Positions 1 through 64,000 of a stretch of 64,000 nucleotides of DNA are shown one piece after another. How positions within the stretch are numbered: position 1 is the stretch's first letter; the number at the start of each line of letters is the position of its first letter. Below the pieces are notes generated by a model, which ran no database searches, was not told where the DNA came from, and saw only the letters and a program-made list of their open reading frames with translations. Source of the DNA: Phycisphaerales bacterium (GTDB taxonomy: Bacteria > Planctomycetota > UBA1135 > UBA2386). A program made the translations under genes and the position numbers. Location: assembly GCA_020247305.1 (NCBI GenBank), contig JADCJE010000045.1:71251-135250 (forward strand), written 5' to 3'.

Positions 1-1
1 C

Positions 2-931
2 CAGGCGCCGGCTCCGACGCCTGCACCGACGCCCACGCCAACGCCGCCGGTCGCTGATCCGGCGACCCCGACGAGCCAGACCGAACTGCGGGCCCAGTCG
101 ATGCGGCAGCAGATCGGCGACGGCAAGCAGGTGCAGAGCCACGTGCGCGTGATGGTGCGGCTGACCAACGGCAACCGCATCACCGGCGTCGTCAAGGACG
201 GGCGCCTCGTCGAGCGCATCGACGGCCTGCGCTTTGTCGAGGCCAACGCCGACGACAAGGGCGCTGGCGTGCGCATCTGGTACACCGCCGGCGCGCGCGA
301 CTTCGTGTTCGTGCCGTTCCGCGACTTCGCCGAGTACAAGATCATCCAGAAGCTGTCGCACGCGCAGTTGCTGCAGGTCGAGTCCGAACTGCAGGCGAGC
401 CTCGCGCGCAAGACCGCCCCCGTTCCGGCGGGCGAAGGCAAAGCCGGCGCCGACGGCGGCGAAACCGGCGCGGCCGAAGGCGGCGATGGACTGCCGCCCG
501 ACGACCAGGAGCCCGCCGGCGACGCGGCGGGCAAGGCCAAGGCCAAGGAGCCGGCGAAGGACGCCGCCAAGGACAAGCCGAAGGACGGCGACAAGGCGCC
601 CGCGGTCGGCAAGGACCAGCAGAAGTCGTGGTTCGACCTCGTGCAGACCTACCCGCCGGAGGACGGTTGGAACGAAGCGCGGCGCGACGAGCTCAAGCGC
701 CGCTTCGTCGTCATCGGCAGCAAGCCGAGTGCGGTCGAGCAGCGCTTCCTCGACGAGTACGACGAATGGAAGAAGGCCTGCGCCTACTTCGGCGTCGAGC
801 CGACCAAGGACGCCGGCGCGGGCGCGACGGACGGCGCGGGCCCGGCGAAGCACAAGGCCAAGGACGACCGCAAGGCGCGGCGCGGCAAGGGCAGCGACCC
901 CGCTGCCGGCGGCAGCGACGACAAGAAGTAG
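2..931 (+). CDS. Hypothetical protein, 5'-truncated by the window edge
   Basis: Frame is open from nt 2 (QAPAPTPAPTPT... Pro/Thr linker) through the 101..931 ORF. Codon usage is GC3-rich, with a globular core and low-complexity Lys/Asp/Ala stretches. No family recognised. Confidence 0.7.
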   Translation, partial: QAPAPTPAPTPTPTPPVADPATPTSQTELRAQSMRQQIGDGKQVQSHVRVMVRLTNGNRITGVVKDGRLVERIDGLRFVEANADDKGAGVRIWYTAGARDFVFVPFRDFAEYKIIQKLSHAQLLQVESELQASLARKTAPVPAGEGKAGADGGETGAAEGGDGLPPDDQEPAGDAAGKAKAKEPAKDAAKDKPKDGDKAPAVGKDQQKSWFDLVQTYPPEDGWNEARRDELKRRFVVIGSKPSAVEQRFLDEYDEWKKACAYFGVEPTKDAGAGATDGAGPAKHKAKDDRKARRGKGSDPAAGGSDDKK

Positions 932-995
932 CGCGCCGATCGATTCCCGGCTGCCCGCTTGATCCCGCCCGGTGCGGGCGGGAATGCTGTCGGCC

Positions 996-1916
996 ATGCA
1001 GTGCGCCTTCCTGTTCACCGGCCAGGGTTCGCAGTTCGTCGGCATGGGCAAGGACCTCGTCGAGAGGTTCCCGATCGCTCGGCAGGCCTTCGCCGAGGCG
1101 GATGCCGCGCTCGGCGAGTCGCTGTCGACGCTGTGCTTCGAGGGGCCGGAGGAGCAACTCGGCCTGACTACGAACACCCAGCCGGCGACCCTCGCGGTCG
1201 CGACGGCCGCCTTCCGCGCGCTCGGCCGCAAGCCCGACCTCGCCGCTGGCCACAGCCTGGGCGAGTATGCCGCGCACGTCGCCGCCGGCACGATCCCGTT
1301 CGCCGAGGCGATCCGGTTGGTGCGCGAACGGGCGCAGCGCATGCAGTCGGCCGTGCCGGTGGGTACCGGCGGCATGGTCGTGCTGCGCAAGATGGGCCTC
1401 GACGAGGTCAAGGCGCTGGTCGCCAAGGTCGACGCCGGCCTGTGCGAGATCGCCAACGTCAACGAGCCCGAGCAGATCGTCGTCTCGGGCGCGATCGCGG
1501 CGATGGACCAGGTCGTGGCGCTGGCGCCGCCGCGCAAGGCGCTCAAGCTCAACGTGTCGGTGCCGTTCCATTGCTCGCTGCTGCGCGCGGCCGGCGACGG
1601 CTTCGCCAAGGTCCTCGACGCCACGCCGATGCGCGATCCGGCGTTCCCGATCTGGTGCAACGTCGACGCCGCGCCGGTAGCAACGGCAGCGGCGGCGCGC
1701 AGCGCGCTGCAGCGGCAGTTCGCCGGCGCGGTGCTGTGGCAGCAGACGGTCGAAGGCATGTTCGCCGCCGGCGTGCGGCGTTTCGTCGAGTGCGGGCCGA
1801 AGCCCACGCTCGTCAACATGGTCAAGCGCATCGCCCTGGCCAAGGGCGTCGAGGGCGTCGAGACCATCGCGGCGACGACGGCCGACGAGATCGCGGCATT
1901 GGCCGCGCACGGATGA
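996..1916 (+). CDS. fabD: Malonyl-CoA:ACP transacylase
   Basis: N-terminal FLFTGQGSQ, catalytic GHSLGEY, IANVN, VSVPFH, FVECGP motifs; ATG at 996. Confidence 0.95.
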   Translation: MQCAFLFTGQGSQFVGMGKDLVERFPIARQAFAEADAALGESLSTLCFEGPEEQLGLTTNTQPATLAVATAAFRALGRKPDLAAGHSLGEYAAHVAAGTIPFAEAIRLVRERAQRMQSAVPVGTGGMVVLRKMGLDEVKALVAKVDAGLCEIANVNEPEQIVVSGAIAAMDQVVALAPPRKALKLNVSVPFHCSLLRAAGDGFAKVLDATPMRDPAFPIWCNVDAAPVATAAAARSALQRQFAGAVLWQQTVEGMFAAGVRRFVECGPKPTLVNMVKRIALAKGVEGVETIAATTADEIAALAAHG

Positions 1917-2902
1917 CGGCTGCGGTCGACAACCCGCTGCGGCAGGCGCTGTTCCCGCTCGGGTTGGCATGGTGCGGCGTCGCGGCGCTGCGCCATTTCG
2001 CCTTCGACCGCGGCCTGCTGGCGGCGCACCGGCTCGGCGCCACGGTCGTGTCGATCGGCAACCTCGCCGTCGGCGGCACCGGCAAGACGCCGGCAGTGGC
2101 CTGGTTGTGCGAGCGGGCGCGCGCGCACGGCCGCCGACCCGGCGTGCTGGCGCGCGGCTACGGCCGCGCGGCCGGCGCGGCGCTCAACGACGAGGGCGCG
2201 ATGCTGCAGCGGCGCATGCCGTGGCTGTTGCAGGAGCAGGATCCCGACCGCGTGGCCGCCGGCGGCAAGCTCGTCGGCCGCGGCGTCGACTACGTCGTGC
2301 TCGACGACGGCTTCCAGCACCGACGCCTGCGGCGCGACCTCGACATCGTCTGCCTCGACGCAGCGCGGCCGTTCGGCAACGGCATGTGCCTGCCCGCCGG
2401 CGACCTGCGCGAGGGCCGCGCCGGCCTGCGCCGCGCCGGCATGGTGTTCCTCACGCGCAGCGAGAGCCTGGCCCCGGCAGAACTCGCGGAACGCATCGCT
2501 CGCGTGCGCGACCTCGCCGGCCGCGCCATCCCGATCTTCGCGACCGCGCACGCGCCGGTCGACCTCGTCGAGCGACCGTCCGACGCCACTGCGCCGCTCG
2601 CCGCGCTCGCCGGCCGCCGCGTCGCGCTGCTGTCCGGCATCGCGCGCCCGGCGAGCTTCCGCCGCACTGTGGAGGAACTCGGGGCCGAGGTCGTCGCCGA
2701 CCTGCGCCACGCCGACCACCATCGCTTCACCGACGCCGAGCTCGCCGCCGCGGCGCGCGCTGCGCAGGACGCCGGCGCGGTCCTCGTGACGACGGAGAAA
2801 GACGACGCCCGCATGCCGTCGGTCGGCCCGGCGCGGCTGGTGCTGCGCATCGCGCTGCGGTTCCTCGACGGCGAACCGTCGCCGGCGGAGCTGCGGCTGT
2901 GA
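1913..2902 (+). CDS. lpxK: Tetraacyldisaccharide 4'-kinase
   Basis: SIGNLAVGGTGKTP P-loop, ARGYG, LDDGFQH, PAGDLRE, TTEKD motifs; ATG overlaps the fabD stop (ATGA). Confidence 0.93.
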   Translation: MTAAVDNPLRQALFPLGLAWCGVAALRHFAFDRGLLAAHRLGATVVSIGNLAVGGTGKTPAVAWLCERARAHGRRPGVLARGYGRAAGAALNDEGAMLQRRMPWLLQEQDPDRVAAGGKLVGRGVDYVVLDDGFQHRRLRRDLDIVCLDAARPFGNGMCLPAGDLREGRAGLRRAGMVFLTRSESLAPAELAERIARVRDLAGRAIPIFATAHAPVDLVERPSDATAPLAALAGRRVALLSGIARPASFRRTVEELGAEVVADLRHADHHRFTDAELAAAARAAQDAGAVLVTTEKDDARMPSVGPARLVLRIALRFLDGEPSPAELRL

Positions 2903-3834
2903 CGATCCGGCTGCGCGACCGGGTCGTCTACCTCGCTGCCCGCGTGGCGATCGGGCTCGCGGCGCGCGTACCGCAGTGGCTCGGCTACGGCCTCGCCGAC
3001 GCGCTGGGCCGGCTGTTCTTCGCGCTCGATGGGCGCCGCCGCGGCTACGCGCTGCGGTTCCTGCGCAACGCCTACCCGGAGGCGACCGACGCCGAGCGCT
3101 TGCGCATCGGCGCCCGCGCCACCGGCAACCTCTTCAAGGTGCCGCTCGACATGGCGCGGCTGACGCGCCTGTTGGCCCGCGGCGGTTCGGTGCGCGACGT
3201 CGTCGACTTCACGGCAGCCGAGGCGACCCTGGCGGCGGCGAAGCCGCCGTTCCTCGGCCTCACCGGTCACCTCGGCAACTGGGAGGTCGGCGCGGTGGCG
3301 ATGGCGCAGTCGGTCGGCCGCGCGCACGGCATCGCGCGGGTGTCGCGCAACCCGCTGCTGCAGCGCTGGATCCTCGACAACCGGCAGCGCGGCGGGCTCG
3401 TCATCCACCCGCGCCGCGGCGGCGTGCGCGACCTCGCGCGCGCCCTCGCGGCGGGGGAAGTCGGCCTGCAGGTTGTCGACCAGAACCAGCGCCTGCGCGG
3501 CGTGTTCGTGCCGTTCTTCGGCGAGGTCGCCAGTTGCGAGCGCGCCGCCGTCAGCCTCGCGCTGCGCTGCGGCTATCCGGTCGTCTTCGGCACGGCGCTG
3601 CGGATCGGCCACGGCTTTCGCTTCCGCTTCGTCATGCACGGCCCGATCCGACTCGCCGTCACCGGTGACCGCGCCGCCGACCTGCGCGCCGGCGTCCTGC
3701 GCGTGAACCAGGAAATCGAACGGCTGGTGCGGCTTGCCCCCCAGCAGTACCTGTGGATCCACGACCGCTATCGCACGCGGCCGGAGCACGATCCGGATGC
3801 CGCGGCGGAACACGACGAAGCTGACGCCGACTGA
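2899..3834 (+). CDS. Lipid A lauroyl/acyltransferase (LpxL/HtrB-like LPLAT family)
   Basis: GHLGNWE, VVDQ, VFVPFFG, PQQYLWIHDRYR motifs; GTG start overlaps the lpxK stop. Confidence 0.88.
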   Translation: MTIRLRDRVVYLAARVAIGLAARVPQWLGYGLADALGRLFFALDGRRRGYALRFLRNAYPEATDAERLRIGARATGNLFKVPLDMARLTRLLARGGSVRDVVDFTAAEATLAAAKPPFLGLTGHLGNWEVGAVAMAQSVGRAHGIARVSRNPLLQRWILDNRQRGGLVIHPRRGGVRDLARALAAGEVGLQVVDQNQRLRGVFVPFFGEVASCERAAVSLALRCGYPVVFGTALRIGHGFRFRFVMHGPIRLAVTGDRAADLRAGVLRVNQEIERLVRLAPQQYLWIHDRYRTRPEHDPDAAAEHDEADAD

Positions 3835-3883
3835 TCCCCGCGTGCCGTCGCCGCACGGCGCGGTTAGGCTGCCCGCGGCGCGA

Positions 3884-3960
3884 GCGCCCGTAGCTCAGCC
3901 GGATAGAGCATCGCTTTTCTAAAGCGGCGGTCCCAGGTTCGATTCCTGGCGGGCGCGCCA
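3884..3960 (+). tRNA. tRNA-Arg (anticodon TCT)
   Basis: GCGCCCG/CGGGCGC acceptor stem, D arm TAGCTCAGCCGGATAGAGC, anticodon loop TTTCTAA, T arm CCAGGTTCGATTCCTGG, encoded 3' CCA. Confidence 0.96.
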
Positions 3961-3968
3961 TCAAACGA

Positions 3969-4053
3969 CGACGGCCGGCGGCGCAGCGCGCCTCCGGCCG
4001 TCGAGCGCGTCCCGCGGCGCGGGACGCGAGCGGATCCGCAGCAACGCGGATCC
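3969..4053. terminator. Three consecutive GC-rich hairpins between the convergent tRNA and CDS; probable bidirectional terminator
   Basis: CGACGGCCGG/CCGGCCGTCG (3969-4003), CGCGTCCCGC/GCGGGACGCG (4006-4028), GGATCCGC/GCGGATCC (4032-4053). Confidence 0.55.
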
Positions 4054-4061
4054 TCCGTGCG

Positions 4062-5753
4062 TCAGAACGAGCCGACGCCCAGGCGCAGCGCATTCGACGT
4101 CAGCAGGCCGCCGGCGTTCTGCGTGGCGTCGATCCAGATGCTCTGGCAGAACACCTGGAAGCCGACCAGGGCGACGTTGTTCGGGATCGGCAGCGGGGTG
4201 GTCAGCGAGCCGACGCCGGGGATGTTCGACACCAGGAGGCCCGTGCCGGTGTTGATGTCGACGTTGGCCGCGCAGCCCGGCGCGCCCAGGATCGCGAGGT
4301 CGAGACCGGTGGGCGACAGCGGGCCGAGGTTGCTCGTGCAGAGGTACGTCAGGCCGAAGTTCGCGCCGGTCGCGTTGTTGACCGTCAGGTTCACGGTCGT
4401 GCCGAGCACCGGGTTGGCGTTCGACGTGAGCGACAGCGCCTGCTGGTCCGTGTTCGACGTGGCGAACGGCAGCGCCGCCGTGATGTCGATGGTGCCCGGG
4501 TCGGCCGCGCCGCTGCCCGGCGTGAAGCCGACCAGCGTCGGCCAGCTGCCGCCGCCCGCCTGGCTCATGACGCCCCAGCGGAACTCGACGTCGCCGTTGG
4601 CGAAGAAGGCCAACTGGAACGTGTTCAGGGTGCCCGCGATGCCGCGGGTCGGCACGTCCTTCCAAGTGAACAGGTGCGCCGCGCTCCCCGCGTCGTAGTC
4701 GTAGTGCGTCGAGCCGCCGGTGCTCGGGTCCATGTCGTAGTGGTTGCCGATGCGGACCGCGGTGCCGGTGAGCCACGCGGTGATGTCGGGGTTGTTGACC
4801 GACGGCGCGGTGCCGGCCAGCTTGAGGTAGCCGTTCGAGTTCATCTCGACGCTCGCGGTGACGACGCCGGGGCCGCCGACGGCCGGGTAGATGATCGGCT
4901 GGCTGTTGGCGAGCGGGACGATGATGTCGTTGTTGTCGAGGTGGCCAAGCGTCGGCGACGTCACGATCTGGACCGGCGTCGTGCCGGCCGTCGCGACATA
5001 GGCGTTGCCGACGGCGTCGTACGTCAGGCGCATCGACGTGTTGCTGAAGTCGACGTTGACCGACGACGGGAACAGCTCGTAGAACGAGCGGAACTTGTCG
5101 TAGCAGCCCTTGCCGTAGGGCTGGCGCGAAGCGAACGTGATTGGCGTGCCGCCGAGCGTGTAGGTGATGGCGCCGGCGAACATGCGCGGCTGGAAGACGC
5201 CGCCACCGAGGAACGCGTTCTGTGCGGCGCCGCCGCGGATGACGAGGTCGGCGTTGCTGAACGTGGTGTTCGTGCAGCTGCCCGGGATCGAGTTGCTCGT
5301 GCAGCTTGCGCCGTTGGTGTACGCGTTGTTGCCGCCGACGGAACGGATGGCGAAGCCGTAGGTGCCCGGGGCGAGCGTCACTGCGGCGATCTGCGGGACG
5401 GGCACGACGGCGAGGTTGGAGAGCAGCGTGTAGCCGCCGGTGCTCGAGTACGCCTGCGGCACCGTCTGTCCGACCTTCGTCCACAGGCTCGGGTTGGTCA
5501 CGTTGCCGAGGTAGGTGCTCGGGCCGAGCCAGAGTTCCCACGACACGTTGCCGTTGAACGGCGCCGCCGCGGTGCCGACGTTGAGCCAGTGGTTGATCGA
5601 GGTGATCGTCAGCGTGTTGTTGACCTGCAGGTCGATGTACAGGCCGCCGCCGACGTTGCCTTGGTTGGCTGCGGTCAGGTTCGTGTTGAGCGTCGTCTGG
5701 GCGCTCGCCGTGGCGGCGAGGGCCGCGAGGGTGAAGATTGCAAGCTTGCGCAT
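4062..5753 (-). CDS. Secreted beta-rich protein with a conserved C-terminal domain
   Basis: Signal peptide MRKLAIFTLAALAATASAQ; rich in Thr/Asn/Gly; C-terminus ...PVLGTT...PGC...IPNNVALVG...Q.IW...SNALRL resembles that of 30865..32487. Confidence 0.85.
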   Translation of the reverse strand: MRKLAIFTLAALAATASAQTTLNTNLTAANQGNVGGGLYIDLQVNNTLTITSINHWLNVGTAAAPFNGNVSWELWLGPSTYLGNVTNPSLWTKVGQTVPQAYSSTGGYTLLSNLAVVPVPQIAAVTLAPGTYGFAIRSVGGNNAYTNGASCTSNSIPGSCTNTTFSNADLVIRGGAAQNAFLGGGVFQPRMFAGAITYTLGGTPITFASRQPYGKGCYDKFRSFYELFPSSVNVDFSNTSMRLTYDAVGNAYVATAGTTPVQIVTSPTLGHLDNNDIIVPLANSQPIIYPAVGGPGVVTASVEMNSNGYLKLAGTAPSVNNPDITAWLTGTAVRIGNHYDMDPSTGGSTHYDYDAGSAAHLFTWKDVPTRGIAGTLNTFQLAFFANGDVEFRWGVMSQAGGGSWPTLVGFTPGSGAADPGTIDITAALPFATSNTDQQALSLTSNANPVLGTTVNLTVNNATGANFGLTYLCTSNLGPLSPTGLDLAILGAPGCAANVDINTGTGLLVSNIPGVGSLTTPLPIPNNVALVGFQVFCQSIWIDATQNAGGLLTSNALRLGVGSF

Positions 5754-5933
5754 GGCAGATGTCAGTTGGTTGAGGGGAACGACGCAGCGTATGACGAGGC
5801 AAGTCGACGCTGCGTTCCCTTGAGTTTAGCACCGTTGAACGGGGTGTCGATCCGCCTGCCCTCGCGGTGCAGGCGCTGCCGCTTGCGCTCCGCCGTCGTC
5901 GCGTGGACGACGGCCCCGCTCCATAATGCGGGC

Positions 5934-8054
5934 ATGACCGCCGCCGCCCTCTCGCGCCGCTGCCATGGCGCTTCCCTCGCCGCTGCCACCAGCCTGCTCG
6001 CCGCCGCCTGCGGTGGCAGCGGCGGTGGTGGCGCCCCGACGACGACCGTGGTCAACGGCTCCCTGCGCGTGCCCCAGACGGCGGCGGCTGCCCTCGCCCC
6101 GATCCCGCACCGGCCCGACCTGCTGATGCGCCCCGCCGAAGTCGTGGCGTGGATCGAGCCGGGCGTCGACGCTGTGCAGTTCGCCGGCCCGGACTACGAA
6201 CTGGTGCAGTCCGGCGGTCCGGTCGCCGTGTTCCGGTCGATCGCTGCGAGCCAGCGCGGTTCGCTGCACGCCGGTGCGGCGCTCGCCGACAGCTGCGAAC
6301 TGGCGACGTGCCACGCCGCCGACGCGATTGCGGCCCTCCCGGGCGTGCGCTGCGCGCAACCCAACTACCTGCTGCAGGCGACGCGCCAGCCGAACGACAC
6401 GCACTTCGGCAAACAGTGGCACTACCCGCAGATCAACCTGCCCCAGGCTTGGGACCTGACGACCGGCAGCGCCAACGTGGTCGTCGCGGTGCTCGACACC
6501 GGCATCAAGGCAGCGCACCCCGACTTCGACCCGGCGCGCGTCGTGCCCGGCTTCGACATGATCAGCGACCCGTCGGTGGCGCGCGACGGCAACGGCCGCG
6601 ACGGCAACCCCGAGGACGTCGGCGACCTAGCCACGCCGCAGGGCAGCAGCTTCCACGGCACGCACGTCGCCGGCACGATTGGCGCGCGCAGCGACAACGG
6701 CAGCGGCATCGCCGGCGTCGACTGGGCCTGCAAGCTGATGCACGTGCGCGTGCTCGGCCGGGGCGGCGGCAGCATCAGCGACATCGCCGACGGCATCCTG
6801 TTCGCCGCGCGGCTGACCAACGGCAGCGGCCAGTTGCCGACGCAGCGCGCCGACGTCGTCAACATGAGCCTCGGCGGCCCCGGCCTCAGCAGCGTGTTGC
6901 AGCAGGCGTGCGACGCGGCGAGCGCCGCCGGCGTGCTGCTGGTGGCGGCGGCGGGCAACGACAACACCAACCAGCCGAGTTCGCCGGCGGCGTTCGCCTC
7001 CGTGCTCTCCGTCGGCGCCGTCGACCTGCTCGGCGCGCGCGCGCCGTACTCCAACTTCCATTCGTCGATCGACCTGTGGGCGCCGGGCGGCGACATGACG
7101 CAGGATCGCAACGGCGACCAGTTCCCCGACGGCGTGCTGTCGTGCATGGCCGACGACCAGGGCGGCTTCTTCTTCTCGTTCGAGAACGGCACCTCGATGG
7201 CGAGCCCGCACGTCGCCGGCGTCGCGGCGCTGGTCAAGGCCGCCAACCCGGCGCTCACGGCAGCGCAGATCCGCGCCGTGCTGCTCGGCAACACCAAGGC
7301 CGGCGTGTCGCTGCCCAACGGCGGTCGCGTCGTCGATGCGCTGGCGGCGGTGCAGGCCGCAGGGGCCACGGCCGGCGGGCCGCTGCTGGTCGCCGCGCCC
7401 GGCGCGGTGGACTTCGGCGCCACCGCGACGAGCGCCACGGTGATCTGCGAGAACCGCGGCCAGGGGGCGGCGGTCACCGCCTCGGTCACGCCCGCGCCGG
7501 CGGCGCCGTGGTTGAGCGTGCAGACCACCGAGACGGCGGCCGGCAACGGCCTGACCAACGACACGGTGACGCTGACCGTCGATCGCACCGGCTTGCCGAC
7601 CGGCGTCTACCAGACGCGCGTCACGTTGGTCGCCAACGTCGGGGCGGCGTCGACCCAGGTCGCGTTCGACGTGCGCATGCAGGTCGGCGCCAGCGCCGGC
7701 GCGACCGACGAAGTGTTCGTGCTGCTCGTCGATCCGCTGACCCTGGAGACGTACTTCCAGGCCAGTGCCCTGCCCGGGACGGGTTACCTCTGGAACTTCG
7801 GCAGCATCGCCGCCGGCCAGTACCTGCTCGTCGCCGGCACCGACCGCGACAACGACGACGAGATCGGCGACGACGGCGAGTGGTTCGGGGCCTGGCCCGA
7901 CCTCGATGCGCCAGCGCCGATCGACGCCGTCGCCGGTTCGGCGCTCACGGGCCTGCAGTTCGGGCTCCAGGACCTCGTGGTGGTGCCGGGTTCGGCGGGC
8001 GCCGGTGCGGGCGCTGGCGCCAGCGCCCGCCGGACGTTTCGGAGGCTCTTGTGA
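5934..8054 (+). CDS. S8 (subtilisin-family) serine peptidase, predicted lipoprotein
   Basis: Lipobox LLAAAC; catalytic motifs VAVLDTG, FHGTHVAG, AAAGN, GTSMASPHVAG; C-terminal beta-sandwich-like domains. Confidence 0.93.
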   Translation: MTAAALSRRCHGASLAAATSLLAAACGGSGGGGAPTTTVVNGSLRVPQTAAAALAPIPHRPDLLMRPAEVVAWIEPGVDAVQFAGPDYELVQSGGPVAVFRSIAASQRGSLHAGAALADSCELATCHAADAIAALPGVRCAQPNYLLQATRQPNDTHFGKQWHYPQINLPQAWDLTTGSANVVVAVLDTGIKAAHPDFDPARVVPGFDMISDPSVARDGNGRDGNPEDVGDLATPQGSSFHGTHVAGTIGARSDNGSGIAGVDWACKLMHVRVLGRGGGSISDIADGILFAARLTNGSGQLPTQRADVVNMSLGGPGLSSVLQQACDAASAAGVLLVAAAGNDNTNQPSSPAAFASVLSVGAVDLLGARAPYSNFHSSIDLWAPGGDMTQDRNGDQFPDGVLSCMADDQGGFFFSFENGTSMASPHVAGVAALVKAANPALTAAQIRAVLLGNTKAGVSLPNGGRVVDALAAVQAAGATAGGPLLVAAPGAVDFGATATSATVICENRGQGAAVTASVTPAPAAPWLSVQTTETAAGNGLTNDTVTLTVDRTGLPTGVYQTRVTLVANVGAASTQVAFDVRMQVGASAGATDEVFVLLVDPLTLETYFQASALPGTGYLWNFGSIAAGQYLLVAGTDRDNDDEIGDDGEWFGAWPDLDAPAPIDAVAGSALTGLQFGLQDLVVVPGSAGAGAGAGASARRTFRRLL

Positions 8055-8434
8055 GGCGCCCGGCGCGCGCCGGCGCGGCGTTGGTCGCGTGGCTCGGGGC
8101 GTCGTGCGCGGGGCCTGAAGCCGCGGTCGCCGACCCCGACTGGCGCGGCGCGCCGGTGCACGTGCGGCACCTGGGCGATCGCGGCGTCGAGGTGGAGTTC
8201 GTGGCGCCGACCGCCGGCCACGAGTTCGCGCTGCGCGAGGTAGTGCGCCGCGGCGCGCGCGCCGACCTCGTCTTCGCCCATGCGCCGCCGACGGCGGATC
8301 TCGTCGCGCAGGTCGTCACGCCGCTGCGCGTGGCCGTCGCGCCCGAGCGACTCGGCGACGCCGCGGTCGTCGCCGTCGTCATCCGCGAAGGCGAGCGGTC
8401 GGCGATCGCCGTGCTGGCCGCGCGACCGCGGTGA
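8051..8434 (+). CDS. Small lipoprotein, PrcB C-terminal-like domain
   Basis: GTG overlaps the S8 stop; lipobox-like LGASC; APTAGHEFAL...V...PP...AQVVTP pattern resembles the PrcB_C consensus (PTGGY...P...TQAITYP). Confidence 0.6.
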   Translation: MRRPARAGAALVAWLGASCAGPEAAVADPDWRGAPVHVRHLGDRGVEVEFVAPTAGHEFALREVVRRGARADLVFAHAPPTADLVAQVVTPLRVAVAPERLGDAAVVAVVIREGERSAIAVLAARPR

Positions 8435-8499
8435 TGGCCGGCCAGGGCGCGCGGACCTGATCGCTCGCTTGTTGTTGCCGCGGTCGGCGCCGCAGCCGA

Positions 8500-8958
8500 T
8501 CAGTAGCCGGCGGCGGCGCAGCGGCGCAGGAACTCGTCGCGCCAGTGGTACCCGTCGAGCAGCGTTGTGTCCGTGTCGCCGAGCAGGGCGCGCGCGAGGT
8601 ACAGGGCCTCGACAGAGGCGAGGCCTTGCGCCGGGTCGTCGTGGAACTTGCTGGCGCGCGGATACGCGGTGGCGACGCCGGCCGGAATCGAGCGCGGGAT
8701 CGGCGCGCCGGTGACGCACGCCCGCAACCGCGGCAGCCAGCGCCACGTCGAGTCGAGCAGCAGCAACGGCCGGCCGGCATCGGCAGGGGACAGCGGCGGC
8801 CCGTCGACGGCGAGCAGCAGATAACCCGTCGCATCGAACGTGAAGCCGGGCCGCTCGCGCAGGAAGGTCAGCTCCCGCCGGTCGTGCAGGAAGCGCAGCG
8901 AGCACTTGGCGATGCGCTCCTTGTGGTGGCGGATCACCGTCGTCGGCACCGCGTTCAT
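8500..8958 (-). CDS. Tsr3/DTW (TDD superfamily)-like aminocarboxypropyltransferase, DUF367-like
   Basis: HHKERIAKCS, LSPAD, LLLLDSTWR, TAYPR, LASVEAL, LLDGYHWRDEF motifs match the Tsr3-like layout. Confidence 0.72.
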   Translation of the reverse strand: MNAVPTTVIRHHKERIAKCSLRFLHDRRELTFLRERPGFTFDATGYLLLAVDGPPLSPADAGRPLLLLDSTWRWLPRLRACVTGAPIPRSIPAGVATAYPRASKFHDDPAQGLASVEALYLARALLGDTDTTLLDGYHWRDEFLRRCAAAGY

Positions 8959-10019
8959 CGGCCGGCCTCCGCCAATTGGAGCAGTACGGCCGCCTCGACC
9001 GCAGCGACCTCGATGCCGAGCACGCACTGCGGGGTGGCGCAGTCGCGGCGTTTGCATGGTCGGCACGGCACGCCGTGCCAGAGCACTTCGTGGCGCACGC
9101 CGCCGTGGCCGCGCGGGCCGTACCGCAGGTGGTCCTTGGGGCCGAACAAGGCGACGCACCGGGCGCCGACCGCCGCGCCGAGGTGCAGCGGTCCGGTGTC
9201 GGCGGCGACGACGACGTCGCAAATGCGCATGACGCCGGCCATGCCGAGCAGGCCGAGCGCGGCGCCATCGACGGCGTGTGCCGCCGGCGCGGCGGCCAGC
9301 GCCGGGGCGGCGAGTTCGCGTTCGCCAGGGCCGAAGCCGACCAGCACCTGCACGCCGCGCGCCGACAGCCGCTGCGCCAGCTCGGCGAAGCGGTCGGCCG
9401 GCCAGCGTTTGAAGGCCGCGAACGCCGACGTGCCCGGGTGCAGCAGCACGCGCGGCCGCGGCAGCGCGGCGAACTCCGCCGGCGCCGCCGGCGTCGCCAG
9501 CGCCGGCGCGCACGGCGCGCCGGACAGCCCGATCGCCGCCAGCAGGCGGTGGCCGATGTCGGCGCGGTGGGGCAGCGGCTGTGGCATCGGCACGGCGAGG
9601 CTGTAGACGCGGGATGCCCCTTCGCGCGCGCCCGGCGGCGCGGCGCCGACCTTGTGCGCGGCGCGCACGGCGGCGAGGTGCAGCGCGCTCTTGAGGATGC
9701 CGTGCACGTCGAGCACGACGTCGTAGCGGCGCGCGCGCAGGCGCCACAGGCTGCCCGGGATCGCCAGCGGTTGCCGGCGTGGATAGACGATCACCTCGCG
9801 CAGGTGCGGGTGGCCTTCGAGCAGGCCGCGGAAGCGGTCCTCGACCAGGAAGTCCACGGCGACGTCCGGGCGCTCGCGGCGCAGCGCCGCCACGGTCTCC
9901 AGCGCGAACAGCACGTCGCCGAGCGCCGACAATCGCACGACCAGGGCCGTGCCGCCGCGCGGCAGGAAGCGCGCGCCGGGCAACTCGGCGTCGGAGATCG
10001 TGGCCGCGGCGGCGGTCAT
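8955..10019 (-). CDS. Glycosyltransferase family 9 (LPS heptosyltransferase-like)
   Basis: VRLSALGDV, HPGTS...KRWP, DTGPLHLGAA, LFGP motifs. Confidence 0.9.
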   Translation of the reverse strand: MTAAAATISDAELPGARFLPRGGTALVVRLSALGDVLFALETVAALRRERPDVAVDFLVEDRFRGLLEGHPHLREVIVYPRRQPLAIPGSLWRLRARRYDVVLDVHGILKSALHLAAVRAAHKVGAAPPGAREGASRVYSLAVPMPQPLPHRADIGHRLLAAIGLSGAPCAPALATPAAPAEFAALPRPRVLLHPGTSAFAAFKRWPADRFAELAQRLSARGVQVLVGFGPGERELAAPALAAAPAAHAVDGAALGLLGMAGVMRICDVVVAADTGPLHLGAAVGARCVALFGPKDHLRYGPRGHGGVRHEVLWHGVPCRPCKRRDCATPQCVLGIEVAAVEAAVLLQLAEAGR

Positions 10020-10081
10020 CGCGCGCAGCATCCCGTCCGGCCGGTGGAGTTCCAGTGTGCGATGCGACGTCGCGTCCTATC

Positions 10082-10876
10082 ATGACCGCCGTGCGCGACC
10101 TGGAGCCGTTCGTCGAACGCCGTGAACCACGCGGCATCGCCTGGGTCCGCCCCGACCTCGTGGACGAACCGATCGCCGCGCTGTGGGGCGATCCGGGCCC
10201 GCTCGCCGGCGCCAAGGGCCGCGGCGGCGTCGGGGTGCTGGTCGTCGGCGGCGTCGAGTGCGTGATGCGGCCGTACCGCCGCGGCGGCGCGCTCGCCGCG
10301 CTGCTGCGCGACCGCTACGGCGGCCCGGGTCGCGCGCGCGCCGAACTGGCGGCGATCCTCGCGCTGCGCCACGAGGGCGTGCCGGTGGTGGTTCCGGTCG
10401 CCGCGGCTGCGCGCCGCAGCGGCGCGTTCTGGCGGCTGCGCCTGCTCACCGAGCGGCTCGCCGACGCGCTGCCGCTGCCCGACTTCCTGGCCGCGCACGC
10501 CGAGCGCCGACGCGACGTCGCCACCAGCGTTGGCGTCGTGCTGCGGCTGGCGTTTGCCGCGGGCCTGCGGCACCCGGACCTGCACGCCGACAACATCCTA
10601 TGCGTCGCGCGCGGCGACCGCATGCGTGTCGTGCTGGTCGACCTCGATCGCGCCGTCGTCGGCGGCCCCGTCGACGAGCGCGGGCGCGACGCGATGCTGG
10701 CGCGATTGCAGCGGTACTGGCTGAAGCACCGCGCCACGCTGGCGGCACGGCCCTCGCGCGCCGAGACGATGCGGGCCCTGCGGCAGATCGCTACAGATCG
10801 CGCCGAGCGGCATGCGCTCTGGCGCCGCCTCGCGCGCGCGCTCCGTCGCCAGCAGATCCGGCGGCGCGACTCCTAG
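10082..10876 (+). CDS. Kdo/WaaP-family lipopolysaccharide kinase
   Basis: GRGG, RPYRRGG, HPDLHADNIL, LVDLD motifs as in KdkA-like kinases. Confidence 0.85.
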   Translation: MTAVRDLEPFVERREPRGIAWVRPDLVDEPIAALWGDPGPLAGAKGRGGVGVLVVGGVECVMRPYRRGGALAALLRDRYGGPGRARAELAAILALRHEGVPVVVPVAAAARRSGAFWRLRLLTERLADALPLPDFLAAHAERRRDVATSVGVVLRLAFAAGLRHPDLHADNILCVARGDRMRVVLVDLDRAVVGGPVDERGRDAMLARLQRYWLKHRATLAARPSRAETMRALRQIATDRAERHALWRRLARALRRQQIRRRDS

Positions 10877-11056
10877 GAGTCTGCGTCACGGGACGCGCGC
10901 CGATCCGGTGCGTGGATTGCCGTCCGGGGCGAAGCCGACGACCGCAGGCGAATCGGTGGATTCGCCGAGCAGCTAATCCGCCAACGCTGGGCGGCGAGTC
11001 CCCGGGCGCGAAGACGCGTGGCGGGCGGCGTGGCCTGCCGTGACGCAGACGCCTAG
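10873..11056 (+). mobile_element. MITE-like element, family A, copy 1 (terminal inverted repeats, CTAG at both ends)
   Basis: Left end CTAGGAGTCTGCGTCACGG and right end CCGTGACGCAGACGCCTAG are an 18/19 inverted match. Internal hairpin GGCGAATC/GATTCGCC. Homologous copies at 45998 and about 47634. Confidence 0.8.
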
Positions 11057-14000
11057 CGGTCGCGCGGCGTCGTCAGCGGTTCCCTCACCGCGTCGGCGAA
11101 CGTGGCGGCGTAGACCGCCACGTCCTGGTTGCGCAGGACGGAGACGATGCCGAGATCGCGCAGGCCGTCGCCGTCGCGATCGCCGAGGTCGATCAGGCCG
11201 TAGCCGAAGCGCGCGTAGGCCGCGTTGCCGGCGAAGGTCTGCAGCGGCAGCGCACTGGCGGCGTCGAACACGCGCACGTAGCCGGTGCCGCTCGGGCCGC
11301 CGCGCAGCGTGCCGACCGCGAGCGCGGACCGCCCGTCCTGACGCCACGACGGCAGCACGGCGACGCTGGCGCCGAAGCCTTCGCCTGCCTGTTCGCCGCG
11401 CAGTTCGTACAGCGGCCGGCCGCCGCGGCCGGAGAACGCCAAGACCGAACCGGGCAGGCTCGTGCGGCCGCGCGCCGGCGCGGTGACGACGAGGTCGTCG
11501 AAACCGTCGCCGTCGAGGTCGCCGACGCCGAGGGCGGCGGCACCGAAGTCGCGCTCGGCATCGGCGTCCTCGAGCACGGTGATGGTGCGGCCGGTGCGCG
11601 GGTCGAGCACGACGACGCACCCGGCCATGCCGCCGAAGTTGCCGCTGACGACGAGGTCTTCCTGGCCGTCGCCATCGACGTCGCCCGCGGCCGCGACGGC
11701 CGCCCCGAACCAGACGCCGGCGCGGGGCGCCGGCAGGCGGCGGAGCTCGCGGCCGTCGCGCGCCGACAGCAGCGCCACCTCGCCGCGCGCGTCGCCGCTG
11801 CGGCTCGCCGGCGGCACGCCGACCGCGACGTCGCGCCGGCCGTCGCCATCGAGGTCGGGAAGCATCGCCACGGCGACGCCGAACGTTCCGACCGGCGATT
11901 CGGCCCGCCACAGCAGCTCGCCGGTTCGCCCCGACCGCGCCTCGACCGCGGCTGGCGCGGCGGCGCCGCGGGCGCCGCCGGGGCAACCGATGACGAGGTC
12001 GGCGCAGCGGTCGCCGTCGATGTCGTCGAGCGCTGCCAGCGCCCGGCCGAACATCGCGTGTTCGTCGCCGTTGCGCATGGTGTGCAGCAGCGCGCCGTCC
12101 TGCAGGTTGCGTACCTCGACGTAGCCATTGCCGGCGCGTGCCCCGGCGGGCGCGGCGGCGACGCACAGGTCGGGCAGCGTGTCGCCGTCGCAGTCCGGCG
12201 TGACGACGGCGGCGATGCCGTAGACGACGGTCATGCCCTGATTCGGCATGCGGACCACGTCGCGCGCCTTCACCGGGTGGAAGCGGTCGCCGAGCGTCCG
12301 CTGGAACGGTTGCAGCGCGACGGCGATCCGTTCGATGGGCAGCCGTCTGTGCAGGCCCGCGGCGGCCAGGGCCGCCATCGCCGGCTTCGGCCACTGCGCG
12401 AGCAGGTGCGGCGCCAGCGCCACGACGAGCGCGGGCGTCAGCACGGCTGCGGCGACGGGGTGAGCATCGATCGCGGTCGCGGCGGCGTGCGCCGCGTCGA
12501 ACGTGCGCAGCGCCAGCGCCGCTTGCGCGATGGCATCGACGACGTGGTCGGGCAGCCAGGACTGCAGCGGCACGCCGCCGTCGTCGCCGTCGGCGCGCCG
12601 TTCGCCGGCGAGGGCCGACGCCACGGCGTGCAGGCCGCCGAGCGCGAGCACGGCGCGCAGCTCGCGGCTCGCGCCGACGGGATCGGCGGCGATGCCCTGG
12701 ACGGCGCGGCGCACGTGTGCGAGGTACGCGGGCAGCCGGCGCTCCTCCAGATCGAGGCGCGCGAGCCGACGGCGGGCCTCGTCGTGCCCGGGCCAGCGGG
12801 CGACGACCGTCGCGAGCAGGCGCCGCGCGCCGGCGCGGTCGCCGGCGCGGAGCGCGAGCGACGCCAGGTGCACGAGCGGCGCCGGATCCGCTGCGTCATC
12901 GGCAGCTAGTTCGCGGTAGGCGCGGCGGGACTCGTCGGCGCGGCCTTCCGCTGCTGCCAGATCGGCGGCGAGCAGGCGGGCGCGCGGCGCGGTCGTCGCG
13001 TCGGCGGCGGTCGCGAGGCGCGCGAGGTGCTGGCGCACGGCGGCGAGGTCGCCGGCGGCGAGCGCGGCCTCGGCGAGGGCCAGCGTGAGTCCTTCGGCCG
13101 CGGGCAAGCCGCGCGCGGCGAGCGCGAGGCGCGGGTAGGCGCGGGCGTGCGAGCCGTCGGCGAGCAGGCCGAAGCCGTGGCACGCGGCGACCAGCGGTTG
13201 GTCCTGCCACGTCGGCGGCAGCGCGCGCCACCATGCGCCAGCGCCGGCGTGGTCGCCGGCGAGGAACGCCAGCAGCCCGGCGGTCAGGCGGTCGCCGTCG
13301 CCTGCGCTCGCCGTCGCCGCGGCCGTGGCGCCGCCGCGGCCGGCCGCCGCCGCGTCGAACGCCCCGCGCACGGCGTCGGACAGATGCCTTCGCGCCGCCG
13401 CGAGCGCTGTCGCATCGTCTTGCCGCAGGGCGATCGCCGCCGCAACGGCGGCGCGTTCGGCCCGGCCCGCGTCGTCGGCGGGGGCGAGCGCCAGCGCGCG
13501 GTCGTACGCGGCTAGGGCGGCGCCGAGCGTGCGCCCGCGCGCCTCGTCGAAGGCGCCGCCGCGCCGCGTGCGCGCGCCCGGGTCGTCCGTCGACCACGGC
13601 TGCGGCCGCGCCGAGGGCGCCAGCAACAGCGAGCGCGCCGCCGCGAGTTCGGTCGCAGCGCGGTCGGCGAGTTGGCGCCGTTCGGCGTCGCGCGCCGTCG
13701 CCGCCGCGAACAGCCCGGCGACCACGAGTGCGCTCGCCGCGGCGGCGACGAACAACTGGCGATGCCGCCGCACGAACTGCCATGCCCGCCGCAGCGCGCC
13801 CGCCGGCTGCGCCTCGATTGGCTCCAATGCCAGCAGCCGCTCCAGGTCGTCGGCGAACGCGTCCGCCGTGGCGTACCGGCGCGACGGATCGGGGTCCATC
13901 GCCTTCTGCACGACGAGCGCGAGGTCGCGCGGCACGTGCGGCGCGGCCTTGCGCAGTTCGGGCGCAGCGCCGGTGTCGATGCGCCGCAGCACCTCGTGCG

Positions 14001-14895
14001 TGGTGATGCCGGGGAACGGCGCGCACATCGTGAGCGCCTCGTACATGCTGACGCCCAGCGAGTAGACGTCGGCGCGCGCGTCGACGCCTTCGTCGCCGCC
14101 GCGCAGCCGCTCGGGCGCGGCGTAGACGGGCGTGCCGGCGAAGCGCGTGGGCCCGTCGTCGGGGCCGTCCGCGAGCGCGAGACCGAAGTCGGCCAGCACC
14201 GGCGTGCCGTCGGCGCGCAGCAGGATGTTGGACGGCTTGACGTCGCGGTGCACGAGCCCGTGCCGGTGCACGTGGCCGAGCGCGCGCGCCACGCGGATGA
14301 ACAACTGCACGTGCCATTCGACCGTGCTGCGGATGCGCACGCCGGCGCCGAGCCCGAGCGCGTTGGCGAGATTGGCGGCGGCGAACGGCCGCTGCGTCCG
14401 GCGCAGCCGCGCGATGAGCGTCTGCAGGCTGGGGCCGTCGATGAACTCCATCTCGAAGGCCAGCAGGTCGGACTGGTCGACGATGCGGTGGATCCGTACG
14501 ACGTGATCGTGGCGGATCTGCGCCAGCGCCCGCGCCTCCGCCAGGAACCGCTGCTTGGCCGCGTGGCTCAGCGCGAGCGCGCGCGGCAGCACCTTGATGG
14601 CGACGTCGCGGCGCAGCGACTCGTGGCGGGCGAGGTAGACCGTGCCCATGCCGCCGTGGCCGAGTTCGCGCACGACCTCGTAGCCGGCGAGCAGCGGCTG
14701 GCTCGGCTCGCGCCGGCCCGCGACCGAGCACGCCAGCCGCCAGGTCCGGGCGATGCCCTCGCGCAGATCGGGCCGATCGGGGCTGATCGCGTCGAGGTCG
14801 GGGTTGCGCCCCTCCAGGATGTCCTGCAGCAGGCGGTCGAAGAGCTCCGCCAGCAGTTCCTCGTCGCGCGGGTCGGGCTCGCCGGCGGTCGTCAT
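11053..14895 (-). CDS. Membrane Ser/Thr protein kinase with TPR-like region and C-terminal FG-GAP (integrin-like) repeats
   Basis: GHGGMGTV, VAIK, HRDVKPSN, DFG, GTPVYAAPE; hydrophobic segment after the kinase; repeated DxDGDGxxDL and FGxA motifs. Confidence 0.9.
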   Translation of the reverse strand: MTTAGEPDPRDEELLAELFDRLLQDILEGRNPDLDAISPDRPDLREGIARTWRLACSVAGRREPSQPLLAGYEVVRELGHGGMGTVYLARHESLRRDVAIKVLPRALALSHAAKQRFLAEARALAQIRHDHVVRIHRIVDQSDLLAFEMEFIDGPSLQTLIARLRRTQRPFAAANLANALGLGAGVRIRSTVEWHVQLFIRVARALGHVHRHGLVHRDVKPSNILLRADGTPVLADFGLALADGPDDGPTRFAGTPVYAAPERLRGGDEGVDARADVYSLGVSMYEALTMCAPFPGITTHEVLRRIDTGAAPELRKAAPHVPRDLALVVQKAMDPDPSRRYATADAFADDLERLLALEPIEAQPAGALRRAWQFVRRHRQLFVAAAASALVVAGLFAAATARDAERRQLADRAATELAAARSLLLAPSARPQPWSTDDPGARTRRGGAFDEARGRTLGAALAAYDRALALAPADDAGRAERAAVAAAIALRQDDATALAAARRHLSDAVRGAFDAAAAGRGGATAAATASAGDGDRLTAGLLAFLAGDHAGAGAWWRALPPTWQDQPLVAACHGFGLLADGSHARAYPRLALAARGLPAAEGLTLALAEAALAAGDLAAVRQHLARLATAADATTAPRARLLAADLAAAEGRADESRRAYRELAADDAADPAPLVHLASLALRAGDRAGARRLLATVVARWPGHDEARRRLARLDLEERRLPAYLAHVRRAVQGIAADPVGASRELRAVLALGGLHAVASALAGERRADGDDGGVPLQSWLPDHVVDAIAQAALALRTFDAAHAAATAIDAHPVAAAVLTPALVVALAPHLLAQWPKPAMAALAAAGLHRRLPIERIAVALQPFQRTLGDRFHPVKARDVVRMPNQGMTVVYGIAAVVTPDCDGDTLPDLCVAAAPAGARAGNGYVEVRNLQDGALLHTMRNGDEHAMFGRALAALDDIDGDRCADLVIGCPGGARGAAAPAAVEARSGRTGELLWRAESPVGTFGVAVAMLPDLDGDGRRDVAVGVPPASRSGDARGEVALLSARDGRELRRLPAPRAGVWFGAAVAAAGDVDGDGQEDLVVSGNFGGMAGCVVVLDPRTGRTITVLEDADAERDFGAAALGVGDLDGDGFDDLVVTAPARGRTSLPGSVLAFSGRGGRPLYELRGEQAGEGFGASVAVLPSWRQDGRSALAVGTLRGGPSGTGYVRVFDAASALPLQTFAGNAAYARFGYGLIDLGDRDGDGLRDLGIVSVLRNQDVAVYAATFADAVREPLTTPRDR

Positions 14896-15512
14896 TGCGA
14901 CGTCCCGAGGCCGGCGTCGCCGCCGAGCAACTGCCGCAGGCGCCGCCGGTAGGTCTCGACGCCGCGCAGCAGCCGCGCCTTGGCGGTCGACAGCGGCAGG
15001 CCGAGCTGCGCGGCGACCTCGCGCATCGGCACCTCCTCGAACAGGCGCAGGCGGACGACGGCCTGCAGGTCGTCGTCGAGCGTGGCTAGCGCTTCGGTCA
15101 TGGCGCGCGCGCGTTCGTGCACGCCGGCGACGCGGCTCGGGGTCGTCGAGCCCGGCGGCAGCAGCGCCGAGATCGAGTCGCCGCCCGCCAGCGTCGACAG
15201 CGGGGCGGTCGAGCGGTCGCCGCCGCGCTTGGCGCGACCGGCGGTGCGCGCGGCGTCGCGGATGCGGTTCTTGGCGATGGTCAGCAACCACGCGCGCCAC
15301 GCGGCGAGGTTGCTCCAGGCATGCTGGTCGCGGTCGCGCCACGACTGCCACAGGGTCTCCTGCCAGATGTCCTCGACCGCCAGTTCGGCGCGGAGCTTGG
15401 GCCCGAGCCATGCGCCCAGCACGACGAAGATGCTGGCGACGTCGAGGCTCTCGACGAGCCGACCCCATTCGGTCGGGTCGCGGTGCGGTTGCGTCTCCGG
15501 AGCGGTCGGCAC
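14892..15512 (-). CDS. ECF RNA polymerase sigma factor
   Basis: Region 2 VEDIWQET...AWLLTIAKNRIRD; region 4 VPMREVAAQLGLPLSTAKARLLRG; stop overlaps the kinase start. Confidence 0.88.
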   Translation of the reverse strand: MPTAPETQPHRDPTEWGRLVESLDVASIFVVLGAWLGPKLRAELAVEDIWQETLWQSWRDRDQHAWSNLAAWRAWLLTIAKNRIRDAARTAGRAKRGGDRSTAPLSTLAGGDSISALLPPGSTTPSRVAGVHERARAMTEALATLDDDLQAVVRLRLFEEVPMREVAAQLGLPLSTAKARLLRGVETYRRRLRQLLGGDAGLGTSQ

Positions 15513-15657
15513 GGGGGAAGCCGTCGCGAGCGCGCGACGACAGCGCGGAGGATACCTCGCGGCGCGCGATCGTGGCGGCGCCGGCGCCGGGCCAGGGGAA
15601 AGGCGAGCGCCGCGCTGGCGGCGGCGCCATCGCCGCTTCCGCGCCGGCCCGCCGCCA

Positions 15658-17274
15658 TCACGGCGCGGCGCGGCGCAGCACGTGCCCGGCTCGCACTCCG
15701 GTCGTCCGGTTCCCGGTGACGGCGACGTGGCCGTTGACCAGCACGGCGTGGACGCCGACCGGCTGGCCGAGCGGCTCGGTCCAGGTGGCGGTGTCGGCGA
15801 TCTTCGCCGGGTCGAAGGCCACGAGGTCGGCGAAGGCGCCGACGCGGATCGTGCCGCGGTCGACGAGGCCGAAGGCTGCCGCCGGCACGCTGGTCATCTT
15901 CTTGATCGCCGTGGGCAGGTCGAGCACGCCCTCCTCGCGCACGTACTTGCCGAGCACGCGCGGGTTGTTGCCGCTGCCGCGCGGGTGCGGCCGTTCGGCG
16001 CCGGTCTCGGCCCGGATGCCGGCGTCGCTGGCGACCGCGATCCAGTCCTCGCGCAGGTAACGGCGCACGTCGTCCTCGCTCAGCGAGTGGTAGATCATGC
16101 TGACGCGGCTCGGCGCCGCCGCGATCAGCAGTTCGATCGCCATGTCCGCCTGCGCGTCACGGTCGTCGCGGCCCGTGCGCTTCTTCGCCGCCTCGGGCAG
16201 CAGCAGGCCGTTCAGGTCGGCGTTGCCCTTGGCCGAGGCGATGCGCGCGAAGCGGAAGTCGCCGAAGCCGACCTGGTCCATCTTGGCCAGCAGCGCGGCG
16301 CGGATCGTCTGGCGATACGCCGCGTCGGACGTGAGCTTCGCCGCGAAGCCCTCGCGGCCGACGTCGAGCTGTTCGGCCGGGAACAGCACGTCGAGCCCGG
16401 TCGAGCTGGCGTCGTAGGCGTACTGGTCGACATGCACCTTCAGGCCGCGCGCGCGCGCCGCCTGCACGGCGGCGAGGACCTGCTCGGCGCGGCCGTGGTT
16501 GGGCTTGCCGGTGCACTTGACGTGGCTGATCTCGACGGCGACGCCGGCCCGCTCGCCGATCGCGATCGCCTCGGCGACGGCGTCGAGCACGGCGTCGTTC
16601 TCGCTGCGGATGTGGCTGGCGTAGACGCCCTGGTACGGCGCTACGGCCTTGGCGAGCGCGACGAGTTCGTCGGTCGCGGCGTAGATGCCCGGCACGTAGA
16701 TCAGGCCCGTCGACATGCCGAACGCGCCCGCGCGCATGCCCTTGTCGACGAGCGCCGTCATGCGCGCCAGTTCGCCGGCGTCGGGCGCGCGGTTGCTGGT
16801 GCCGAGCACCGCACGGCGGACGGTGCCGTGGCCGACGAGGCTGCCGTAGTTGACGCCGATGCCGCCCTGCTCCAGGCGCGCGAAGTGCGCCCCGAGGTCC
16901 TCGACCGAGCCGCCGCAGTTGCCGGTGATCATCGTCGTGACCCCCATGCGCAGGAAGTTGGCGCACATGGGCTCGCGCACGATCTCGGTGTCGACGTGCA
17001 CGTGCACGTCGATGAACCCCGGCGCCACGGCGAGGCCGTCGACGCGCAGGGTCGGCGTGCCGGGCGCCGCCACGACGTCGCCGATGGCGGCGATGCGGCC
17101 GCCGCGGATGCCGACGTCGGCCCGTTTGCCCGGCCGGCCAGAGCCGTCGTGCACCACGCCGCCCCGGAGCACGAGGTCGAAGGACGGGCCGGTCGGGGTG
17201 GCCGGCGCCTGGGCGGTCGGCCCGGCGGCGAGCAGCAGCAGGCAGGGGATCGCGGCGAGGCGGCGGCGTTGCAT
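15658..17274 (-). CDS. N-acyl-D-amino-acid deacylase (amidohydrolase family), with signal peptide
   Basis: APGFIDVHVH, GNCG, GAFGMSTGLIYVPG, SHIR, ASD, PHPRG motifs. Confidence 0.9.
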   Translation of the reverse strand: MQRRRLAAIPCLLLLAAGPTAQAPATPTGPSFDLVLRGGVVHDGSGRPGKRADVGIRGGRIAAIGDVVAAPGTPTLRVDGLAVAPGFIDVHVHVDTEIVREPMCANFLRMGVTTMITGNCGGSVEDLGAHFARLEQGGIGVNYGSLVGHGTVRRAVLGTSNRAPDAGELARMTALVDKGMRAGAFGMSTGLIYVPGIYAATDELVALAKAVAPYQGVYASHIRSENDAVLDAVAEAIAIGERAGVAVEISHVKCTGKPNHGRAEQVLAAVQAARARGLKVHVDQYAYDASSTGLDVLFPAEQLDVGREGFAAKLTSDAAYRQTIRAALLAKMDQVGFGDFRFARIASAKGNADLNGLLLPEAAKKRTGRDDRDAQADMAIELLIAAAPSRVSMIYHSLSEDDVRRYLREDWIAVASDAGIRAETGAERPHPRGSGNNPRVLGKYVREEGVLDLPTAIKKMTSVPAAAFGLVDRGTIRVGAFADLVAFDPAKIADTATWTEPLGQPVGVHAVLVNGHVAVTGNRTTGVRAGHVLRRAAP

Positions 17275-17397
17275 GCCGCGATGGTATGCGCCCGCGGCGG
17301 CGCGTTGGCGGTCGTGCGCGGAGGTTTGCGTGTAACCGCCCGCCGCGTGCGAGCTAGGTGCGACGTCGGGCATGGAGCGTGATCTCCAGGCACGACC

Positions 17398-17470
17398 CGG
17401 CGAAGTCCTCTGCCGAGGGTCGATGGGCATGTCGCCCGGAGGCCCGGGGGCACGGCAGGGGACTTCGCCG
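17398..17470. repeat. Long intergenic inverted repeat (18-bp arms)
   Basis: CGGCGAAGTCCTCTGCCG (17398-17415) versus CGGCAGGGGACTTCGCCG (17453-17470) is a 17/18 inverted match; the loop contains a GGGC/GCCC sub-stem. Confidence 0.7.
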
Positions 17471-17535
17471 CATCTTCCTTGCCGCCTGCCGCGGCGGGCG
17501 ATCGGTGCCCGGCGCCCGCGGCGCCTTCGCGCCCT

Positions 17536-18147
17536 TCAGCGGATGCGCGCGCACCACGCGTCGGCCGCCGCGGCATCTGGCACCGCTGCGTGCACTGCGG
17601 CGCGCAACTGTGCGCGCGTCGCGCCGAGTCGCAGCGCCCCGAGCGCATGGCTCACGAACTGCCGCGGCTGGTCCTGCGCCGCCAGCAGGGCAGCGGCCAG
17701 CAGTTCGCGGTCGCCGGCGCCGAGTCCGGGTCGCGCGAGCACGCGGCCGTAGGCGACGTCGATCACGAACGCGTGGAAGTCGGCGTGGCAGCCGCGCAGC
17801 ATGGCTTCGACGGTCGGGGCGTGTTCGCCGTAGATCGCCGCGAACAGCGCGCGTCCGGCGGCGGGCTGGTCGGCGACCGGCAGGCTGCCCCCGACGGGTG
17901 GCGCCGCCGCCGGCCAGGCGGCGTCCAGCGCGGCGAAGGCCGAGACGACGCGCGGGAAGCCGCAGAAGAGCACCGCCTGCAGCAGCAGTTCCTCGAGGTC
18001 GGCGCGGGGGGCTCCGGCCGACCGCAGCCAAGCGGCGCGCTCGCCGAGGCAGGTCCAGTCCGCCCGCCAGATGGCGCCGGCGCACGCGGCGAGCGCGGCG
18101 ATGCGGGTGGTCGCGGGGTCGTGGCCGTCGGTCGCGGCGGGGGGCAT
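17536..18147 (-). CDS. Carboxymuconolactone decarboxylase/AhpD-like protein
   Basis: EELLLQAVLFCGFP, AYGRVLARPGL...RELL, HALGALRLGAT are CMD-family motifs. Confidence 0.8.
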   Translation of the reverse strand: MPPAATDGHDPATTRIAALAACAGAIWRADWTCLGERAAWLRSAGAPRADLEELLLQAVLFCGFPRVVSAFAALDAAWPAAAPPVGGSLPVADQPAAGRALFAAIYGEHAPTVEAMLRGCHADFHAFVIDVAYGRVLARPGLGAGDRELLAAALLAAQDQPRQFVSHALGALRLGATRAQLRAAVHAAVPDAAAADAWCARIR

Positions 18148-18171
18148 CGCCGCGAGCCTACGCGTCGGCCG

Positions 18172-19026
18172 TCACGCCGTCATGCCGACCGACGCGGTCG
18201 CGGCAGCGACCTCCGCCAACTGCGCGGGCGAGAGGCCGAGCGCCTGCAGCGCCTCGGCGCAGGCGAGGTCGCCGAGATAGCCGCCGGGGGCGCTGGCCGC
18301 GAGGTGTGCGACCGTGTTGGCAGCCTTGACCAGGAAGCCGCGGGCCCAGTCCTCGGGCGTCGGCGCCGGCGAGTGGTGGAAGGTCACCGCCGCCTGCACG
18401 GCGGGCGCGAGCTTCCAGCGCTGGGCGAGCAGGCCGCCGACGTGGGCGTGGTTGAAGCCGAACACCTCGCCCTCGGCGATGGCCAGCGGCACCTTGCCGC
18501 TCTGCGACAACTGCAGCGCCTCGCGGAAGTCCTCCGCGCGCGAGTCGATCAGCACGAGCTTGCCGACGTCGTGCACCAACCCGCAGGTGTAGGCATCGTC
18601 CTTGGCGAGGCCGGCGGCGACCGGCGAGCGTTCGGCCAGCATGCGGCAGGCGACGGCGGTCTTGAAGGCGTGGTCCCACAGCCACTTCGCGTCGAAACCC
18701 GGCATCGCCTGCACGCCGCCGAACGCCTCCAGCACGCTCGCTTGCTCGACGACGTTCTTGATGACCTTGAGCCCGAGGATCGAGCAGGCGAGGTTGATGT
18801 TCGAGACGGGGTTCTTGAGCGCGTAGAACGAGCTGTTGACCAGCCGCAGCACGCGCGTCGCGATCGCCGGATCGGTCTCGATGACGCGGGCGGCGTCCTT
18901 GGCCGAACCCTCGACCGACGACGTGATCGCCTGCATTTCGCGCAGCACGGTCGGTAGCGTCGGGATGTGGACCGTGCCGTCGACGAGGTCCTCCAGTTCG
19001 GACGTGCTGGTGATCATTGGGCGCAT
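18172..19026 (-). CDS. Stand-alone HDOD domain protein
   Basis: IPTLP, DPAIATRVLRLVNSSFY, LWDHA, GLVHDVGK, GFNHAHVGGLLAQRWKL, FHH. Start codon uncertain (19017, 19026 or 19050). Confidence 0.9.
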   Translation of the reverse strand: MRPMITSTSELEDLVDGTVHIPTLPTVLREMQAITSSVEGSAKDAARVIETDPAIATRVLRLVNSSFYALKNPVSNINLACSILGLKVIKNVVEQASVLEAFGGVQAMPGFDAKWLWDHAFKTAVACRMLAERSPVAAGLAKDDAYTCGLVHDVGKLVLIDSRAEDFREALQLSQSGKVPLAIAEGEVFGFNHAHVGGLLAQRWKLAPAVQAAVTFHHSPAPTPEDWARGFLVKAANTVAHLAASAPGGYLGDLACAEALQALGLSPAQLAEVAAATASVGMTA

Positions 19027-19210
19027 GCGTGTTTCGGGTGCATGCGGCATTTCCTTGATCGGGGATGATCCCGAGGCGGGGCCTGGCGACGGCTGTCCGC
19101 GCAGCCTGCTGGCGGCTGCCGCGGCGCCGAACCGGCCACGGCACCGCGCCCACACGCTCGGGCTCGCTGCGGCGCAGCCCGCGCGTGCGTCGTGTCCCGG
19201 CGCGCGCCGG

Positions 19211-19954
19211 CTACGAACTTCGGCGTAGGCGCGTGAACGCCGGGGCGCCGTAGCGGTCGCGGGCGAGTTGCTCGGCGAGGTCGCGTTCCTCGGCCGTCAG
19301 GACGCCCGCCGCCGGCTGCAGTCCGAGAGCATGTGCCAGTGCCGCGACGACCGCGTCGGCGAGGCGCTCGCGCAGCGCACCCGTGGGCGCCGTGGCGTCG
19401 GCGACGGCGGCCACGAACGGCGTCAGCGCCGGCTGCGTGAGCACGAGCGAACCGTGGTGCAGCAGCCGCGGCTTCGGCGCCTGCAGGCGGCGCTGCGCCG
19501 AGCCGAGCAGCTTGCCACGATCCGTCACGAGGTCGCCGTCGCCGGGCTCGGCGAAGCACCAGCGCTCGCGCGGCCGCGCCGTCGCCGCGCCGCCGCTCGT
19601 GCAGCGGGTGGCGGCGACGCCGATCGCCCTGAGCGCCGCGAGCACTGCGTCGTGCAACAGCGCGTAGCTGGCGGCGATGTCGCGCGGCAACAGGCTGGCG
19701 TCGGCGGCCAGCGCGAAGGTGAGTTCGTCGCCGTGGTGGATCGCGCCGCCACCGGTGAGCCGCCGAACCACGGTGGTTCCCGGCGGCAGGTCGGCGAAGT
19801 CGTCGAAGCGCTGGAACCAGCCCAGCGAGACGGCGTGCGGCTCCCAGCCGTACAGCCGCAGCGTCGGCGCCTGCGCGCAGTGCAGCAGCGCCTCGTCGAC
19901 GGCCATGTTCCAGGCCGCCGGTCGCGGGCCGTCGCGCAGGACGCGAAGGGACAT
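19211..19954 (-). CDS. Lipoate-protein ligase / octanoyltransferase (LplA/LipM family)
   Basis: NMAVDEALL, LRLYGW, RRLTGGGAIHH, KLLGSAQ, HHGSL; lies next to gcvH. Confidence 0.88.
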   Translation of the reverse strand: MSLRVLRDGPRPAAWNMAVDEALLHCAQAPTLRLYGWEPHAVSLGWFQRFDDFADLPPGTTVVRRLTGGGAIHHGDELTFALAADASLLPRDIAASYALLHDAVLAALRAIGVAATRCTSGGAATARPRERWCFAEPGDGDLVTDRGKLLGSAQRRLQAPKPRLLHHGSLVLTQPALTPFVAAVADATAPTGALRERLADAVVAALAHALGLQPAAGVLTAEERDLAEQLARDRYGAPAFTRLRRSS

Positions 19955-20019
19955 GGCGTCGGTTGCGCGAGGGCCGTGCGGCGCCGCGAGCGCCCGCGCG
20001 CCGCGGCCCTCGCCGGCGA

Positions 20020-20400
20020 TCAGCCGCCCTCGGCCTGGCAGTGGGCGTCGTAGGCCGCCGCCGCGAGCAGGTCCTGCGACTCGGCGGTGAGCTTGACCTT
20101 GATCATCCAGGCCTTGCCGAACGGGTCCTGCGCCAGCAGCTCCAGGTTGTCAGGCAGTTCCTTGTTGGCGTCGACCACCTCGCCGCTGACCGGCGAGTAC
20201 AGGCTGCTCACCGCCTTGACCGACTCGATCTCACCGAAGCTCTCGCCCGTCGTCACCGACGCGCCCTTGTTGGGCAGGTCGAGGAAGACCAGGTCGCTGA
20301 GGTGGGAGACGGCGTAGTCGGTGATGCCGATCGTGGCGATGCCGTTCTCGATCTTGCACCACTCGTGGCTCTTGAGGTACTTGCGGTCGTTGGGACGCAT
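20020..20400 (-). CDS. gcvH: Glycine cleavage system H protein
   Basis: SHEW, GITDYA, IESVKAVS containing the lipoyl-Lys. Confidence 0.96.
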   Translation of the reverse strand: MRPNDRKYLKSHEWCKIENGIATIGITDYAVSHLSDLVFLDLPNKGASVTTGESFGEIESVKAVSSLYSPVSGEVVDANKELPDNLELLAQDPFGKAWMIKVKLTAESQDLLAAAAYDAHCQAEGG

Positions 20401-20428
20401 GGGAGTGCTGTCGGGGTACGAGCGAAGC

Positions 20429-21520
<1,092 letters not shown>

Positions 21521-21707
21521 GCTGGTGCTTCGGGGGCGGAGAGCTTAGCCCGCGTCCGCGTGGCTGCCAGCACGGCCACGCCTCGCGTCGACGCGTCGGG
21601 CCGCGCGGGGGGGGGGCGGCGCGCGCTGCGCCGGTGCCGCGACGGCGGCCATCTCGGCCGCGCCGAGCACCAGCGACACGGGTCGTCGGCGACACCGCGT
21701 CGCGCGC

Positions 21708-22244
21708 TCAGCCGCCGAGTTTGCGCAGCAGATCGTCGAGGTCGCAGCGGGCGACGTCCCCGGGCGCGATCGGCCCGAGCCGGCGGAACCGTGCGCGCTC
21801 GCGCGCCGAGGCGAAGTCGTCGTGCGCTCCCGGCGCGTCATCGGCGCAGTCGCCGTGCGCGCGCGCGGGCTCGATCGGGTCGAAGGCGACGCGATCGTCG
21901 GCGACGGCGCGCGCGCCGGCCTCGACCGGCGGCCGCGGCGGCGCGACCGAGGTTCCGGCCAGTCGCGGGCCGGCGTCCCGCGCCGGGTCGACGAGCCGCG
22001 CGTAGCGCTCCGGCGCCGCGGTGCGGGCGCGGTCGAGACTGCGTCGCCACGATGGGTAGTCGCCGACGGCGAAGGCCAGGCGCGCCAGCGCGAGGTGCAC
22101 GTCGAAGGCGTCGCCGCCGCAGGCGAGCGCGCGCTCGTAGTGGCGCCGCGCCGCAGCCGGTCGGCCGAGCGCGCACGCAAGGCGTCCCGCGCCGCGGTGC
22201 CACCGGGCGATGACGGCGTTCAGCAGGCGCGGGATGGCGTGCAT
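21708..22244 (-). CDS. Hypothetical protein with a TPR-like helix pair
   Basis: ARRHYERALA...VHLALARLAF is a TPR-like pattern; fills the gap divergent from the Mgl locus. Confidence 0.55.
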   Translation of the reverse strand: MHAIPRLLNAVIARWHRGAGRLACALGRPAAARRHYERALACGGDAFDVHLALARLAFAVGDYPSWRRSLDRARTAAPERYARLVDPARDAGPRLAGTSVAPPRPPVEAGARAVADDRVAFDPIEPARAHGDCADDAPGAHDDFASARERARFRRLGPIAPGDVARCDLDDLLRKLGG

Positions 22245-22390
22245 CAGGACGAGATTAGGAGTTGCCGACGCGACCGGCAAGACGGGGGGGGGCGCGCCAC
22301 CCGGCGACGGCGAAAAAACGGCGGCGCTCAGGGCCGTGGCAGCGCCCGGTCGATACCCGAGCGGTCCGGTTCCACCAACCTTCGACGATA

Positions 22391-25300
22391 ATGGTTCTAC
22401 GCGGGGATCTCGCCAGTGTCGACCTGTCCCAGGTCTTCCAGATGCTGGCGCTCAACAAGAAGGTTGGCCTGCTCAGCATCCAGGGCGAGCGCTTCTGGCA
22501 GGCGCTGTACTTCGAACCGCGCGGCGTGACCCTCTGCCACAACGTCCATCAGGTCGTCGATCGGCTCGTGCTGGCGATGGTGCGGACCGGCAAGCTCGCC
22601 GAGGCAGCGGTGGAGGAGATCCGCACGCATGCCGCCGACACCGAGAAGGACATCGTCGACGGCCTGCTGGCCGGCGGCTACCTCGACGCGGAGGAACTCG
22701 CCGAGCGGTACCGCGCCGAGCTGGAGGAGCAGATCTACGAGCTGTTCCTGCGCCACGACGCGAAGTTCGAGTTCCACGAGCACAAGAAGTCGCTGCCCGG
22801 CCGCGACGCCACGATCGACGAACGCCACTTCTTCAACTGCGATTCGGTGATCATGGAGGCCGCCCGCCGCATCGACGAGTGGGCTTTCATCAGCGAGCGC
22901 GTGCCGACGCAAGCCGAGGTGTTCCGCTGCTCGGTCGACGAACTGCCGGCCGGCCGCTTCAGCGAAGAGGCTGTGGCGGTGTTCCGCCTGCTCGACGGGT
23001 ATCGCAGCGTCGCCGGCGTCGTCGAGGCCTCGGGCCTCGTCCAGTTCCAGGTCTGCAAGGCGCTGAGCCAGATGATCGATGCCGGCGTCTGCGCCGCCGT
23101 GCCGCCCGAGCAGTTGCTCGCGCTCGCCGAAGAGTGCGTGCGCAGCGAGCGGTTGCGCGACGCGATCCGCCTCTACGAGCGGGCGATCGAGCAGGAGGTC
23201 GGGCTGCCGGATGCGCACGGCTATGCCGCCAGTGCCTGCCAGGCAGCCTCGGAGTTCGAGCGGGCGGTCCACCACTTCCGCTGCGAGGCCGAGCAGCGCG
23301 TCGCCGCCGGCGATGCTGCCGGCGCCGCCGCCGCGCTGTTCGAGATCCGCGCGATCGTTCCGACCGACCTCGCCGCGCGCGAGCAGCTCGTGGCGTTGAC
23401 CACCGGCGAGGACGCGACGCAGTTGCCGGGCTTCGACGTCGTGGCGGAAGGCCGCGAGCTGGTCGAGCTGCTCGGCGCCATCGGGGCCGAGGACCGCGCG
23501 CAGTCTCTGCTGGAGCGCCTCGTGCTCGCCGCGCCGCGCGCCCCCGAGCTCAAGAAGGCCATGGTCGGCGCCGCCATCAAGGCGGGGGACCTCCGTCGGG
23601 CGATCGAACTCTACGAGGGCATCGCCGCCGACTATGTCCACCTCGAGCAGGCCAACGAGGCGGTCGTCTACCTGCAGAAGATCCTGGTGCTCGACCGCGG
23701 CCGCAACGACGTCGAGGAGCGCATCGTCGAGTTGCGCGCGTTCGACCAGAGGCACCGCCGTCGCGGCGCGCTCGTCGGCACGCTGACGCTGCTGTTCCTG
23801 ATGCTGGTCGGCCTCGGCTTCAGCTACTGGTACTACGACCAGTCGGCCGCCATCTCGCTCGCTGCGATCGACGTTCGCGACGAACTGGCGCGCAAGGACT
23901 TCACCAGCGCCGAGGCGGCGTTCGTCGGCTTCATCGCCTGCCATCCGTACACCACCGCGCTCGACGGCGCGCACGCCGAGTTGCGCGTGCTCGCGGGTTT
24001 GCGCCGGCAGCACGAGGAGGAGCAGGATCGGCTCGACGAGGAACAGCGCGTGAAGCTGGCCAGGCTGCGTTCCCAGTACCAGGCGGAATGGGCGCGCCAC
24101 CGCACGCTCTTCTTCGCCGGCAAGGCCGCCGACTCCGTGCTCTCGATCGAGCGCGTCCGGCAACTGGTCGCCGAATGCGGCGACGAGAAGGATGTCGCAT
24201 GGGCGGCGACGCAGCAGGTCGACGAGACGCTGCGAAAGCTGAAGCTATACATGGCGGAGTCCGCGGCCCTGGGGGCGCAATACGCGGCCCTGCGGGAGAC
24301 CGGCGATTGGCGTGGCGCGCGCGGCATCGCGCTGCGCCTGCGGTCGGGCTTCGACAACTCCGACGCCGCGCGCGAGTGCCCGTTGCCGGTGGAGGTCGTG
24401 TCGCGGCCGCTTGGCGCGACGGTCGCCGTCGACGGCGAGATCCTGCGACGCGAGGGCGACGGGCCGGTGCAGACGCCGGCGGTGGTGTTCGCCAAGGGCG
24501 CGACGTTGCGGGTGGACGTCGCGCTCGACGGCTTCCGGTCCCGCCGCGTCGACGTCGACGCCGCCGCGAAGGAGAGCATCGAACTGACGCTGGACGTGCT
24601 GCCCGCGGCGACCATCGACTTCGAGACGCCGCCGCAGACCGGCGTCGGCATCGGCGAGGATTGGCTCGCCGTCGGCCTGCGCGGCGGTCGCATCGGCATA
24701 GCCCGCGCCGATGGCGCGGAACGTCGCGTCGTGGCGCTGCCGGGACTGCGAGCCGTCGACGCCACGCCCGTGGTCGCCGCCGGCTTCGTCTTCTTCCTGA
24801 GCAACGAGAACACCGTCGACTGCCTGCCGCTGGCCGTCGGCGGCGCGCGCCGCGCCTGGTCGCGGGAGATCGCGGGCGGCGCCGGTTCGGGTCTGGCGGT
24901 CCTCGGCGGGCGCGTCGCCGTCGTCGATCGCGCCGGGGTCCTGCGCGCGTTCGACCAGGCGACCGGCGCGCCGGCGTTCGCCGTGCCGCTGCAGGGCGCG
25001 CCGGCCGGCGCGCCGGTGCTGCACGGCCGCAACGTCCACGTCGGCCTCGCCGACGGCCGATTGTTCACCGCCAGCGCCACCGATGGCGCCATCGCCCACG
25101 TCGTGCGCGCGCCCGCCGGCCTGTCCGCCTCGCCGCTGGCATGGGAGGACCTGCTGGTCGCCGGCCTGGTCGACGGTCGCGTCGTCGCGCTCGACGCCAA
25201 GGACGGCAAGGTGCGCTGGTCGTTCGCCGCCGGCGGGGCGATCGGCGACGGCGACTTCGCCGTCTGCCAGGACAAGGTGCTCGCGCGCTCGGGCGAAGAC

Positions 25301-25585
25301 CGCATCGTCGCGCTCGACGTGCGCAGCGGCGCGGAGCTCGGCGCGATCAGCACCGGCGGCGCCGTCGGCCACATCGCCGTGACCGGCGAACGGGCCTTCG
25401 CCTCCGTCGTGCGGCCGCGCGTCGCCGGCGATGCCGGCGGCGAGGCGTTGTTGCTGATCGACGTCGGCGCGATGGCGGTCGCGTGGGAGCACCGCGGCGA
25501 AGGCGGCGGCGCCCGCGGCTGCGGTTTCGGCGGCGGCTTCGCCGCCATGTCGCAGTCTTCGGGCCAGCTGCTGCTGTTCCGCTAG
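22391..25585 (+). CDS. DUF4388 (PATAN-like) + TPR + transmembrane + PEGA-like + PQQ-type beta-propeller protein
   Basis: N-terminal LRGDLASVDLSQVFQML...GLLSI and IMEAARRIDEW (DUF4388); TPR-like helices; TM GTLTLLFLMLVGLGFSYWYY; VVSRPLGATVAVDG (PEGA-like); DGRVVALDAKDGKVRW propeller repeats. Confidence 0.82.
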   Translation: MVLRGDLASVDLSQVFQMLALNKKVGLLSIQGERFWQALYFEPRGVTLCHNVHQVVDRLVLAMVRTGKLAEAAVEEIRTHAADTEKDIVDGLLAGGYLDAEELAERYRAELEEQIYELFLRHDAKFEFHEHKKSLPGRDATIDERHFFNCDSVIMEAARRIDEWAFISERVPTQAEVFRCSVDELPAGRFSEEAVAVFRLLDGYRSVAGVVEASGLVQFQVCKALSQMIDAGVCAAVPPEQLLALAEECVRSERLRDAIRLYERAIEQEVGLPDAHGYAASACQAASEFERAVHHFRCEAEQRVAAGDAAGAAAALFEIRAIVPTDLAAREQLVALTTGEDATQLPGFDVVAEGRELVELLGAIGAEDRAQSLLERLVLAAPRAPELKKAMVGAAIKAGDLRRAIELYEGIAADYVHLEQANEAVVYLQKILVLDRGRNDVEERIVELRAFDQRHRRRGALVGTLTLLFLMLVGLGFSYWYYDQSAAISLAAIDVRDELARKDFTSAEAAFVGFIACHPYTTALDGAHAELRVLAGLRRQHEEEQDRLDEEQRVKLARLRSQYQAEWARHRTLFFAGKAADSVLSIERVRQLVAECGDEKDVAWAATQQVDETLRKLKLYMAESAALGAQYAALRETGDWRGARGIALRLRSGFDNSDAARECPLPVEVVSRPLGATVAVDGEILRREGDGPVQTPAVVFAKGATLRVDVALDGFRSRRVDVDAAAKESIELTLDVLPAATIDFETPPQTGVGIGEDWLAVGLRGGRIGIARADGAERRVVALPGLRAVDATPVVAAGFVFFLSNENTVDCLPLAVGGARRAWSREIAGGAGSGLAVLGGRVAVVDRAGVLRAFDQATGAPAFAVPLQGAPAGAPVLHGRNVHVGLADGRLFTASATDGAIAHVVRAPAGLSASPLAWEDLLVAGLVDGRVVALDAKDGKVRWSFAAGGAIGDGDFAVCQDKVLARSGEDRIVALDVRSGAELGAISTGGAVGHIAVTGERAFASVVRPRVAGDAGGEALLLIDVGAMAVAWEHRGEGGGARGCGFGGGFAAMSQSSGQLLLFR

Positions 25586-25598
25586 CAAGGACGATGCA

Positions 25599-26693
25599 AT
25601 GAACCTGCTGCAACGCATGAAGGTCTGGCGCGAGCTCAAGCAGCTCGAGCAGCGCGTCCGCGAGGAACCGGCGCCGACCACGTTCGTGGACCTCGGCCAG
25701 GTCCACATCAGCCTCGACATGCACGACAAGGCGGAGCGCATCGCCGAGGACGGCTTGTCGTTGTTCCCGAAGTCGATCGAGCTGCGGCAGCTGCTGGACA
25801 CGGCGCGCCGCGGGTTGCGGCGCAAGCGCATGGACGAACTGCGCGCGCAGTTGCTGCGCGCGCCGGACGCGGCGTCGTTCGCGGAGCTGACCGGACTCCA
25901 GGTCGAGCTCGGCGACCGCGCGGGCATGCAGCGGACCTGCCAGGAGTGGGGGGTGCGCTTCCCGCAGGATCCGGGCAGCTGGCGCGTCCTGGCGCGGGCG
26001 CACCTGGTCAACTACTACCGCGATCTCGCCGCCAGCGAGGGCTCGTCGGCCGTGCGCTGCCTGGAGTTGGCGATCGAACGCGAGCCCGACGAGGCGCCGA
26101 CCCGGCTGATGCTGGCCGAGGTGCTCTACCGCATCGGCGCGGCGCGCCGCGCCGAGGGACAGATCCGCGCCGTCTTGCAGGCCGCGCCGATGGACTCGGC
26201 TGCCGCGGCGCTGCTCGCGCACGTCACCGCGCTCGCCGACGACGGCGACGACGTCGATGCGCTGCTCGCCGACGTGGAGGAGCACGGCGCCCTGCGGCAT
26301 CCGACGCCGGCGACGGCCGCGCCGCAGGTGAACGCGGAGTCGTTCGTCGGCGTCCGCGACGCCCTCGGCGACGTCACCCAGATCGAGGGCGTGCGCAAGG
26401 CGACCTTCATCCGCGGCACGAAGGCGATGGTCCGCGGCGCCGTCCGCGACGGCCGCGATCCCTTCCTGCGCACCGCTCGCGTCGTCGGCAAGTCGATGCA
26501 GCGGTTCGCGCGGCGGTTGGACATCGGGCAGGCCAACAAGTCGGTGGTCGAGGGCGGCTTCGGCGCGGTCTGCGTGTGCGCGTACGGCGACGCGATGGCG
26601 GCCGCGCAGTGCGACGCCGGCGCCGACTTCGAGCGCGTCCTCTTGGCGTTGCAGGAAGTCGTCGCGGGCGCGCTGGCCGCGCCGGAGAGCTGA
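25599..26693 (+). CDS. TPR protein with a C-terminal roadblock/LC7-like domain
   Basis: TPR-like repeats (FVDLGQVH..., TRLMLAEVLYRIG); C-terminal about 110 aa ALGDVTQIEGVRKATFI...VVEGGFGAVCVC have a roadblock-like pattern. Confidence 0.7.
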   Translation: MNLLQRMKVWRELKQLEQRVREEPAPTTFVDLGQVHISLDMHDKAERIAEDGLSLFPKSIELRQLLDTARRGLRRKRMDELRAQLLRAPDAASFAELTGLQVELGDRAGMQRTCQEWGVRFPQDPGSWRVLARAHLVNYYRDLAASEGSSAVRCLELAIEREPDEAPTRLMLAEVLYRIGAARRAEGQIRAVLQAAPMDSAAAALLAHVTALADDGDDVDALLADVEEHGALRHPTPATAAPQVNAESFVGVRDALGDVTQIEGVRKATFIRGTKAMVRGAVRDGRDPFLRTARVVGKSMQRFARRLDIGQANKSVVEGGFGAVCVCAYGDAMAAAQCDAGADFERVLLALQEVVAGALAAPES

Positions 26694-26695
26694 AG

Positions 26696-27055
26696 ATGAG
26701 CAAGATCCACGAAGCACTGTCCGGTCTGCGCAGCACGCCCGGCGTAAAGGGCGTCGCGCTGCTGACCTCGGACGGCCTCGTCGCCGCCGCCTCCCTCGAC
26801 GCCGCCTGCGACGCCGAGGCGCTCGCCGGCCTCGCGTCCTACCTGATGACGTCCACCAACCGCGCGCTGCAGGAAGGCGCGATGGGGCCCTGCACGCGCG
26901 TCACCATCCAGGCGAGCAACGGCAAGGCGCAGATCGTCGAGATGCCCGAGTCGTCGCTGGTCGTGCTGTTCGACCAGTTCGCCGACGTCGGCGCCGCGCG
27001 TCGCCCGGTCGACGAGGCCGTCGCGCGCATCCGCCGCCTGGCCGGCATCAAGTGA
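26696..27055 (+). CDS. Roadblock/LC7 domain protein (MglB/MglC-like)
   Basis: LRSTPGVKGVALLTSDGLVAA...AEALAGLA...VTIQASNG is a roadblock signature; 119 aa. Confidence 0.85.
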   Translation: MSKIHEALSGLRSTPGVKGVALLTSDGLVAAASLDAACDAEALAGLASYLMTSTNRALQEGAMGPCTRVTIQASNGKAQIVEMPESSLVVLFDQFADVGAARRPVDEAVARIRRLAGIK

Positions 27056-27178
27056 AGCAAACCTCCTGGCGGTCAACGCGGCTCAAGTCGCGCCGCGGCC
27101 GCCGTCGATAGTCCGTGCGTCGCGCCGCGGCCAGGATGCCGCGCCAGCGACGACAAACCGTCGGGACGCGAGACATCC

Positions 27179-28102
27179 ATGGTTCAGATCAACTTCGCGC
27201 TGAAAGAAGTCAATTGCAAGGTCGTCTACTACGGCCCGGGAATGAGTGGCAAGACCACCAATCTCGAGATCGTCCACCAGAAGGCTCCTGAGGAGAACAA
27301 GGGCGACCTGACGTCGATCTCGACCGACGGCGACCGCACGCTGTTCTTCGACTTCATGCCGCTCGACCTCGGCAACGTCGCCGGCATGCGCACGAAGTTC
27401 CAGCTCTACACGGTGCCCGGCCAGGTCTACTACAACTCGACGCGCAAGCTGGTGCTGCAGGGCGTCGACGGCGTCATCTTCGTCGCGGACTCGGATCCCG
27501 AGAAGATGGACGAGAACCTGGAGAGCTACGCGAACCTCATCGAGAACCTCGCCGAGTACGGCAAGGACGTCCGCGAGCTGCCGCACGTCATCCAGTACAA
27601 CAAGCGCGACCTGCCGACGGCGCTGTCGGTCAGCGAGATGGACCGCCAACTCAACAAGTTCGGCGTGCCGACGTTCGAGGCCGTGGCTTACACCGGCGAA
27701 GGCGTCTTCCCGACGCTGAAGACGCTGGCCGCGATGGTGCTCGAGAGCATCGAGAAGATCGACGGCCGCAACCCGCGCCGCGCCGCTCCGGCCGGCAAGC
27801 CGGCGGCAGAAGCGGAGCCGGCGCCCGTTGCCGCGCCCGCTGCGCCCGCGAAGCCCCGTCCGGCGGGTCCCGCCCGGCCCGCTCCGGCGCGCCGCCCGGC
27901 AGCCCCCGTCGGCGCCACCGCCACCGCCGCCCGGCCGCGGCCGGCGGCCCGCCCCGCGCCGCGACCCGCTCCGGCGCCCGTCGCCGCCGCGCCGGCGAAG
28001 CCGCAACCGCGCACGTTCGGCGTCGGCGTCGTCGTCACCCTGTCCGTCCTGCTGCTGATCGCAGCGGCCGGCGTCGCCTACCTCGTCCTCGGCCAACAGT
28101 GA
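27179..28102 (+). CDS. mglA: MglA-family small GTPase with Pro/Ala linker and C-terminal transmembrane helix
   Basis: KVVYYGPGMSGKTTNL, DRTLFFDF, LYTVPGQVYY, GVDGVIFVADS, QYNKRDL, GEGVF; the tail FGVGVVVTLSVLLLIAAAGVAYLVL is hydrophobic. Confidence 0.93.
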   Translation: MVQINFALKEVNCKVVYYGPGMSGKTTNLEIVHQKAPEENKGDLTSISTDGDRTLFFDFMPLDLGNVAGMRTKFQLYTVPGQVYYNSTRKLVLQGVDGVIFVADSDPEKMDENLESYANLIENLAEYGKDVRELPHVIQYNKRDLPTALSVSEMDRQLNKFGVPTFEAVAYTGEGVFPTLKTLAAMVLESIEKIDGRNPRRAAPAGKPAAEAEPAPVAAPAAPAKPRPAGPARPAPARRPAAPVGATATAARPRPAARPAPRPAPAPVAAAPAKPQPRTFGVGVVVTLSVLLLIAAAGVAYLVLGQQ

Positions 28103-28116
28103 GCGGAGTCCGTCCC

Positions 28117-28635
28117 ATGCCCGATTCCAAGCGCATCTCGCAGAACGAACGCCTCCGCCAGGACCGGTTGACCTTCTACAAGGAAGACGTCGACCAGATC
28201 GACAAGTTGCTGGCCGAGTTCCTCCGTCTGTCCGGCGCGAAGTGCGCGCTGCTGATCGACAAGGAGGGCCACCTCGTGACCAAGTGCGGCGAACTCCGCA
28301 CGATCGACATCGACACCATCTCGGCGCTCGTCGCCGGCTCCTTCGCCGCGACCAAGGAGATGGCCCGCCTGCTCGGCGAGGACGAGTTCACCGCGATGTT
28401 CCACCAGGGCGAGCGCGACAACATCCAGCTGTCGCTCGTCGGCGATCGCACGCTGCTGACCATCCTGTTCGACGACCGCACCACGGTCGGCATGGTGCGT
28501 CTGTACGCGGGCGAGACGGCGAAGAAGCTCGCCGAGATCTACACCAAGGTCGTGCAACGCCCCGAAGGCGACAGCGGCCTCGGTGACAAGTACGGCAGCG
28601 AGGCGTCGAAGACGCTCGACAAGCTGTTCGACTGA
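28117..28635 (+). CDS. mglB: MglB roadblock GTPase-activating protein
   Basis: LLIDKEGHLV, ISALVAGSFAATKEMARLLGEDEF...FHQGE, FDDRTTVGMVRL, C-terminal LDKLFD; GGAG upstream of the ATG. Confidence 0.92.
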   Translation: MPDSKRISQNERLRQDRLTFYKEDVDQIDKLLAEFLRLSGAKCALLIDKEGHLVTKCGELRTIDIDTISALVAGSFAATKEMARLLGEDEFTAMFHQGERDNIQLSLVGDRTLLTILFDDRTTVGMVRLYAGETAKKLAEIYTKVVQRPEGDSGLGDKYGSEASKTLDKLFD

Positions 28636-28673
28636 CGTCAGCGGCGGTCGCCGCGACGGCGACCGCCCGTCAG
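28632..28673. terminator. Hairpin between convergent mglB and metG
   Basis: GGCGGTCGCCG/CGGCGACCGCC 11-bp stem, flanked by CTGACG...CGTCAG, which contain both stop codons. Confidence 0.6.
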
Positions 28674-30730
28674 TGCAGGCGCTGGCCCGGCTTTGCGCCG
28701 CTGTCCGGCGACAGCAGGTAGACCTCGCCGTCGGTGCCGGCGGCGATCACCATGCCCTCGCTCATGCCGAACTTCATCTTGCGCGGCGCGAGGTTGGCGA
28801 CCATCACGACCAGCCGGCCGACGAGCTTGTCCGGCTCGTAGGCGCCCTTGATGCCGGCGAAGACGTTGCGCGTCACGCCGCCGCCGAGCGAAAGCGTCAG
28901 CCGCAGCAGCTTCTTCGCCTCCGGGACCGCCTCGGCGGCGAGCACCTCGGCGATGCGCAGGTCGACCTTCTGGAAGTCGTCGATCGTGATCGCGCCGGCG
29001 AGCGGCTCCTTGGCGAGCGCGGTGTCGCCGCCGGCGGGGGTGGCAGGCGCCGGGGTGGGCGCCTGGGCGGTCGACGGGGTCGGCGTGGCGGCGGGAGCGG
29101 ACGGTTCGGGCGTGAACATGGCTTGTGCCTTCTCGGCCTCGACGCGGGCCATCATGTGTTCGAACTTCGCGACGCGGACGCCGACGAGCGGCGTGGCGAC
29201 GGCGGCCCAGGCGTCGCACGGGCTGCCGAGCAGCGCGCCCGCCTTGGCGGCGAGCCCCGGCAGCACGGGCTGGAGGTAGACGGCGATCTGGCGGAACAGG
29301 TTGAGCACGACCGTGCAGACGTCCTGCAGTTCGGCCGCGCGCGCCGGGTCCTTCTTGATGGTCCACGGCGCCTTCTTCTCGACGTACTCGTTGGCCGCGT
29401 CGGCGAGCGTCATCACGAGCCGCATCGCCTCGCGGAAGTCGCACGCCTCGTACGCGGCGGCGATCGCTTCGCTGGCGGCGGCGGCGCGCTCGAACAGGCC
29501 GCCGTCGTCCGGGTAGCGCGCCGACAGGCCGGTCGTCTCGACGAAGCGCGCCGAGCGGCTGGCGAGGTTGACCACGCGGCCGACGAGGTCGCTGTTGACC
29601 TTGCCGACGAACTCGTCGACCTGGAAGTCGAGGTCGTCGATCTTGCCGCTCAGCTTGCTGGCGTAGTAGTAGCGCAGCCACTCGGGGTCGAGGAACTGCA
29701 GGTAGCGCGCGGCAGTGACGAAGGTGCCCTTCGACTTGGACATCTTCTCGCCGTTGACGCGCAGGAAGCCGTGGATCTGCACGCGGCGTGGCAGCTGGTA
29801 ACCGCCGACGTGCAGCAGCGCCGGCCAGAACAGCGTGTGGAAGTAGGTGATGTCCTTGCCGAGGAAGTGCACGATCTCGCACCGCGGATCGCGCCACCAC
29901 GCGTCGAGCGACCGGCCGGTGCGCTCGCACCATTCCATCGTCGCGGCGATGTAGCCGACCGGCGCGTCGAACCAGACGTACCAGTACTGGCCCTTCGCGT
30001 CGGGGATCTCGAAGCCGAAGTAGGGGGCCGGCCGCGACACGTCCCAGTCCTGCAGCGGCTTGTCGAGGAAGTGCCCGGCGAGGTAGTTGGCGACCTCGGG
30101 CTGCAGTGCGCCGGACGTCTGCGTCCACTGGGTCAGGAAGCCCTGCAGCGGCTCCAGCCGCACGAACAACTGCGTGCTCGGCCGCAGTTCGGGCGCAGCG
30201 CCGGAGTGCGCGCTGCGCGGATTCTTGAGCTCGGTCGCCGGGTAGGTGGCGCCGCAGGCCTCGCAACTGTCGCCGTACTGGTCCGCGGCGCCGCAGCGCG
30301 GGCACGTGCCGACGACGAAGCGGTCGGCGAGGAAGGTCTTCTGCACCGGGTCGTACAGTCGTTCGACCGAGCGCTCGACGACCATGCCGCGCTCGCGCAG
30401 CCGCTGCCAGATGCCGGTGCAGGCCGCGAGGTTGGCCGGGCTGTTGGTCGAGCCGTAGTGGTCGAACGACATGCCGAAGGCGGCGAAGTCGCGCTGGTGC
30501 TGCACCGCCATGTCGGCGACCAAAGCCTCCGGCGAGCGGCCTTCCTTCTGCGCGCGGATCATGATCGCAGCGCCGTGCGTGTCATCGGCGCACAGGTAGG
30601 CGACGTCGTGGCCGCGCAGGCGCTGGAAGCGCGCGAAGATGTCGGTCTGGATGTACTCGACGAGGTGGCCGAGGTGGATCGGGCCGTTGGCGTACGGCAG
30701 CGCGCTGGTGACCAGGATCTGGCGCTTCAT
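28670..30730 (-). CDS. metG: Methionine--tRNA ligase with C-terminal tRNA-binding domain
   Basis: [18 protein letters not shown], two CxxC pairs, C-terminal [12 protein letters not shown]...ANLAPRKM. Confidence 0.98.
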
Positions 30731-30864
30731 GCGGGCGAGACGCTACCGGCGCGCCGCCCGCGATCCCACGACCGGTTGCCGGCCACCGGGAGGCACGGCC
30801 AGCGCGCGGCCGGTAGCATCGCCCCCGGCGCCGCCGGCCTGACGCCGCCGCCGCGCACTTCGCC

Positions 30865-32487
30865 ATGCTGCAACGCATCCTCGCCGTCGTCGTCCGCAGC
30901 GCCACCGCTGCCGTGGCGCTCACCGTCGCCCTGGTCGCCCAGACACCGCTCAAGCTGCAAACGGTGGCGAGCGGACTCGTGCGCCCGACGTTCATGGCCT
31001 CGCCGCCCGGCGACGCCCAGCGGCTCTTCGTCGCGGAGCAGCCCGGCCGCATCCGCATCGTCAAGAACGGCGCGCTGCTGCCGACGCCGTTCCTCGACCT
31101 CGCGGCGATGGGCGTCGTCAGCTTCGGCGGCGAACTGGGCCTGCTCGGCTTCGCGTTCCATCCGTCGTTCGCGAGCAACGGGCAGGTCTTCGTCTCCCAT
31201 TCGGGCTTCCCGTTCCCGACGGCGATCGTGCGCCGCTTCACCGTCTCGGCGACCAACCCCGACGTGGCCGATCCGGCCAGCGGCTTCGTGGTGTTGAGCC
31301 AGCCGATGCTCTACGGCAACCACAACGGCGGCATGGTCGCCTTCGGCCCCGACGGCTACCTCTACATCGGCCTCGGTGACGGCGGCAGCACGGCGCCGAG
31401 TTGGCCGGACGACCCGCTCAACCACGCCCAACGCGGCGACAGCCTGCTCGGCAAGCTGCTGCGGCTCGACGTCGACAACCCGCAGCCGCCGCTGCCCTAC
31501 GGCATCCCGGCGAGCAACCCGTTCGCCGGCCCGGGCCTGCCGCGCGACGAGATCTGGGCCCTCGGCCTGCGCAACCCGTGGCGCTTCGGCTTCGACCGCG
31601 CCACCGGCGACCTCTGGCTGGCGGACGTCGGCGGCATGCGCGAAGAAGTCGACTTCGTCGCCGCGGGCGATGTCGGCGGCCGCAACTTCGGCTGGTCGTG
31701 CATGGCGGGCACGTATTGCAACGCGACGTCGGTGTGCGCGTGCTACGCCCCGTCGCTGACGCCACCGTTCCACGAGTACACGATCGCGACGTCCTCGCGC
31801 GCGATCATCGGCGGCTACGTCTACCGCGGCGCGGCGATCCCCGACCTCGTCGGCAGCTACTTCTTCGCCGACTTCAACTCCCGCCAACTGTGGTCGCTGC
31901 GGCGCGTGCAGGGCGGCGTCGCGCAACTGCAGTCGCGCACCGCCGAACTCGTCGCGCCGGCGCCCGCGACGCTCGCGGGGGTGCTGTCGTTCGGCGAGGA
32001 CGCCGCCGGCGAACTGCACCTCGGCGACATGGCGGGCAACGTCTACCGGATCGTGCCCGATGGTCCGCTCGTCGCTGGCGTGTCGCCGTTCGGCCTCGGC
32101 ACGCCGGGTTGCAGCGGCGTGCACGCGCTGTTCGCGCCGACGACGCCTCGGCTCGGCACGACCGCATTCGGCCTGCGCGCCACCGCCGGGGCGCCCGGGG
32201 GCCTCGGCGCCATGGCGTTCGCCGCCGCCGCCGACGCGGTCGGCACGGACGTCGGCCTCGGCTGCCGCGTGCATCTCTCCCTGCTGTCGCCGTTGCTGCT
32301 GCTGCAGTCGATGGTCGCCGATGCCCAGGGCATCGGCGGCGTCGCGTTCGCGATCCCCGCAGCGCCGGCGCTGGTCGGCTACACGCTGCACGCGCAGGCG
32401 CTGTGGCTGTGGAGCCCTGCCGCCTGCGCGGCTGTGTCCGGCGGCTTCTCGTCGTCGAACGGCGTGACGATCGTGCTGCAGCCGTGA
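30865..32487 (+). CDS. Secreted glucose/sorbosone dehydrogenase-family (PQQ-dependent) protein with conserved C-terminal domain
   Basis: Signal peptide; GELGLLGFAFHP, NHNGG, FGPDGYLYIGLGDGG, LGLRNPWR, IIGGYVYRG; C-terminal domain like that of 4062..5753. Confidence 0.9.
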   Translation: MLQRILAVVVRSATAAVALTVALVAQTPLKLQTVASGLVRPTFMASPPGDAQRLFVAEQPGRIRIVKNGALLPTPFLDLAAMGVVSFGGELGLLGFAFHPSFASNGQVFVSHSGFPFPTAIVRRFTVSATNPDVADPASGFVVLSQPMLYGNHNGGMVAFGPDGYLYIGLGDGGSTAPSWPDDPLNHAQRGDSLLGKLLRLDVDNPQPPLPYGIPASNPFAGPGLPRDEIWALGLRNPWRFGFDRATGDLWLADVGGMREEVDFVAAGDVGGRNFGWSCMAGTYCNATSVCACYAPSLTPPFHEYTIATSSRAIIGGYVYRGAAIPDLVGSYFFADFNSRQLWSLRRVQGGVAQLQSRTAELVAPAPATLAGVLSFGEDAAGELHLGDMAGNVYRIVPDGPLVAGVSPFGLGTPGCSGVHALFAPTTPRLGTTAFGLRATAGAPGGLGAMAFAAAADAVGTDVGLGCRVHLSLLSPLLLLQSMVADAQGIGGVAFAIPAAPALVGYTLHAQALWLWSPAACAAVSGGFSSSNGVTIVLQP

Positions 32488-32513
32488 GCGCCGGCGGCGC
32501 CGTCAGGGCGCCG

Positions 32514-33362
32514 TCAAGGATTGCACAGCTGGCAATTGCCGGCGTCGGCGGTCGCCGCCCCGTCGGGGCGCGGTCGCCGCACGGTCGCGGCGCAGCGGGC
32601 GCAGCCGTCGACCAGCGTCTGCACCAGTTCGGTCGGTTCGCCGCACGCCTCGCACGGCAAGCCGCGCTCGGCGCGCGCGAAGCCGAAGCCGAACCAGCCG
32701 CACCCGGGGCAAGGCGTCGCGGCGCGTTCGGCGAGGCGCCCGGCGGCGCGCGCGATCGCACGCATGCGGGTCGGGTTGCGGTCGGCGCGCATGTCGGCGC
32801 TGGCCTCGACGCGGCCGAAGCGCCGCAGCAGGTCCGCCAGCGCGGCGGCGAGTTCGTCGCGGCTGCCGAGGCCGCGGCGCGTCGCCGTCGGGTCGCCGGC
32901 CACGCGCAACACCATCTGGTGGTCGGGGAAGCCGATGCGCGCGCCGAACGCCTCGGCCGCGGCGAGGTCGCGCACCGGCGCGCCCGCCCAGTTCGTCTCG
33001 GCGCCGACGTCCTCGGCCTCGACCTCCAGGCCGCTGCGTGCGTCGACCAGCAGCAGGAACTCGGCCGCCAGCGGCAGCAGCGGCGCCGCAGGATGCGGCC
33101 CGAACGTGCCCTCGCTGGCGATCGCCGCATCGAGCCCCGTCGCCGCCATCGCGGCGGCGGCCTTGGCGCGGGCGGCGTCACGCGGGCTGCCGCGGCGGGC
33201 GACTTCGCCGGTGAAGGTGCCGAAGGCGTCGGTGTCGAAGCCCGCCGGCACGACGGCGATGCAGCCAAAGCGCGCCGCGAGCTGCGGTGCGATCGCGCGT
33301 TCCTTGCCGTGCATCGTCGCGATGGCGATGCGGCGGCCATGCAGAGGGTGTTCGGCGGTCAT
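32514..33362 (-). CDS. DUF6671-like protein with Cys-rich C-terminus
   Basis: ATMHGKE, DTDAFGTFTGE, ASEGTFGPHP, DMRADRNPTRM, four CxxC pairs ending CQLCNP. Confidence 0.72.
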   Translation of the reverse strand: MTAEHPLHGRRIAIATMHGKERAIAPQLAARFGCIAVVPAGFDTDAFGTFTGEVARRGSPRDAARAKAAAAMAATGLDAAIASEGTFGPHPAAPLLPLAAEFLLLVDARSGLEVEAEDVGAETNWAGAPVRDLAAAEAFGARIGFPDHQMVLRVAGDPTATRRGLGSRDELAAALADLLRRFGRVEASADMRADRNPTRMRAIARAAGRLAERAATPCPGCGWFGFGFARAERGLPCEACGEPTELVQTLVDGCARCAATVRRPRPDGAATADAGNCQLCNP

Positions 33363-33454
33363 CGGTGCGATGGGGGCGGGCCGGAGCAGCGTCGCGGCTC
33401 CTTTCCCTGGCGGCAAGGCGCGTCTATCCTCCTCCGCGCCCCGAACTCTCTGCC

Positions 33455-34624
33455 ATGAGCGATCCCTACAAGGCCCTCGATTTCCTGAACGTCGACGAAC
33501 TCTACACGGACGAGGAGCGGATGATCCGCGACACCGTCCGAGCCTGGGTCTCCGACAAGTTCCTGCCGGTCATCGAGGAGCACAACCGCGCCGGCACGTT
33601 CCCGATGCACCTCGTGCCGGAGCTCGGCGAACTCGGCGTCTACGGCGCCAGCCTGACCGGCTACGGCTGCGCCGGCCTGTCGCCGATCGCCAGCGGCCTG
33701 ATCTGCCAGGAACTGGAGCGCGGCGACTCCGGCCTGCGGTCGTTCGTGTCGGTGCAGGGCTCGCTGTGCATGTACCCGATCTGGGCCTACGGCACCGAGG
33801 AGCAGAAGCAGCGCTACCTGCCGAAGATGGCCGCCGGCCAGCTGATCGGGTGCTTCGGCCTGACCGAGGCCGACTTCGGCAGCAACCCGGGCGGCATGCT
33901 GACCAAGGCCGTGCGCGACGGCGACCACTTCGTGCTCAACGGCAGCAAGTACTGGATCACCAACGGCAGCGTCGCCGACGTGGCGATCGTGTGGGCCAAG
34001 CTCGACGGCGTCGTGCGCGGCTTCCTGGTCGACAAGGGCACCGAGGGCTTCCAGGGCAAGGGCATCAAGAACAAGTTCTCGCTGCGCGCCTCGGACACCA
34101 GCGAGCTCGTGCTCGAGGACGTGCGCATCCACAAGTCGCAGATGCTGCCGGGCGTCGAGGGCCTCAAGGGGCCGCTCAACTGCCTGACGCAGGCCCGCTA
34201 TGGCATCGCCTTCGGCGCGGTCGGCGCGGCGCAGGCCGCCTTCGACGAGGCGTGCCGCTACAGCCAGATGCGCATCATGTTCGACAAGCCGATCGCGCGC
34301 TTCCAGCTGGTGCAGAACAAGCTCGTCTGGATGGCCAACGAGATCACCAAGGCGCAGCTCATGTGCTGGAAGCTCGGCAAGATGAAGGAAGCCGGCGCGA
34401 TGCAGCACTTCCACGTGTCGATGGCCAAGCGCAACAGCTGCTGGATGGCGCTCGAGTGCTGCCGCCTCGGGCGCGACATCCTCGGCGCCAACGGCATCAC
34501 CGACGAGTACCAGATGATGCGCCACATGTGCAACCTCGAGTCGGTCATCACCTACGAGGGCACGCACGACATCCACACGCTGATCATCGGCCGGCAGCTG
34601 ACCGGCTGCGACGCGATCATGTGA
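33455..34624 (+). CDS. Acyl-CoA dehydrogenase, glutaryl-CoA dehydrogenase-like
   Basis: ELERGDSGLRS, GCFGLTEADFGSNP, WITNG, KFSLRAS, TYEGTHDIH. Confidence 0.92.
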   Translation: MSDPYKALDFLNVDELYTDEERMIRDTVRAWVSDKFLPVIEEHNRAGTFPMHLVPELGELGVYGASLTGYGCAGLSPIASGLICQELERGDSGLRSFVSVQGSLCMYPIWAYGTEEQKQRYLPKMAAGQLIGCFGLTEADFGSNPGGMLTKAVRDGDHFVLNGSKYWITNGSVADVAIVWAKLDGVVRGFLVDKGTEGFQGKGIKNKFSLRASDTSELVLEDVRIHKSQMLPGVEGLKGPLNCLTQARYGIAFGAVGAAQAAFDEACRYSQMRIMFDKPIARFQLVQNKLVWMANEITKAQLMCWKLGKMKEAGAMQHFHVSMAKRNSCWMALECCRLGRDILGANGITDEYQMMRHMCNLESVITYEGTHDIHTLIIGRQLTGCDAIM

Positions 34625-34640
34625 TCGCCGGCGGCCGGCC

Positions 34641-35198
34641 TCACGCCGCCGGCCACAGCCATGCGAACGCCGCGCCGGTGACCACGGCGCAGACGAGGCC
34701 GTCGAAGACGAACTTCGCCGTCGTCGTCCACGACACGCCCCTCCAGATCGAGTCGCTGACCGACGCGAAGGCGTAGGCCGGCGTAGCCGCCGCGGCGGCG
34801 ACGCGGAACACGTCGGCCGCGCCGGGCGCGCGCGCGAGGCCCGTCAGGTACGCCGTGCACGCGCTGGCGACGAGGCAGAACGTGAACCACTGCAGCAGCG
34901 CCGGCCCCATGCGCATCGGGCCAGCCGGCCGCACGGTCAGCGTGCCGACCGGTCCGCGCTGGTACTTCGCCAACATCGCCGGCGTCGCCATGTCCGCCAT
35001 CGACGACGGGCAGGGGAACATGTACTGGCCGGCGCCGACGCCGTGCCGCCGCAGCGCGTCGAGCACGCCGTCTTCGTCCGGCAGCTTGCGGTAGTCGCCC
35101 TTGTGGATCGGCAGGACCATGTGGATCACGGCGGTTGCGACGAAGACGAGGACGGCGGCGGCGAGGATCGGCAGCCAGACGTGGGGCAGTGGCGTCAC
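34641..35198 (-). CDS. Conserved hypothetical membrane protein
   Basis: Several hydrophobic helices; motifs WLPI...HM...H, GQYMFP, GPVG; GTG start inferred. Confidence 0.72.
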   Translation of the reverse strand: MTPLPHVWLPILAAAVLVFVATAVIHMVLPIHKGDYRKLPDEDGVLDALRRHGVGAGQYMFPCPSSMADMATPAMLAKYQRGPVGTLTVRPAGPMRMGPALLQWFTFCLVASACTAYLTGLARAPGAADVFRVAAAAATPAYAFASVSDSIWRGVSWTTTAKFVFDGLVCAVVTGAAFAWLWPAA

Positions 35199-35340
35199 GG
35201 CGGCAGTGGAGTCCCCTGGACCCGGCGGCGGAAGGCGCGAATCACCTGGGTCCGGTTCGGTCGGATCTCGCGCCGCGGCGCCGCCGCCGTCGCCGATTCC
35301 CATGCGGCGCCGCCGCGCGTCCTGCCGATACTGCCGCACC

Positions 35341-36471
35341 GTGACCGACTTCGACCTCAAGGCCGACTGCCGCCACGTGCGCTGGGACCGGCCGTGCGCG
35401 CCGCACAAGGCGCGCGGCAAGGTCTGCGCGACGTGCGACGAACATGCGCCGGTCCGCCATCGCGTGCTGGTGGTCAAGCTGGCGGCGACCGGCGACGTGC
35501 TGCGCACGACGGCGTTCCTGCCGGCGATCCACGCGCAGTGGCCGCAGGCGAAGGTCACGTGGCTGACGCGCCGCTCGGCCGCCGGTCTCTTCGACGGCAA
35601 TGCGCTGGTCGACGAGGTGCTGACGACCGACGACGCGGTGACTGCGGCGCGGCTCGCGACCGAGGCGTTCGACGTCGTGCTTTGCCCCGACGCCGATCCG
35701 GAGGCCGCCGTGCTCGCGACGATGGCCAAGGGCCGCGAACGGCGCGGCTACGTGCGCGACGCGCTGGGCGTGATCGTGCCGCTCGGCCCGGGCGCGCAGA
35801 GGTGGCTCGCGATGGGCCTGTCCGACGCGCAGAAGAAGGCCAACGCCGAAACCTACCAGGCGCTCGTCGCCGACGTGCTCGGCCTGCCGCGCGACGGCGT
35901 GCGCGAGCCGATCCTCGTGCCGTCGCGCCGCGACGCCGACGAGGTGCGCGCGCTCGCCGCGGCGCTGCCGGGCAGCGGCCCGCTGGTCGGGCTCAACACC
36001 GGCGCGGGCGGTCGCTGGGCCTACAAGGTCTGGACGCGCGAGCACCAGCGCACGTTTCTGCGGCTGGCGACCGACGCCGGCCTGCGCGTGCTGCTGCTCG
36101 GCGGTCCCGAGGAGGCCCAGACGCACCAGGACCTGCTCGCCGGCAGTGGCGGCCGGCCGGTGTTCGACGCCGGCAACCGCAACAGCTACGGGCGGTTCGC
36201 GGCCTGGATCGACCAGTGCGCCGCGGTCGTCACCAGTGACTCGCTCGCCGTACACGTCGCCGCGGCGCGCAAGAAGCCGGCGGTCGTGCTGTTCGGCCCG
36301 ACGTCGGCCGCCGAGATCGAACTCTACGGCCGCGGCGAGAAGCTCGTTCCCGCCGGCCTCGACTGCCTGTGCTGCTACCTGCCGCGCTGCGACCGTGCGC
36401 CGCACTGCCAGGCGCTGATCCAGCCGGCCGACGTGCTCGCCGCCGTGCAGCGGCAGCTCGCGCGCGGCTGA
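35341..36471 (+). CDS. Glycosyltransferase family 9 with N-terminal Cys/His cluster
   Basis: VVKLAATGDVLRT, GLNTGAGGRW, SDSLAVH, LFGPTS; N-terminal CRH...C..H.....CATC. Confidence 0.88.
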   Translation: MTDFDLKADCRHVRWDRPCAPHKARGKVCATCDEHAPVRHRVLVVKLAATGDVLRTTAFLPAIHAQWPQAKVTWLTRRSAAGLFDGNALVDEVLTTDDAVTAARLATEAFDVVLCPDADPEAAVLATMAKGRERRGYVRDALGVIVPLGPGAQRWLAMGLSDAQKKANAETYQALVADVLGLPRDGVREPILVPSRRDADEVRALAAALPGSGPLVGLNTGAGGRWAYKVWTREHQRTFLRLATDAGLRVLLLGGPEEAQTHQDLLAGSGGRPVFDAGNRNSYGRFAAWIDQCAAVVTSDSLAVHVAAARKKPAVVLFGPTSAAEIELYGRGEKLVPAGLDCLCCYLPRCDRAPHCQALIQPADVLAAVQRQLARG

Positions 36472-36530
36472 CGGCGCGTCCTGCGCCGCCGCCGCTCGCG
36501 CCGGCGCGCGCGGGCGAATAGCCTGCGCCC

Positions 36531-37449
36531 GTGGCGTTCCTCGGACTCGACGTCGGCGGCAGCAAGTGCCGCTTCGAATGGTGGCCGCGCGGCGCCGCCG
36601 CCGGCGGCGATGGCCGCAGCGTGCAGCCGGCGGTGCACGGCGTCGATGCGGCGGCCGAGGGGCTCGCCGCCGTGCTGCGCGAGGCCGTTCGCGACGGCGC
36701 GCCGACCGCGGCGGTATGCGCGCTGGCCGGCGTCGGCGATGCGGCGACCAGCACGGCGCTCGTCGACGGCCTGCGCGCCCGCGGCATCGCCTTCCCGGTC
36801 GCCGTCGTCGGCGACGTGCTCGCCGCCGCCGCCGCCGCGCTGGCCGCAGGCCCCGGCGTGCTGGTGTGGGCGGGCACGGGTTCGTTCGCGGTCGCGCGCG
36901 CCGTCGACGGCAGCCTGTGGCGCGTCGGCGGTCGAGGGTACCTGCTCGGCGACCAGGGCAGCGGCTACGACCTCGTCCGCCGCGCCGCCCGCGCGGCGCT
37001 GCTCGCCGTCGACGGCCTCGCGCCGGCGACCGCACTGGTCGATGCCTTGACCGCCGCCTTCGCGGCGCCGTCGCCGCAGCGCCTCGGCGCCGTGCTGCAG
37101 CGGCTCGCCCCGGGCGAGGTCGCGGCGCGCCTGGGCACGGTCCTGGGCGTCGCCGCGCGCGGCGACGCCGTGGCCAGGCAGGCGCTCGCCGAAGGCGCTG
37201 CCGACCTGGACGCGCTCACCGACGCCGCCGTGCGCAAGGCTGGCCTCGCGTGGCGCGGTCTCGCGACCGCAGCGGGCGGCGGCGTGTTCGACGCCGTGCC
37301 GGACTACCTCGGCGCGGTCGGCGCGCGGCTCACGGCGCGCGGCGCCGCCGCGCCCGTTCTCGTCGCGCCTCGCGCGGCGGCGGTCGGCGCCGCGTGGCTC
37401 GCCGACGGTTGGCATCGCGGGCAGTCGCCGCAGAAGGAGTGGGTGGACC

Positions 37450-37463
<14 letters not shown>
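36531..37463 (+). CDS. BadF/BadG/BcrA/BcrD ATPase family, N-acetylglucosamine kinase-like
   Basis: LGLDVGGSK, AGTGS, RVGGRGYLLGDQGSG motifs. Confidence 0.85.
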
Positions 37464-37884
<421 letters not shown>

Positions 37885-37959
37885 GTGAGAGCCGTCGCCG
37901 CGGGGCTGCTTGGCTGACTCGCCTGCGCCTCGTCCCCGCGCAGCGGCGGCGCCAGGGAT

Positions 37960-37995
37960 CGCCTGATCGGCGCCGCTCGCGGCGCCGATCAGGCG
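37960..37995. terminator. 17-bp perfect hairpin overlapping the gdh stop codon
   Basis: CGCCTGATCGGCGCCGC-TC-GCGGCGCCGATCAGGCG. Confidence 0.6.
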
Positions 37996-39251
37996 TAGAT
38001 GCCGCGCTGACGCGTCGTCTCGGCGACGCGGTTGACGCCCAGCATGTACGCCGCGATGCGGTTGCTGACCTGGAAGCGGCGCGCCATGTCGACCACCGAG
38101 CGGAAGGAGTCGACCATGATGTGCTCCATGCGCTCCTCGACCTCCTTCTGCGTCCAGAAGAAGGCCATGCGGTCCTGGACCCACTCGAAGTAGCTCACCG
38201 TCACGCCGCCGGCGTTCGCCAGGATGTCCGGGATGACGAAGATGCCCTTCTGGTCGAGGATCTTGTCGGCGTTGGCCGTGCACGGGCCGTTGGCGCCTTC
38301 GGTGATGATCTTCGCCTTGATGTTGGCGGCGTTGCGGCTGGTGATGACGTTCTCCGTCGCCGCCGGCACCAGGATGTCGACCGGCAGTTCCAGCAGGTCG
38401 CTGTTGCTGATGCGTGAGGCCCCTTCGAAGCCGTCGAGCTTCTTGTGCTTCTGCAGGTGCGCCTTGACCGTTTCGAGGTCGAGGCCCGCCGGATTGTGCA
38501 GGCCGCCGTGCATGTCGCTGATGGCGACGATCTTGATGCCGAGCGAGGCCAGTTGCAGGGCCGAGATCATGCCGACGTTGCCAGCACCCTGGACCGCGGC
38601 GGTGCAGTCCTTTGGGTTCATGCCGAGGTGCTTGAGCGCCTCGCGCGTCACCAGCATCACGCCGCGGCCGGTCGCCTCGATGCGGCCGAGCGAGCCGCCG
38701 AGGCTCACCGGCTTGCCCGTCACGATCGCCGGGATGTAGCTGCGCTGGTGCATGGAGTACGTGTCCATGAACCACGCCATCACCTGGCCGTCGGTGCCCA
38801 TGTCGGGCGCCGGCACGTCGCGGTCCGGGCCGAGCAGGTCCATGATGCCGGAGACGTAGCGGCGGGTGACCCGCTCCAACTCGCCCTTCGACAGCTTGAA
38901 CGGATCGCAGATCACGCCGCCCTTGCCGCCGCCGAACGGGACGTTGACGACGGCGCACTTCCAAGTCATCCAGGCGGCCAGCGCCCGGACCTCGTCGCGG
39001 TTGACGTTGGGCGCGTAGCGGATGCCGCCCTTGGCCGGGCCGCGCGACGTGCTGTGCTGCACCCGGTAGCCCTCGAAGACCTGCACCGAGCCGTCGTCCA
39101 TGACGACCGGCATGCTGATCGTGATCTCGCGCTCGCAGGAGCGCAGGATGGTGATCACGTTGGGCTCGAGGCCGAGTCGGGCCGCGGCGAGGTCGAGCCG
39201 GGCCTGCATGGCTTGGAACGGATTCTCTTCGCTGGCGGCGGGTTGGTTCAT
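37989..39251 (-). CDS. gdhA: Glu/Leu/Phe/Val dehydrogenase (glutamate dehydrogenase)
   Basis: RGPAKGGIR, MTWKCA, GGGKGG, DVPAPD, VQGAGNVG, EGANGP, NAGGVTVSYFEW. Confidence 0.93.
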   Translation of the reverse strand: MNQPAASEENPFQAMQARLDLAAARLGLEPNVITILRSCEREITISMPVVMDDGSVQVFEGYRVQHSTSRGPAKGGIRYAPNVNRDEVRALAAWMTWKCAVVNVPFGGGKGGVICDPFKLSKGELERVTRRYVSGIMDLLGPDRDVPAPDMGTDGQVMAWFMDTYSMHQRSYIPAIVTGKPVSLGGSLGRIEATGRGVMLVTREALKHLGMNPKDCTAAVQGAGNVGMISALQLASLGIKIVAISDMHGGLHNPAGLDLETVKAHLQKHKKLDGFEGASRISNSDLLELPVDILVPAATENVITSRNAANIKAKIITEGANGPCTANADKILDQKGIFVIPDILANAGGVTVSYFEWVQDRMAFFWTQKEVEERMEHIMVDSFRSVVDMARRFQVSNRIAAYMLGVNRVAETTRQRGIYA

Positions 39252-39303
39252 GCCGGGTTGGTGCTTGCAGCGCACCTGAGGGGCAAGCAACCTACCCCAG
39301 CCC

Positions 39304-40032
39304 ATGCAACCCGGCAACAAGCCCGAACCGCCCGATTCGCCGCGGCTTGAGGCGTCGCTCGGCGGCTTGTACGGGGTGGTGGCCGGGATGTGGCAGGGAA
39401 CCTCCGGTCGCATCGTCCGGTGCGTTCCCACGCGCTGGACCGCGGCCCAGGAACTGGCCGACGGCTGGCTGTTCGCCAAGTGCCGCCGCGGCGAACGCGC
39501 GCGGGCCGCGGCCGAGTGGCGATGGCTGCATGTGTTGCCCCTGATCGGTCTGCGCACGCCGAGGCCCATCGCGTGGGTCGGTCGCGGGTCGCGCACGATG
39601 CTCGTGACGCGCGGCGTCGCCGGCCGGCCGCTCGACGCATGGTTCGTCGACGCCGCCCGCGAGGGTTGGTTGCCGCAGTTGTGCGCGTGGGCTTGCCGCG
39701 AGGTGGCGCCGCGCGTGCGAGCCCTGCACGCGGCGGGACTGGTCTACCGCGACCTCTACTGGAACCACGTGGTGGCGCTCGACCCGCGCGGCGACGCACC
39801 GCCGACGTTCCTCGACGTCGAGAGGGTCTTCCGACCGCTCTGGCGACGGCGGCGCTGGAACGTGAAGGACCTCGCCGGTCTGGCGTCATCGCTGCCCGTC
39901 GCCGTTTCGGGCAGCGCGCTGCTGCGGTTCCTGCGCGCCTACGATCCGGCCATGGCGCGCGATCGTCGTTGGGTGCGCGCGATCGCGCGCAAGGCGGCGC
40001 GCATCCGCGCGCACGCGCCGCGCTTTGGTTGA
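39304..40032 (+). CDS. WaaP/InaA-family lipopolysaccharide kinase
   Basis: AAAEW, LHAAGLVYRDLYWNH, FLDVER, KDLAGL, RFLRAY as in WaaP; true start may lie downstream. Confidence 0.8.
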   Translation: MQPGNKPEPPDSPRLEASLGGLYGVVAGMWQGTSGRIVRCVPTRWTAAQELADGWLFAKCRRGERARAAAEWRWLHVLPLIGLRTPRPIAWVGRGSRTMLVTRGVAGRPLDAWFVDAAREGWLPQLCAWACREVAPRVRALHAAGLVYRDLYWNHVVALDPRGDAPPTFLDVERVFRPLWRRRRWNVKDLAGLASSLPVAVSGSALLRFLRAYDPAMARDRRWVRAIARKAARIRAHAPRFG

Positions 40033-40078
40033 CCGGGTGGCCAGCGGCGGGCCGCAGGCGAGCCGGCGTTGCGTGCGT

Positions 40079-40258
40079 TCAGTCGGGCGTCTTGCGCCGG
40101 CGCAAGCGCGCCGTCAGTGCGACGCCGACGAGTCCCGTGCCGACGAGCAGGAACGTGCTTGGTTCGGGCACCGGATTCGGCGCGCTCTGTGGCATCGCTG
40201 CGGTGACGGCGAGCAGAGGCGATGCGCAGACAAGGGCGAGAGCGAGGAGCAGCCGCAC
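40079..40258 (-). CDS. Minimal PEP-CTERM protein (59 aa; not in the ORF track)
   Basis: Manual translation: MRLLLALALVCASPLLAVTAAMPQSAPNPVPEPSTFLLVGTGLVGVALTARLRRRKTPD; GAGGT Shine-Dalgarno 5 nt before the GTG. Confidence 0.85.
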   Translation of the reverse strand: MRLLLALALVCASPLLAVTAAMPQSAPNPVPEPSTFLLVGTGLVGVALTARLRRRKTPD

Positions 40259-40423
40259 GGATGACCTCAGAGGTGCTGGTCAAGGTTGCAGCTTCGCGCG
40301 CGGAGCGAAGCCGGGAGAGACTCTCGACACTACCTCGACTCGCCGACTCGGCAAGTGCATCTGCGCCGTCCAAACCCCGGATTGCTGCCCGATCTCGCAT
40401 GCGTCACGCCGCAAGTGTCGCGC

Positions 40424-40451
40424 TTGCGCGCGGCGTCGTCGCGCCTACACT
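40424..40451 (+). promoter_or_regulatory. Possible sigma70 promoter of rnpB
   Basis: TTGCGC-N16-TACACT ending 7 nt before the P1 stem of RNase P RNA. Confidence 0.45.
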
Positions 40452-40458
40452 GCTTCGC

Positions 40459-40825
40459 GCTTGGTCTCCGGACGACCGCCGGCGGCTTCGGCCGCGGGAG
40501 GAAAGTCCGGGCTCCCCAGGGCAGGGTGGTGGGTAACGCCCACCGTCCGCAAGGACAGGGAAAGTGCCACAGAGAACAAACCGCCGGACGGTCCGCGCAA
40601 GCGGGCGACGGCAAGGGTGAAACGGCGAGGTAAGAGCTCACCGCGTTCCGGGCGACCGGAACGGCACGGCAAACCCCACCCGGAGGAAGACCGAATAGGA
40701 GGATCGCGCGGCCCGCGCTGTGGTCCTCGGGTAGGTCGTTGGCGGCCGTCCGCAAGGACGGTCCTAGAGAAATGGTCGTCACCGCCGATGAGGCGGCACC
40801 AGAACCCGGCTTACGGAGACCAAGC
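40459..40825 (+). ncRNA. rnpB: RNase P RNA (bacterial type A)
   Basis: GAGGAAAGTCCGGGCTC, AGTGCCACAGA, GGTGAAACGG, GGCAAACCCC, AGAACCCGGCTTA; P1 stem GCTTGGTCTCCG/CGGAGACCAAGC. Confidence 0.97.
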
Positions 40826-40831
40826 ACTTCT

Positions 40832-41281
40832 TCACGGCGCGGCCGGCGGCTGCCGTCGCCGCAGGCCGTCGCGATAGCGCTCGAGGATCACGAGCGCGGC
40901 GACGCTGTCGGCGACCTGCTTGCGGCGGCTTGCCTTGAGGCCGCCCTGCTTCAGGCGTTCGTGCGCCTCGTCCGTCGAATGGCTCTCGTCGACGGCTTCG
41001 ACCGGGATGCGCAACGCCGCCTGCAGGCGCGCGCGGAAGGCCGCCGTGCGCACGGCGCGCTGGCCCGGCGTGCCATCGACCGTCAGCGGCATGCCGAGGA
41101 CCACGACCTGCGTGTCGCGATCGCGGACCATGTCCGCGATCGCCGCCACGACGACGGCGTCGTCGTGCGCGTCGATGCGACCGAGCGGCACCGCGATCGC
41201 GCCGGTCCAGTCGGTGGCGGCGAGGCCCGTGCGGGCGTCGCCGAAGTCGACGGCTAGGATGCGCCGGACCGCCTCGGTCAC
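40832..41281 (-). CDS. ruvX: YqgF/RuvX pre-16S rRNA nuclease
   Basis: ILAVDFGDARTGLA, VVLGMPL, VDESHST, DSVAALVILE. Confidence 0.92.
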   Translation of the reverse strand: MTEAVRRILAVDFGDARTGLAATDWTGAIAVPLGRIDAHDDAVVVAAIADMVRDRDTQVVVLGMPLTVDGTPGQRAVRTAAFRARLQAALRIPVEAVDESHSTDEAHERLKQGGLKASRRKQVADSVAALVILERYRDGLRRRQPPAAP

Positions 41282-42366
41282 AGCAGTCCTTGGCGTCCGC
41301 TGGCGCGCACGTGCTCGACCAGCGCCTTGAGGTCGTGGGCCTTGTCCTTCGGGCAGACCAGCACGGCGTCGTCGACGGCGACCACGACGAGGTCCTCGAC
41401 GCCGAACAACGCGACGGTGCGGGCGCCGTCGGCGTAGACGATGTTGCCGCGGCTCTGCAGCGCGACGAGGTCGGCGCCGTTGGCGGCGACGGCGACGTTG
41501 CCGTCGCCGTCGGCGGGGGCGATCGCGCCGAGCGCCGGGAAGCTGCCGACGTCGTCCCAACGGATCGGCGCGCGCACGACGGCGACCTGCGGCGCCTTCT
41601 CCATCACGGCGTAGTCGATCGAGCGCTTGGGGGCCTGCAGGAACGCGCGCTGCAGCGCCGCCTTCTCCTTCTTGCGCGCCGCGGCCAGCATGGCGTCGGC
41701 GGCGGCGCCGAGCTCCGCGTCGGCCGCGCGCATGGCGCGCAGGATCGCGTCGACGCGCCAGACGAAGATGCCGCTGTTCCAGAGGAAGCCGCCGGCGCGC
41801 AGGAAGCCCTCGGCGGTGGCGCGGTCGGGCTTCTCGCGGAAGCTGCGCACGGCGAAGCCCGGCAGCGAACGTCCTGCGAGCGGCGCCCCGCACTCGACGT
41901 AGCCGTAGCCGGTCGCCGGGAACGTCGGCGCGATGCCGAACGTGACCAGGGTCGCGCCGTCCTGCGCGATGGCAGCGCCTTCCCGCAGCATCGCCTGGAA
42001 GGCGTCGACCGGTGCGATGACGTGGTCGGCTGGCAGCACGATCATCGTCGCCTCCGGATCGACGGCGGCGATCGTCGCCGCCGCCAGCGCGATGCACGGC
42101 GCAGTGTCGCGGGCCTCGGGTTCGAGCACGAGACGGTCCTTGGGCAGGCTCGGCAGCAGCTTGGTGATCGGCTTGCCGAGGCGCTTGCTCGTCGCCACCC
42201 ACACGTGGTCCTGGTCGCACAGGCCGTCGAGGCGGTCGATGGTGGCCACGATCATCGGCTTGCCGCCGACCAGCGGCAGGAACTGCTTGGGGCGCGCAGC
42301 GCGGCTGGCCGGCCAGAAGCGCGTGCCGGAGCCGCCTGCCATCACGACGGCGTGCAGGGAGGTCAT
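41278..42366 (-). CDS. manC: Mannose-1-phosphate guanylyltransferase
   Basis: MAGGSGTRFWPASR...PKQFL, EPEARDTAP, PADH, FREKP, WNSGIF, SIDYAVME, WDDVGS. Confidence 0.93.
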   Translation of the reverse strand: MTSLHAVVMAGGSGTRFWPASRAARPKQFLPLVGGKPMIVATIDRLDGLCDQDHVWVATSKRLGKPITKLLPSLPKDRLVLEPEARDTAPCIALAAATIAAVDPEATMIVLPADHVIAPVDAFQAMLREGAAIAQDGATLVTFGIAPTFPATGYGYVECGAPLAGRSLPGFAVRSFREKPDRATAEGFLRAGGFLWNSGIFVWRVDAILRAMRAADAELGAAADAMLAAARKKEKAALQRAFLQAPKRSIDYAVMEKAPQVAVVRAPIRWDDVGSFPALGAIAPADGDGNVAVAANGADLVALQSRGNIVYADGARTVALFGVEDLVVVAVDDAVLVCPKDKAHDLKALVEHVRASGRQGLL

Positions 42367-42429
42367 CGTCGAAAGTGTCACCGGTGGCCGCCTCCGGTCA
42401 ACGCCTCGCCGCCGCGGCCGCGATTCGCC

Positions 42430-45400
42430 TCACGCGCCGCCGGTTGGGCGCGGGCGACCGACGGGCGGCACCGGCACCACCGCACGCCGCGCCGGTGCGC
42501 CCTCGTTGAGCCACCGGTTCTCGGCGCGCAGGCCGTTCAGGAAGCCGTAGAGGTGGAACGTCACGATGTTCTGCGCAAGGTAGCTGAGCAGCGGCATGAC
42601 GAACGGATCCGCCGAATCGCCCAGGAGCTTCGCCAGCGTCAACTCGACGTCGAGGTAGCCGTCGAACCCGAGTCGACCGCTGCCGCGGGCCGCCAGCACG
42701 TTGGAGCGCACTTCCAGCCGCGAGAACTCCGCGGCGCCGTTGCGGACCTGCCACGCGAGGTCGAGCGCGTCGAAGTAGGGGCGATCCGACGGCGGCAACT
42801 GCGCGTAGATGGCGGTGAACAAGGGCACCACGCCGAGGTCGGCGCGGTCGAGGCGCAGTTCGCCGGCGGCGGTCGCCCCGACGACGTCGTTGCCGGCGAG
42901 GCGGTCGAGGCGGATGCGGCCGGAGGCGGCGCCGCGGTACGGCGGCTGTCGCCAGCCCGTCGCGCTCAGGAAGCCGAGCACGTCGACCTCGGCGAAGGCG
43001 ACGTCGGCTGCGAGCGCGCCGTCGGGCTCGGCCGCGCCCGGCAGCACGTACTGCACCGCCGGTTGCGCCGGGTCGCCGATGCCGAGGCGACCGCCGTGCA
43101 GTCGGCAGGCGAGGCGCGGGATCGCGATGCGCTCGGCGTCGGCCGCGAACGTCGCGTCGATGTCGGTGAAGGGCTGGCCGAAGAGGCGCAGTCCAGCGCC
43201 TGCGAGGCTGCCGCGCAGGCCGCCGCCCGCGTCCGAGACCGTGCTCTCGGCGATCAGGACGTCACCGGTCAGGCCTTCGACGACGATGCTGTCCGCGCCG
43301 GCGCCGAGCGTGATGTCGAGGCCTTGGACGCGCAGCCGGCCGCCGAGCGTCGTTTCGGTCGGCCCGCCGCCAGCTGGCGTGCGGAAGCGCAGTTGCAAGC
43401 CGTCGATGTCGGTGCGGCCGAGCAACTGGCGCTGCAGCACGGCGCGCTGCAGCGGACCGCTGAACAGGTTGGCGAGGCCGTCGTCGACCGGCACGCCGGT
43501 CGCGTCCACCACGAAGGCGATCTCGCTGCGCAGGTCGGGCGCTGGCAGCGTGCGGATGCGGCCATCGCGCACGCGCACCGGCGCGCCGCCGAGGCGCGCC
43601 TGCAGCGCCGCGAATCTCACCTCGCCGCCGTCGACGTCGAGCACGCCGACCATGCCCTCGGCCGGTCGCGGCAGCATCGGCGCGTCCGACCGCACGTCGC
43701 GCAGGGTCACTTCCAGGCGCAGCGGCGCCCGGTCGTCGCCATCGCGCCGATGCCGGCAGACCAGGTCGACGCGGCCGGAGGGCCGCAGTTGCCGCCACGT
43801 GCCGGCGCCCACTGCGCCGAGGTCCTCCAGCGTGGCGCCGAGCTGCGGGTCGAGTTCGAGGCCGCGCACGACGAACGCGAGTTCCTCGGCGCCGCCGTCG
43901 CCCAGCTCGACCGCTCCCAGAAGCGCCAGTTCGGCTGGCGGCGCGTCCCCATGCGCGAGGCGGCCGCGGACGCCATCGAAGACGATCCGCGTGCCGCGCG
44001 CGACGTCGCCGATGTGGACGCTGCCGGCGAGTCCGTTGGCCGCCCACGGGGCCGCGGGCAGCGCGAGGTCGACGTCGCGCAGCGCCAGCGTCGCGTCGTA
44101 CTGCAGCGGCAGCGCCTCCGCGCTCCGCCAGACGCGCACCGCGCCGTCGAGCGCGCCGCGGGCGGCGCTGCGCTGCCACGGCTCGTCGACTTCGGGCGCG
44201 AGCACGGCGACGGCCGCGCGCAGTTCGTCGTCGAGCGCGACATCGACGACGTCCACGTCGGCGTGGAAGCCGCGTTCGCGCCACGCCGGCTCCGCCAAGG
44301 GCAGGAAGCCGCGCATGCGCAGGCGACCGGGGCCGTGCACGCCGGCGAGATCGAAGCCGACGCCATCGGCGCGCGCGCGCACGTCGCCGCGCAGCCTGCC
44401 GAGCAGGTAGGGGAAGCCCTCCCAGCGCATCGCCGCGTCGGCGAGCGCGATGTCGACTGCCCAGCCGCCGGGCAGGACGCTGCGCGGTCGGATCGTCACG
44501 CGCACGTCGGCGCGGCCGTTCGGCGCCAGCTTGTCGTACAGCCGGCCGTCGTCGCGCAGCAGCGCGCCGAGCGCGTTGCGCAGGTCGGGCGTGAAGGCGA
44601 TGCCGGTCGCGGCGACGTCGACCGAGGTGTCCTCGCCGCCGGGCTTGTCGGTCTCCACGCGGCCGGCGACCCGCACGACGCCGCCGCCGGCGCGTTCGGC
44701 GATCGTCGACACGATGTCGTCGAGCAGCAGGACGCGGTCGCGGAGGCGCACGCGGCCGCTGGCGCTCGCCAGCGGCAGCGGGAAGCCCACGCGGCTGCCC
44801 GGCGCGCCGAAGCCCCGGAAGGTGACGCCGACGTCGCGCAGGCGCAGGTCGAGGTCGGTCGCGCCGCCGCGTTCGTGCGGGTTCTCGACGAAGAGGTCCA
44901 CGTCGCCGCGCCCGGCGGTCGGCTCCAGCGCCGCGACGACCTGGCGACCGGCCTCGAACAAGCGCAGGGCCCGCACGACCTCGGCGTCGATGCGCACGTT
45001 CTCGCCGCGCAGCGCGACGTCGAACTTCGGCGCGCCGTCGACGAGGCGGCCCGCCGCCGTCAGCGCCAGCGCGCCGGCCTCGGTGCGCTGGGTGAGCTGC
45101 AGGCGCGCGCTGCCGCCGGCGTCGGTGGTGGCATGGGCTTGGATCGCGGCGTCCGTCACGAGCGCCGGCAGCGACGGCCCCGACGCGCGCACGCCGTCGA
45201 GGTCGGCCGCGAGGCTGGCGCGCAGTTCGCCGCCGGCCGCGCGTTCGCAGCGCAGCCGCAGCGAGCGCACGCGCGCCGCGAAGGCGAGTTCCGGCGGTGC
45301 GATGCCGAGCCGGCGCAGGACGCTCGCCAGCGCCGCGTCGTCACACGCTTCAGGAGCGAGTTCGGCGGTGACGTCGAGCGCGCCGGTCGCGGGGTCGACG

Positions 45401-45984
45401 ACGCCGGCCAGCGCGATGCCGATCGGCGGTTCGGCGAGGCGGCCGCGCAGCTGCACGGCCAGCCCGGGGCCGTCGCGCCGCGGCACGGCGTCGCCGTTGA
45501 GGTCGGTGACGGCGAACGGCTCGCGGTCGGCCTGCAGGCGCACGCGGATCGACGCGTTGCGCACGGCCATCGCCGGCACGTGGGGCGGGCGCGCCGGCCC
45601 AGCGCCCGCTGCCGACGGTCGGCGCAGCAGGCCGTCCGCGCTGGGCCAGTTCGGGCCGACCTCGATGGCGACGCGATCGAGGCGCACGGCCTGCACGCCG
45701 ATCAGGTCGCCGCCCGCGCCGATCCCGGCGTCGGCCTCGACGCGCGCGACATGGACGGACAGGCCCTGTGCGCTGGCGTCGAGGCGCACGTCGGCGATCT
45801 CGACCTTGCCGGCGCCGAGGTCGATCGCGACCGCCGACACCGTGGCTGGCGCGGCGAGCAGGTCCGCAAGGCCGCGGCGCACGAGGCGGGTGGCGGCGTC
45901 GGTGTCGGCGAGCACGGCCCACGTCGCGGCGGCCAGCGCAGCGAACATCACGGCGGTCAACAGCAGGATGCGGCGCCAACTCAT
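42430..45984 (-). CDS. Large AsmA/YhdP/TamB-like beta-strand repeat protein
   Basis: N-terminal TM anchor RRILLLTAVMFAALAAATWAVL; about 1180 aa of alternating hydrophobic beta-strands; C-terminal GSGRLGFDGYLD...FHLYG. Start at 45984 or 45996. Confidence 0.7.
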   Translation of the reverse strand: MSWRRILLLTAVMFAALAAATWAVLADTDAATRLVRRGLADLLAAPATVSAVAIDLGAGKVEIADVRLDASAQGLSVHVARVEADAGIGAGGDLIGVQAVRLDRVAIEVGPNWPSADGLLRRPSAAGAGPARPPHVPAMAVRNASIRVRLQADREPFAVTDLNGDAVPRRDGPGLAVQLRGRLAEPPIGIALAGVVDPATGALDVTAELAPEACDDAALASVLRRLGIAPPELAFAARVRSLRLRCERAAGGELRASLAADLDGVRASGPSLPALVTDAAIQAHATTDAGGSARLQLTQRTEAGALALTAAGRLVDGAPKFDVALRGENVRIDAEVVRALRLFEAGRQVVAALEPTAGRGDVDLFVENPHERGGATDLDLRLRDVGVTFRGFGAPGSRVGFPLPLASASGRVRLRDRVLLLDDIVSTIAERAGGGVVRVAGRVETDKPGGEDTSVDVAATGIAFTPDLRNALGALLRDDGRLYDKLAPNGRADVRVTIRPRSVLPGGWAVDIALADAAMRWEGFPYLLGRLRGDVRARADGVGFDLAGVHGPGRLRMRGFLPLAEPAWRERGFHADVDVVDVALDDELRAAVAVLAPEVDEPWQRSAARGALDGAVRVWRSAEALPLQYDATLALRDVDLALPAAPWAANGLAGSVHIGDVARGTRIVFDGVRGRLAHGDAPPAELALLGAVELGDGGAEELAFVVRGLELDPQLGATLEDLGAVGAGTWRQLRPSGRVDLVCRHRRDGDDRAPLRLEVTLRDVRSDAPMLPRPAEGMVGVLDVDGGEVRFAALQARLGGAPVRVRDGRIRTLPAPDLRSEIAFVVDATGVPVDDGLANLFSGPLQRAVLQRQLLGRTDIDGLQLRFRTPAGGGPTETTLGGRLRVQGLDITLGAGADSIVVEGLTGDVLIAESTVSDAGGGLRGSLAGAGLRLFGQPFTDIDATFAADAERIAIPRLACRLHGGRLGIGDPAQPAVQYVLPGAAEPDGALAADVAFAEVDVLGFLSATGWRQPPYRGAASGRIRLDRLAGNDVVGATAAGELRLDRADLGVVPLFTAIYAQLPPSDRPYFDALDLAWQVRNGAAEFSRLEVRSNVLAARGSGRLGFDGYLDVELTLAKLLGDSADPFVMPLLSYLAQNIVTFHLYGFLNGLRAENRWLNEGAPARRAVVPVPPVGRPRPTGGA

Positions 45985-45997
45985 CGCGGCGCGCATG

Positions 45998-46165
45998 CTA
46001 GGAGTCGGCGTCACGGATGGCCACGCCGCCCGGCGTGCGTCGACGCGTCGGGGAACTCGCCGCCGGGCTTTGGCGAATCCGCCGATTCGCCTGCGGTCTC
46101 CGGCTTCGTCCCAGCTGCGAATCCTCGCACCGGATCGGCGCGCATGCCGCGCCGCAGACTCCTGG
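45998..46165 (-). mobile_element. MITE-like element, family A, copy 2 (inverted orientation)
   Basis: CTAGGAGTCGGCGTCACGG...GCAGACTCCTGG; interior matches the reverse complement of 10873-11056 (GGCCACGCCGCCCG, GGCGAATC..GATTCGCCTGCGGTC, GCACCGGATCGGCGCGC). Confidence 0.78.
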
Positions 46166-46383
46166 CCACCGCTTCGGCGGGGCCCACGGCGAGGCTCGGC
46201 AGCGGTTCGCGGCGCGTGAGCAAGCCGCGAAACCCCTGAAGACGGCCTCGAAACTGCGTTTTCCGCACGATTTGCCGTTGACACGAAGCCCGCAAATCGC
46301 CAAAAGAACCTCGCGTTCGCGGGAGGCGCGGCACTTTCGCTGCGACCGGGCGAACGAGATTCCTTCCGAATCAGGTCACTCCG

Positions 46384-46587
46384 ATGGCGAAGAAGAACAA
46401 CAAGAAGACCGGCACGACCGGCGATCTCATCATCTCGAAGTCGCGCACGAAGGCGGCGGTCAAGAAGTCGAACGTCTCGTCGGACTTCTACGGCGCGCTC
46501 GACTCGACCGTCCGCAAGATGATCACGGCCGCCGAAGTGCGCGCCGAGGCCAACGGCCGCAAGACGCTCCGCCCGCAGGATCTGTGA
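46384..46587 (+). CDS. Bacterial histone-fold protein (short-alpha3, face-to-face/DUF1931-like) with Lys-rich N-terminal tail
   Basis: LIISKSRTK...NVSSDFYGALD...AAEVRAEANGRKTLRPQDL: histone-fold RKTxxxxD motif at the C-terminus; AGGT SD; GC3-rich codons. Confidence 0.85.
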   Translation: MAKKNNKKTGTTGDLIISKSRTKAAVKKSNVSSDFYGALDSTVRKMITAAEVRAEANGRKTLRPQDL

Positions 46588-46647
46588 TCCGGCAGGACCT
46601 GACGCACGCAACCGCCACGCGGTGACGTGCTGATGGCGAAACGACCC

Positions 46648-46684
46648 GGCTGCGCCGCGAGGCGACGCCGGGTCGCGTCGTTTC
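46648..46684 (+). terminator. Hairpin downstream of the histone gene
   Basis: CGACCCGGC/GCCGGGTCG stem with outer GAAACGAC/GTCGTTTC pairing. Confidence 0.5.
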
Positions 46685-46687
46685 CGG

Positions 46688-46721
46688 GGTTGTCTGTCGC
46701 ATGCGGTTGTCTGTCGCATGC
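46688..46721. repeat. 17-bp exact tandem duplication
   Basis: GGTTGTCTGTCGCATGC present twice in direct succession. Confidence 0.85.
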
Positions 46722-46793
46722 GATCGTCGGGGCCGCCCTGGCATCGGCTGCCGCGCCCGCCGCGCCGCGTCCTGTGACGCTGACGTCGAGGAG

Positions 46794-47579
46794 TCAGGCC
46801 GCGCCGTCCAGGTCGTCGGCGACGCCGAGCGCGGCGAAGGCCGCCCGTTCGCCGGCGAGCATCGTCGCCCGCACGTGGTTGCCGAGTTCCTCCAGGCGCT
46901 CGTCGGTCGCGTCGGCGGGGGCATGGATCGGGTCGCCGAACGTGACGACCAGGCGCGCGAACGGCTTGGGGATCACGAAGCGGTCCCAGCTCCGCAGGCG
47001 CCACGCGCGGTCGACGGCGAGCGCGACGGGCACGATCGGCGCGCCGGTCGCGCGCGCCAGCCATGCGACGCCGGCATTCAGCGCGTGGCGCGGCCCGCGC
47101 GGGCCGTCGGGCGTCAACACGATCGGACCGCCGTCCGCCAGTTCCGCCGCGAGTTCGCGCAGGGCGCGGGCGCCGCCGCGCGACAGCGAGCCGCGCACGA
47201 CGCGGTAGCCGAAGCGCCGGAGCGCCTGGCGGGCGAGGTCGCCGTCGTCGCTCGGCGACACGAGCACGGCGATGCCCCGGCCGCGATGGCCGCGCAGCGG
47301 CATCGCCGCGAGCATGCGGCCGTGCCAGAGCGTGAGCAGGGCGGGGGCGCCGCGCTGCAGCAGGTCGCGGCCGGGGCCCGGCGCGACGCGCACGCGCCAC
47401 GTCGCCGCCAGGACGCGCAGGGCCGCAGGGGCGGCGACGGCGAGCAGCGCGGCGCCTGCGGCGCGCCGCCAGCGGCGCCAGCGTGCCAGCCAGGGGACGT
47501 TGCGGCCCGCGCGCTCGCGTTCGGCGGCAGCCCGCCGCTGCTCGTCGCGGCGTTGTCGGCGGCGGTCGCGCGCGTTCAT
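46794..47579 (-). CDS. DUF374 / lysophospholipid acyltransferase-family protein
   Basis: LWHGR, VSPSDDG, VVRGS, TPDGPRGP, SWDRFVIPKPF. Confidence 0.85.
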   Translation of the reverse strand: MNARDRRRQRRDEQRRAAAERERAGRNVPWLARWRRWRRAAGAALLAVAAPAALRVLAATWRVRVAPGPGRDLLQRGAPALLTLWHGRMLAAMPLRGHRGRGIAVLVSPSDDGDLARQALRRFGYRVVRGSLSRGGARALRELAAELADGGPIVLTPDGPRGPRHALNAGVAWLARATGAPIVPVALAVDRAWRLRSWDRFVIPKPFARLVVTFGDPIHAPADATDERLEELGNHVRATMLAGERAAFAALGVADDLDGAA

Positions 47580-47633
47580 GCGACCTCCCGACCGTGGGAT
47601 CGGCCGCGGCGGGGCTGCGCGGTGGCCACCGGT

Positions 47634-47801
47634 CCGTGCGGTTGCCTCATGGAACGCGCGCCGATCCGGTGCGTGGCTTCGCGTCTGGGGCGAAGCCGAC
47701 GACCGGAGGCGAAACGGTGGATTCGCCGAGGATCGGCGGCGAGTCCCCGGTCGCGAAGACGCGCGTCGGGCGGCGTGGCCTTTCGTGGCGCAGGCTCCTA
47801 G
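47634..47801 (+). mobile_element. MITE-like element, family A, copy 3 (left end degenerate)
   Basis: ACGCGCGCCGATCCGGTGCGTGG, GGGGCGAAGCCGACGACCG, GGTGGATTCGCCGAG, GGCGGCGAGTCCCCGG, GGGCGGCGTGGCC shared with copy 1; ends GCAGGCTCCTAG. Confidence 0.78.
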
Positions 47802-48094
47802 CTCCGCGGCGGCGGGCCGGCGTAGGCCTTGCGCGTCGCCTGCTGTTCGTCGCGCAACAGCTTGGCGGCGGCCAGCACGTGCGGGTGCAGGCCAGCGCCG
47901 CCGGTCGTGTCGAAGTGGGCCAGCAGGGCCTGCCGCATGCGCGGGTCCCAGTAGTGGCGCAGGTGGTTGCGCACGCCTTCCTCGCGCTGGCCGTGCGGGT
48001 ACGGCGCGAAGAAGTCGCCGATCTGGTTGGCCATCGCCACCAGCCGCTCGATGGCGATCACCGCGCCGCCGCCGTCGCCGTGTGCGGCGCTCAT
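47798..48094 (-). CDS. fdsD: NAD-dependent formate dehydrogenase delta subunit
   Basis: LVAMANQIGDFF...HLRHYWDPRMR is the FdsD signature. Confidence 0.9.
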   Translation of the reverse strand: MSAAHGDGGGAVIAIERLVAMANQIGDFFAPYPHGQREEGVRNHLRHYWDPRMRQALLAHFDTTGGAGLHPHVLAAAKLLRDEQQATRKAYAGPPPRS

Positions 48095-50214
48095 GCCCGC
48101 GCTCCTGCCCGCGCGCGGGCCGATGCCGGCGCGTTCGCCGGGACCTTGGCGACCTCGACTGCCGTCACCTTGTACTCGGGGCAGTTGGTCGCCCAGTCCG
48201 ACAGGTCGCTGGTCACCGCGTTCGCCTTGCTCTGGACGAAGTGGAACGTCGTGTACACGACGCCCGGACTGACCTTGTCGCTGATGCGGGCGTGCAGGCG
48301 CGTCTCGCCGTAGCGGCTGGTGATCGCCACGAGTTCGCCGTCGCGGATGCCGCGCGCCTCGGCGTCCTGGCGGTGGATGTCCAGCAGGTCCTCGTCGTGC
48401 CACGCGACGTTGCCGGTGCGGCGGGTCTGCGTGCCGACGTTGTACTGCGACAGGATGCGGCCGGTGGTCAGCAGCAGCGGGTGCCGCTCGTCGACGCGCT
48501 CCGTCGTCGGCACGTAGCCGGTCAGCATGAAGTTGGCCTTGCCGCGCGGGAACGTCTGCGTGTGCAGCACCTCGGTGCCCTCCGGCGCCTGCGGGTTGCA
48601 CGGCCACTGCACCGAGCCGCAGCGCTCGATCAGCGCGAAGCTCATGCCCTGGTAGGCCGGCGACAGGCGCGCGACCTCGTCGAGGATCTGCGACGGGTGG
48701 TCGTAGTGCAGCGGGTAGCCCATCGCGTTGATGAGCTTGACGGTGATCTCCCAGTCCTCGAGCCCGGCGAGCGGCGCCACGACCTTGCGCACCATGCTGA
48801 CGCGGCGCTCGGCGTTGGTGAACGTGCCGTTCTTCTCCAGCGAGCTGGAGCCGGGCAGGAACACGTGCGCGTACTTCGCCGTCTCGTTGAGGAACAGGTC
48901 CTGCACGATCACGCACTCCATCGCCTTCATGGCCGCGACGATGTGGTTCATGTTCGGGTCGCTCTGCACCGGGTCCTCGCCCTGGATGTAGATCGCCTTG
49001 AACGTCCCGGCGAGCGCGGCGTCGAACATGTTCGGCAGGCGCAGGCCCGGCTCGGGGTCGAGCGGCAGGCCCCAGTCCTGCTCGAAGGTCGCGCGCACGG
49101 CGTCGTCGGTGACGAAGCGGTAGCCGGTGAGCATGTGCGGCCAGCTGCCGAGGCAGCTGCCGCCCTGCACGTTGCCCTGACCGCGCAGCGGGTTCACGCC
49201 GACGCCTTCGCGGCCGAGCATGCCGCAGGCCAGCGCGAGGTTGCCCAGGCACATGACGCCGGTCGAACCCTGGCTGTGCTCGGTGACTCCGAGTCCGTAG
49301 TAGATCGTGCTGCGCGGGCCCTTGGCGTAGGCGCGCGCGGCCGCGCGGATGTCGGCCGGGTCGAGGCCCGCCTCCGGGCCGACGACCTCGGGGGCGTAGC
49401 GCCCGTCGGCGACCAGAGCCCGCCATTGCTCGAACTCCGCCGGGTGGCAGCGCGCCGCGATGAACGCGGCGTCGTGCAGACCCTCGGTGACGACGACGTG
49501 CGCGAGGCTGTTGAGCACCAGCACGTTGGTGCCCGGCCGCAGCGCGAGGTGCACCGTCGCCTTGCAGTGCGCCGACTCGGCGGTCTCGGTGCGGCGCGGG
49601 TCGACGACCAGCAGCCTGGCGCCCTGGCGCACGCGGCGCTTGAGCAGCGAGCCGAACACCGGGTGGCCCTCGGTCGGGTTGGCGCCGACGACGAGGATCA
49701 CGTCCGCCTGCAGGATCGAGTCGAAGTGCTGGCTCGCCGCGCCGGCGCCGAGCGTCGCCGACAGGCCGAACTGCGTCGGCGAGTGGCAGATGCGCGAGCA
49801 GTTGTCGATGTTGTTGTTGCGCAGCGCGACGCGCGCGAACTTCTGCATCAGGAAGATCTCTTCGTTGGTGCAGCGCGACGACGACACCGCGCCGACCGAG
49901 CCGCGGCCGTGCTGCGCCTGGATGCGCTGCATCTCGGCGGCGGCGTGCGCGATCGCGACGTCCCACGACACCTCGCGCCACGTCTGGTCGATCGACGCCC
50001 GGATCATCGGCGTGCGCACGCGGTCGGGGTGCCGGTAGTAGTCGAAGGCGAAGCGTCCCTTGACGCAGGCGTGGCCGTGGTTGGCCTTGCCTTCCTTCCA
50101 CGGGGTCATGCGCACGATCTCGCCGCCGATGGTCTCGGCCTTGAAGCCGCAGCCGACGCCGCAGTAGGCGCAGGTGGTGACGACGGAACCGTCAGGCTTT
50201 CGGGGATTGGGCAC
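48091..50214 (-). CDS. fdsA: Formate dehydrogenase alpha subunit, molybdopterin catalytic part (split FdsA, C-terminal portion)
   Basis: TTCAYCGVGC...CVKGRF, NCSRICHSPT (Cys ligand), NPLRGQGNVQG, PEYKVTAV; AAGGAGG 8 nt before the GTG. Confidence 0.92.
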   Translation of the reverse strand: MPNPRKPDGSVVTTCAYCGVGCGFKAETIGGEIVRMTPWKEGKANHGHACVKGRFAFDYYRHPDRVRTPMIRASIDQTWREVSWDVAIAHAAAEMQRIQAQHGRGSVGAVSSSRCTNEEIFLMQKFARVALRNNNIDNCSRICHSPTQFGLSATLGAGAASQHFDSILQADVILVVGANPTEGHPVFGSLLKRRVRQGARLLVVDPRRTETAESAHCKATVHLALRPGTNVLVLNSLAHVVVTEGLHDAAFIAARCHPAEFEQWRALVADGRYAPEVVGPEAGLDPADIRAAARAYAKGPRSTIYYGLGVTEHSQGSTGVMCLGNLALACGMLGREGVGVNPLRGQGNVQGGSCLGSWPHMLTGYRFVTDDAVRATFEQDWGLPLDPEPGLRLPNMFDAALAGTFKAIYIQGEDPVQSDPNMNHIVAAMKAMECVIVQDLFLNETAKYAHVFLPGSSSLEKNGTFTNAERRVSMVRKVVAPLAGLEDWEITVKLINAMGYPLHYDHPSQILDEVARLSPAYQGMSFALIERCGSVQWPCNPQAPEGTEVLHTQTFPRGKANFMLTGYVPTTERVDERHPLLLTTGRILSQYNVGTQTRRTGNVAWHDEDLLDIHRQDAEARGIRDGELVAITSRYGETRLHARISDKVSPGVVYTTFHFVQSKANAVTSDLSDWATNCPEYKVTAVEVAKVPANAPASARARAGARA

Positions 50215-50912
50215 GCTGATAGCCTCCTTCGAACAGACTCTTCTCGACCAGGCTGTGCGTCGGGCAGGCCTGCACGCACGCGCCGCACGACACGCACTCG
50301 CTGTCCAGGAAGCGCTCGCCCTGGCTGGCGGCGACCTGCGAGGCGAAACCGCGGCCTTGGATCGTCAGCGCGAACGTGCCCTGGATCTCCTCGCACGCGC
50401 GCACGCACCGGCTGCAGACGATGCACTTGGCCGGATCGAACAGGAAGTATGGGTTGCTGTCGTCGACCGGGGCCTGCAGGTGGTTCTCGCCCTGCCCGTA
50501 CGGATGGCCCGTGACCCCGACCTGCTGCAGCGTCTCGTGCAACTCGCTCCAGCCGCCTGGCACGTCCTCCTTCGGGAAGTCGGACAGGTACAGCTCGACG
50601 ACGCCCTTGCGCAGTTCGTGCAGGCGCGGGCTCTGCGTCGTCACCACCATGCCGGGTTCGACGAGCGTCGTGCAGGCGGCGGGATAGCCCTTGCGGCCCT
50701 GGATCTCGACGAGGCAGACGCGGCAGCTGCCGAACGCCTCGAGCGTGTCGGTGGCGCACAGCTTGGGCACCGGGCAGCGGCCCGTCGCCGCCGCGAGCAT
50801 CACGCTGCTGCCGGCGGGCACGGTCACCGGCTTGCCGTCGACGACCAGCGCCACCGGCTCGCCGCCGCGCGGCGGGGTGCCGAGGTCCTGGCCTTCTCGC
50901 AGATCGCGCAGT

Positions 50913-50923
<11 letters not shown>
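50192..50923 (-). CDS. Formate dehydrogenase alpha subunit, N-terminal 2Fe-2S/4Fe-4S part (split FdsA)
   Basis: PKLC...GSCRVCLVE...ACTT, KCIVCSRCVRAC, ECVSCGACVQACPT. Confidence 0.9.
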
Positions 50924-52468
<1,545 letters not shown>

Positions 52469-52472
<4 letters not shown>

Positions 52473-52993
52473 GGCTGCCTCCGCGCCTGCGCCAGCAAGC
52501 GGTCGAGCGCGGCCGGGGTGACGCGGCCGTGCAACGCGCCGTCGAGCAGGACCGCCGGCGAACAGGCGCAGTTGCCCAGGCAGTACACCGGTTCGATCGT
52601 CACCGCGCCGTCGCGCGACGTCTCGCCGAGCTTGCAGCCGAGCGTGCGCTCGGCGTGCGCCGTGAGTTCGCGGCTGCCGCAGGCCTGGCAGCTCTCGGCC
52701 TGGCAGACCTTGAGCACGGCGCGGCCGGGCGGGCTGGTGCGGAAGTCGTGGTAGAAGGAGATCACGCCGTGGACCTCGGCGCGCGAGCGGCTGATCGCCT
52801 TGGCGATCTGGCCGACCGCGCCCGGCGGCACGAAGCCGAGCGCCTGCTGCACCTCGTGCAGGATCGGCAGCAGGTTGCCGGGCTGGTCGCGCCAGCGGTC
52901 GAGGATCGCCGCGACGGTGGCCGTGTCGTAGGGCGGGAACTCGGGGCCGCGGCGGCGGCCTTGGCCGCGCGGCAGGACGGAGTCGTTCTTCAC
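52469..52993 (-). CDS. fdsG: Formate dehydrogenase gamma subunit (NuoE-like 2Fe-2S)
   Basis: LLPILHEVQ, SRAEVHGVISFYHDFR, CQAESC, YCLGNC; GTG start inferred. Confidence 0.92.
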
Positions 52994-53245
52994 GGGTGCG
53001 GTGGGGCCGGTCGCCGCAGGCGCCGGCGCGCGGAGATTAGGTGCCGCCGCGGCGTCGCGCCAGGAACGGGGCGACTCCTGCTTCCGCCATCGGCCTCCTG
53101 GCATCGGTCGCGCCCGCGACCTATCTTGCCTCGCTTGCCGCGATCCGGCCGTCGGGCCGAGCGCGCGATGGCAAGCCGGCTTCGGCTGCGATCGGCGACC
53201 CGCCGATGACCGTACCGGAGCCGGTCGGCGAAGCATGGAAACGAC

Positions 53246-55564
<2,319 letters not shown>

Positions 55565-55603
55565 TCCGGCGGGCATCATCCGCCGCGCCGCCTCGCCACC
55601 ACG

Positions 55604-56422
55604 ATGCTCCGTCCGACCGCCACGCTGCCGCAAGACCTGCTCGCGCCGACGCTCGGCGCCGCGGCGCAGTGGGGGCCGGCGCTGCTTGAGATCGCGGTCT
55701 TCTCGGCGCTGATCTACGTCGCCCTGCGGTTCCTGTGGGCGACGCGCGGCTCGGTGCTGATCCGCGGCCTCGGCCTGCTGGTCGGGGTGCTGGTCGTCGG
55801 CTTCGCGGTGCTGATCCAGGCGTTCGAGCTGACCCGCCTGCAGTACGTCATCGAACAGCTGGCGCCCTCGCTGGTGCTCGGCCTCGTCATCGTCTTCCAG
55901 CCCGAGATCCGCCGCGCGATCGTGCAGCTCGGCGACAGCTCGATCTTCCGGCCGTTCTTCCGGCGCGACGGCAAGTCGATGACCCGCTTGCTGCGCGCCG
56001 TCGCCAGCCTGAGCAAGGACCGCGTCGGCGCCCTGATCGCGATCGAGCGCGGCGCCCGCCTCGCCGAGTTCGCGGAGATCGGCACGACGCTCGACGCCGA
56101 ACTGACCAGCGACCTGATCAAGTCGATCTTCTTCCCCAACAGCGCCCTGCACGACGGCGGCGTGATCGTGCGCGACGACCGCATCGTCGCGGCGTCGTGC
56201 CTGTTCCCGCTCAGCCAGGACCCGGGGCTCGACAAGAGCCTCGGCACGCGGCACCGCGCCGCGCTTGGCCTGTCCGAGGAGACCGACGCGTTCGTCATGG
56301 TCGTCAGCGAGGAGACGGGCAAGATCTCGACGGCGAGCGGCGGCACGCTGAGCTTCGACCTGACCCTGGAGCAGCTGGAGCAGCAGCTCGACGCGGCGAT
56401 CGGCCGCCGGACGGCCGCATGA
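55604..56422 (+). CDS. cdaA: Membrane diadenylate cyclase CdaA/DacA
   Basis: Three TM helices, FQPEIRR, ALHDGG, GTRHRAALG, VSEETG. Confidence 0.93.
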   Translation: MLRPTATLPQDLLAPTLGAAAQWGPALLEIAVFSALIYVALRFLWATRGSVLIRGLGLLVGVLVVGFAVLIQAFELTRLQYVIEQLAPSLVLGLVIVFQPEIRRAIVQLGDSSIFRPFFRRDGKSMTRLLRAVASLSKDRVGALIAIERGARLAEFAEIGTTLDAELTSDLIKSIFFPNSALHDGGVIVRDDRIVAASCLFPLSQDPGLDKSLGTRHRAALGLSEETDAFVMVVSEETGKISTASGGTLSFDLTLEQLEQQLDAAIGRRTAA

Positions 56423-57552
56423 AGGACCAAGGCCGACGCGGCTGGCTCGCCGCCATCGTCGCCGACCCGTGGCGCAAGCTGGCGGCGGTCCTGTTGGCGA
56501 CGATGCTGTGGGCCTTCGTCGACAGCCGGATCAACCAGCGCATCCAGCGCACCCTGCCGCTCGCCTTCGTCGGCCAGCAGCAGGCCGCCGGCATGCCGAC
56601 CGGCCGGCTGGCGGTGGCGCTGCCGACCGACCGCGTCGTCGGCGTGCGCTTCCTCGACGGCGAACGTCCCGTCGACCGCGCTGACGTGGTGCTGAGCGGG
56701 CCGCGCTTCCGCATCGCGGCGCTCGAACGCGAGGCGTTCGACCTGCAGATCACGCGGTTCCTGGCGCTGGACTGGAGCGAGCGCGGGAGCGCCGAGTTCA
56801 CCGCCGCCGACCTGCGCCTCGACCAGGTGCTGTTCAAGGACGTCGCGGTCGAGTTGCGCCCGCCGGCCATCCGCATCGAGGTCACGGCCGTCGCGTCGAC
56901 GCCGGTGACCCTGTCGCTCGACTCGGTCGAACTCGTCGAGGGGCCGTTCGCCGGCCGCTGGCGCCGCGACACGGTCGTGTTCACGCCGGCCCGCCCGGTC
57001 GTGCTCGGCAAGGCCGCCGAGATCGACGCGCTAGGCAAGCGCACGGACAAACCCTTCCGGGCCGTGCTGACCGGCGGCGGCGGCGCCGACGACCGCCTGG
57101 CCAGCGCCGAGGTCGTCGTCGTCGACGCCGAGAAGCACGGTATCCGCTTCGCGACGCAGCCACTGCTGACCGTCCAGCTGCGGCCGCGAACGGCGCTGTT
57201 CGAGCTCGACGTGCCGATCGTCGTCGACGACCGGGCCCTGCCCGAGGCGCTGCGCGGCCGGTGGTCGCCGGAGGCGCAGAGCCGCTTGGTCCGCGTGCAG
57301 GCCGGCGGCGACCTGCGGTCGCGCCTCGTCGGCCTGCAGGAGTCGGTCGACAAGGCGCAACTCGCCGACTGGGTGACCGAGAACCTGCGGCTGCACGTGC
57401 ACCTGCCGCGTCCGGCGAACGGCGTCGTCCTCGGGCCGGAGCTCGACCTCAAGGCCCGATTGATCCTGCTCGGTCCGCTGAGCGCGACCGTCGACCGCAA
57501 CGAGTGCTTGCTCGACGAAGTGGTGGTGGTCAAGCTGCGCCAGAAGACATGA
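56419..57552 (+). CDS. CdaR/YbbR-like membrane-anchored protein
   Basis: N-terminal KLAAVLLATMLWAFV resembles the CdaR TM; sits between cdaA and glmM with overlapping start and stop codons. Confidence 0.65.
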   Translation: MKDQGRRGWLAAIVADPWRKLAAVLLATMLWAFVDSRINQRIQRTLPLAFVGQQQAAGMPTGRLAVALPTDRVVGVRFLDGERPVDRADVVLSGPRFRIAALEREAFDLQITRFLALDWSERGSAEFTAADLRLDQVLFKDVAVELRPPAIRIEVTAVASTPVTLSLDSVELVEGPFAGRWRRDTVVFTPARPVVLGKAAEIDALGKRTDKPFRAVLTGGGGADDRLASAEVVVVDAEKHGIRFATQPLLTVQLRPRTALFELDVPIVVDDRALPEALRGRWSPEAQSRLVRVQAGGDLRSRLVGLQESVDKAQLADWVTENLRLHVHLPRPANGVVLGPELDLKARLILLGPLSATVDRNECLLDEVVVVKLRQKT

Positions 57553-58892
57553 CGTCGATCCCACCGCCGCAGTTCGGCACCGATGGCCTCCGCGGCCGCG
57601 CGGGCGAGTCCCCGATGGACCCCGAGACCCTGCGCCGCGTCGGCGCGGCGCTCGGCGTGCTGCTGCAGCGCGGCGGCGGCGCGCAGAAGCGCGTGCTGGT
57701 CGGCGACGACGGCCGCGAGTCGGCGCCGTGGATCCTCGAAGCGCTGGGTCAGGGTCTAGCCGCCGCCGAGGTCGCCGTCGGCCACGTCGGACTGTGCACC
57801 ACGCCGGCGCTGGCGTGGCTGGTCGCGCGCGAGAAGGTCGACGCCGGTGTGATGATCAGCGCCTCGCACAACCCGGCGCACGACAACGGCGTCAAGATCT
57901 TCGCCGCCGACGGCAGCAAGCTGCGCGACGAGGACGAGGCCGAGATCGCGGCACTGGCCGTGCAGCTGCGCCCGGCCGACGTGCGGCCGGGGCGCTCGCG
58001 CGACCGCAGCGATCTCCTGACGCGCTACGTCGAAGGCTACGCCGTGGCCTTTCCCGACCTCGACCTCACCGGCCGCAAGGTCTGCGTCGACGCCGCCAAC
58101 GGCGGCGGCGCCGAGCTGGCGCCGCGCATCCTGCGCGCGTTCGGGGCCGACGTCGTCGAGCTGAACTGCGAACCCGACGGCTTCAACATCAACGACGGCT
58201 GCGGCGCCCTGCACCCCGAGGCGCTGGCCGCTGCGGTCGTCGAGCACGGCGCCGAACTCGGCATCTGCCTCGACGGCGACGGCGACCGCGGCATCTTCGT
58301 CGACGAGAAGGGCGGCGTGCGCGACGGCGACGACGTGCTGGCGTTCTTCGGCCGGCGGCTGCACCGCGAGGGCCGGCTGCCCGGCGGGCGCGTCGTCGCC
58401 ACGGTGATGAGCAACCTCGGGCTCCACAAGGCGCTGCGCGAAGCCGGCGTCGGCGTGCACGTCACCCCGGTCGGCGACCGCAACGTCTGGCTGGCGATGC
58501 GCGAGCTCGGCGCCGCCGTCGGCGGCGAACAGTCCGGCCACGTGCTGTTCGCCGACCACGGGCTCGTCGGCGACGGCCTCTACACGGGCATGCGCCTGCT
58601 TGCGGCGATCGGCCGCGAGCCGGCCTCGGCGGCGTTCGCGGCGTTCCAGCGCTTCCCGCAGCAGCTCGTCAACGTCGTGGTCGCGCGCAAGCCGGCGCTG
58701 GAGACGGTCCCGGCCATCGCCGCCAAGGCCGCCGAGATCGAGCGCACGCTCGGCCAGGACGGCCGCCTGCTGCTGCGATACTCGGGCACCGAGCCGAAGT
58801 GCCGCGTCATGATCGAGGCCGCCGACCCCGCGCTGTGCGAGCGGCTGTGCCGCGAGCTCGCCGACGTGGTCGCGCGCGAGCTCGGCGCATGA
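57549..58892 (+). CDS. glmM: Phosphoglucosamine mutase
   Basis: FGTDGLRG, ISASHNP, DGDGDR, GGEQSGH, RYSGTEP. Confidence 0.95.
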   Translation: MTSIPPPQFGTDGLRGRAGESPMDPETLRRVGAALGVLLQRGGGAQKRVLVGDDGRESAPWILEALGQGLAAAEVAVGHVGLCTTPALAWLVAREKVDAGVMISASHNPAHDNGVKIFAADGSKLRDEDEAEIAALAVQLRPADVRPGRSRDRSDLLTRYVEGYAVAFPDLDLTGRKVCVDAANGGGAELAPRILRAFGADVVELNCEPDGFNINDGCGALHPEALAAAVVEHGAELGICLDGDGDRGIFVDEKGGVRDGDDVLAFFGRRLHREGRLPGGRVVATVMSNLGLHKALREAGVGVHVTPVGDRNVWLAMRELGAAVGGEQSGHVLFADHGLVGDGLYTGMRLLAAIGREPASAAFAAFQRFPQQLVNVVVARKPALETVPAIAAKAAEIERTLGQDGRLLLRYSGTEPKCRVMIEAADPALCERLCRELADVVARELGA

Positions 58893-59560
58893 GCGACGGC
58901 GCGCTGCTGGCGCTCTCGGGCAGCAACCTGACCGGCGACGCGCCGTACTCGGTCGCGCTCGCCGTCGCCGGCCGCGTGCACGCGTTGGCTTCGCCCGCCG
59001 GCGGCCGCGGTGACCTCGCCGGCCTCGTCGCCGCCGCGTGCGCCGCCGCGGGTCTCGCCGCCGCCGACGTGCGGCGCGTGCGCGTCGACGTCGGGCCAGG
59101 TTCGTACACCGGCCTGCGCGTGGCGCTGACCTTCGTGCGCTGCCTGCAGCGCTTCGGCGGGGTCGCGGTCGAGGCCGTGGACAGCCTCGCGCTGTTGGCC
59201 GCCCGCGCCGCCGCGCCCGCCGCCGCGCCCCGGCGCGTGCACGCCGTGGTCGATGCGCGCCGCGAGCGCGTGCACGCGCAGGCATTCGAAGTCGGGCCGG
59301 CGGCGGTGCGCGCACTGGCGCCGGCTGCGGCGGTGCCCGCCGCCGTCGCGGCCGCTGCGCTCCAACCGGGAGATCTGGTGGTCGTGCCGGCAGGACTGCC
59401 GCCGGCCCTGCGCGCCGCCTTTGCCGACCGCGGCGCCGAACTGCGCGAGGTCGCCGGCATCGTCGCCACCGAACTGCTGGCGCCCTGCCTGCCGTTCACG
59501 CCGGCCGGCTTCGCCGACCTGGAGCCGCGCTACCTCATGGGCAGCTACGCCGAGGACTGA
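58889..59560 (+). CDS. tsaB: tRNA threonylcarbamoyladenosine biosynthesis protein TsaB
   Basis: GPGSYTGLRV, VDSL, DARR, LEPRYL. Confidence 0.85.
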   Translation: MSDGALLALSGSNLTGDAPYSVALAVAGRVHALASPAGGRGDLAGLVAAACAAAGLAAADVRRVRVDVGPGSYTGLRVALTFVRCLQRFGGVAVEAVDSLALLAARAAAPAAAPRRVHAVVDARRERVHAQAFEVGPAAVRALAPAAAVPAAVAAAALQPGDLVVVPAGLPPALRAAFADRGAELREVAGIVATELLAPCLPFTPAGFADLEPRYLMGSYAED

Positions 59561-59561
59561 C

Positions 59562-60083
59562 GTGCGGCTCTTTCGCGCCGTCTGGTCGCTGCACCGCTGG
59601 ATCGGCGTCGCTGCCGGCCTCGTGTTGCTCGTCAGCGCCGGGACCGGCCTGCTGCTGCTGCGCAAGAAGGAGCACGCGTGGCTGCAGCCGCCGGTGCTGC
59701 GCGGCGCCGAGGGGCCGCCGGCTGCCCTGCGACCGCTGGCCGAGGTCTACGAGGCGGTGTTCGCGCTCGGTGCGCCGGAACTGCGCAGCGAGGCGGACAT
59801 CGCCCGCGTCGACTTCCGCCCGCAGGACCGCGTGCACAAGGTGATCAGCAAGCGCGGCGACGTCGAGGTGCAGGTCTGCGCCATCAGCCTCCGCACCAGC
59901 GGCCCGGCCGTCCGCCGCAGCGACTGGATCGAACGCCTGCACGACGGCTCGCTGTTCGGCGCGGCGGTCCACGGCTTTGCGATGCCGGCGGCCGCGCTGG
60001 CCTTGGCGTGGCTGGCGGCCAGCGGCTACGTCATGTGGGGCTGGCCCGCCTGGCAGCGCCGCCGCCGCCGCAACGCCGCCTGA
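59562..60083 (+). CDS. PepSY-associated TM helix protein
   Basis: LHRWIG...TGLLL, WIERLHDG, SGYVMW. Confidence 0.8.
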   Translation: MRLFRAVWSLHRWIGVAAGLVLLVSAGTGLLLLRKKEHAWLQPPVLRGAEGPPAALRPLAEVYEAVFALGAPELRSEADIARVDFRPQDRVHKVISKRGDVEVQVCAISLRTSGPAVRRSDWIERLHDGSLFGAAVHGFAMPAAALALAWLAASGYVMWGWPAWQRRRRRNAA

Positions 60084-60130
60084 CGCACGCCGGCGTGGAC
60101 GCCGTGCGCACGGCGCGGCAAGGTGCCGGC

Positions 60131-61342
60131 ATGCGCAGGTTCCCTGTGTTCCCGTTGTCGCTGCTCCTCGCCGTCGCCGTCGCGGCCCAGGACGGCCCGC
60201 TGCTGCCCGAACGCGCCGGCCGCATCGACGAGCTGCTCGCCGGCGAGGTCCGCTCCGGCGCCTACGCCGGCTTGTCCTACGTCGTCTACCACGGCGACCG
60301 CTGCGTTGCGCACGGCGCCTTCGGCCTCGCCGACGTCGAGCGCAACCGGCCGCTGCGCCGCGACGCGATCGCGCGCGTCTACTCGATGACCAAGCCGGTC
60401 ACCGCGGTCGCGGCCCTGACGCTGGTCGAACAGGACAAGCTGCAGCTCGACCAGCCGATCGCCGACTTCCTGCCGGAGCTGCAGGGGCTGCGCGTGTTCA
60501 CCGGCGGCACGGCCGACGCGCCCGAAACCGCGCCGGCGCTGCGCCCGATCACCGTGCGCATGCTGCTGAACCACACCGCCGGCTTCACCTACGACTTCTT
60601 CGCCACCGCGCCGGTGCACGAGCTCTACCGACGGGCGGGGTTGTGGCAGGCGCGTTCGACCGCCGACTTCCTGCAGCGCGTCGCCACGTTGCCGCTGCTG
60701 GCGCAGCCGGGCACGGCGTGGAACTACAGCATCGCCGACGACGTGCTCGGCGTGCTGATCGAGCGCGTCGTCAAGCGCCCGCTCGACGAGCACGTGCGCG
60801 CGGCGGTGACCGGGCCGCTCGGCATGATCGACACGGGCTACGACGTCGCCGCCGACCGGCTGCCGCGCCTCGCGGTCGTTCACCAGCGGCAGGACGGCCG
60901 CTTCGCCGCGGCGCCGGCGTCGTTCGCGGCGGCCGCCGAGCCCGGCGTCGGCTTCCCCGCCGGCGGCGCGGGCATGTTCTCGACGCTCGACGACTACGCG
61001 CGCTTCGGCCGCTTCCTGCTCGGCGACGGTTCGCTCGACGGCGTGCGCGTGCTGTCGCGCGCGACGATGGACCTGCTGCGGACCAACACGCTGCGCGACG
61101 GCCAGCGCACGAGCCGGCCGGCCGACGGGTGGGGGCTGGCGACCGCGGTCGTCGTCGACCCGGGCGCTGGCGCCGAACTGATGCCCGCCGGCACGCTGTT
61201 CTGGAACGGCGCGGCGACGACGAGCTTCCTCGCCGACCCCAAGAGCGGCGTCGTCGCCGTGCTGTTCGCGCAGCACCTGCCGTTCGACGAGCGGCGCGTC
61301 ATCGAGCGCTTCCGGACGGCGGTCTACCAGGCGCTGCGCTGA
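60131..61342 (+). CDS. Serine hydrolase, beta-lactamase/class C-like family, secreted
   Basis: SMTK (SxxK), LLNHTAG, PGTAWNYS, GAGMFST; signal peptide. Confidence 0.9.
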   Translation: MRRFPVFPLSLLLAVAVAAQDGPLLPERAGRIDELLAGEVRSGAYAGLSYVVYHGDRCVAHGAFGLADVERNRPLRRDAIARVYSMTKPVTAVAALTLVEQDKLQLDQPIADFLPELQGLRVFTGGTADAPETAPALRPITVRMLLNHTAGFTYDFFATAPVHELYRRAGLWQARSTADFLQRVATLPLLAQPGTAWNYSIADDVLGVLIERVVKRPLDEHVRAAVTGPLGMIDTGYDVAADRLPRLAVVHQRQDGRFAAAPASFAAAAEPGVGFPAGGAGMFSTLDDYARFGRFLLGDGSLDGVRVLSRATMDLLRTNTLRDGQRTSRPADGWGLATAVVVDPGAGAELMPAGTLFWNGAATTSFLADPKSGVVAVLFAQHLPFDERRVIERFRTAVYQALR

Positions 61343-61411
61343 CGGCGGCGCTTTGCCGCCGCGGCGGGGCCGGGCATGATCGCCGCCATGGCCGCTCCCG
61401 TCCCGTCGTCC

Positions 61412-62518
61412 ATGCCCGCCATCCTCGCGCTCTTCGCCGTCTTCGCCCTGGCCGCTGCGCCGCGCGCGCAGGCGATCGAATGGTGGCAGAAGGACCTCGA
61501 CAGCGCGCTCGCGGCCGCGGCCGAGAAGCCGGCCAAGGCGGCGCTGCTGTACTGCTGGAAGGACGGCTACGCCGCGTGCGCCGACATGTTCTCCGGCACG
61601 TTGTCCGACGCGAAGGTCGCGACCGCGCTCGCCGGCCACGTCTGCGTCGCCGCGAAGGACGACGCCGCGGGCAAGCCGACGCTGGCGAAGTACGGCATCA
61701 CCTCGGTGCCGACCGTGCTGCTGCTCGATCCGGCCGGCGCGGTGATCGACGTCGTCACCGGCTACGTGCCGGTCGCCGAGTTCCTCGGCGAGCTCAAGCG
61801 CATCGGCGACGGCAAGGACACGATCGGGGCGCTGCGCAAGCAGGCCGAAGCCGCGCCGACCGACCTCGCGCTGCAGATGCGGCTGGTGCGCAAGCTGCGC
61901 AGCGCCGGCGACGTCAAGGGCTCGGCGGCGGTGATCGCGGCGATCGTCGCCAAGGATCCGAAGTTCGCCAGCGAGCCGGCGGCCGAGGCCAGGCTGCTGG
62001 AGATCTGCGACCAGACCTTCCGCGTCGACGTGCCGCCGCAGGACGTCGACCTCAAGCCGCTGCGCTCGTTCCTCAACGCGCAGAAGAACAAGCGCGTCCT
62101 GTTCCTCGGCCACGACCGCGTCGCCGGCGCCGAGTACCGCCGCCAGAACCTCAAGGCCGCCGCCGATGCCGCCGGGAAGGCGTGGAAGAACGTGCCGCCG
62201 GACCAGGTGCTGGCGTACGGCCAGAACCTCGCCGGCAAGGCTTACGAGAACTGGGAAGCGCTCGACAAGATCGACAAGGGCCTGCTGAAGGAGGCGCTGG
62301 AGATCAGCAAGAAGGCGCTCGACGAGGTCGAGAAGCGCCACAAGGCCTCGCCCGATGGCCCGTACCTCGCCAGTGCGCTGTACCTGCACGCGTCCGTGCA
62401 GATCGTCAACAACCTGCGCAAGGAGGCCTTCGCCGCGATGGATCGCGCGATGGCGCTCAATCCGAAGGACGAGAACCTGAAGAAGGCGAAGGACCGCTGG
62501 CTCGACGGTTCGAAGTGA
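61412..62518 (+). CDS. Secreted thioredoxin-like fold + TPR protein
   Basis: Signal peptide ...AAPRAQA; W...DSALAAA...KAALL, YGITSVPTVLLLDPAG...GY is a thioredoxin-like pattern; C-terminal TPR (AMALNPKDENL). Confidence 0.72.
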   Translation: MPAILALFAVFALAAAPRAQAIEWWQKDLDSALAAAAEKPAKAALLYCWKDGYAACADMFSGTLSDAKVATALAGHVCVAAKDDAAGKPTLAKYGITSVPTVLLLDPAGAVIDVVTGYVPVAEFLGELKRIGDGKDTIGALRKQAEAAPTDLALQMRLVRKLRSAGDVKGSAAVIAAIVAKDPKFASEPAAEARLLEICDQTFRVDVPPQDVDLKPLRSFLNAQKNKRVLFLGHDRVAGAEYRRQNLKAAADAAGKAWKNVPPDQVLAYGQNLAGKAYENWEALDKIDKGLLKEALEISKKALDEVEKRHKASPDGPYLASALYLHASVQIVNNLRKEAFAAMDRAMALNPKDENLKKAKDRWLDGSK

Positions 62519-62529
62519 GCCTCGCGCGC

Positions 62530-62633
62530 TGAGAGCCCGAGAAGAAATCAGGATACGGGCTCGCAGATCGCCCCTGGTGGCCGCTCGCGCGGCCACGCAG
62601 AGCCCGGGAAACCGATTGTCTCTCAGGCTCTGA
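62530..62633. mobile_element. MITE-like element, family B (98 bp, flanking TGA direct repeat)
   Basis: TGA|GAGCCCGAGAAGAAATC ... GATTGTCTCTCAGGCTC|TGA imperfect terminal inverted repeats; internal stems GGGCTC/GAGCCC and GTGGCCGC/GCGGCCAC. Confidence 0.55.
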
Positions 62634-62700
62634 GCGGGCTCCGGCAGATCGTCGCCTGCGCCCCGCAGCAGCGACCGCCACGGTCGGCGAGCCGCCGCCG

Positions 62701-63636
62701 TCAGTTCGCCGCGGCGGCAGCGGGCTCGCGCGCCGGCACGACCAGCACCGGCCGCGGGCAACGCCGCGCTACCGACTCGGCGACGCTGCCGTGGAACGCC
62801 CGCGCCAGTCCGGTTCGGGCATGCGTGCCGAGCACCACGAAGCCGATGTCCGGCGCGCTGGCGCGCGCGAGGATGGCCGCGGCGACGTCGTCGCCGACGA
62901 CGGCCTCGGCTTCGACGCGCAGGTCGCTGCCGAGCGCGGCGGCCAGCGGCCGCAGGGCCTGCAGGCGGTCGTGCACGCGCTGGGTTGCGGGCGACGGCGT
63001 CGGCGCCACCGGTGCGCCGCCGCCGTGGGGCGGCGCTTGCCGGGCGGGGAGCACGGCCAAAAGGACCAGCGGCAGGCCAAGGCGCCGGGCGAGGTCTGCC
63101 GCCGGTTGCAGCGCCGCGGCGTCGGCGCCGTCGTCGGCGGCCGCGAGCACGGCGAGCCCGGCGGCTGGCAGCGGGGTTGCCAGCATGCCGTCGGTCAACA
63201 GCAAGGTCGGCAGGTGCGCGTGCCGCAGCACGTCCTCGGCGACGCTGCCGAGCAGCGCGCGCGCCGCACCCGAGCGGCCGTGCGTCGGTAGGGCCAGGAA
63301 GTCGGCGTGGTGGCGCGCTGCGGCGTCCAGGATCGCCTGCCGGGCCGACGCCGCGACCGCGAGGTCGGTGTGCACCCGCCGGCCGACAACGAGGGTCGCC
63401 GCCACTTCGGCGAGTTGGCTGCGCAGCGTGCCTTCCTCGATCGGCGCCGCCCCGACCACGCCCGGCATGGACTCGCCGACCGCGATGGGCGTCAGCACCG
63501 CGGCGTGGAACAGCGTCGTGCGCGCGCCCAGCAGCTCGGCGAGCCGGGCGCCGTAGGCGACGTGCGGCAGGGAGCGGGGGCTGAGATCGGTCGCCAGCAG
63601 GCACTGCAGCGGCCGCCGTTCGGGGGATTGCGCCAT
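62701..63636 (-). CDS. Universal stress protein (tandem USP domains)
   Basis: LATDLS, PTHGRSG...LLGSVAEDVLR, GTHARTG...GSVAESVAR. Confidence 0.9.
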   Translation of the reverse strand: MAQSPERRPLQCLLATDLSPRSLPHVAYGARLAELLGARTTLFHAAVLTPIAVGESMPGVVGAAPIEEGTLRSQLAEVAATLVVGRRVHTDLAVAASARQAILDAAARHHADFLALPTHGRSGAARALLGSVAEDVLRHAHLPTLLLTDGMLATPLPAAGLAVLAAADDGADAAALQPAADLARRLGLPLVLLAVLPARQAPPHGGGAPVAPTPSPATQRVHDRLQALRPLAAALGSDLRVEAEAVVGDDVAAAILARASAPDIGFVVLGTHARTGLARAFHGSVAESVARRCPRPVLVVPAREPAAAAAN

Positions 63637-63880
63637 GGCCCAAGGTTGGCCCGGCGCGGCGGGTGTGCCCATGGGGTGAAGGGGGGCGGACGGCGGCGAA
63701 TTGGGGCGGGGGTGGCTGCCGTCGCGGCCGGTGCCCGGGTCGCCGGCTGCGGTCAGAGGACGGCGGTGGGCGCAGTGGTTGTGCGGCTTCGGTTGCAGAG
63801 AAACCACAGAGACCACCGAGCGCACCGAGCCGAACCAGGCACGCAGCACCACGCCCTGCCCGCGCCCGCCTCCCTCCCGC

Positions 63881-64000
63881 CTACTTGCCGCCGGCGCGCT
63901 TCTGCTGCTCCGCCACCGCCGCGGCGATGAAGTCGCGGAACAGCGGATGCGGCTGCAGCGGCCGCGTCTTGAACTCGGGGTGGTACTGCACGCCGACGAA
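63881..64000 (-). CDS. pyrG: CTP synthase, 3' end (truncated by the window)
   Basis: Manual translation [29 protein letters not shown]...K-stop. Confidence 0.9.

Follow-up and report, generated by a model that had tools for sequence, protein, structure and literature searches.

MglA is the textbook polarity GTPase of bacteria, and in the model of its action a soluble protein leaves one cell pole and binds the other one. Characterised proteins of this kind are about 195 aa long, and those of Myxococcus xanthus and Thermus thermophilus with their MglB partners (PDB 5ymx, 6h17, 3t12) represent Group-1 MglA in the classification of Wuichet and Sogaard-Andersen. As hallmarks of this group the excerpted text of their survey (PMC4316618) gives an intrinsic arginine finger by the G2 threonine and TVPGQ instead of DxxGQ. 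According to the same excerpts any sequence exceeding 240 aa was left out, therefore a tethered form of MglA fell outside this survey, and our literature search found no description of MglA with a membrane-helix tail.

The gene considered here was found in a stretch of 64,000 nucleotides from a Phycisphaerales bacterium (contig JADCJE010000045.1), hereinafter “the window”. Its product combines a complete Group-1 MglA G domain, a linker rich in Ala, Pro and Arg and a single C-terminal hydrophobic helix. With the characterised Group-1 proteins it shares the G domain, aligned end to end, the arginine finger beside the G2 threonine, TVPGQ, NKRD and an adjacent MglB gene; it differs from them by 112 additional residues, forming a leash and a predicted membrane helix (Table 1).

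Table 1. Parts of mglA and genes of the same-strand cluster (positions in the window).
Feature	Position	Strand	Comment
PATAN-TPR-beta-propeller protein	22262..25585	+	longest ORF 1107 aa; translation may actually begin at the Met of codon 44
TPR-Roadblock fusion	25599..26693	+	364 aa; N-terminal TPR, C-terminal Roadblock/LC7-like domain in approximately the last 115 residues
119-aa Roadblock/LC7 protein	26696..27055	+	Pfam Robl_LC7 5.3e-8
mglA, whole ORF	27179..28102	+	307 aa, no internal stop on translation
MglA G domain	27179..27763	+	residues 1-195, all Group-1 catalytic motifs
Disordered cationic Ala/Pro/Arg linker	27764..28018	+	residues 196-280, about 85 aa
C-terminal transmembrane helix, predicted	28019..28090	+	residues 281-304; then GQQ 28091-28099, stop 28100-28102
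MglB, putative GTPase-activating Roadblock protein	28099..28635	+	start GTG 28099 (overlaps mglA stop) or ATG 28117

Residues 3–197 of the protein were aligned with residues 3–197 of M. xanthus MglA (PDB 5ymx) with E 1.6e-73, while the E-value for T. thermophilus MglA (3t12) was 1.1e-66. The P-loop consensus GxxxxGK[ST] is represented by GPGMSGKT (G19-T26), the G4 motif NKxD by N141-K142-R143-D144, the arginine finger and the G2 threonine are found in D52-R53-T54, and in the G3 motif DxxGQ is replaced by T78-V79-P80-G81-Q82. DRT, VPGQ and NKRD, named in the initial annotation of the G domain, are thus all in place. In the alignment of 26 genomes R53-T54 and the entire TVPGQ are invariant, as are G19, P20, G21, S23, G24, K25, T26, N141, K142, R143 and D144; M22 of the P-loop is neither invariant nor nearly invariant. 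There are 103 invariant columns in this alignment, every one inside residues 1–188. The only Pfam matches of the protein were Arf, Gtr1_RagA, Ras and Roc. The adjacent mglB corresponds to the coupling with MglB typical of Group 1. The survey of prokaryotic small GTPases dealt with single-domain proteins of 150–240 aa, however, and since this one reaches 307 aa through its linker and predicted membrane helix, it is classed as a variant rather than a typical Group-1 MglA.

Positions 27755–28102, singled out in the initial annotation, encode residues 193–307. The composition of residues 196–281 (86 aa) is highly biased, with approximately 31 Ala, 24 Pro and 12 Arg, and 15 K+R against only 2 D+E. 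The subsequent segment VGVVVTLSVLLLIAAAGVAYLVL (residues 281–304) reaches a Kyte-Doolittle mean of 2.62 in its best 19-residue stretch, the classical threshold for a membrane segment being about 1.6. All 19-mers with values of at least 1.6 lie within residues 276–307, and only 3 residues follow the helix. No signal peptide was found at the N-terminus, where strand 1 of the G domain starts. The protein, therefore, has one helix within approximately 30 residues of its C-terminus and neither another membrane segment nor a signal peptide, as expected for tail-anchored proteins. In the AlphaFold2 model built from the 26-row alignment residues ~198–281 are devoid of secondary structure with pLDDT mostly below 51, and a helix is placed at 282–306 (pLDDT of 10-residue blocks 83, 95 and 85); over the G domain this model is poor, with mean pLDDT 59.8. 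The linker and the hydrophobic helix ending with GQQ and a stop codon, as originally described, were thus seen in composition, hydropathy and the structure model. Residues 267–281 carry K274 and R278, while no K or R is present beyond the helix, and since basic residues precede the helix, the positive-inside rule predicts that the G domain is cytoplasmic. Based on hydropathy, charge bias and the structure model, one can assume with good though not full confidence that the product of mglA is a Group-1 MglA tail-anchored in the cytoplasmic membrane. The tail-anchored reading proposed in the initial annotation agrees with the single C-terminal helix, the lack of any other hydrophobic segment and the basic residues on the N-terminal side of the helix; the insertion itself is predicted.

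In all, 301 genomes of Planctomycetota were sampled. With a cut-off of E ≤ 1e-30, matches to the MglA module were registered in at least 173 of them, while one family (f7) gave none in 15 genomes; the module, therefore, is not universal in the phylum. The same hydrophobic tail is present in 113 of the best 120 database matches, and a C-terminal membrane helix in 72 of the 78 complete orthologues from sampled genomes with many family labels (25/25 complete ORFs in loci L003–L031 and 47/53 in L119–L171). Anchored MglA is thus not a single-gene oddity but the usual form of MglA in sampled Planctomycetota genomes that have the gene, and the expectation that homologues keep the hydrophobic tail was borne out. 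In the remaining 6 orthologues the C-terminus is formed by a basic amphipathic motif (for example ..KKKGFLGRLFRIFKK), and the spanning helix is, therefore, not indispensable. In the window’s own genome (92.6% complete) no further Group-1 MglA was found, the one other match being a histidine-kinase fusion with 44% identity.

The length of orthologues varies from 297 to 494 aa, and that of the linker in relatives from 77 to 265 aa (median 124). The linker sequence is not conserved, but 68 of 71 relatives have a net positive linker, the median charge being +11. The mean number of K+R in the 15 aa before the helix is 3.4 versus 0.66 after it (n = 71), and the preceding flank is the richer one in 63 relatives, equal in 6 and poorer in 2. 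Among members of the close family conservation is much stronger in the helix sequence (..LTVxLLVAAAGVAY..) than in the linker, which hints at a specific helix-helix contact and is not explained by a simple passive anchor. Across the whole phylum helix hydrophobicity is kept, and the sequence is not. Named records among the matches listed (80) were all metagenome-assembled or “uncultured”. Many homologues carry the JGI annotation “signal recognition particle receptor subunit beta”, which was rejected, because there is no SRPRB Pfam match and the anchor is C-terminal, not N-terminal. Pfam PF28211, listed for homologue P0075, was dropped, as our own Pfam scan did not reproduce it.

The gene belongs to a conserved cassette composed of the TPR-Roadblock fusion, the Roadblock protein, anchored MglA and MglB. 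The fusion protein precedes mglA in 29/29 loci (L003–L031). Its N-terminal part matches TPR_19 (1.5e-7) and TPR_14 (4.6e-6), and a Pfam scan of its C-terminal 138 aa gave no match; alignment of 35 such C-terminal domains with 31 Roadblock neighbours by hhalign, however, yielded a probability of 97.7% with E 2.3e-12 over 111 columns. The 119-aa protein, found by tblastn directly upstream of mglA in 22 of the same 29 loci, has CvnB5 (3leq, 2.1e-5) and 7f8m (2.9e-5) as its best solved relatives and, judged by sequence, is a second MglB-type paralogue, not MglB itself. When this protein was modelled in complex with the Roadblock-like C-terminus of the TPR fusion, the score was 0.91 against 0.00 for the best of 3 controls (the mark used is reached by 116/157 solved complexes and 2/215 mismatched pairs); solved structures include many Roadblock dimers, however, and resemblance to these may account for the score. 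At least 98% of contacts are shared between the runs, partner pLDDT is at least 90, and the two proteins probably form a heterodimer.

MglB was found downstream of mglA in 25/25 loci having downstream DNA. In the window its product matches Pfam Robl_LC7 (1e-14) and M. xanthus MglB 6izw_B (4.8e-28 over residues 23–177, including the C-terminal region), and because its score with the NCBIfam MglB model (103 bits) is below the cut-off of 200, it is identified by the PDB match. The cluster starts with a gene (GC3 0.92) whose product has DUF4388 (5.1e-18, residues 47–208), which we take to be the PATAN domain of the literature, and weak TPR_19 in the N-terminal half and a PQQ_2/BamB-like beta-propeller (PQQ_2 3e-20, residues 864–1044) in the C-terminal half. 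Its single hydrophobic segment (residues 501–523, Kyte-Doolittle 2.17), located just behind RHRRR, suggests a membrane-spanning, receptor-like protein. The C-terminal part of this protein was detected by tblastn upstream of the TPR gene in 9/35 loci (L032–L066).

Outside Planctomycetota, 20 of 42 loci (Ignavibacteriota, Zixiibacteriota and some Fibrobacterota) encode a long-tailed MglA ending with ..KKRGFFKRLFGIK, and in all 20 MglB is located downstream, so that the gene order is shared with Planctomycetota. This amphipathic tail, which replaces the helix, resembles KGFLKRLFGG, given as the membrane-targeting sequence of E. coli MinD in excerpts of PMC5471200, and the 6 planctomycete orthologues lacking the helix likewise terminate in close copies of a motif of this type. 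Such tails lend convergent support to membrane attachment of MglA. A quick maximum-likelihood tree of 141 G domains (LG+G4, SH-aLRT only) had its root placed on the kinase-fused paralogue, a long branch; a planctomycete profile had served to collect the sample, the Myxococcus and Thermus sequences being left out, and the root is unreliable. With this unreliable root the three states (helix, amphipathic tail and short form) must have changed into one another at least 5 times, and non-planctomycete sequences fall inside planctomycete diversity. Anchor type makes no single clean split on the tree, and gain or loss of the anchor was not inferred.

In DNA with more than 70% G+C spurious long open frames are common, and many overlapping ORFs are present here; the linker is also of low complexity. 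The long frame might, consequently, be an artefact, in which an overlooked stop, a frameshift or a false join in the assembly fuses a 195-aa mglA to unrelated high-GC DNA. We consider this highly improbable, since a contig of 3596 bases from an independent lake-water metagenome run of another study (X5) covers positions 27100–28700 in one piece with 0 gaps and differs within the ORF by 11 substitutions (3 in the linker, 1 in the helix), all of which are synonymous. GC3 in the mglA frame is 0.91, no insertions or deletions are listed in any of the 4 runs compared, the start of mglB overlaps the mglA stop codon, and the same three-part design recurs in the orthologues and database proteins counted above. 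The gene is under in-frame purifying selection, and the uninterrupted frame behind the G domain, on which the original reading depended, is confirmed by the independent contig. Contigs from two metatranscriptome libraries cover positions 27130–27696 over the G domain and ~28033–28382 over the junction of helix and mglB, not the linker, and contigs cannot prove transcription; the gap between them falls on the GC-rich linker and proves nothing.

If the frame is real, the hydrophobic C-terminus may still be read in other ways. Sorting signals of exported proteins (PEP-CTERM, sortase or similar) are likewise C-terminal hydrophobic stretches, and Planctomycetota have exosortase systems. The probability of such a function is, however, next to negligible here: there is no signal peptide, the protein is aligned to solved MglA from residue 3, basic residues stand before the helix and not after it, the PEP or LPXTG motif is absent, no NCBIfam sorting-signal model matched at E ≤ 0.01, and a GTPase needs cytoplasmic GTP. 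The idea that the tether is regulated or temporary has more in its favour, though it also seems rather improbable. In this case the G domain would be freed by cleavage in the linker or in the membrane, or the helix would mainly bind the membrane helix of a partner, such as the PATAN-TPR-propeller protein encoded upstream. In favour of this idea are the long, exposed and disordered linker, the conservation of the helix in the close family, its small-residue stretch AAAG and the presence of that single-pass protein in the same cluster. No protease gene, however, belongs to the conserved cassette, and since phylum-wide it is only hydrophobicity of the helix that is kept, and in some lineages an amphipathic tail substitutes for it, generic membrane attachment fits better than a specific helix partner.

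For the preferred reading, i.e. permanent tail-anchoring, the following mode of action may be proposed. The G domain would reside in the cytoplasm, held by a disordered cationic leash some 85 residues long, and a single helix at the C-terminus would cross the membrane, leaving three residues beyond it. The catalytic set (intrinsic arginine finger R53, glutamine Q82 and the P-loop) is intact by sequence, therefore GTP/GDP cycling is expected by homology to proceed as in characterised MglA, with co-encoded MglB presumably acting as the GTPase-activating protein. Because the anchor would hold the switch in the plane of the membrane, displacement should occur by lateral diffusion or local turnover rather than through the cytoplasm, and effectors would be met within reach of the leash. 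The initial assertion that such a protein could not relocate by cytoplasmic diffusion thus holds if it is anchored, but lateral diffusion in the membrane still allows movement from pole to pole. The Roadblock heterodimer may serve as a scaffold or a second regulator, possibly an exchange factor, and the PATAN-TPR-beta-propeller protein is, as a hypothesis, a candidate membrane partner of MglA or its input.

Joint reading of these data leads to a broader proposal, which is tentative and, taken as a whole, rather doubtful: tethered MglA might represent a widespread, so far undescribed class of small-GTPase modules for receptor-coupled signalling at the inner membrane. Planctomycetota would hold the switch by the helix, and Ignavibacteriota, Zixiibacteriota and others by an amphipathic tail of the MinD kind. 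The PATAN-TPR-beta-propeller protein would sense a periplasmic input, the GTPase would be loaded or scaffolded by the Roadblock heterodimer, as Rag GTPases are by Ragulator, and turned off by MglB. In Planctomycetota such machinery might designate the place in the membrane at which polar growth or budding occurs or pili are formed.

A membrane-fixed MglA cannot work by soluble pole exchange. The cell biology of Planctomycetota is unusual, with budding and no FtsZ in many members, and since the anchored form is usual in sampled representatives having the gene, the protein provides a natural way to learn for which components of the polarity circuit exchange through the cytoplasm is required. The conserved cassette supplies concrete, testable partners for the anchored protein. 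Tethered MglA also bears on the debate over membrane-associated small GTPases before eukaryotes, where excerpted sources state that archaeal Rab-like proteins are without the C-terminal extension lipid-modified in eukaryotic Rabs (PMC10933270) and that membrane association is possible for Asgard Arf proteins (PMC11914678). Judging by the predicted anchors, prokaryotes would have reached eukaryote-like tethering of a Ras-like switch by a flexible C-terminal extension at least twice, with a spanning helix and with an amphipathic one.

To our knowledge, none of the bacterial tail-anchored proteins described is a small GTPase. In E. coli such proteins, as presented in excerpts of Peschke et al. 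(PMC6794478), likewise have a single C-terminal helix, no signal peptide and a cytoplasmic functional domain. Amphipathic targeting of the MinD/FtsA type also uses the C-terminus of a nucleotide-dependent switch to fasten it to the inner membrane face, and binding of MinD depends on ATP-driven dimerisation, according to the excerpted text of PMC8155659. While the MinD-type amphipathic helix binds reversibly, the full spanning helix predicted for the window protein should bind irreversibly. Eukaryotic small GTPases are held at membranes by prenylation (Ras, Rho and Rab), by a C-terminal helix in mitochondrial Miro and by an N-terminal helix in SR-beta. As in these proteins, a Ras-superfamily G domain would be tethered in the window protein by a flexible extension at the C-terminus and would signal only at the surface of the membrane, but the window protein has no lipid modification motif and belongs to the MglA family, so that the likeness is functional only. 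In the Streptomyces conservon CvnA-D a Group-2 MglA is, according to the survey excerpts (PMC4316618), part of a membrane-associated heterocomplex. There, too, the genes for an MglA-family GTPase, a Roadblock protein and a membrane protein stand together, pointing to membrane signalling; the membrane link, however, is provided by a separate sensor kinase, and the GTPase is unanchored and belongs to Group 2 without the arginine finger, whereas the window protein falls into Group 1. Compared with the characterised Group-1 systems the gene order is changed as well: mglB lies downstream of mglA in the window and upstream in those systems, and two extra Roadblock-fold genes precede mglA here.

The window's MglA is, judging from the sequence, a real, conserved and membrane-anchored variant of a known polarity GTPase, residing in a conserved Roadblock-rich cassette. 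Residues 3-197 of its product aligned without gaps to residues 3-197 of Myxococcus xanthus MglA (PDB 5ymx, E 1.6e-73) and the protein aligned also to Thermus thermophilus MglA (3t12, E 1.1e-66), retaining the P-loop GPGMSGKT (residues 19-26) together with D52-R53-T54, T78-V79-P80-G81-Q82 and N141-K142-R143-D144. Thus the complete G domain with the DRT arginine, the VPGQ glutamine and NKRD, proposed in the initial annotation, is present, and so are, at the stated 27755..28102, the Pro/Ala/Arg linker of about 85 aa and the hydrophobic helix of about 25 aa ending in GQQ and the stop. The linker begins near residue 195 and comprises 86 residues, among which Ala, Pro and Arg predominate and K+R outnumber D+E by 15 to 2; it leads into residues 281-304 (VGVVVTLSVLLLIAAAGVAYLVL), the sole hydrophobic segment of the protein (best 19-residue Kyte-Doolittle mean 2.62), followed by GQQ and the stop codon. 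AlphaFold2, supplied with a 26-row alignment, gave residues 198-281 no structure, at low confidence, and predicted a helix at 282-306 (block pLDDT 83, 95, 85), while its model of the G domain was poor (mean pLDDT 59.8) and was therefore not relied on. GC3 of the ORF (0.91) and its codon-position G+C are typical of a real gene in 70% G+C DNA.

Locations of MglA-related genes and loci discussed in the text
Feature	Location	Strand	Remark
DUF4388 + TPR + PQQ_2/BamB-like beta-propeller protein	22262..25585	+	first in cluster
TPR protein	25599..26693	+	second in cluster
C-terminal 140 aa of TPR protein	26271..26690	+
119-aa Roadblock/LC7 protein	26696..27055	+	third in cluster
Anchored mglA ORF	27179..28102	+	307-residue translation
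MglB	28099 (or 28117)..28635	+	fifth in cluster; M. xanthus MglB E 4.8e-28, residues 23-177
Kinase-fused MglA-like protein, 625 aa	L002 1432..3309		window's own genome (G000), contig C162
Loci with ..KKRGFFKRLFGIK-type (or variant) ends	L067, L069, L070, L072, L074-L077, L079-L081, L083-L086, L089, L092, L102, L106, L111		mglA ORFs from ~2501
Short Gemmatimonadota mglA loci	L088, L090, L098, L099, L104, L105, L107-L109		192-209 aa

An artificial tail, arising from a missed stop or frameshift near 27760, had been named as a danger to this reading, and it found no counterpart in independent data. A search of sequencing runs registered the mglA stretch in lake and freshwater metagenomes of many studies, and 27100-28700 was compared with contigs of four runs, two of them independent DNA runs and two made from RNA libraries. 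One 3596-base contig of the lake-water run X5 spans this entire interval, and hence the ORF, with 12 single-letter differences and 0 gaps; a 612-base contig of the other DNA run, X3, spans 27775-28386 with 1 difference and 0 gaps, taking in the greater part of the linker and running through the helix into the next gene, and no insertions or deletions against 27100-28700 are listed in any of the four runs. All 11 differences of X5 that fall inside the mglA ORF are synonymous, 3 of them in the linker and 1 in the helix, which is the pattern that a translated and selected frame would leave in a related strain. The RNA-library contigs, which cannot show expression, span the G domain and also the junction of helix and mglB, but leave out the linker.

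Homologues, in which the hydrophobic tail was likewise to be sought, carry it in the great majority. In a 5.8-billion-protein collection, where 7995 of the 8000 candidates scored were matches, the best 120 matches are 231-355 aa long, and the named ones belong to Planctomycetota metagenome-assembled genomes. A C-terminal hydrophobic segment not more than 25 residues from the end was detected in 113 of these 120; the other seven are one variant helix scoring 1.52, three entries flagged partial by their source and three short ones that end within the linker and whose source gives no contig data. Within the close family the helix is highly conserved (..K/R-G-G-x-G-L-V-V-G-L-T-V-x-L-L-V-A-A-A-G-V-A-Y-F-F-L-G-N..). 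At E <= 1e-30 an MglA match was found in at least 173 of 301 whole genomes of the same phylum, with 0/15 in family f7 (a label within the phylum) and likewise none in some other families; the gene is common in the phylum, not universal. All 25 complete ORFs from the 29 best loci (L003-L031, 4 cut by a contig end) bear the helix, as do 47 of the 53 complete ones among 54 further places, fetched one per family label where possible, so that it is present in 72 of 78 genomes with a complete orthologue. A scan with the family alignment, taking one genome per species, returned 80 loci, and in its planctomycete part (L032-L066, L071, L073, L093) the helix was found in 32/32 complete ORFs, 30 of them labelled Planctomycetota; several of these genomes overlap the 78-genome sample and so were not added to it.

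Tail properties were computed for those 71 proteins that bear the helix and contain no masked letters. Their linkers are 77-265 residues long (median 124), with positive net charge in 68/71 (median +11), and the linker sequence gave no alignment between families, while the 103 invariant columns of a 26-genome alignment of the G domain all lie inside residues 1-188. The uncharged span covers 19-31 residues (median 23), and the median number of residues past the helix is 4 (maximum 74). K+R averages 3.4 in the 15 residues preceding the helix versus 0.66 following it, and of the 71 proteins 63 have more K+R before the helix than after it, 6 have the same number on both sides and 2 have fewer before it. 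Based on these data one can read the protein as a strongly constrained, presumably cytoplasmic G domain joined to a C-terminal membrane element by a spacer whose length, disorder and positive charge appear to be under selection. In some planctomycete families, represented by seven loci (L023, L026, L027, L029, L121, L146, L171), 35-76 residues follow the helix, and L054/L122 run off; the first four share a conserved ..LQKFY(D/N)DKL.. there, on the predicted periplasmic side.

The six orthologues of the 78 that lack the helix have long tails with basic amphipathic ends (..KSKGFVGFLKGLFGK, ..KKKGFLGRLFRIFKK, ..PLFRKFKKFLDEK.., ..KKKPIFKKFEKKFKK). Helix-less planctomycete loci are L149, L154, L160, L161, L165, L169 and L118 (genomes G098, G020, G007, G140, G176, G047 and G008), with tail ends including ..FKKFKKFLD.. 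and ..GFLGRLFRIFKK, and two such loci belong to 9.3-9.5 Mb single-contig genomes having up to 7 MglA-like matches. Other phyla contributed 42 of the 80 scanned loci. In 20 of them (Ignavibacteriota, Zixiibacteriota, some Fibrobacterota and others) MglA of 290-560 aa has a long low-complexity tail that lacks a hydrophobic helix and closes with a conserved motif, for instance ..KKRGFFKRLFGIK. The ending at seven Fibrobacter loci is ..DDEIELRPYVPKKK; long tails of other kinds occur at four loci, nine from Gemmatimonadota encode short MglA of 192-209 aa, and two run off contigs. The Fibrobacter/Fibrobacteraceae proteins (L078, L082, L087, L094, L095, L101, L110) are 313-331 aa long with a conserved ..DDEIELRPY(V/K)PK.. 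tail end, and no MglB/Roadblock gene was detected within 2.5 kb of their mglA. The membrane-targeting sequence of E. coli MinD is reported as KGFLKRLFGG (PMC5471200), and MinD is described as attaching to membranes via this C-terminal amphipathic helix (PMC8155659). Ends of the ..KKRGFFKRLFGIK type nearly equal this sequence, and because of that likeness the tails of the MglA proteins bearing them resemble MinD-type membrane-targeting sequences. Among the best 150 representatives from a 1.84-billion-protein library, classed by C-terminus, 51 have a C-terminal helix, 10 a helix with a longer tail and at least 24 amphipathic ends by a simple pattern, several more being visible in the remainder. 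In a tree built rapidly from 141 G domains, no fewer than 5 changes are required between the helix, amphipathic-tail and short states; since its root is unreliable, it is taken to show no more than that one anchor type apparently replaced another more than once.

The anchored mglA is the fourth of five head-to-tail genes on the + strand. The product of the first has one hydrophobic segment (residues 501-523) with RHRRR just before it, DUF4388 and TPR lying N-terminal and the propeller C-terminal to it, which suggests a membrane-spanning, receptor-like protein with the former two inside and the propeller outside; DUF4388 we take to be the PATAN domain. The last ~115 residues of the TPR protein gave no Pfam match and a profile-profile match to the neighbouring Roadblock family (probability 97.7%, E 2.3e-12). 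At L003-L031 the TPR protein is encoded upstream of mglA in 29/29 loci, the small Roadblock protein was detected upstream in 22/29 and MglB lies downstream in all 25 having downstream DNA, and the C-terminal portion of the first gene's product was detected upstream in 9/35 loci of L032-L066. Since in amphipathic-tail cassettes of other phyla MglB is downstream in 20/20 (with a small Roadblock gene directly upstream in 13/20), whereas in 6/9 Gemmatimonadota loci with a short mglA it is mglB that comes first, the classical mglBA order opposite to that of tethered cassettes, tethered MglA goes with a cassette of its own. When the Roadblock-like TPR end and the 119-aa Roadblock protein were modelled as a complex, the score was 0.91 and the highest among 3 controls 0.00; the mark of the pair was reached by 116/157 solved complexes and 2/215 mismatched pairs, with at least 98% contact agreement between runs and partner pLDDT of at least 90. 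Roadblock dimers are well known and common among solved structures, and the model thus shows a likeness to them, not proof of binding.

One further MglA-like match, of 44% identity, was found in the window's genome, a G domain fused to a HisKA/HATPase_c histidine kinase; as this is the sole other match, no Group-1 MglA besides the anchored protein was found in the assembly, which is 92.6% complete. Two or more MglA-like matches occur in 4/4 sampled genomes of the window's family and in many of other families.

Since every catalytic element of Group-1 MglA is kept, GTP/GDP switching regulated by the adjacent MglB would be the default expectation from homology. With its single terminal helix, its biased charge and no signal peptide, the protein would be expected to insert by its tail, anchored at the C-terminus and with a cytoplasmic N-terminus; tail-anchored proteins are well established in bacteria (PMC6794478). 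The disordered cationic leash could let the G domain range from a few nm to a few tens of nm from the membrane, and its positive charge may hold the domain close to anionic lipids. For 85 residues such a reach follows from general polymer reasoning. Anchored MglA would be confined to the membrane plane and, unlike soluble MglA, could not exchange between sites through the cytoplasm; lateral diffusion would still permit movement, so that relocation may be slowed, not forbidden. The putative Roadblock heterodimer is a candidate regulator and the membrane-spanning upstream protein a candidate input.

Anchored MglA would contradict the soluble-oscillator picture of this GTPase, and its cassette offers a testable module of specialist interest, all support for which is computational. 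A full-text search of the main texts of open-access papers found no description of an anchored MglA. The window protein agrees with Group-1 MglA in every sequence criterion except single-domain size, and the survey defining the groups dropped sequences >240 aa, 449 of 488 MglA-clade sequences passing the <240-aa cut-off and 39 not; its available text contains no mention of Planctomycetes or of a membrane tail on MglA (PMC4316618). MinD-type tails are among the nearest functional likenesses of the anchored protein. Eukaryotic small GTPases held by lipid or by helix belong here too, and the membrane-associated Streptomyces conservon is described in terms that make it another near likeness (PMC4316618).

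Follow-up and report, generated by a model that had tools for sequence, protein, structure and literature searches.

A face-to-face bacterial histone carrying a short, lysine-rich N-terminal tail in an uncultured Planctomycetota bacterium

The window analyzed here, a stretch of 64,000 nucleotides from an uncultured Planctomycetota bacterium, carries on its plus strand a small gene for a basic, 67-aa protein of 7.3 kDa that, upon translation, begins with MAKKNNKKTGTTG, contains NVSSDFYGALD and ends in RAEANGRKTLRPQDL. The gene, the parts of its product, the signals flanking it, and the span covered by RNA are as follows, in window coordinates.

46278-46283, plus strand: TTGACA, the likely -35 promoter box of the histone gene, read from the sequence and the conservation of GTTGACA
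46301-46306, plus strand: CAAAAG, a weak -10-like hexamer 17 nt past the -35 box, tentatively read from the sequence
46314-46356, plus strand: predicted 5′ leader stem-loop, from the MFE fold of 46312-46390
46320-46645, strand taken from the gene (plus), as the contigs show none: span covered by assembled RNA contigs from three freshwater metatranscriptome runs (X2, X3, X9)
46384-46587, plus strand: histone coding sequence, 67 aa, from sequence, homologues and composition
46384-46422, plus strand: Lys-rich disordered tail (codons 1-13; four Lys, no acidic residue), from AF2 pLDDT and alignment
46423-46584, plus strand: alpha3-truncated histone fold (codons 14-67) in the AF2 model, with alpha1 at 19-28, alpha2 at 33-56, loop 2 with R59-K-T61, and alpha3 at 64-66
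46604-46682, plus strand: two GC-rich 3′ hairpins (46604-46630, and 46632-46682 with its core stem at 46642-46675) followed by an interrupted U-tract, from folding

On one side, the histone gene is divergent from a minus-strand gene at 42433-46029 that encodes a large protein of ~1190 aa (from MRAAMSWRRILLL...), whose N-terminal segment is hydrophobic and for which no Pfam family was found at E ≤ 0.001. On the other side, it is convergent with a minus-strand gene at 46794-47579 encoding a DUF374 protein (PF04028, E 1.9e-25). Also on the minus strand, at 48091-50214, lies a gene for a molybdopterin oxidoreductase with Fe4S4, molybdopterin and dinucleotide-binding domains, the product of which looks like a formate dehydrogenase alpha subunit. 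The order of large ORF, histone and DUF374 gene is kept in two genomes of the same genus and one of the same family, and is absent at the histone loci of the other eight relatives compared. Since it is kept in these three close relatives only, the gene order is uninformative on function.

The window, at 73.2% GC, is rich in long spurious open-reading frames on both strands. Two of these, of 1649 aa (plus) and 1656 aa (minus), overlap at 41290-47400, cross several real genes, and are artefacts of the 73% GC content; the 1656-aa frame passes through the histone gene. The idea that the 67-aa frame is a GC-rich artefact of the same kind was rejected by its codon-position signal (GC3 95.5%, GC1 49%, GC2 46%) and by its 1283 homologues at E ≤ 1e-3, mostly 66-74 aa long, in a protein collection clustered at 90%. 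A first-pass annotation, made from the sequence alone, had described a stand-alone, basic 67-aa ORF at this position, and the translation, the GC3 value and a pI of 10.4 bear this out. A start downstream of the tail, which the same annotation had raised as a concern, was likewise rejected, as codons 2-45 contain no start codon; the first in-frame ATG, GTG or TTG after codon 1 is codon 46, deep inside alpha2, while upstream a stop at 46279 closes the frame and none of these three codons occurs between it and 46384. With no alternative start codon giving the fold, any chain that contains the fold must also contain the tail. The gene is present as a single copy in its own genome (4.93 Mb, 219 contigs, 92.6% complete), in which a sequence search together with PF00808 and PF09123 profile searches found no second histone paralogue.

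Upstream of the gene, a perfect TTGACA at 46278 lacking a convincing -10 box had been noted, and both halves of that description held. The region upstream of the gene was aligned with those of eight relatives (two of the same genus, two of the same family, and four of the same order). GTTGACA is found 95-120 nt upstream of the ATG in eight of the nine aligned sequences, surrounded by flanks that have diverged, and is absent from the remaining relative within the 108 nt upstream that were taken. This conserved box, a candidate promoter element of the histone gene, is a new observation here. At the spacing of CAAAAG the relatives carry CATTCT, GATTGT, GAACGT or AAACTG in the alignment, and a sigma-70 consensus scan returned zero sigma-70-type sites, with CAAAAG failing its criteria, suggesting that this hexamer is a weak -10 box at best. 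The SD sequence of the first-pass annotation is there to the extent of an AGG ~9 nt before the ATG, which consists of these three letters and is not conserved in relatives.

The predicted leader stem-loop does not stand out by folding energy (z = -0.61 vs shuffles, not significant), its outer stem GUUCGC/GCGAAC is kept in four of five close relatives, and compensatory changes occur in two of its 15 predicted pairs, both of them inner pairs in a single relative. It could be a 5′ stabilizing hairpin at the start of the presumed histone mRNA. At the 3′ end, a downstream hairpin had also been claimed, and hairpins indeed fold there with z = -2.91, a value matched by one of 200 shuffles; by our reading of the alignment, the second stem is kept in a same-genus relative with both ends changed from G-C to A-U. 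They are not followed by a clean T-run, and a terminator consensus scan called no plus-strand terminator; with their interrupted U-tract, the hairpins are a likely terminator of the histone gene.

RNA data from public libraries cover the gene. Each of the 24 RNA runs listed contains 7-8% of the words sampled from 45000-48000, a stretch of 3001 bases, and the contigs of four of them were aligned. Three of the four, X2, X3 and X9, are lake or freshwater metatranscriptomes from three studies, and their matching contigs are short and lie on the histone gene only. The X2 contig covers 46324-46603 (280 nt, 2 other letters) and the X3 contig 46327-46645 (319 nt, 2 other letters), while X9 gave contigs at 46320-46458 (0 other letters) and 46429-46589 (2) as well as a divergent one at 46389-46458 (6). 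Read by codon, the in-ORF difference of X2 and X3 at 46551 is synonymous, and those in the second X9 piece comprise S41 to A and one synonymous change. The fourth run, X1, yielded scattered pieces only, at 90-99% identity, likely from relatives. The contigs start at 46320, 46324 and 46327, which is 57-64 nt before the ATG, inside or just past the 5′ arm of the leader stem-loop and a few bases past the transcription start (~46313) expected for a promoter at TTGACA. Contigs of this kind indicate presence only and give neither the strand nor the level nor the real ends of a transcript, and DNA can occur in RNA libraries; the neighbouring genes have no contig cover in X2, X3 and X9, which cannot rank expression. 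The confinement of the RNA contigs of X2, X3 and X9 to the histone gene is a new observation here and gives a weak hint of a monocistronic, well-expressed histone mRNA. In the text of Hocher et al. (2023, PMC10627809), expression profiles for Planctomycetota are described as not available.

The family to which this protein belongs is large. Some homologues carry the source names 'DUF1931 domain-containing protein [Planctomycetota]' or 'histone H3/H4', and there are 157 cluster representatives at 50% identity. A match is present in 121 of 301 sampled genomes of the phylum, and a one-genome-per-species collection contains 377 matching stretches, the best 80 of which are all in MAGs, mostly labelled Planctomycetota. 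Nine relatives at 66-72% identity are in MAGs labelled Methylomirabilota/NC10, Eisenbacteria or Krumholzibacteriia; either the family has spread beyond the phylum or these labels or bins are wrong.

The histone assignment rests chiefly on comparison with solved structures. With the single sequence, phmmer matched HTkC (9f2c) at E 8.2e-5 and HLp (9qt0) at E 0.047 in the PDB, and with a profile of 35 homologues these values improved to E 2.7e-8 and E 5e-5, the sole other profile matches being two CENP-T histone folds, both at E > 1. HBb structures are present in the PDB, and neither the single sequence nor the profile matched an HBb chain there at E ≤ 10. Neither Pfam nor NCBIfam gave a match above threshold for the 67-aa protein. 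The first-pass annotation had placed it with the DUF1931 type, which is not supported: Pfam DUF1931 (PF09123) scores 14.4 bits (E 0.046), below its gathering cut-off of 21.8, over model positions 13-53 of 138, and a genome-wide search with this family gave 11.5 bits at the histone locus. PF00808 (CBFD_NFYB_HMF) and PF00125 are not among the Pfam matches at E ≤ 10, and PF00808 gave no match at the locus. The 10-residue alpha3 of nucleosomal archaeal and eukaryotic histones is lacking; alpha3 here is one turn, with helix 64-66 as the last element before the chain ends in ...RPQDL.

The AF2 monomer was predicted with a mean pLDDT of 66.9 and a pTM of 0.38, with pLDDT < 50 at residues 1-17, a moderate confidence that is not surprising because an obligate dimer is expected. 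The top four Foldseek matches of this model are HTkC and HLp (probability 0.92-0.63), and the other hits listed are all histone-fold chains, with a best E of only 0.08 and none at E ≤ 0.001. Given these weak monomer and Foldseek scores, we relied on the sequence profiles and on a multimer model. Taken together, the profile, the Foldseek matches, the AF2 model and the invariance of R59, T61 and D66 in all 35 aligned homologues support the earlier reading of a histone fold from its RKTxxxxD loop 2/alpha3 motif, present here as R59-K-T61-L-R-P-Q-D66, and a missing histone-fold prediction, the outcome named as fatal to that reading, did not arise.

Within this fold family, alpha3-truncated histones split into FtF (face-to-face), bacterial dimer and smaller groups, as described by Schwab et al. 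(2024, PMC11390915). In the FtF logo of that paper, R48 and N52 (R41/N45 in D4GZE0) are dimer-dimer residues within a pattern N-x-R-x-T-xxxx-D; FtF histones form a torus tetramer, and the bacterial dimers (the HBb/Bd0055 group) lack R48 and N52 (PMC11390915). The equivalents in the protein described here (HLp R49/N53) are R53 and N57, both invariant along with the motif residues in 35 of 35 homologues. On the sequence and model tests, the protein is an FtF histone and not an HBb-type dimer, and its gene is a genuine bacterial histone gene of the FtF type. The short-alpha3, face-to-face classification of the first-pass annotation is thus borne out by the conservation of R53 and N57, the one-turn alpha3, and the four-copy model described below, and the relation to Bdellovibrio Bd0055 that it also proposed turns out to be distant, since HBb forms a separate bacterial dimer category that lacks R48/N52 and gave no PDB match at E ≤ 10.

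The fold is preceded by the Lys-rich tail, which is less conserved than the fold (mean pairwise identity 0.55 vs 0.82) and is held to a pattern. All 35 aligned sequences have K4 and K7, conservation of M1, A2 and K5 reaches at least 90%, and the tails are 11-20 aa long with 4-8 K+R and at most one acidic residue. Starts resembling MAAKK, MAKK or MAARK are found in 109 of the 120 near homologues listed, and such a start is contained in 117 of the 120. A MAAKK-type motif is contained in 44 of the 150 cluster representatives listed (of 157), and the most distant representatives, 55-56 aa long and starting with MAD, have no such tail. Many apparently long forms contain an internal MAAKK and were probably called from starts too far upstream. 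In five representatives the same fold follows a tail of ~30-76 residues built from K/A/R/T repeats, which brings to mind tails of the H1-like or AKKA-repeat kind. The alignment indicates that the tail is real and conserved, and dispels the concern that it might not be kept in relatives. Contrary to the first-pass annotation, it is not unusual for the FtF group: both the basic tails of FtF histones in bacteria and the occurrence of FtF histones in Planctomycetota were already published (Schwab et al. 2024, PMC11390915), while the clade-wide MAAKK start seems not to be spelled out in the main text of that paper. Our preferred reading is that the tail acts as a disordered electrostatic DNA-binding arm.

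Conservation of the tail could also have a cause in the mRNA, with the MAAKK..KK start kept mainly because A-rich early codons, in the GC-rich genome of what would be a highly expressed gene, leave the initiation region open and raise translation, and the tail being partly a by-product. By our own count, codons 2-8 are 43% GC vs 73.2% for the window; conservation is strongest in the first 5-8 codons; and the SD is not conserved in relatives, so that initiation may depend on an open start region. We consider this reading unlikely, since the K/A/R-rich tails of relatives reach 20-76 residues, far past the initiation region, and codon 2 varies synonymously (GCG, GCT, GCA) with the residues kept. 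The retention of net positive charge, with at most one acidic residue per tail, is likewise a protein-level property.

A further reading, which would be compatible with the main explanation, takes the tail as a regulated modification site, a 'histone code' in which K3/K4 and K7/K8 would be acetylated or methylated, or Thr phosphorylated, tuning DNA binding. The invariant and near-invariant lysines fit such a role, the MAAKK/MAARK N-terminus recurs across tail lengths from ~12 to ~76 residues, and Lys acetylation has been published for other bacterial nucleoid proteins (HBsu). The Ser and Thr residues of the tail do not fit it, as they number from 0 to 4 across the 35 sequences, are replaced by A, G or P, and include no conserved Thr, which weakens the Thr part of the idea. 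No acetyltransferase, deacetylase or kinase gene adjoins the histone gene, whose neighbours are the DUF374 gene and that of the large protein with no Pfam match, and the neighbourhood itself is kept only in the three close relatives; a literature search for tail modification of bacterial histones, judged by titles and the beginnings of abstracts, found none. Tail modification is speculation and, as an explanation of the tail, distinctly unlikely. Its more specific form, in which MAAKK(x)KK at the N-terminus of Planctomycetota FtF histones would be a site conserved in position and recognized by an enzyme (for Lys acetylation or methylation, or for N-terminal methylation after Met removal) and would switch the protein between tight and loose DNA binding, we regard as quite improbable. 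If true, such a switch would give bacteria an equivalent of histone-tail regulation, evolved independently of that in eukaryotes.

The four-copy multimer model bears on how the fold assembles, a question that the first-pass annotation had framed as dimer versus face-to-face tetramer. Three runs scored 0.89, 0.89 and 0.87 vs 0.00 for the best control, with at least 89% contact agreement between runs, a partner pLDDT of at least 83, and a pLDDT of 83-86 in the tetramer. The mark applied was calibrated on two copies, not four; 20 of 30 proteins solved as pairs passed it, as did one of 23 solved as single chains. In the model, the scored copy forms a handshake dimer with one copy and meets another at the FtF interface (residues 52-53, 56-57 and 63-65). 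These contacts are the ones listed for the scored partner only and ring closure is not seen directly; the interface residues listed include none from the tail (residues 1-13). The score favours the face-to-face tetramer and indicates likeness to it, and it may reflect recall of the solved HTkC (9F2C) and HLp (9QT0) tetramers.

The residues that hold HLp together provide a second line of evidence. HLp is reported to be a tetramer in solution via R49, S52, N53, R55, T61 and F63, to have an R55-D62 clamp, and to wrap ~60 bp of DNA, contacting it through A13, S14, K15, K17, K21, T27, G29, T56 and T57 (Hu et al. 2025, PMC12701072). We mapped these positions through the phmmer alignment, with the numbering of the paper equal to the chain index minus 2, as checked on V16, I20, L35, L39, L42, L47 and F63. 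The tetramer residues correspond to R53, A56, N57, R59, Q65 and L67 and the clamp Asp to D66, so that one tetramer contact, S52, is not kept (A56 here). By homology to HLp and HTkC, two chains would thus form a handshake dimer, and two dimers would join into a torus tetramer, meeting at the alpha2 end, at loop 2 and at the alpha3 turn (R53, N57, R59, Q65, L67), with a predicted R59-D66 clamp fixing loop 2.

A protein that acts instead as a dimer, bending or coating DNA like HBb (Bd0055) in place of wrapping it as a tetramer, would share the alpha3-truncated fold family and RKT motif seen here, and the tetramer prediction may reflect recall of solved structures. Bacterial dimers lack R48 and N52 (PMC11390915), the equivalents of which are invariant here, the model interface as listed uses exactly R53 and N57, and the PDB searches matched no HBb chain at E ≤ 10, making this alternative very improbable.

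Returning to the tetramer, the nine DNA contacts of HLp correspond to K19, S20, R21, K23, K27, V31, S33, K60 and T61. K19, R21, K23, K60 and T61 are invariant (35 of 35), S20 and K27 are at least 90% conserved, and T27 and G29 of HLp are not kept, being V31 and S33 here. Basic residues are conserved where HLp contacts DNA, and by homology the protein would bind and wrap DNA non-specifically, with sequence-independent contacts on the outer ring at K19, S20, R21, K23, K27, K60 and T61 and with DNA wound around the tetramer (~60 bp in HLp). The disordered 13-residue tail would most likely add a non-specific electrostatic grip or bridge neighbouring DNA. A histone-fold protein that does not bind DNA, such as a protein-protein scaffold, has precedents in the histone folds of TFIID, SAGA and CENP-TSWX, not all of which contact DNA (PMC10627809), and is extremely improbable here in view of the pI of 10.4, the excess of 15 K+R over 6 D+E, and the basic, invariant residues at positions matching the HLp DNA contacts.

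The histone probably shares its nucleoid with other proteins, as the same genome contains three HU/IHF-family (PF00216) matches above the Pfam cut-off, all outside the window.

C183 of the same genome (G000), 105913-106185, strand not given: HU/IHF-family match, PF00216
C160, 167292-167558, strand not given: HU/IHF-family match, PF00216
C142, 3013-3264, strand not given: HU/IHF-family match, PF00216

As HU-family genes coexist with the histone gene, the histone, which may be abundant, need not be the main nucleoid protein, unlike in Leptospira.

The best explanation of the locus, to which we assign a probability of about 0.85, is a bacterial FtF histone of the alpha3-truncated family that would assemble, bind DNA and use its tail as proposed above, and that would be expressed from its own transcription unit, with the conserved TTGACA box upstream, ~60-70 nt of leader and a terminating hairpin, transcribed in lake communities. 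To our knowledge, bacterial histones have been characterized only in 2023-2025, in Bdellovibrio and Leptospira. Publications of these years already cover the fold of the family, its tetramer, its wrapping of DNA, its basic tails and its presence in Planctomycetota, and the histone described here is an uncharacterized member whose locus leaves the present picture of the FtF histone family unchanged; for Planctomycetota histones, the published reports, to the extent that their text was available, give presence only. What the locus offers is a clean example, in single copy, that has every FtF signature residue, a conserved candidate promoter box, an initial hint that it is transcribed in lake communities, and a clade-wide MAAKK start, making the protein a reasonable candidate for recombinant work on the role of basic tails in bacterial histones.

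Among the closest known systems are the DUF1931 proteins (PF09123; pseudodimeric histones such as Aquifex aeolicus Aq_328), with weak similarity of our protein to one half of the model; DUF1931 proper consists of doublets and is described as a cluster well separated from FtF histones (PMC12701072). HBb/Bd0055 of Bdellovibrio bacteriovorus is likewise small, basic and alpha3-truncated, with the RKT motif, and differs in falling into a sequence cluster of its own, in which the FtF dimer-dimer residues are missing and for which only dimers are predicted (PMC11390915). The best match in the PDB, at a profile E of 2.7e-8, a Foldseek probability of 0.92 and 36-38% identity, is HTkC of Thermococcus kodakarensis (PDB 9F2C), an archaeal protein of 59 aa that shares the N-x-R-x-T-xxxx-D pattern and assembles into a torus tetramer; it lacks a basic tail, archaeal FtF histones being generally tail-less (PMC11390915). 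HLp of Leptospira perolatii (PDB 9QT0/9QT1/9QT2; PMC12701072) has ~34% identity to our protein over the fold in Foldseek and a profile E of 5e-5, with a loop 1 that is two residues longer and a disordered N-terminus of ~6-7 residues vs 13-17 with four lysines here. Leptospira is described as lacking HU, in contrast to the three HU-family matches in the present genome, and the SMC/MAP/DUF350 neighbourhood described for hlp (PMC12701072) is not seen among the three ORFs nearest to this histone gene. Both proteins have one histone fold in ~63-67 aa, and they share a one-turn alpha3, the residues R49/N53/R55 (here R53/N57/R59), the RD clamp, basic DNA-contact positions in alpha1, and a disordered N-terminus (PMC12701072).
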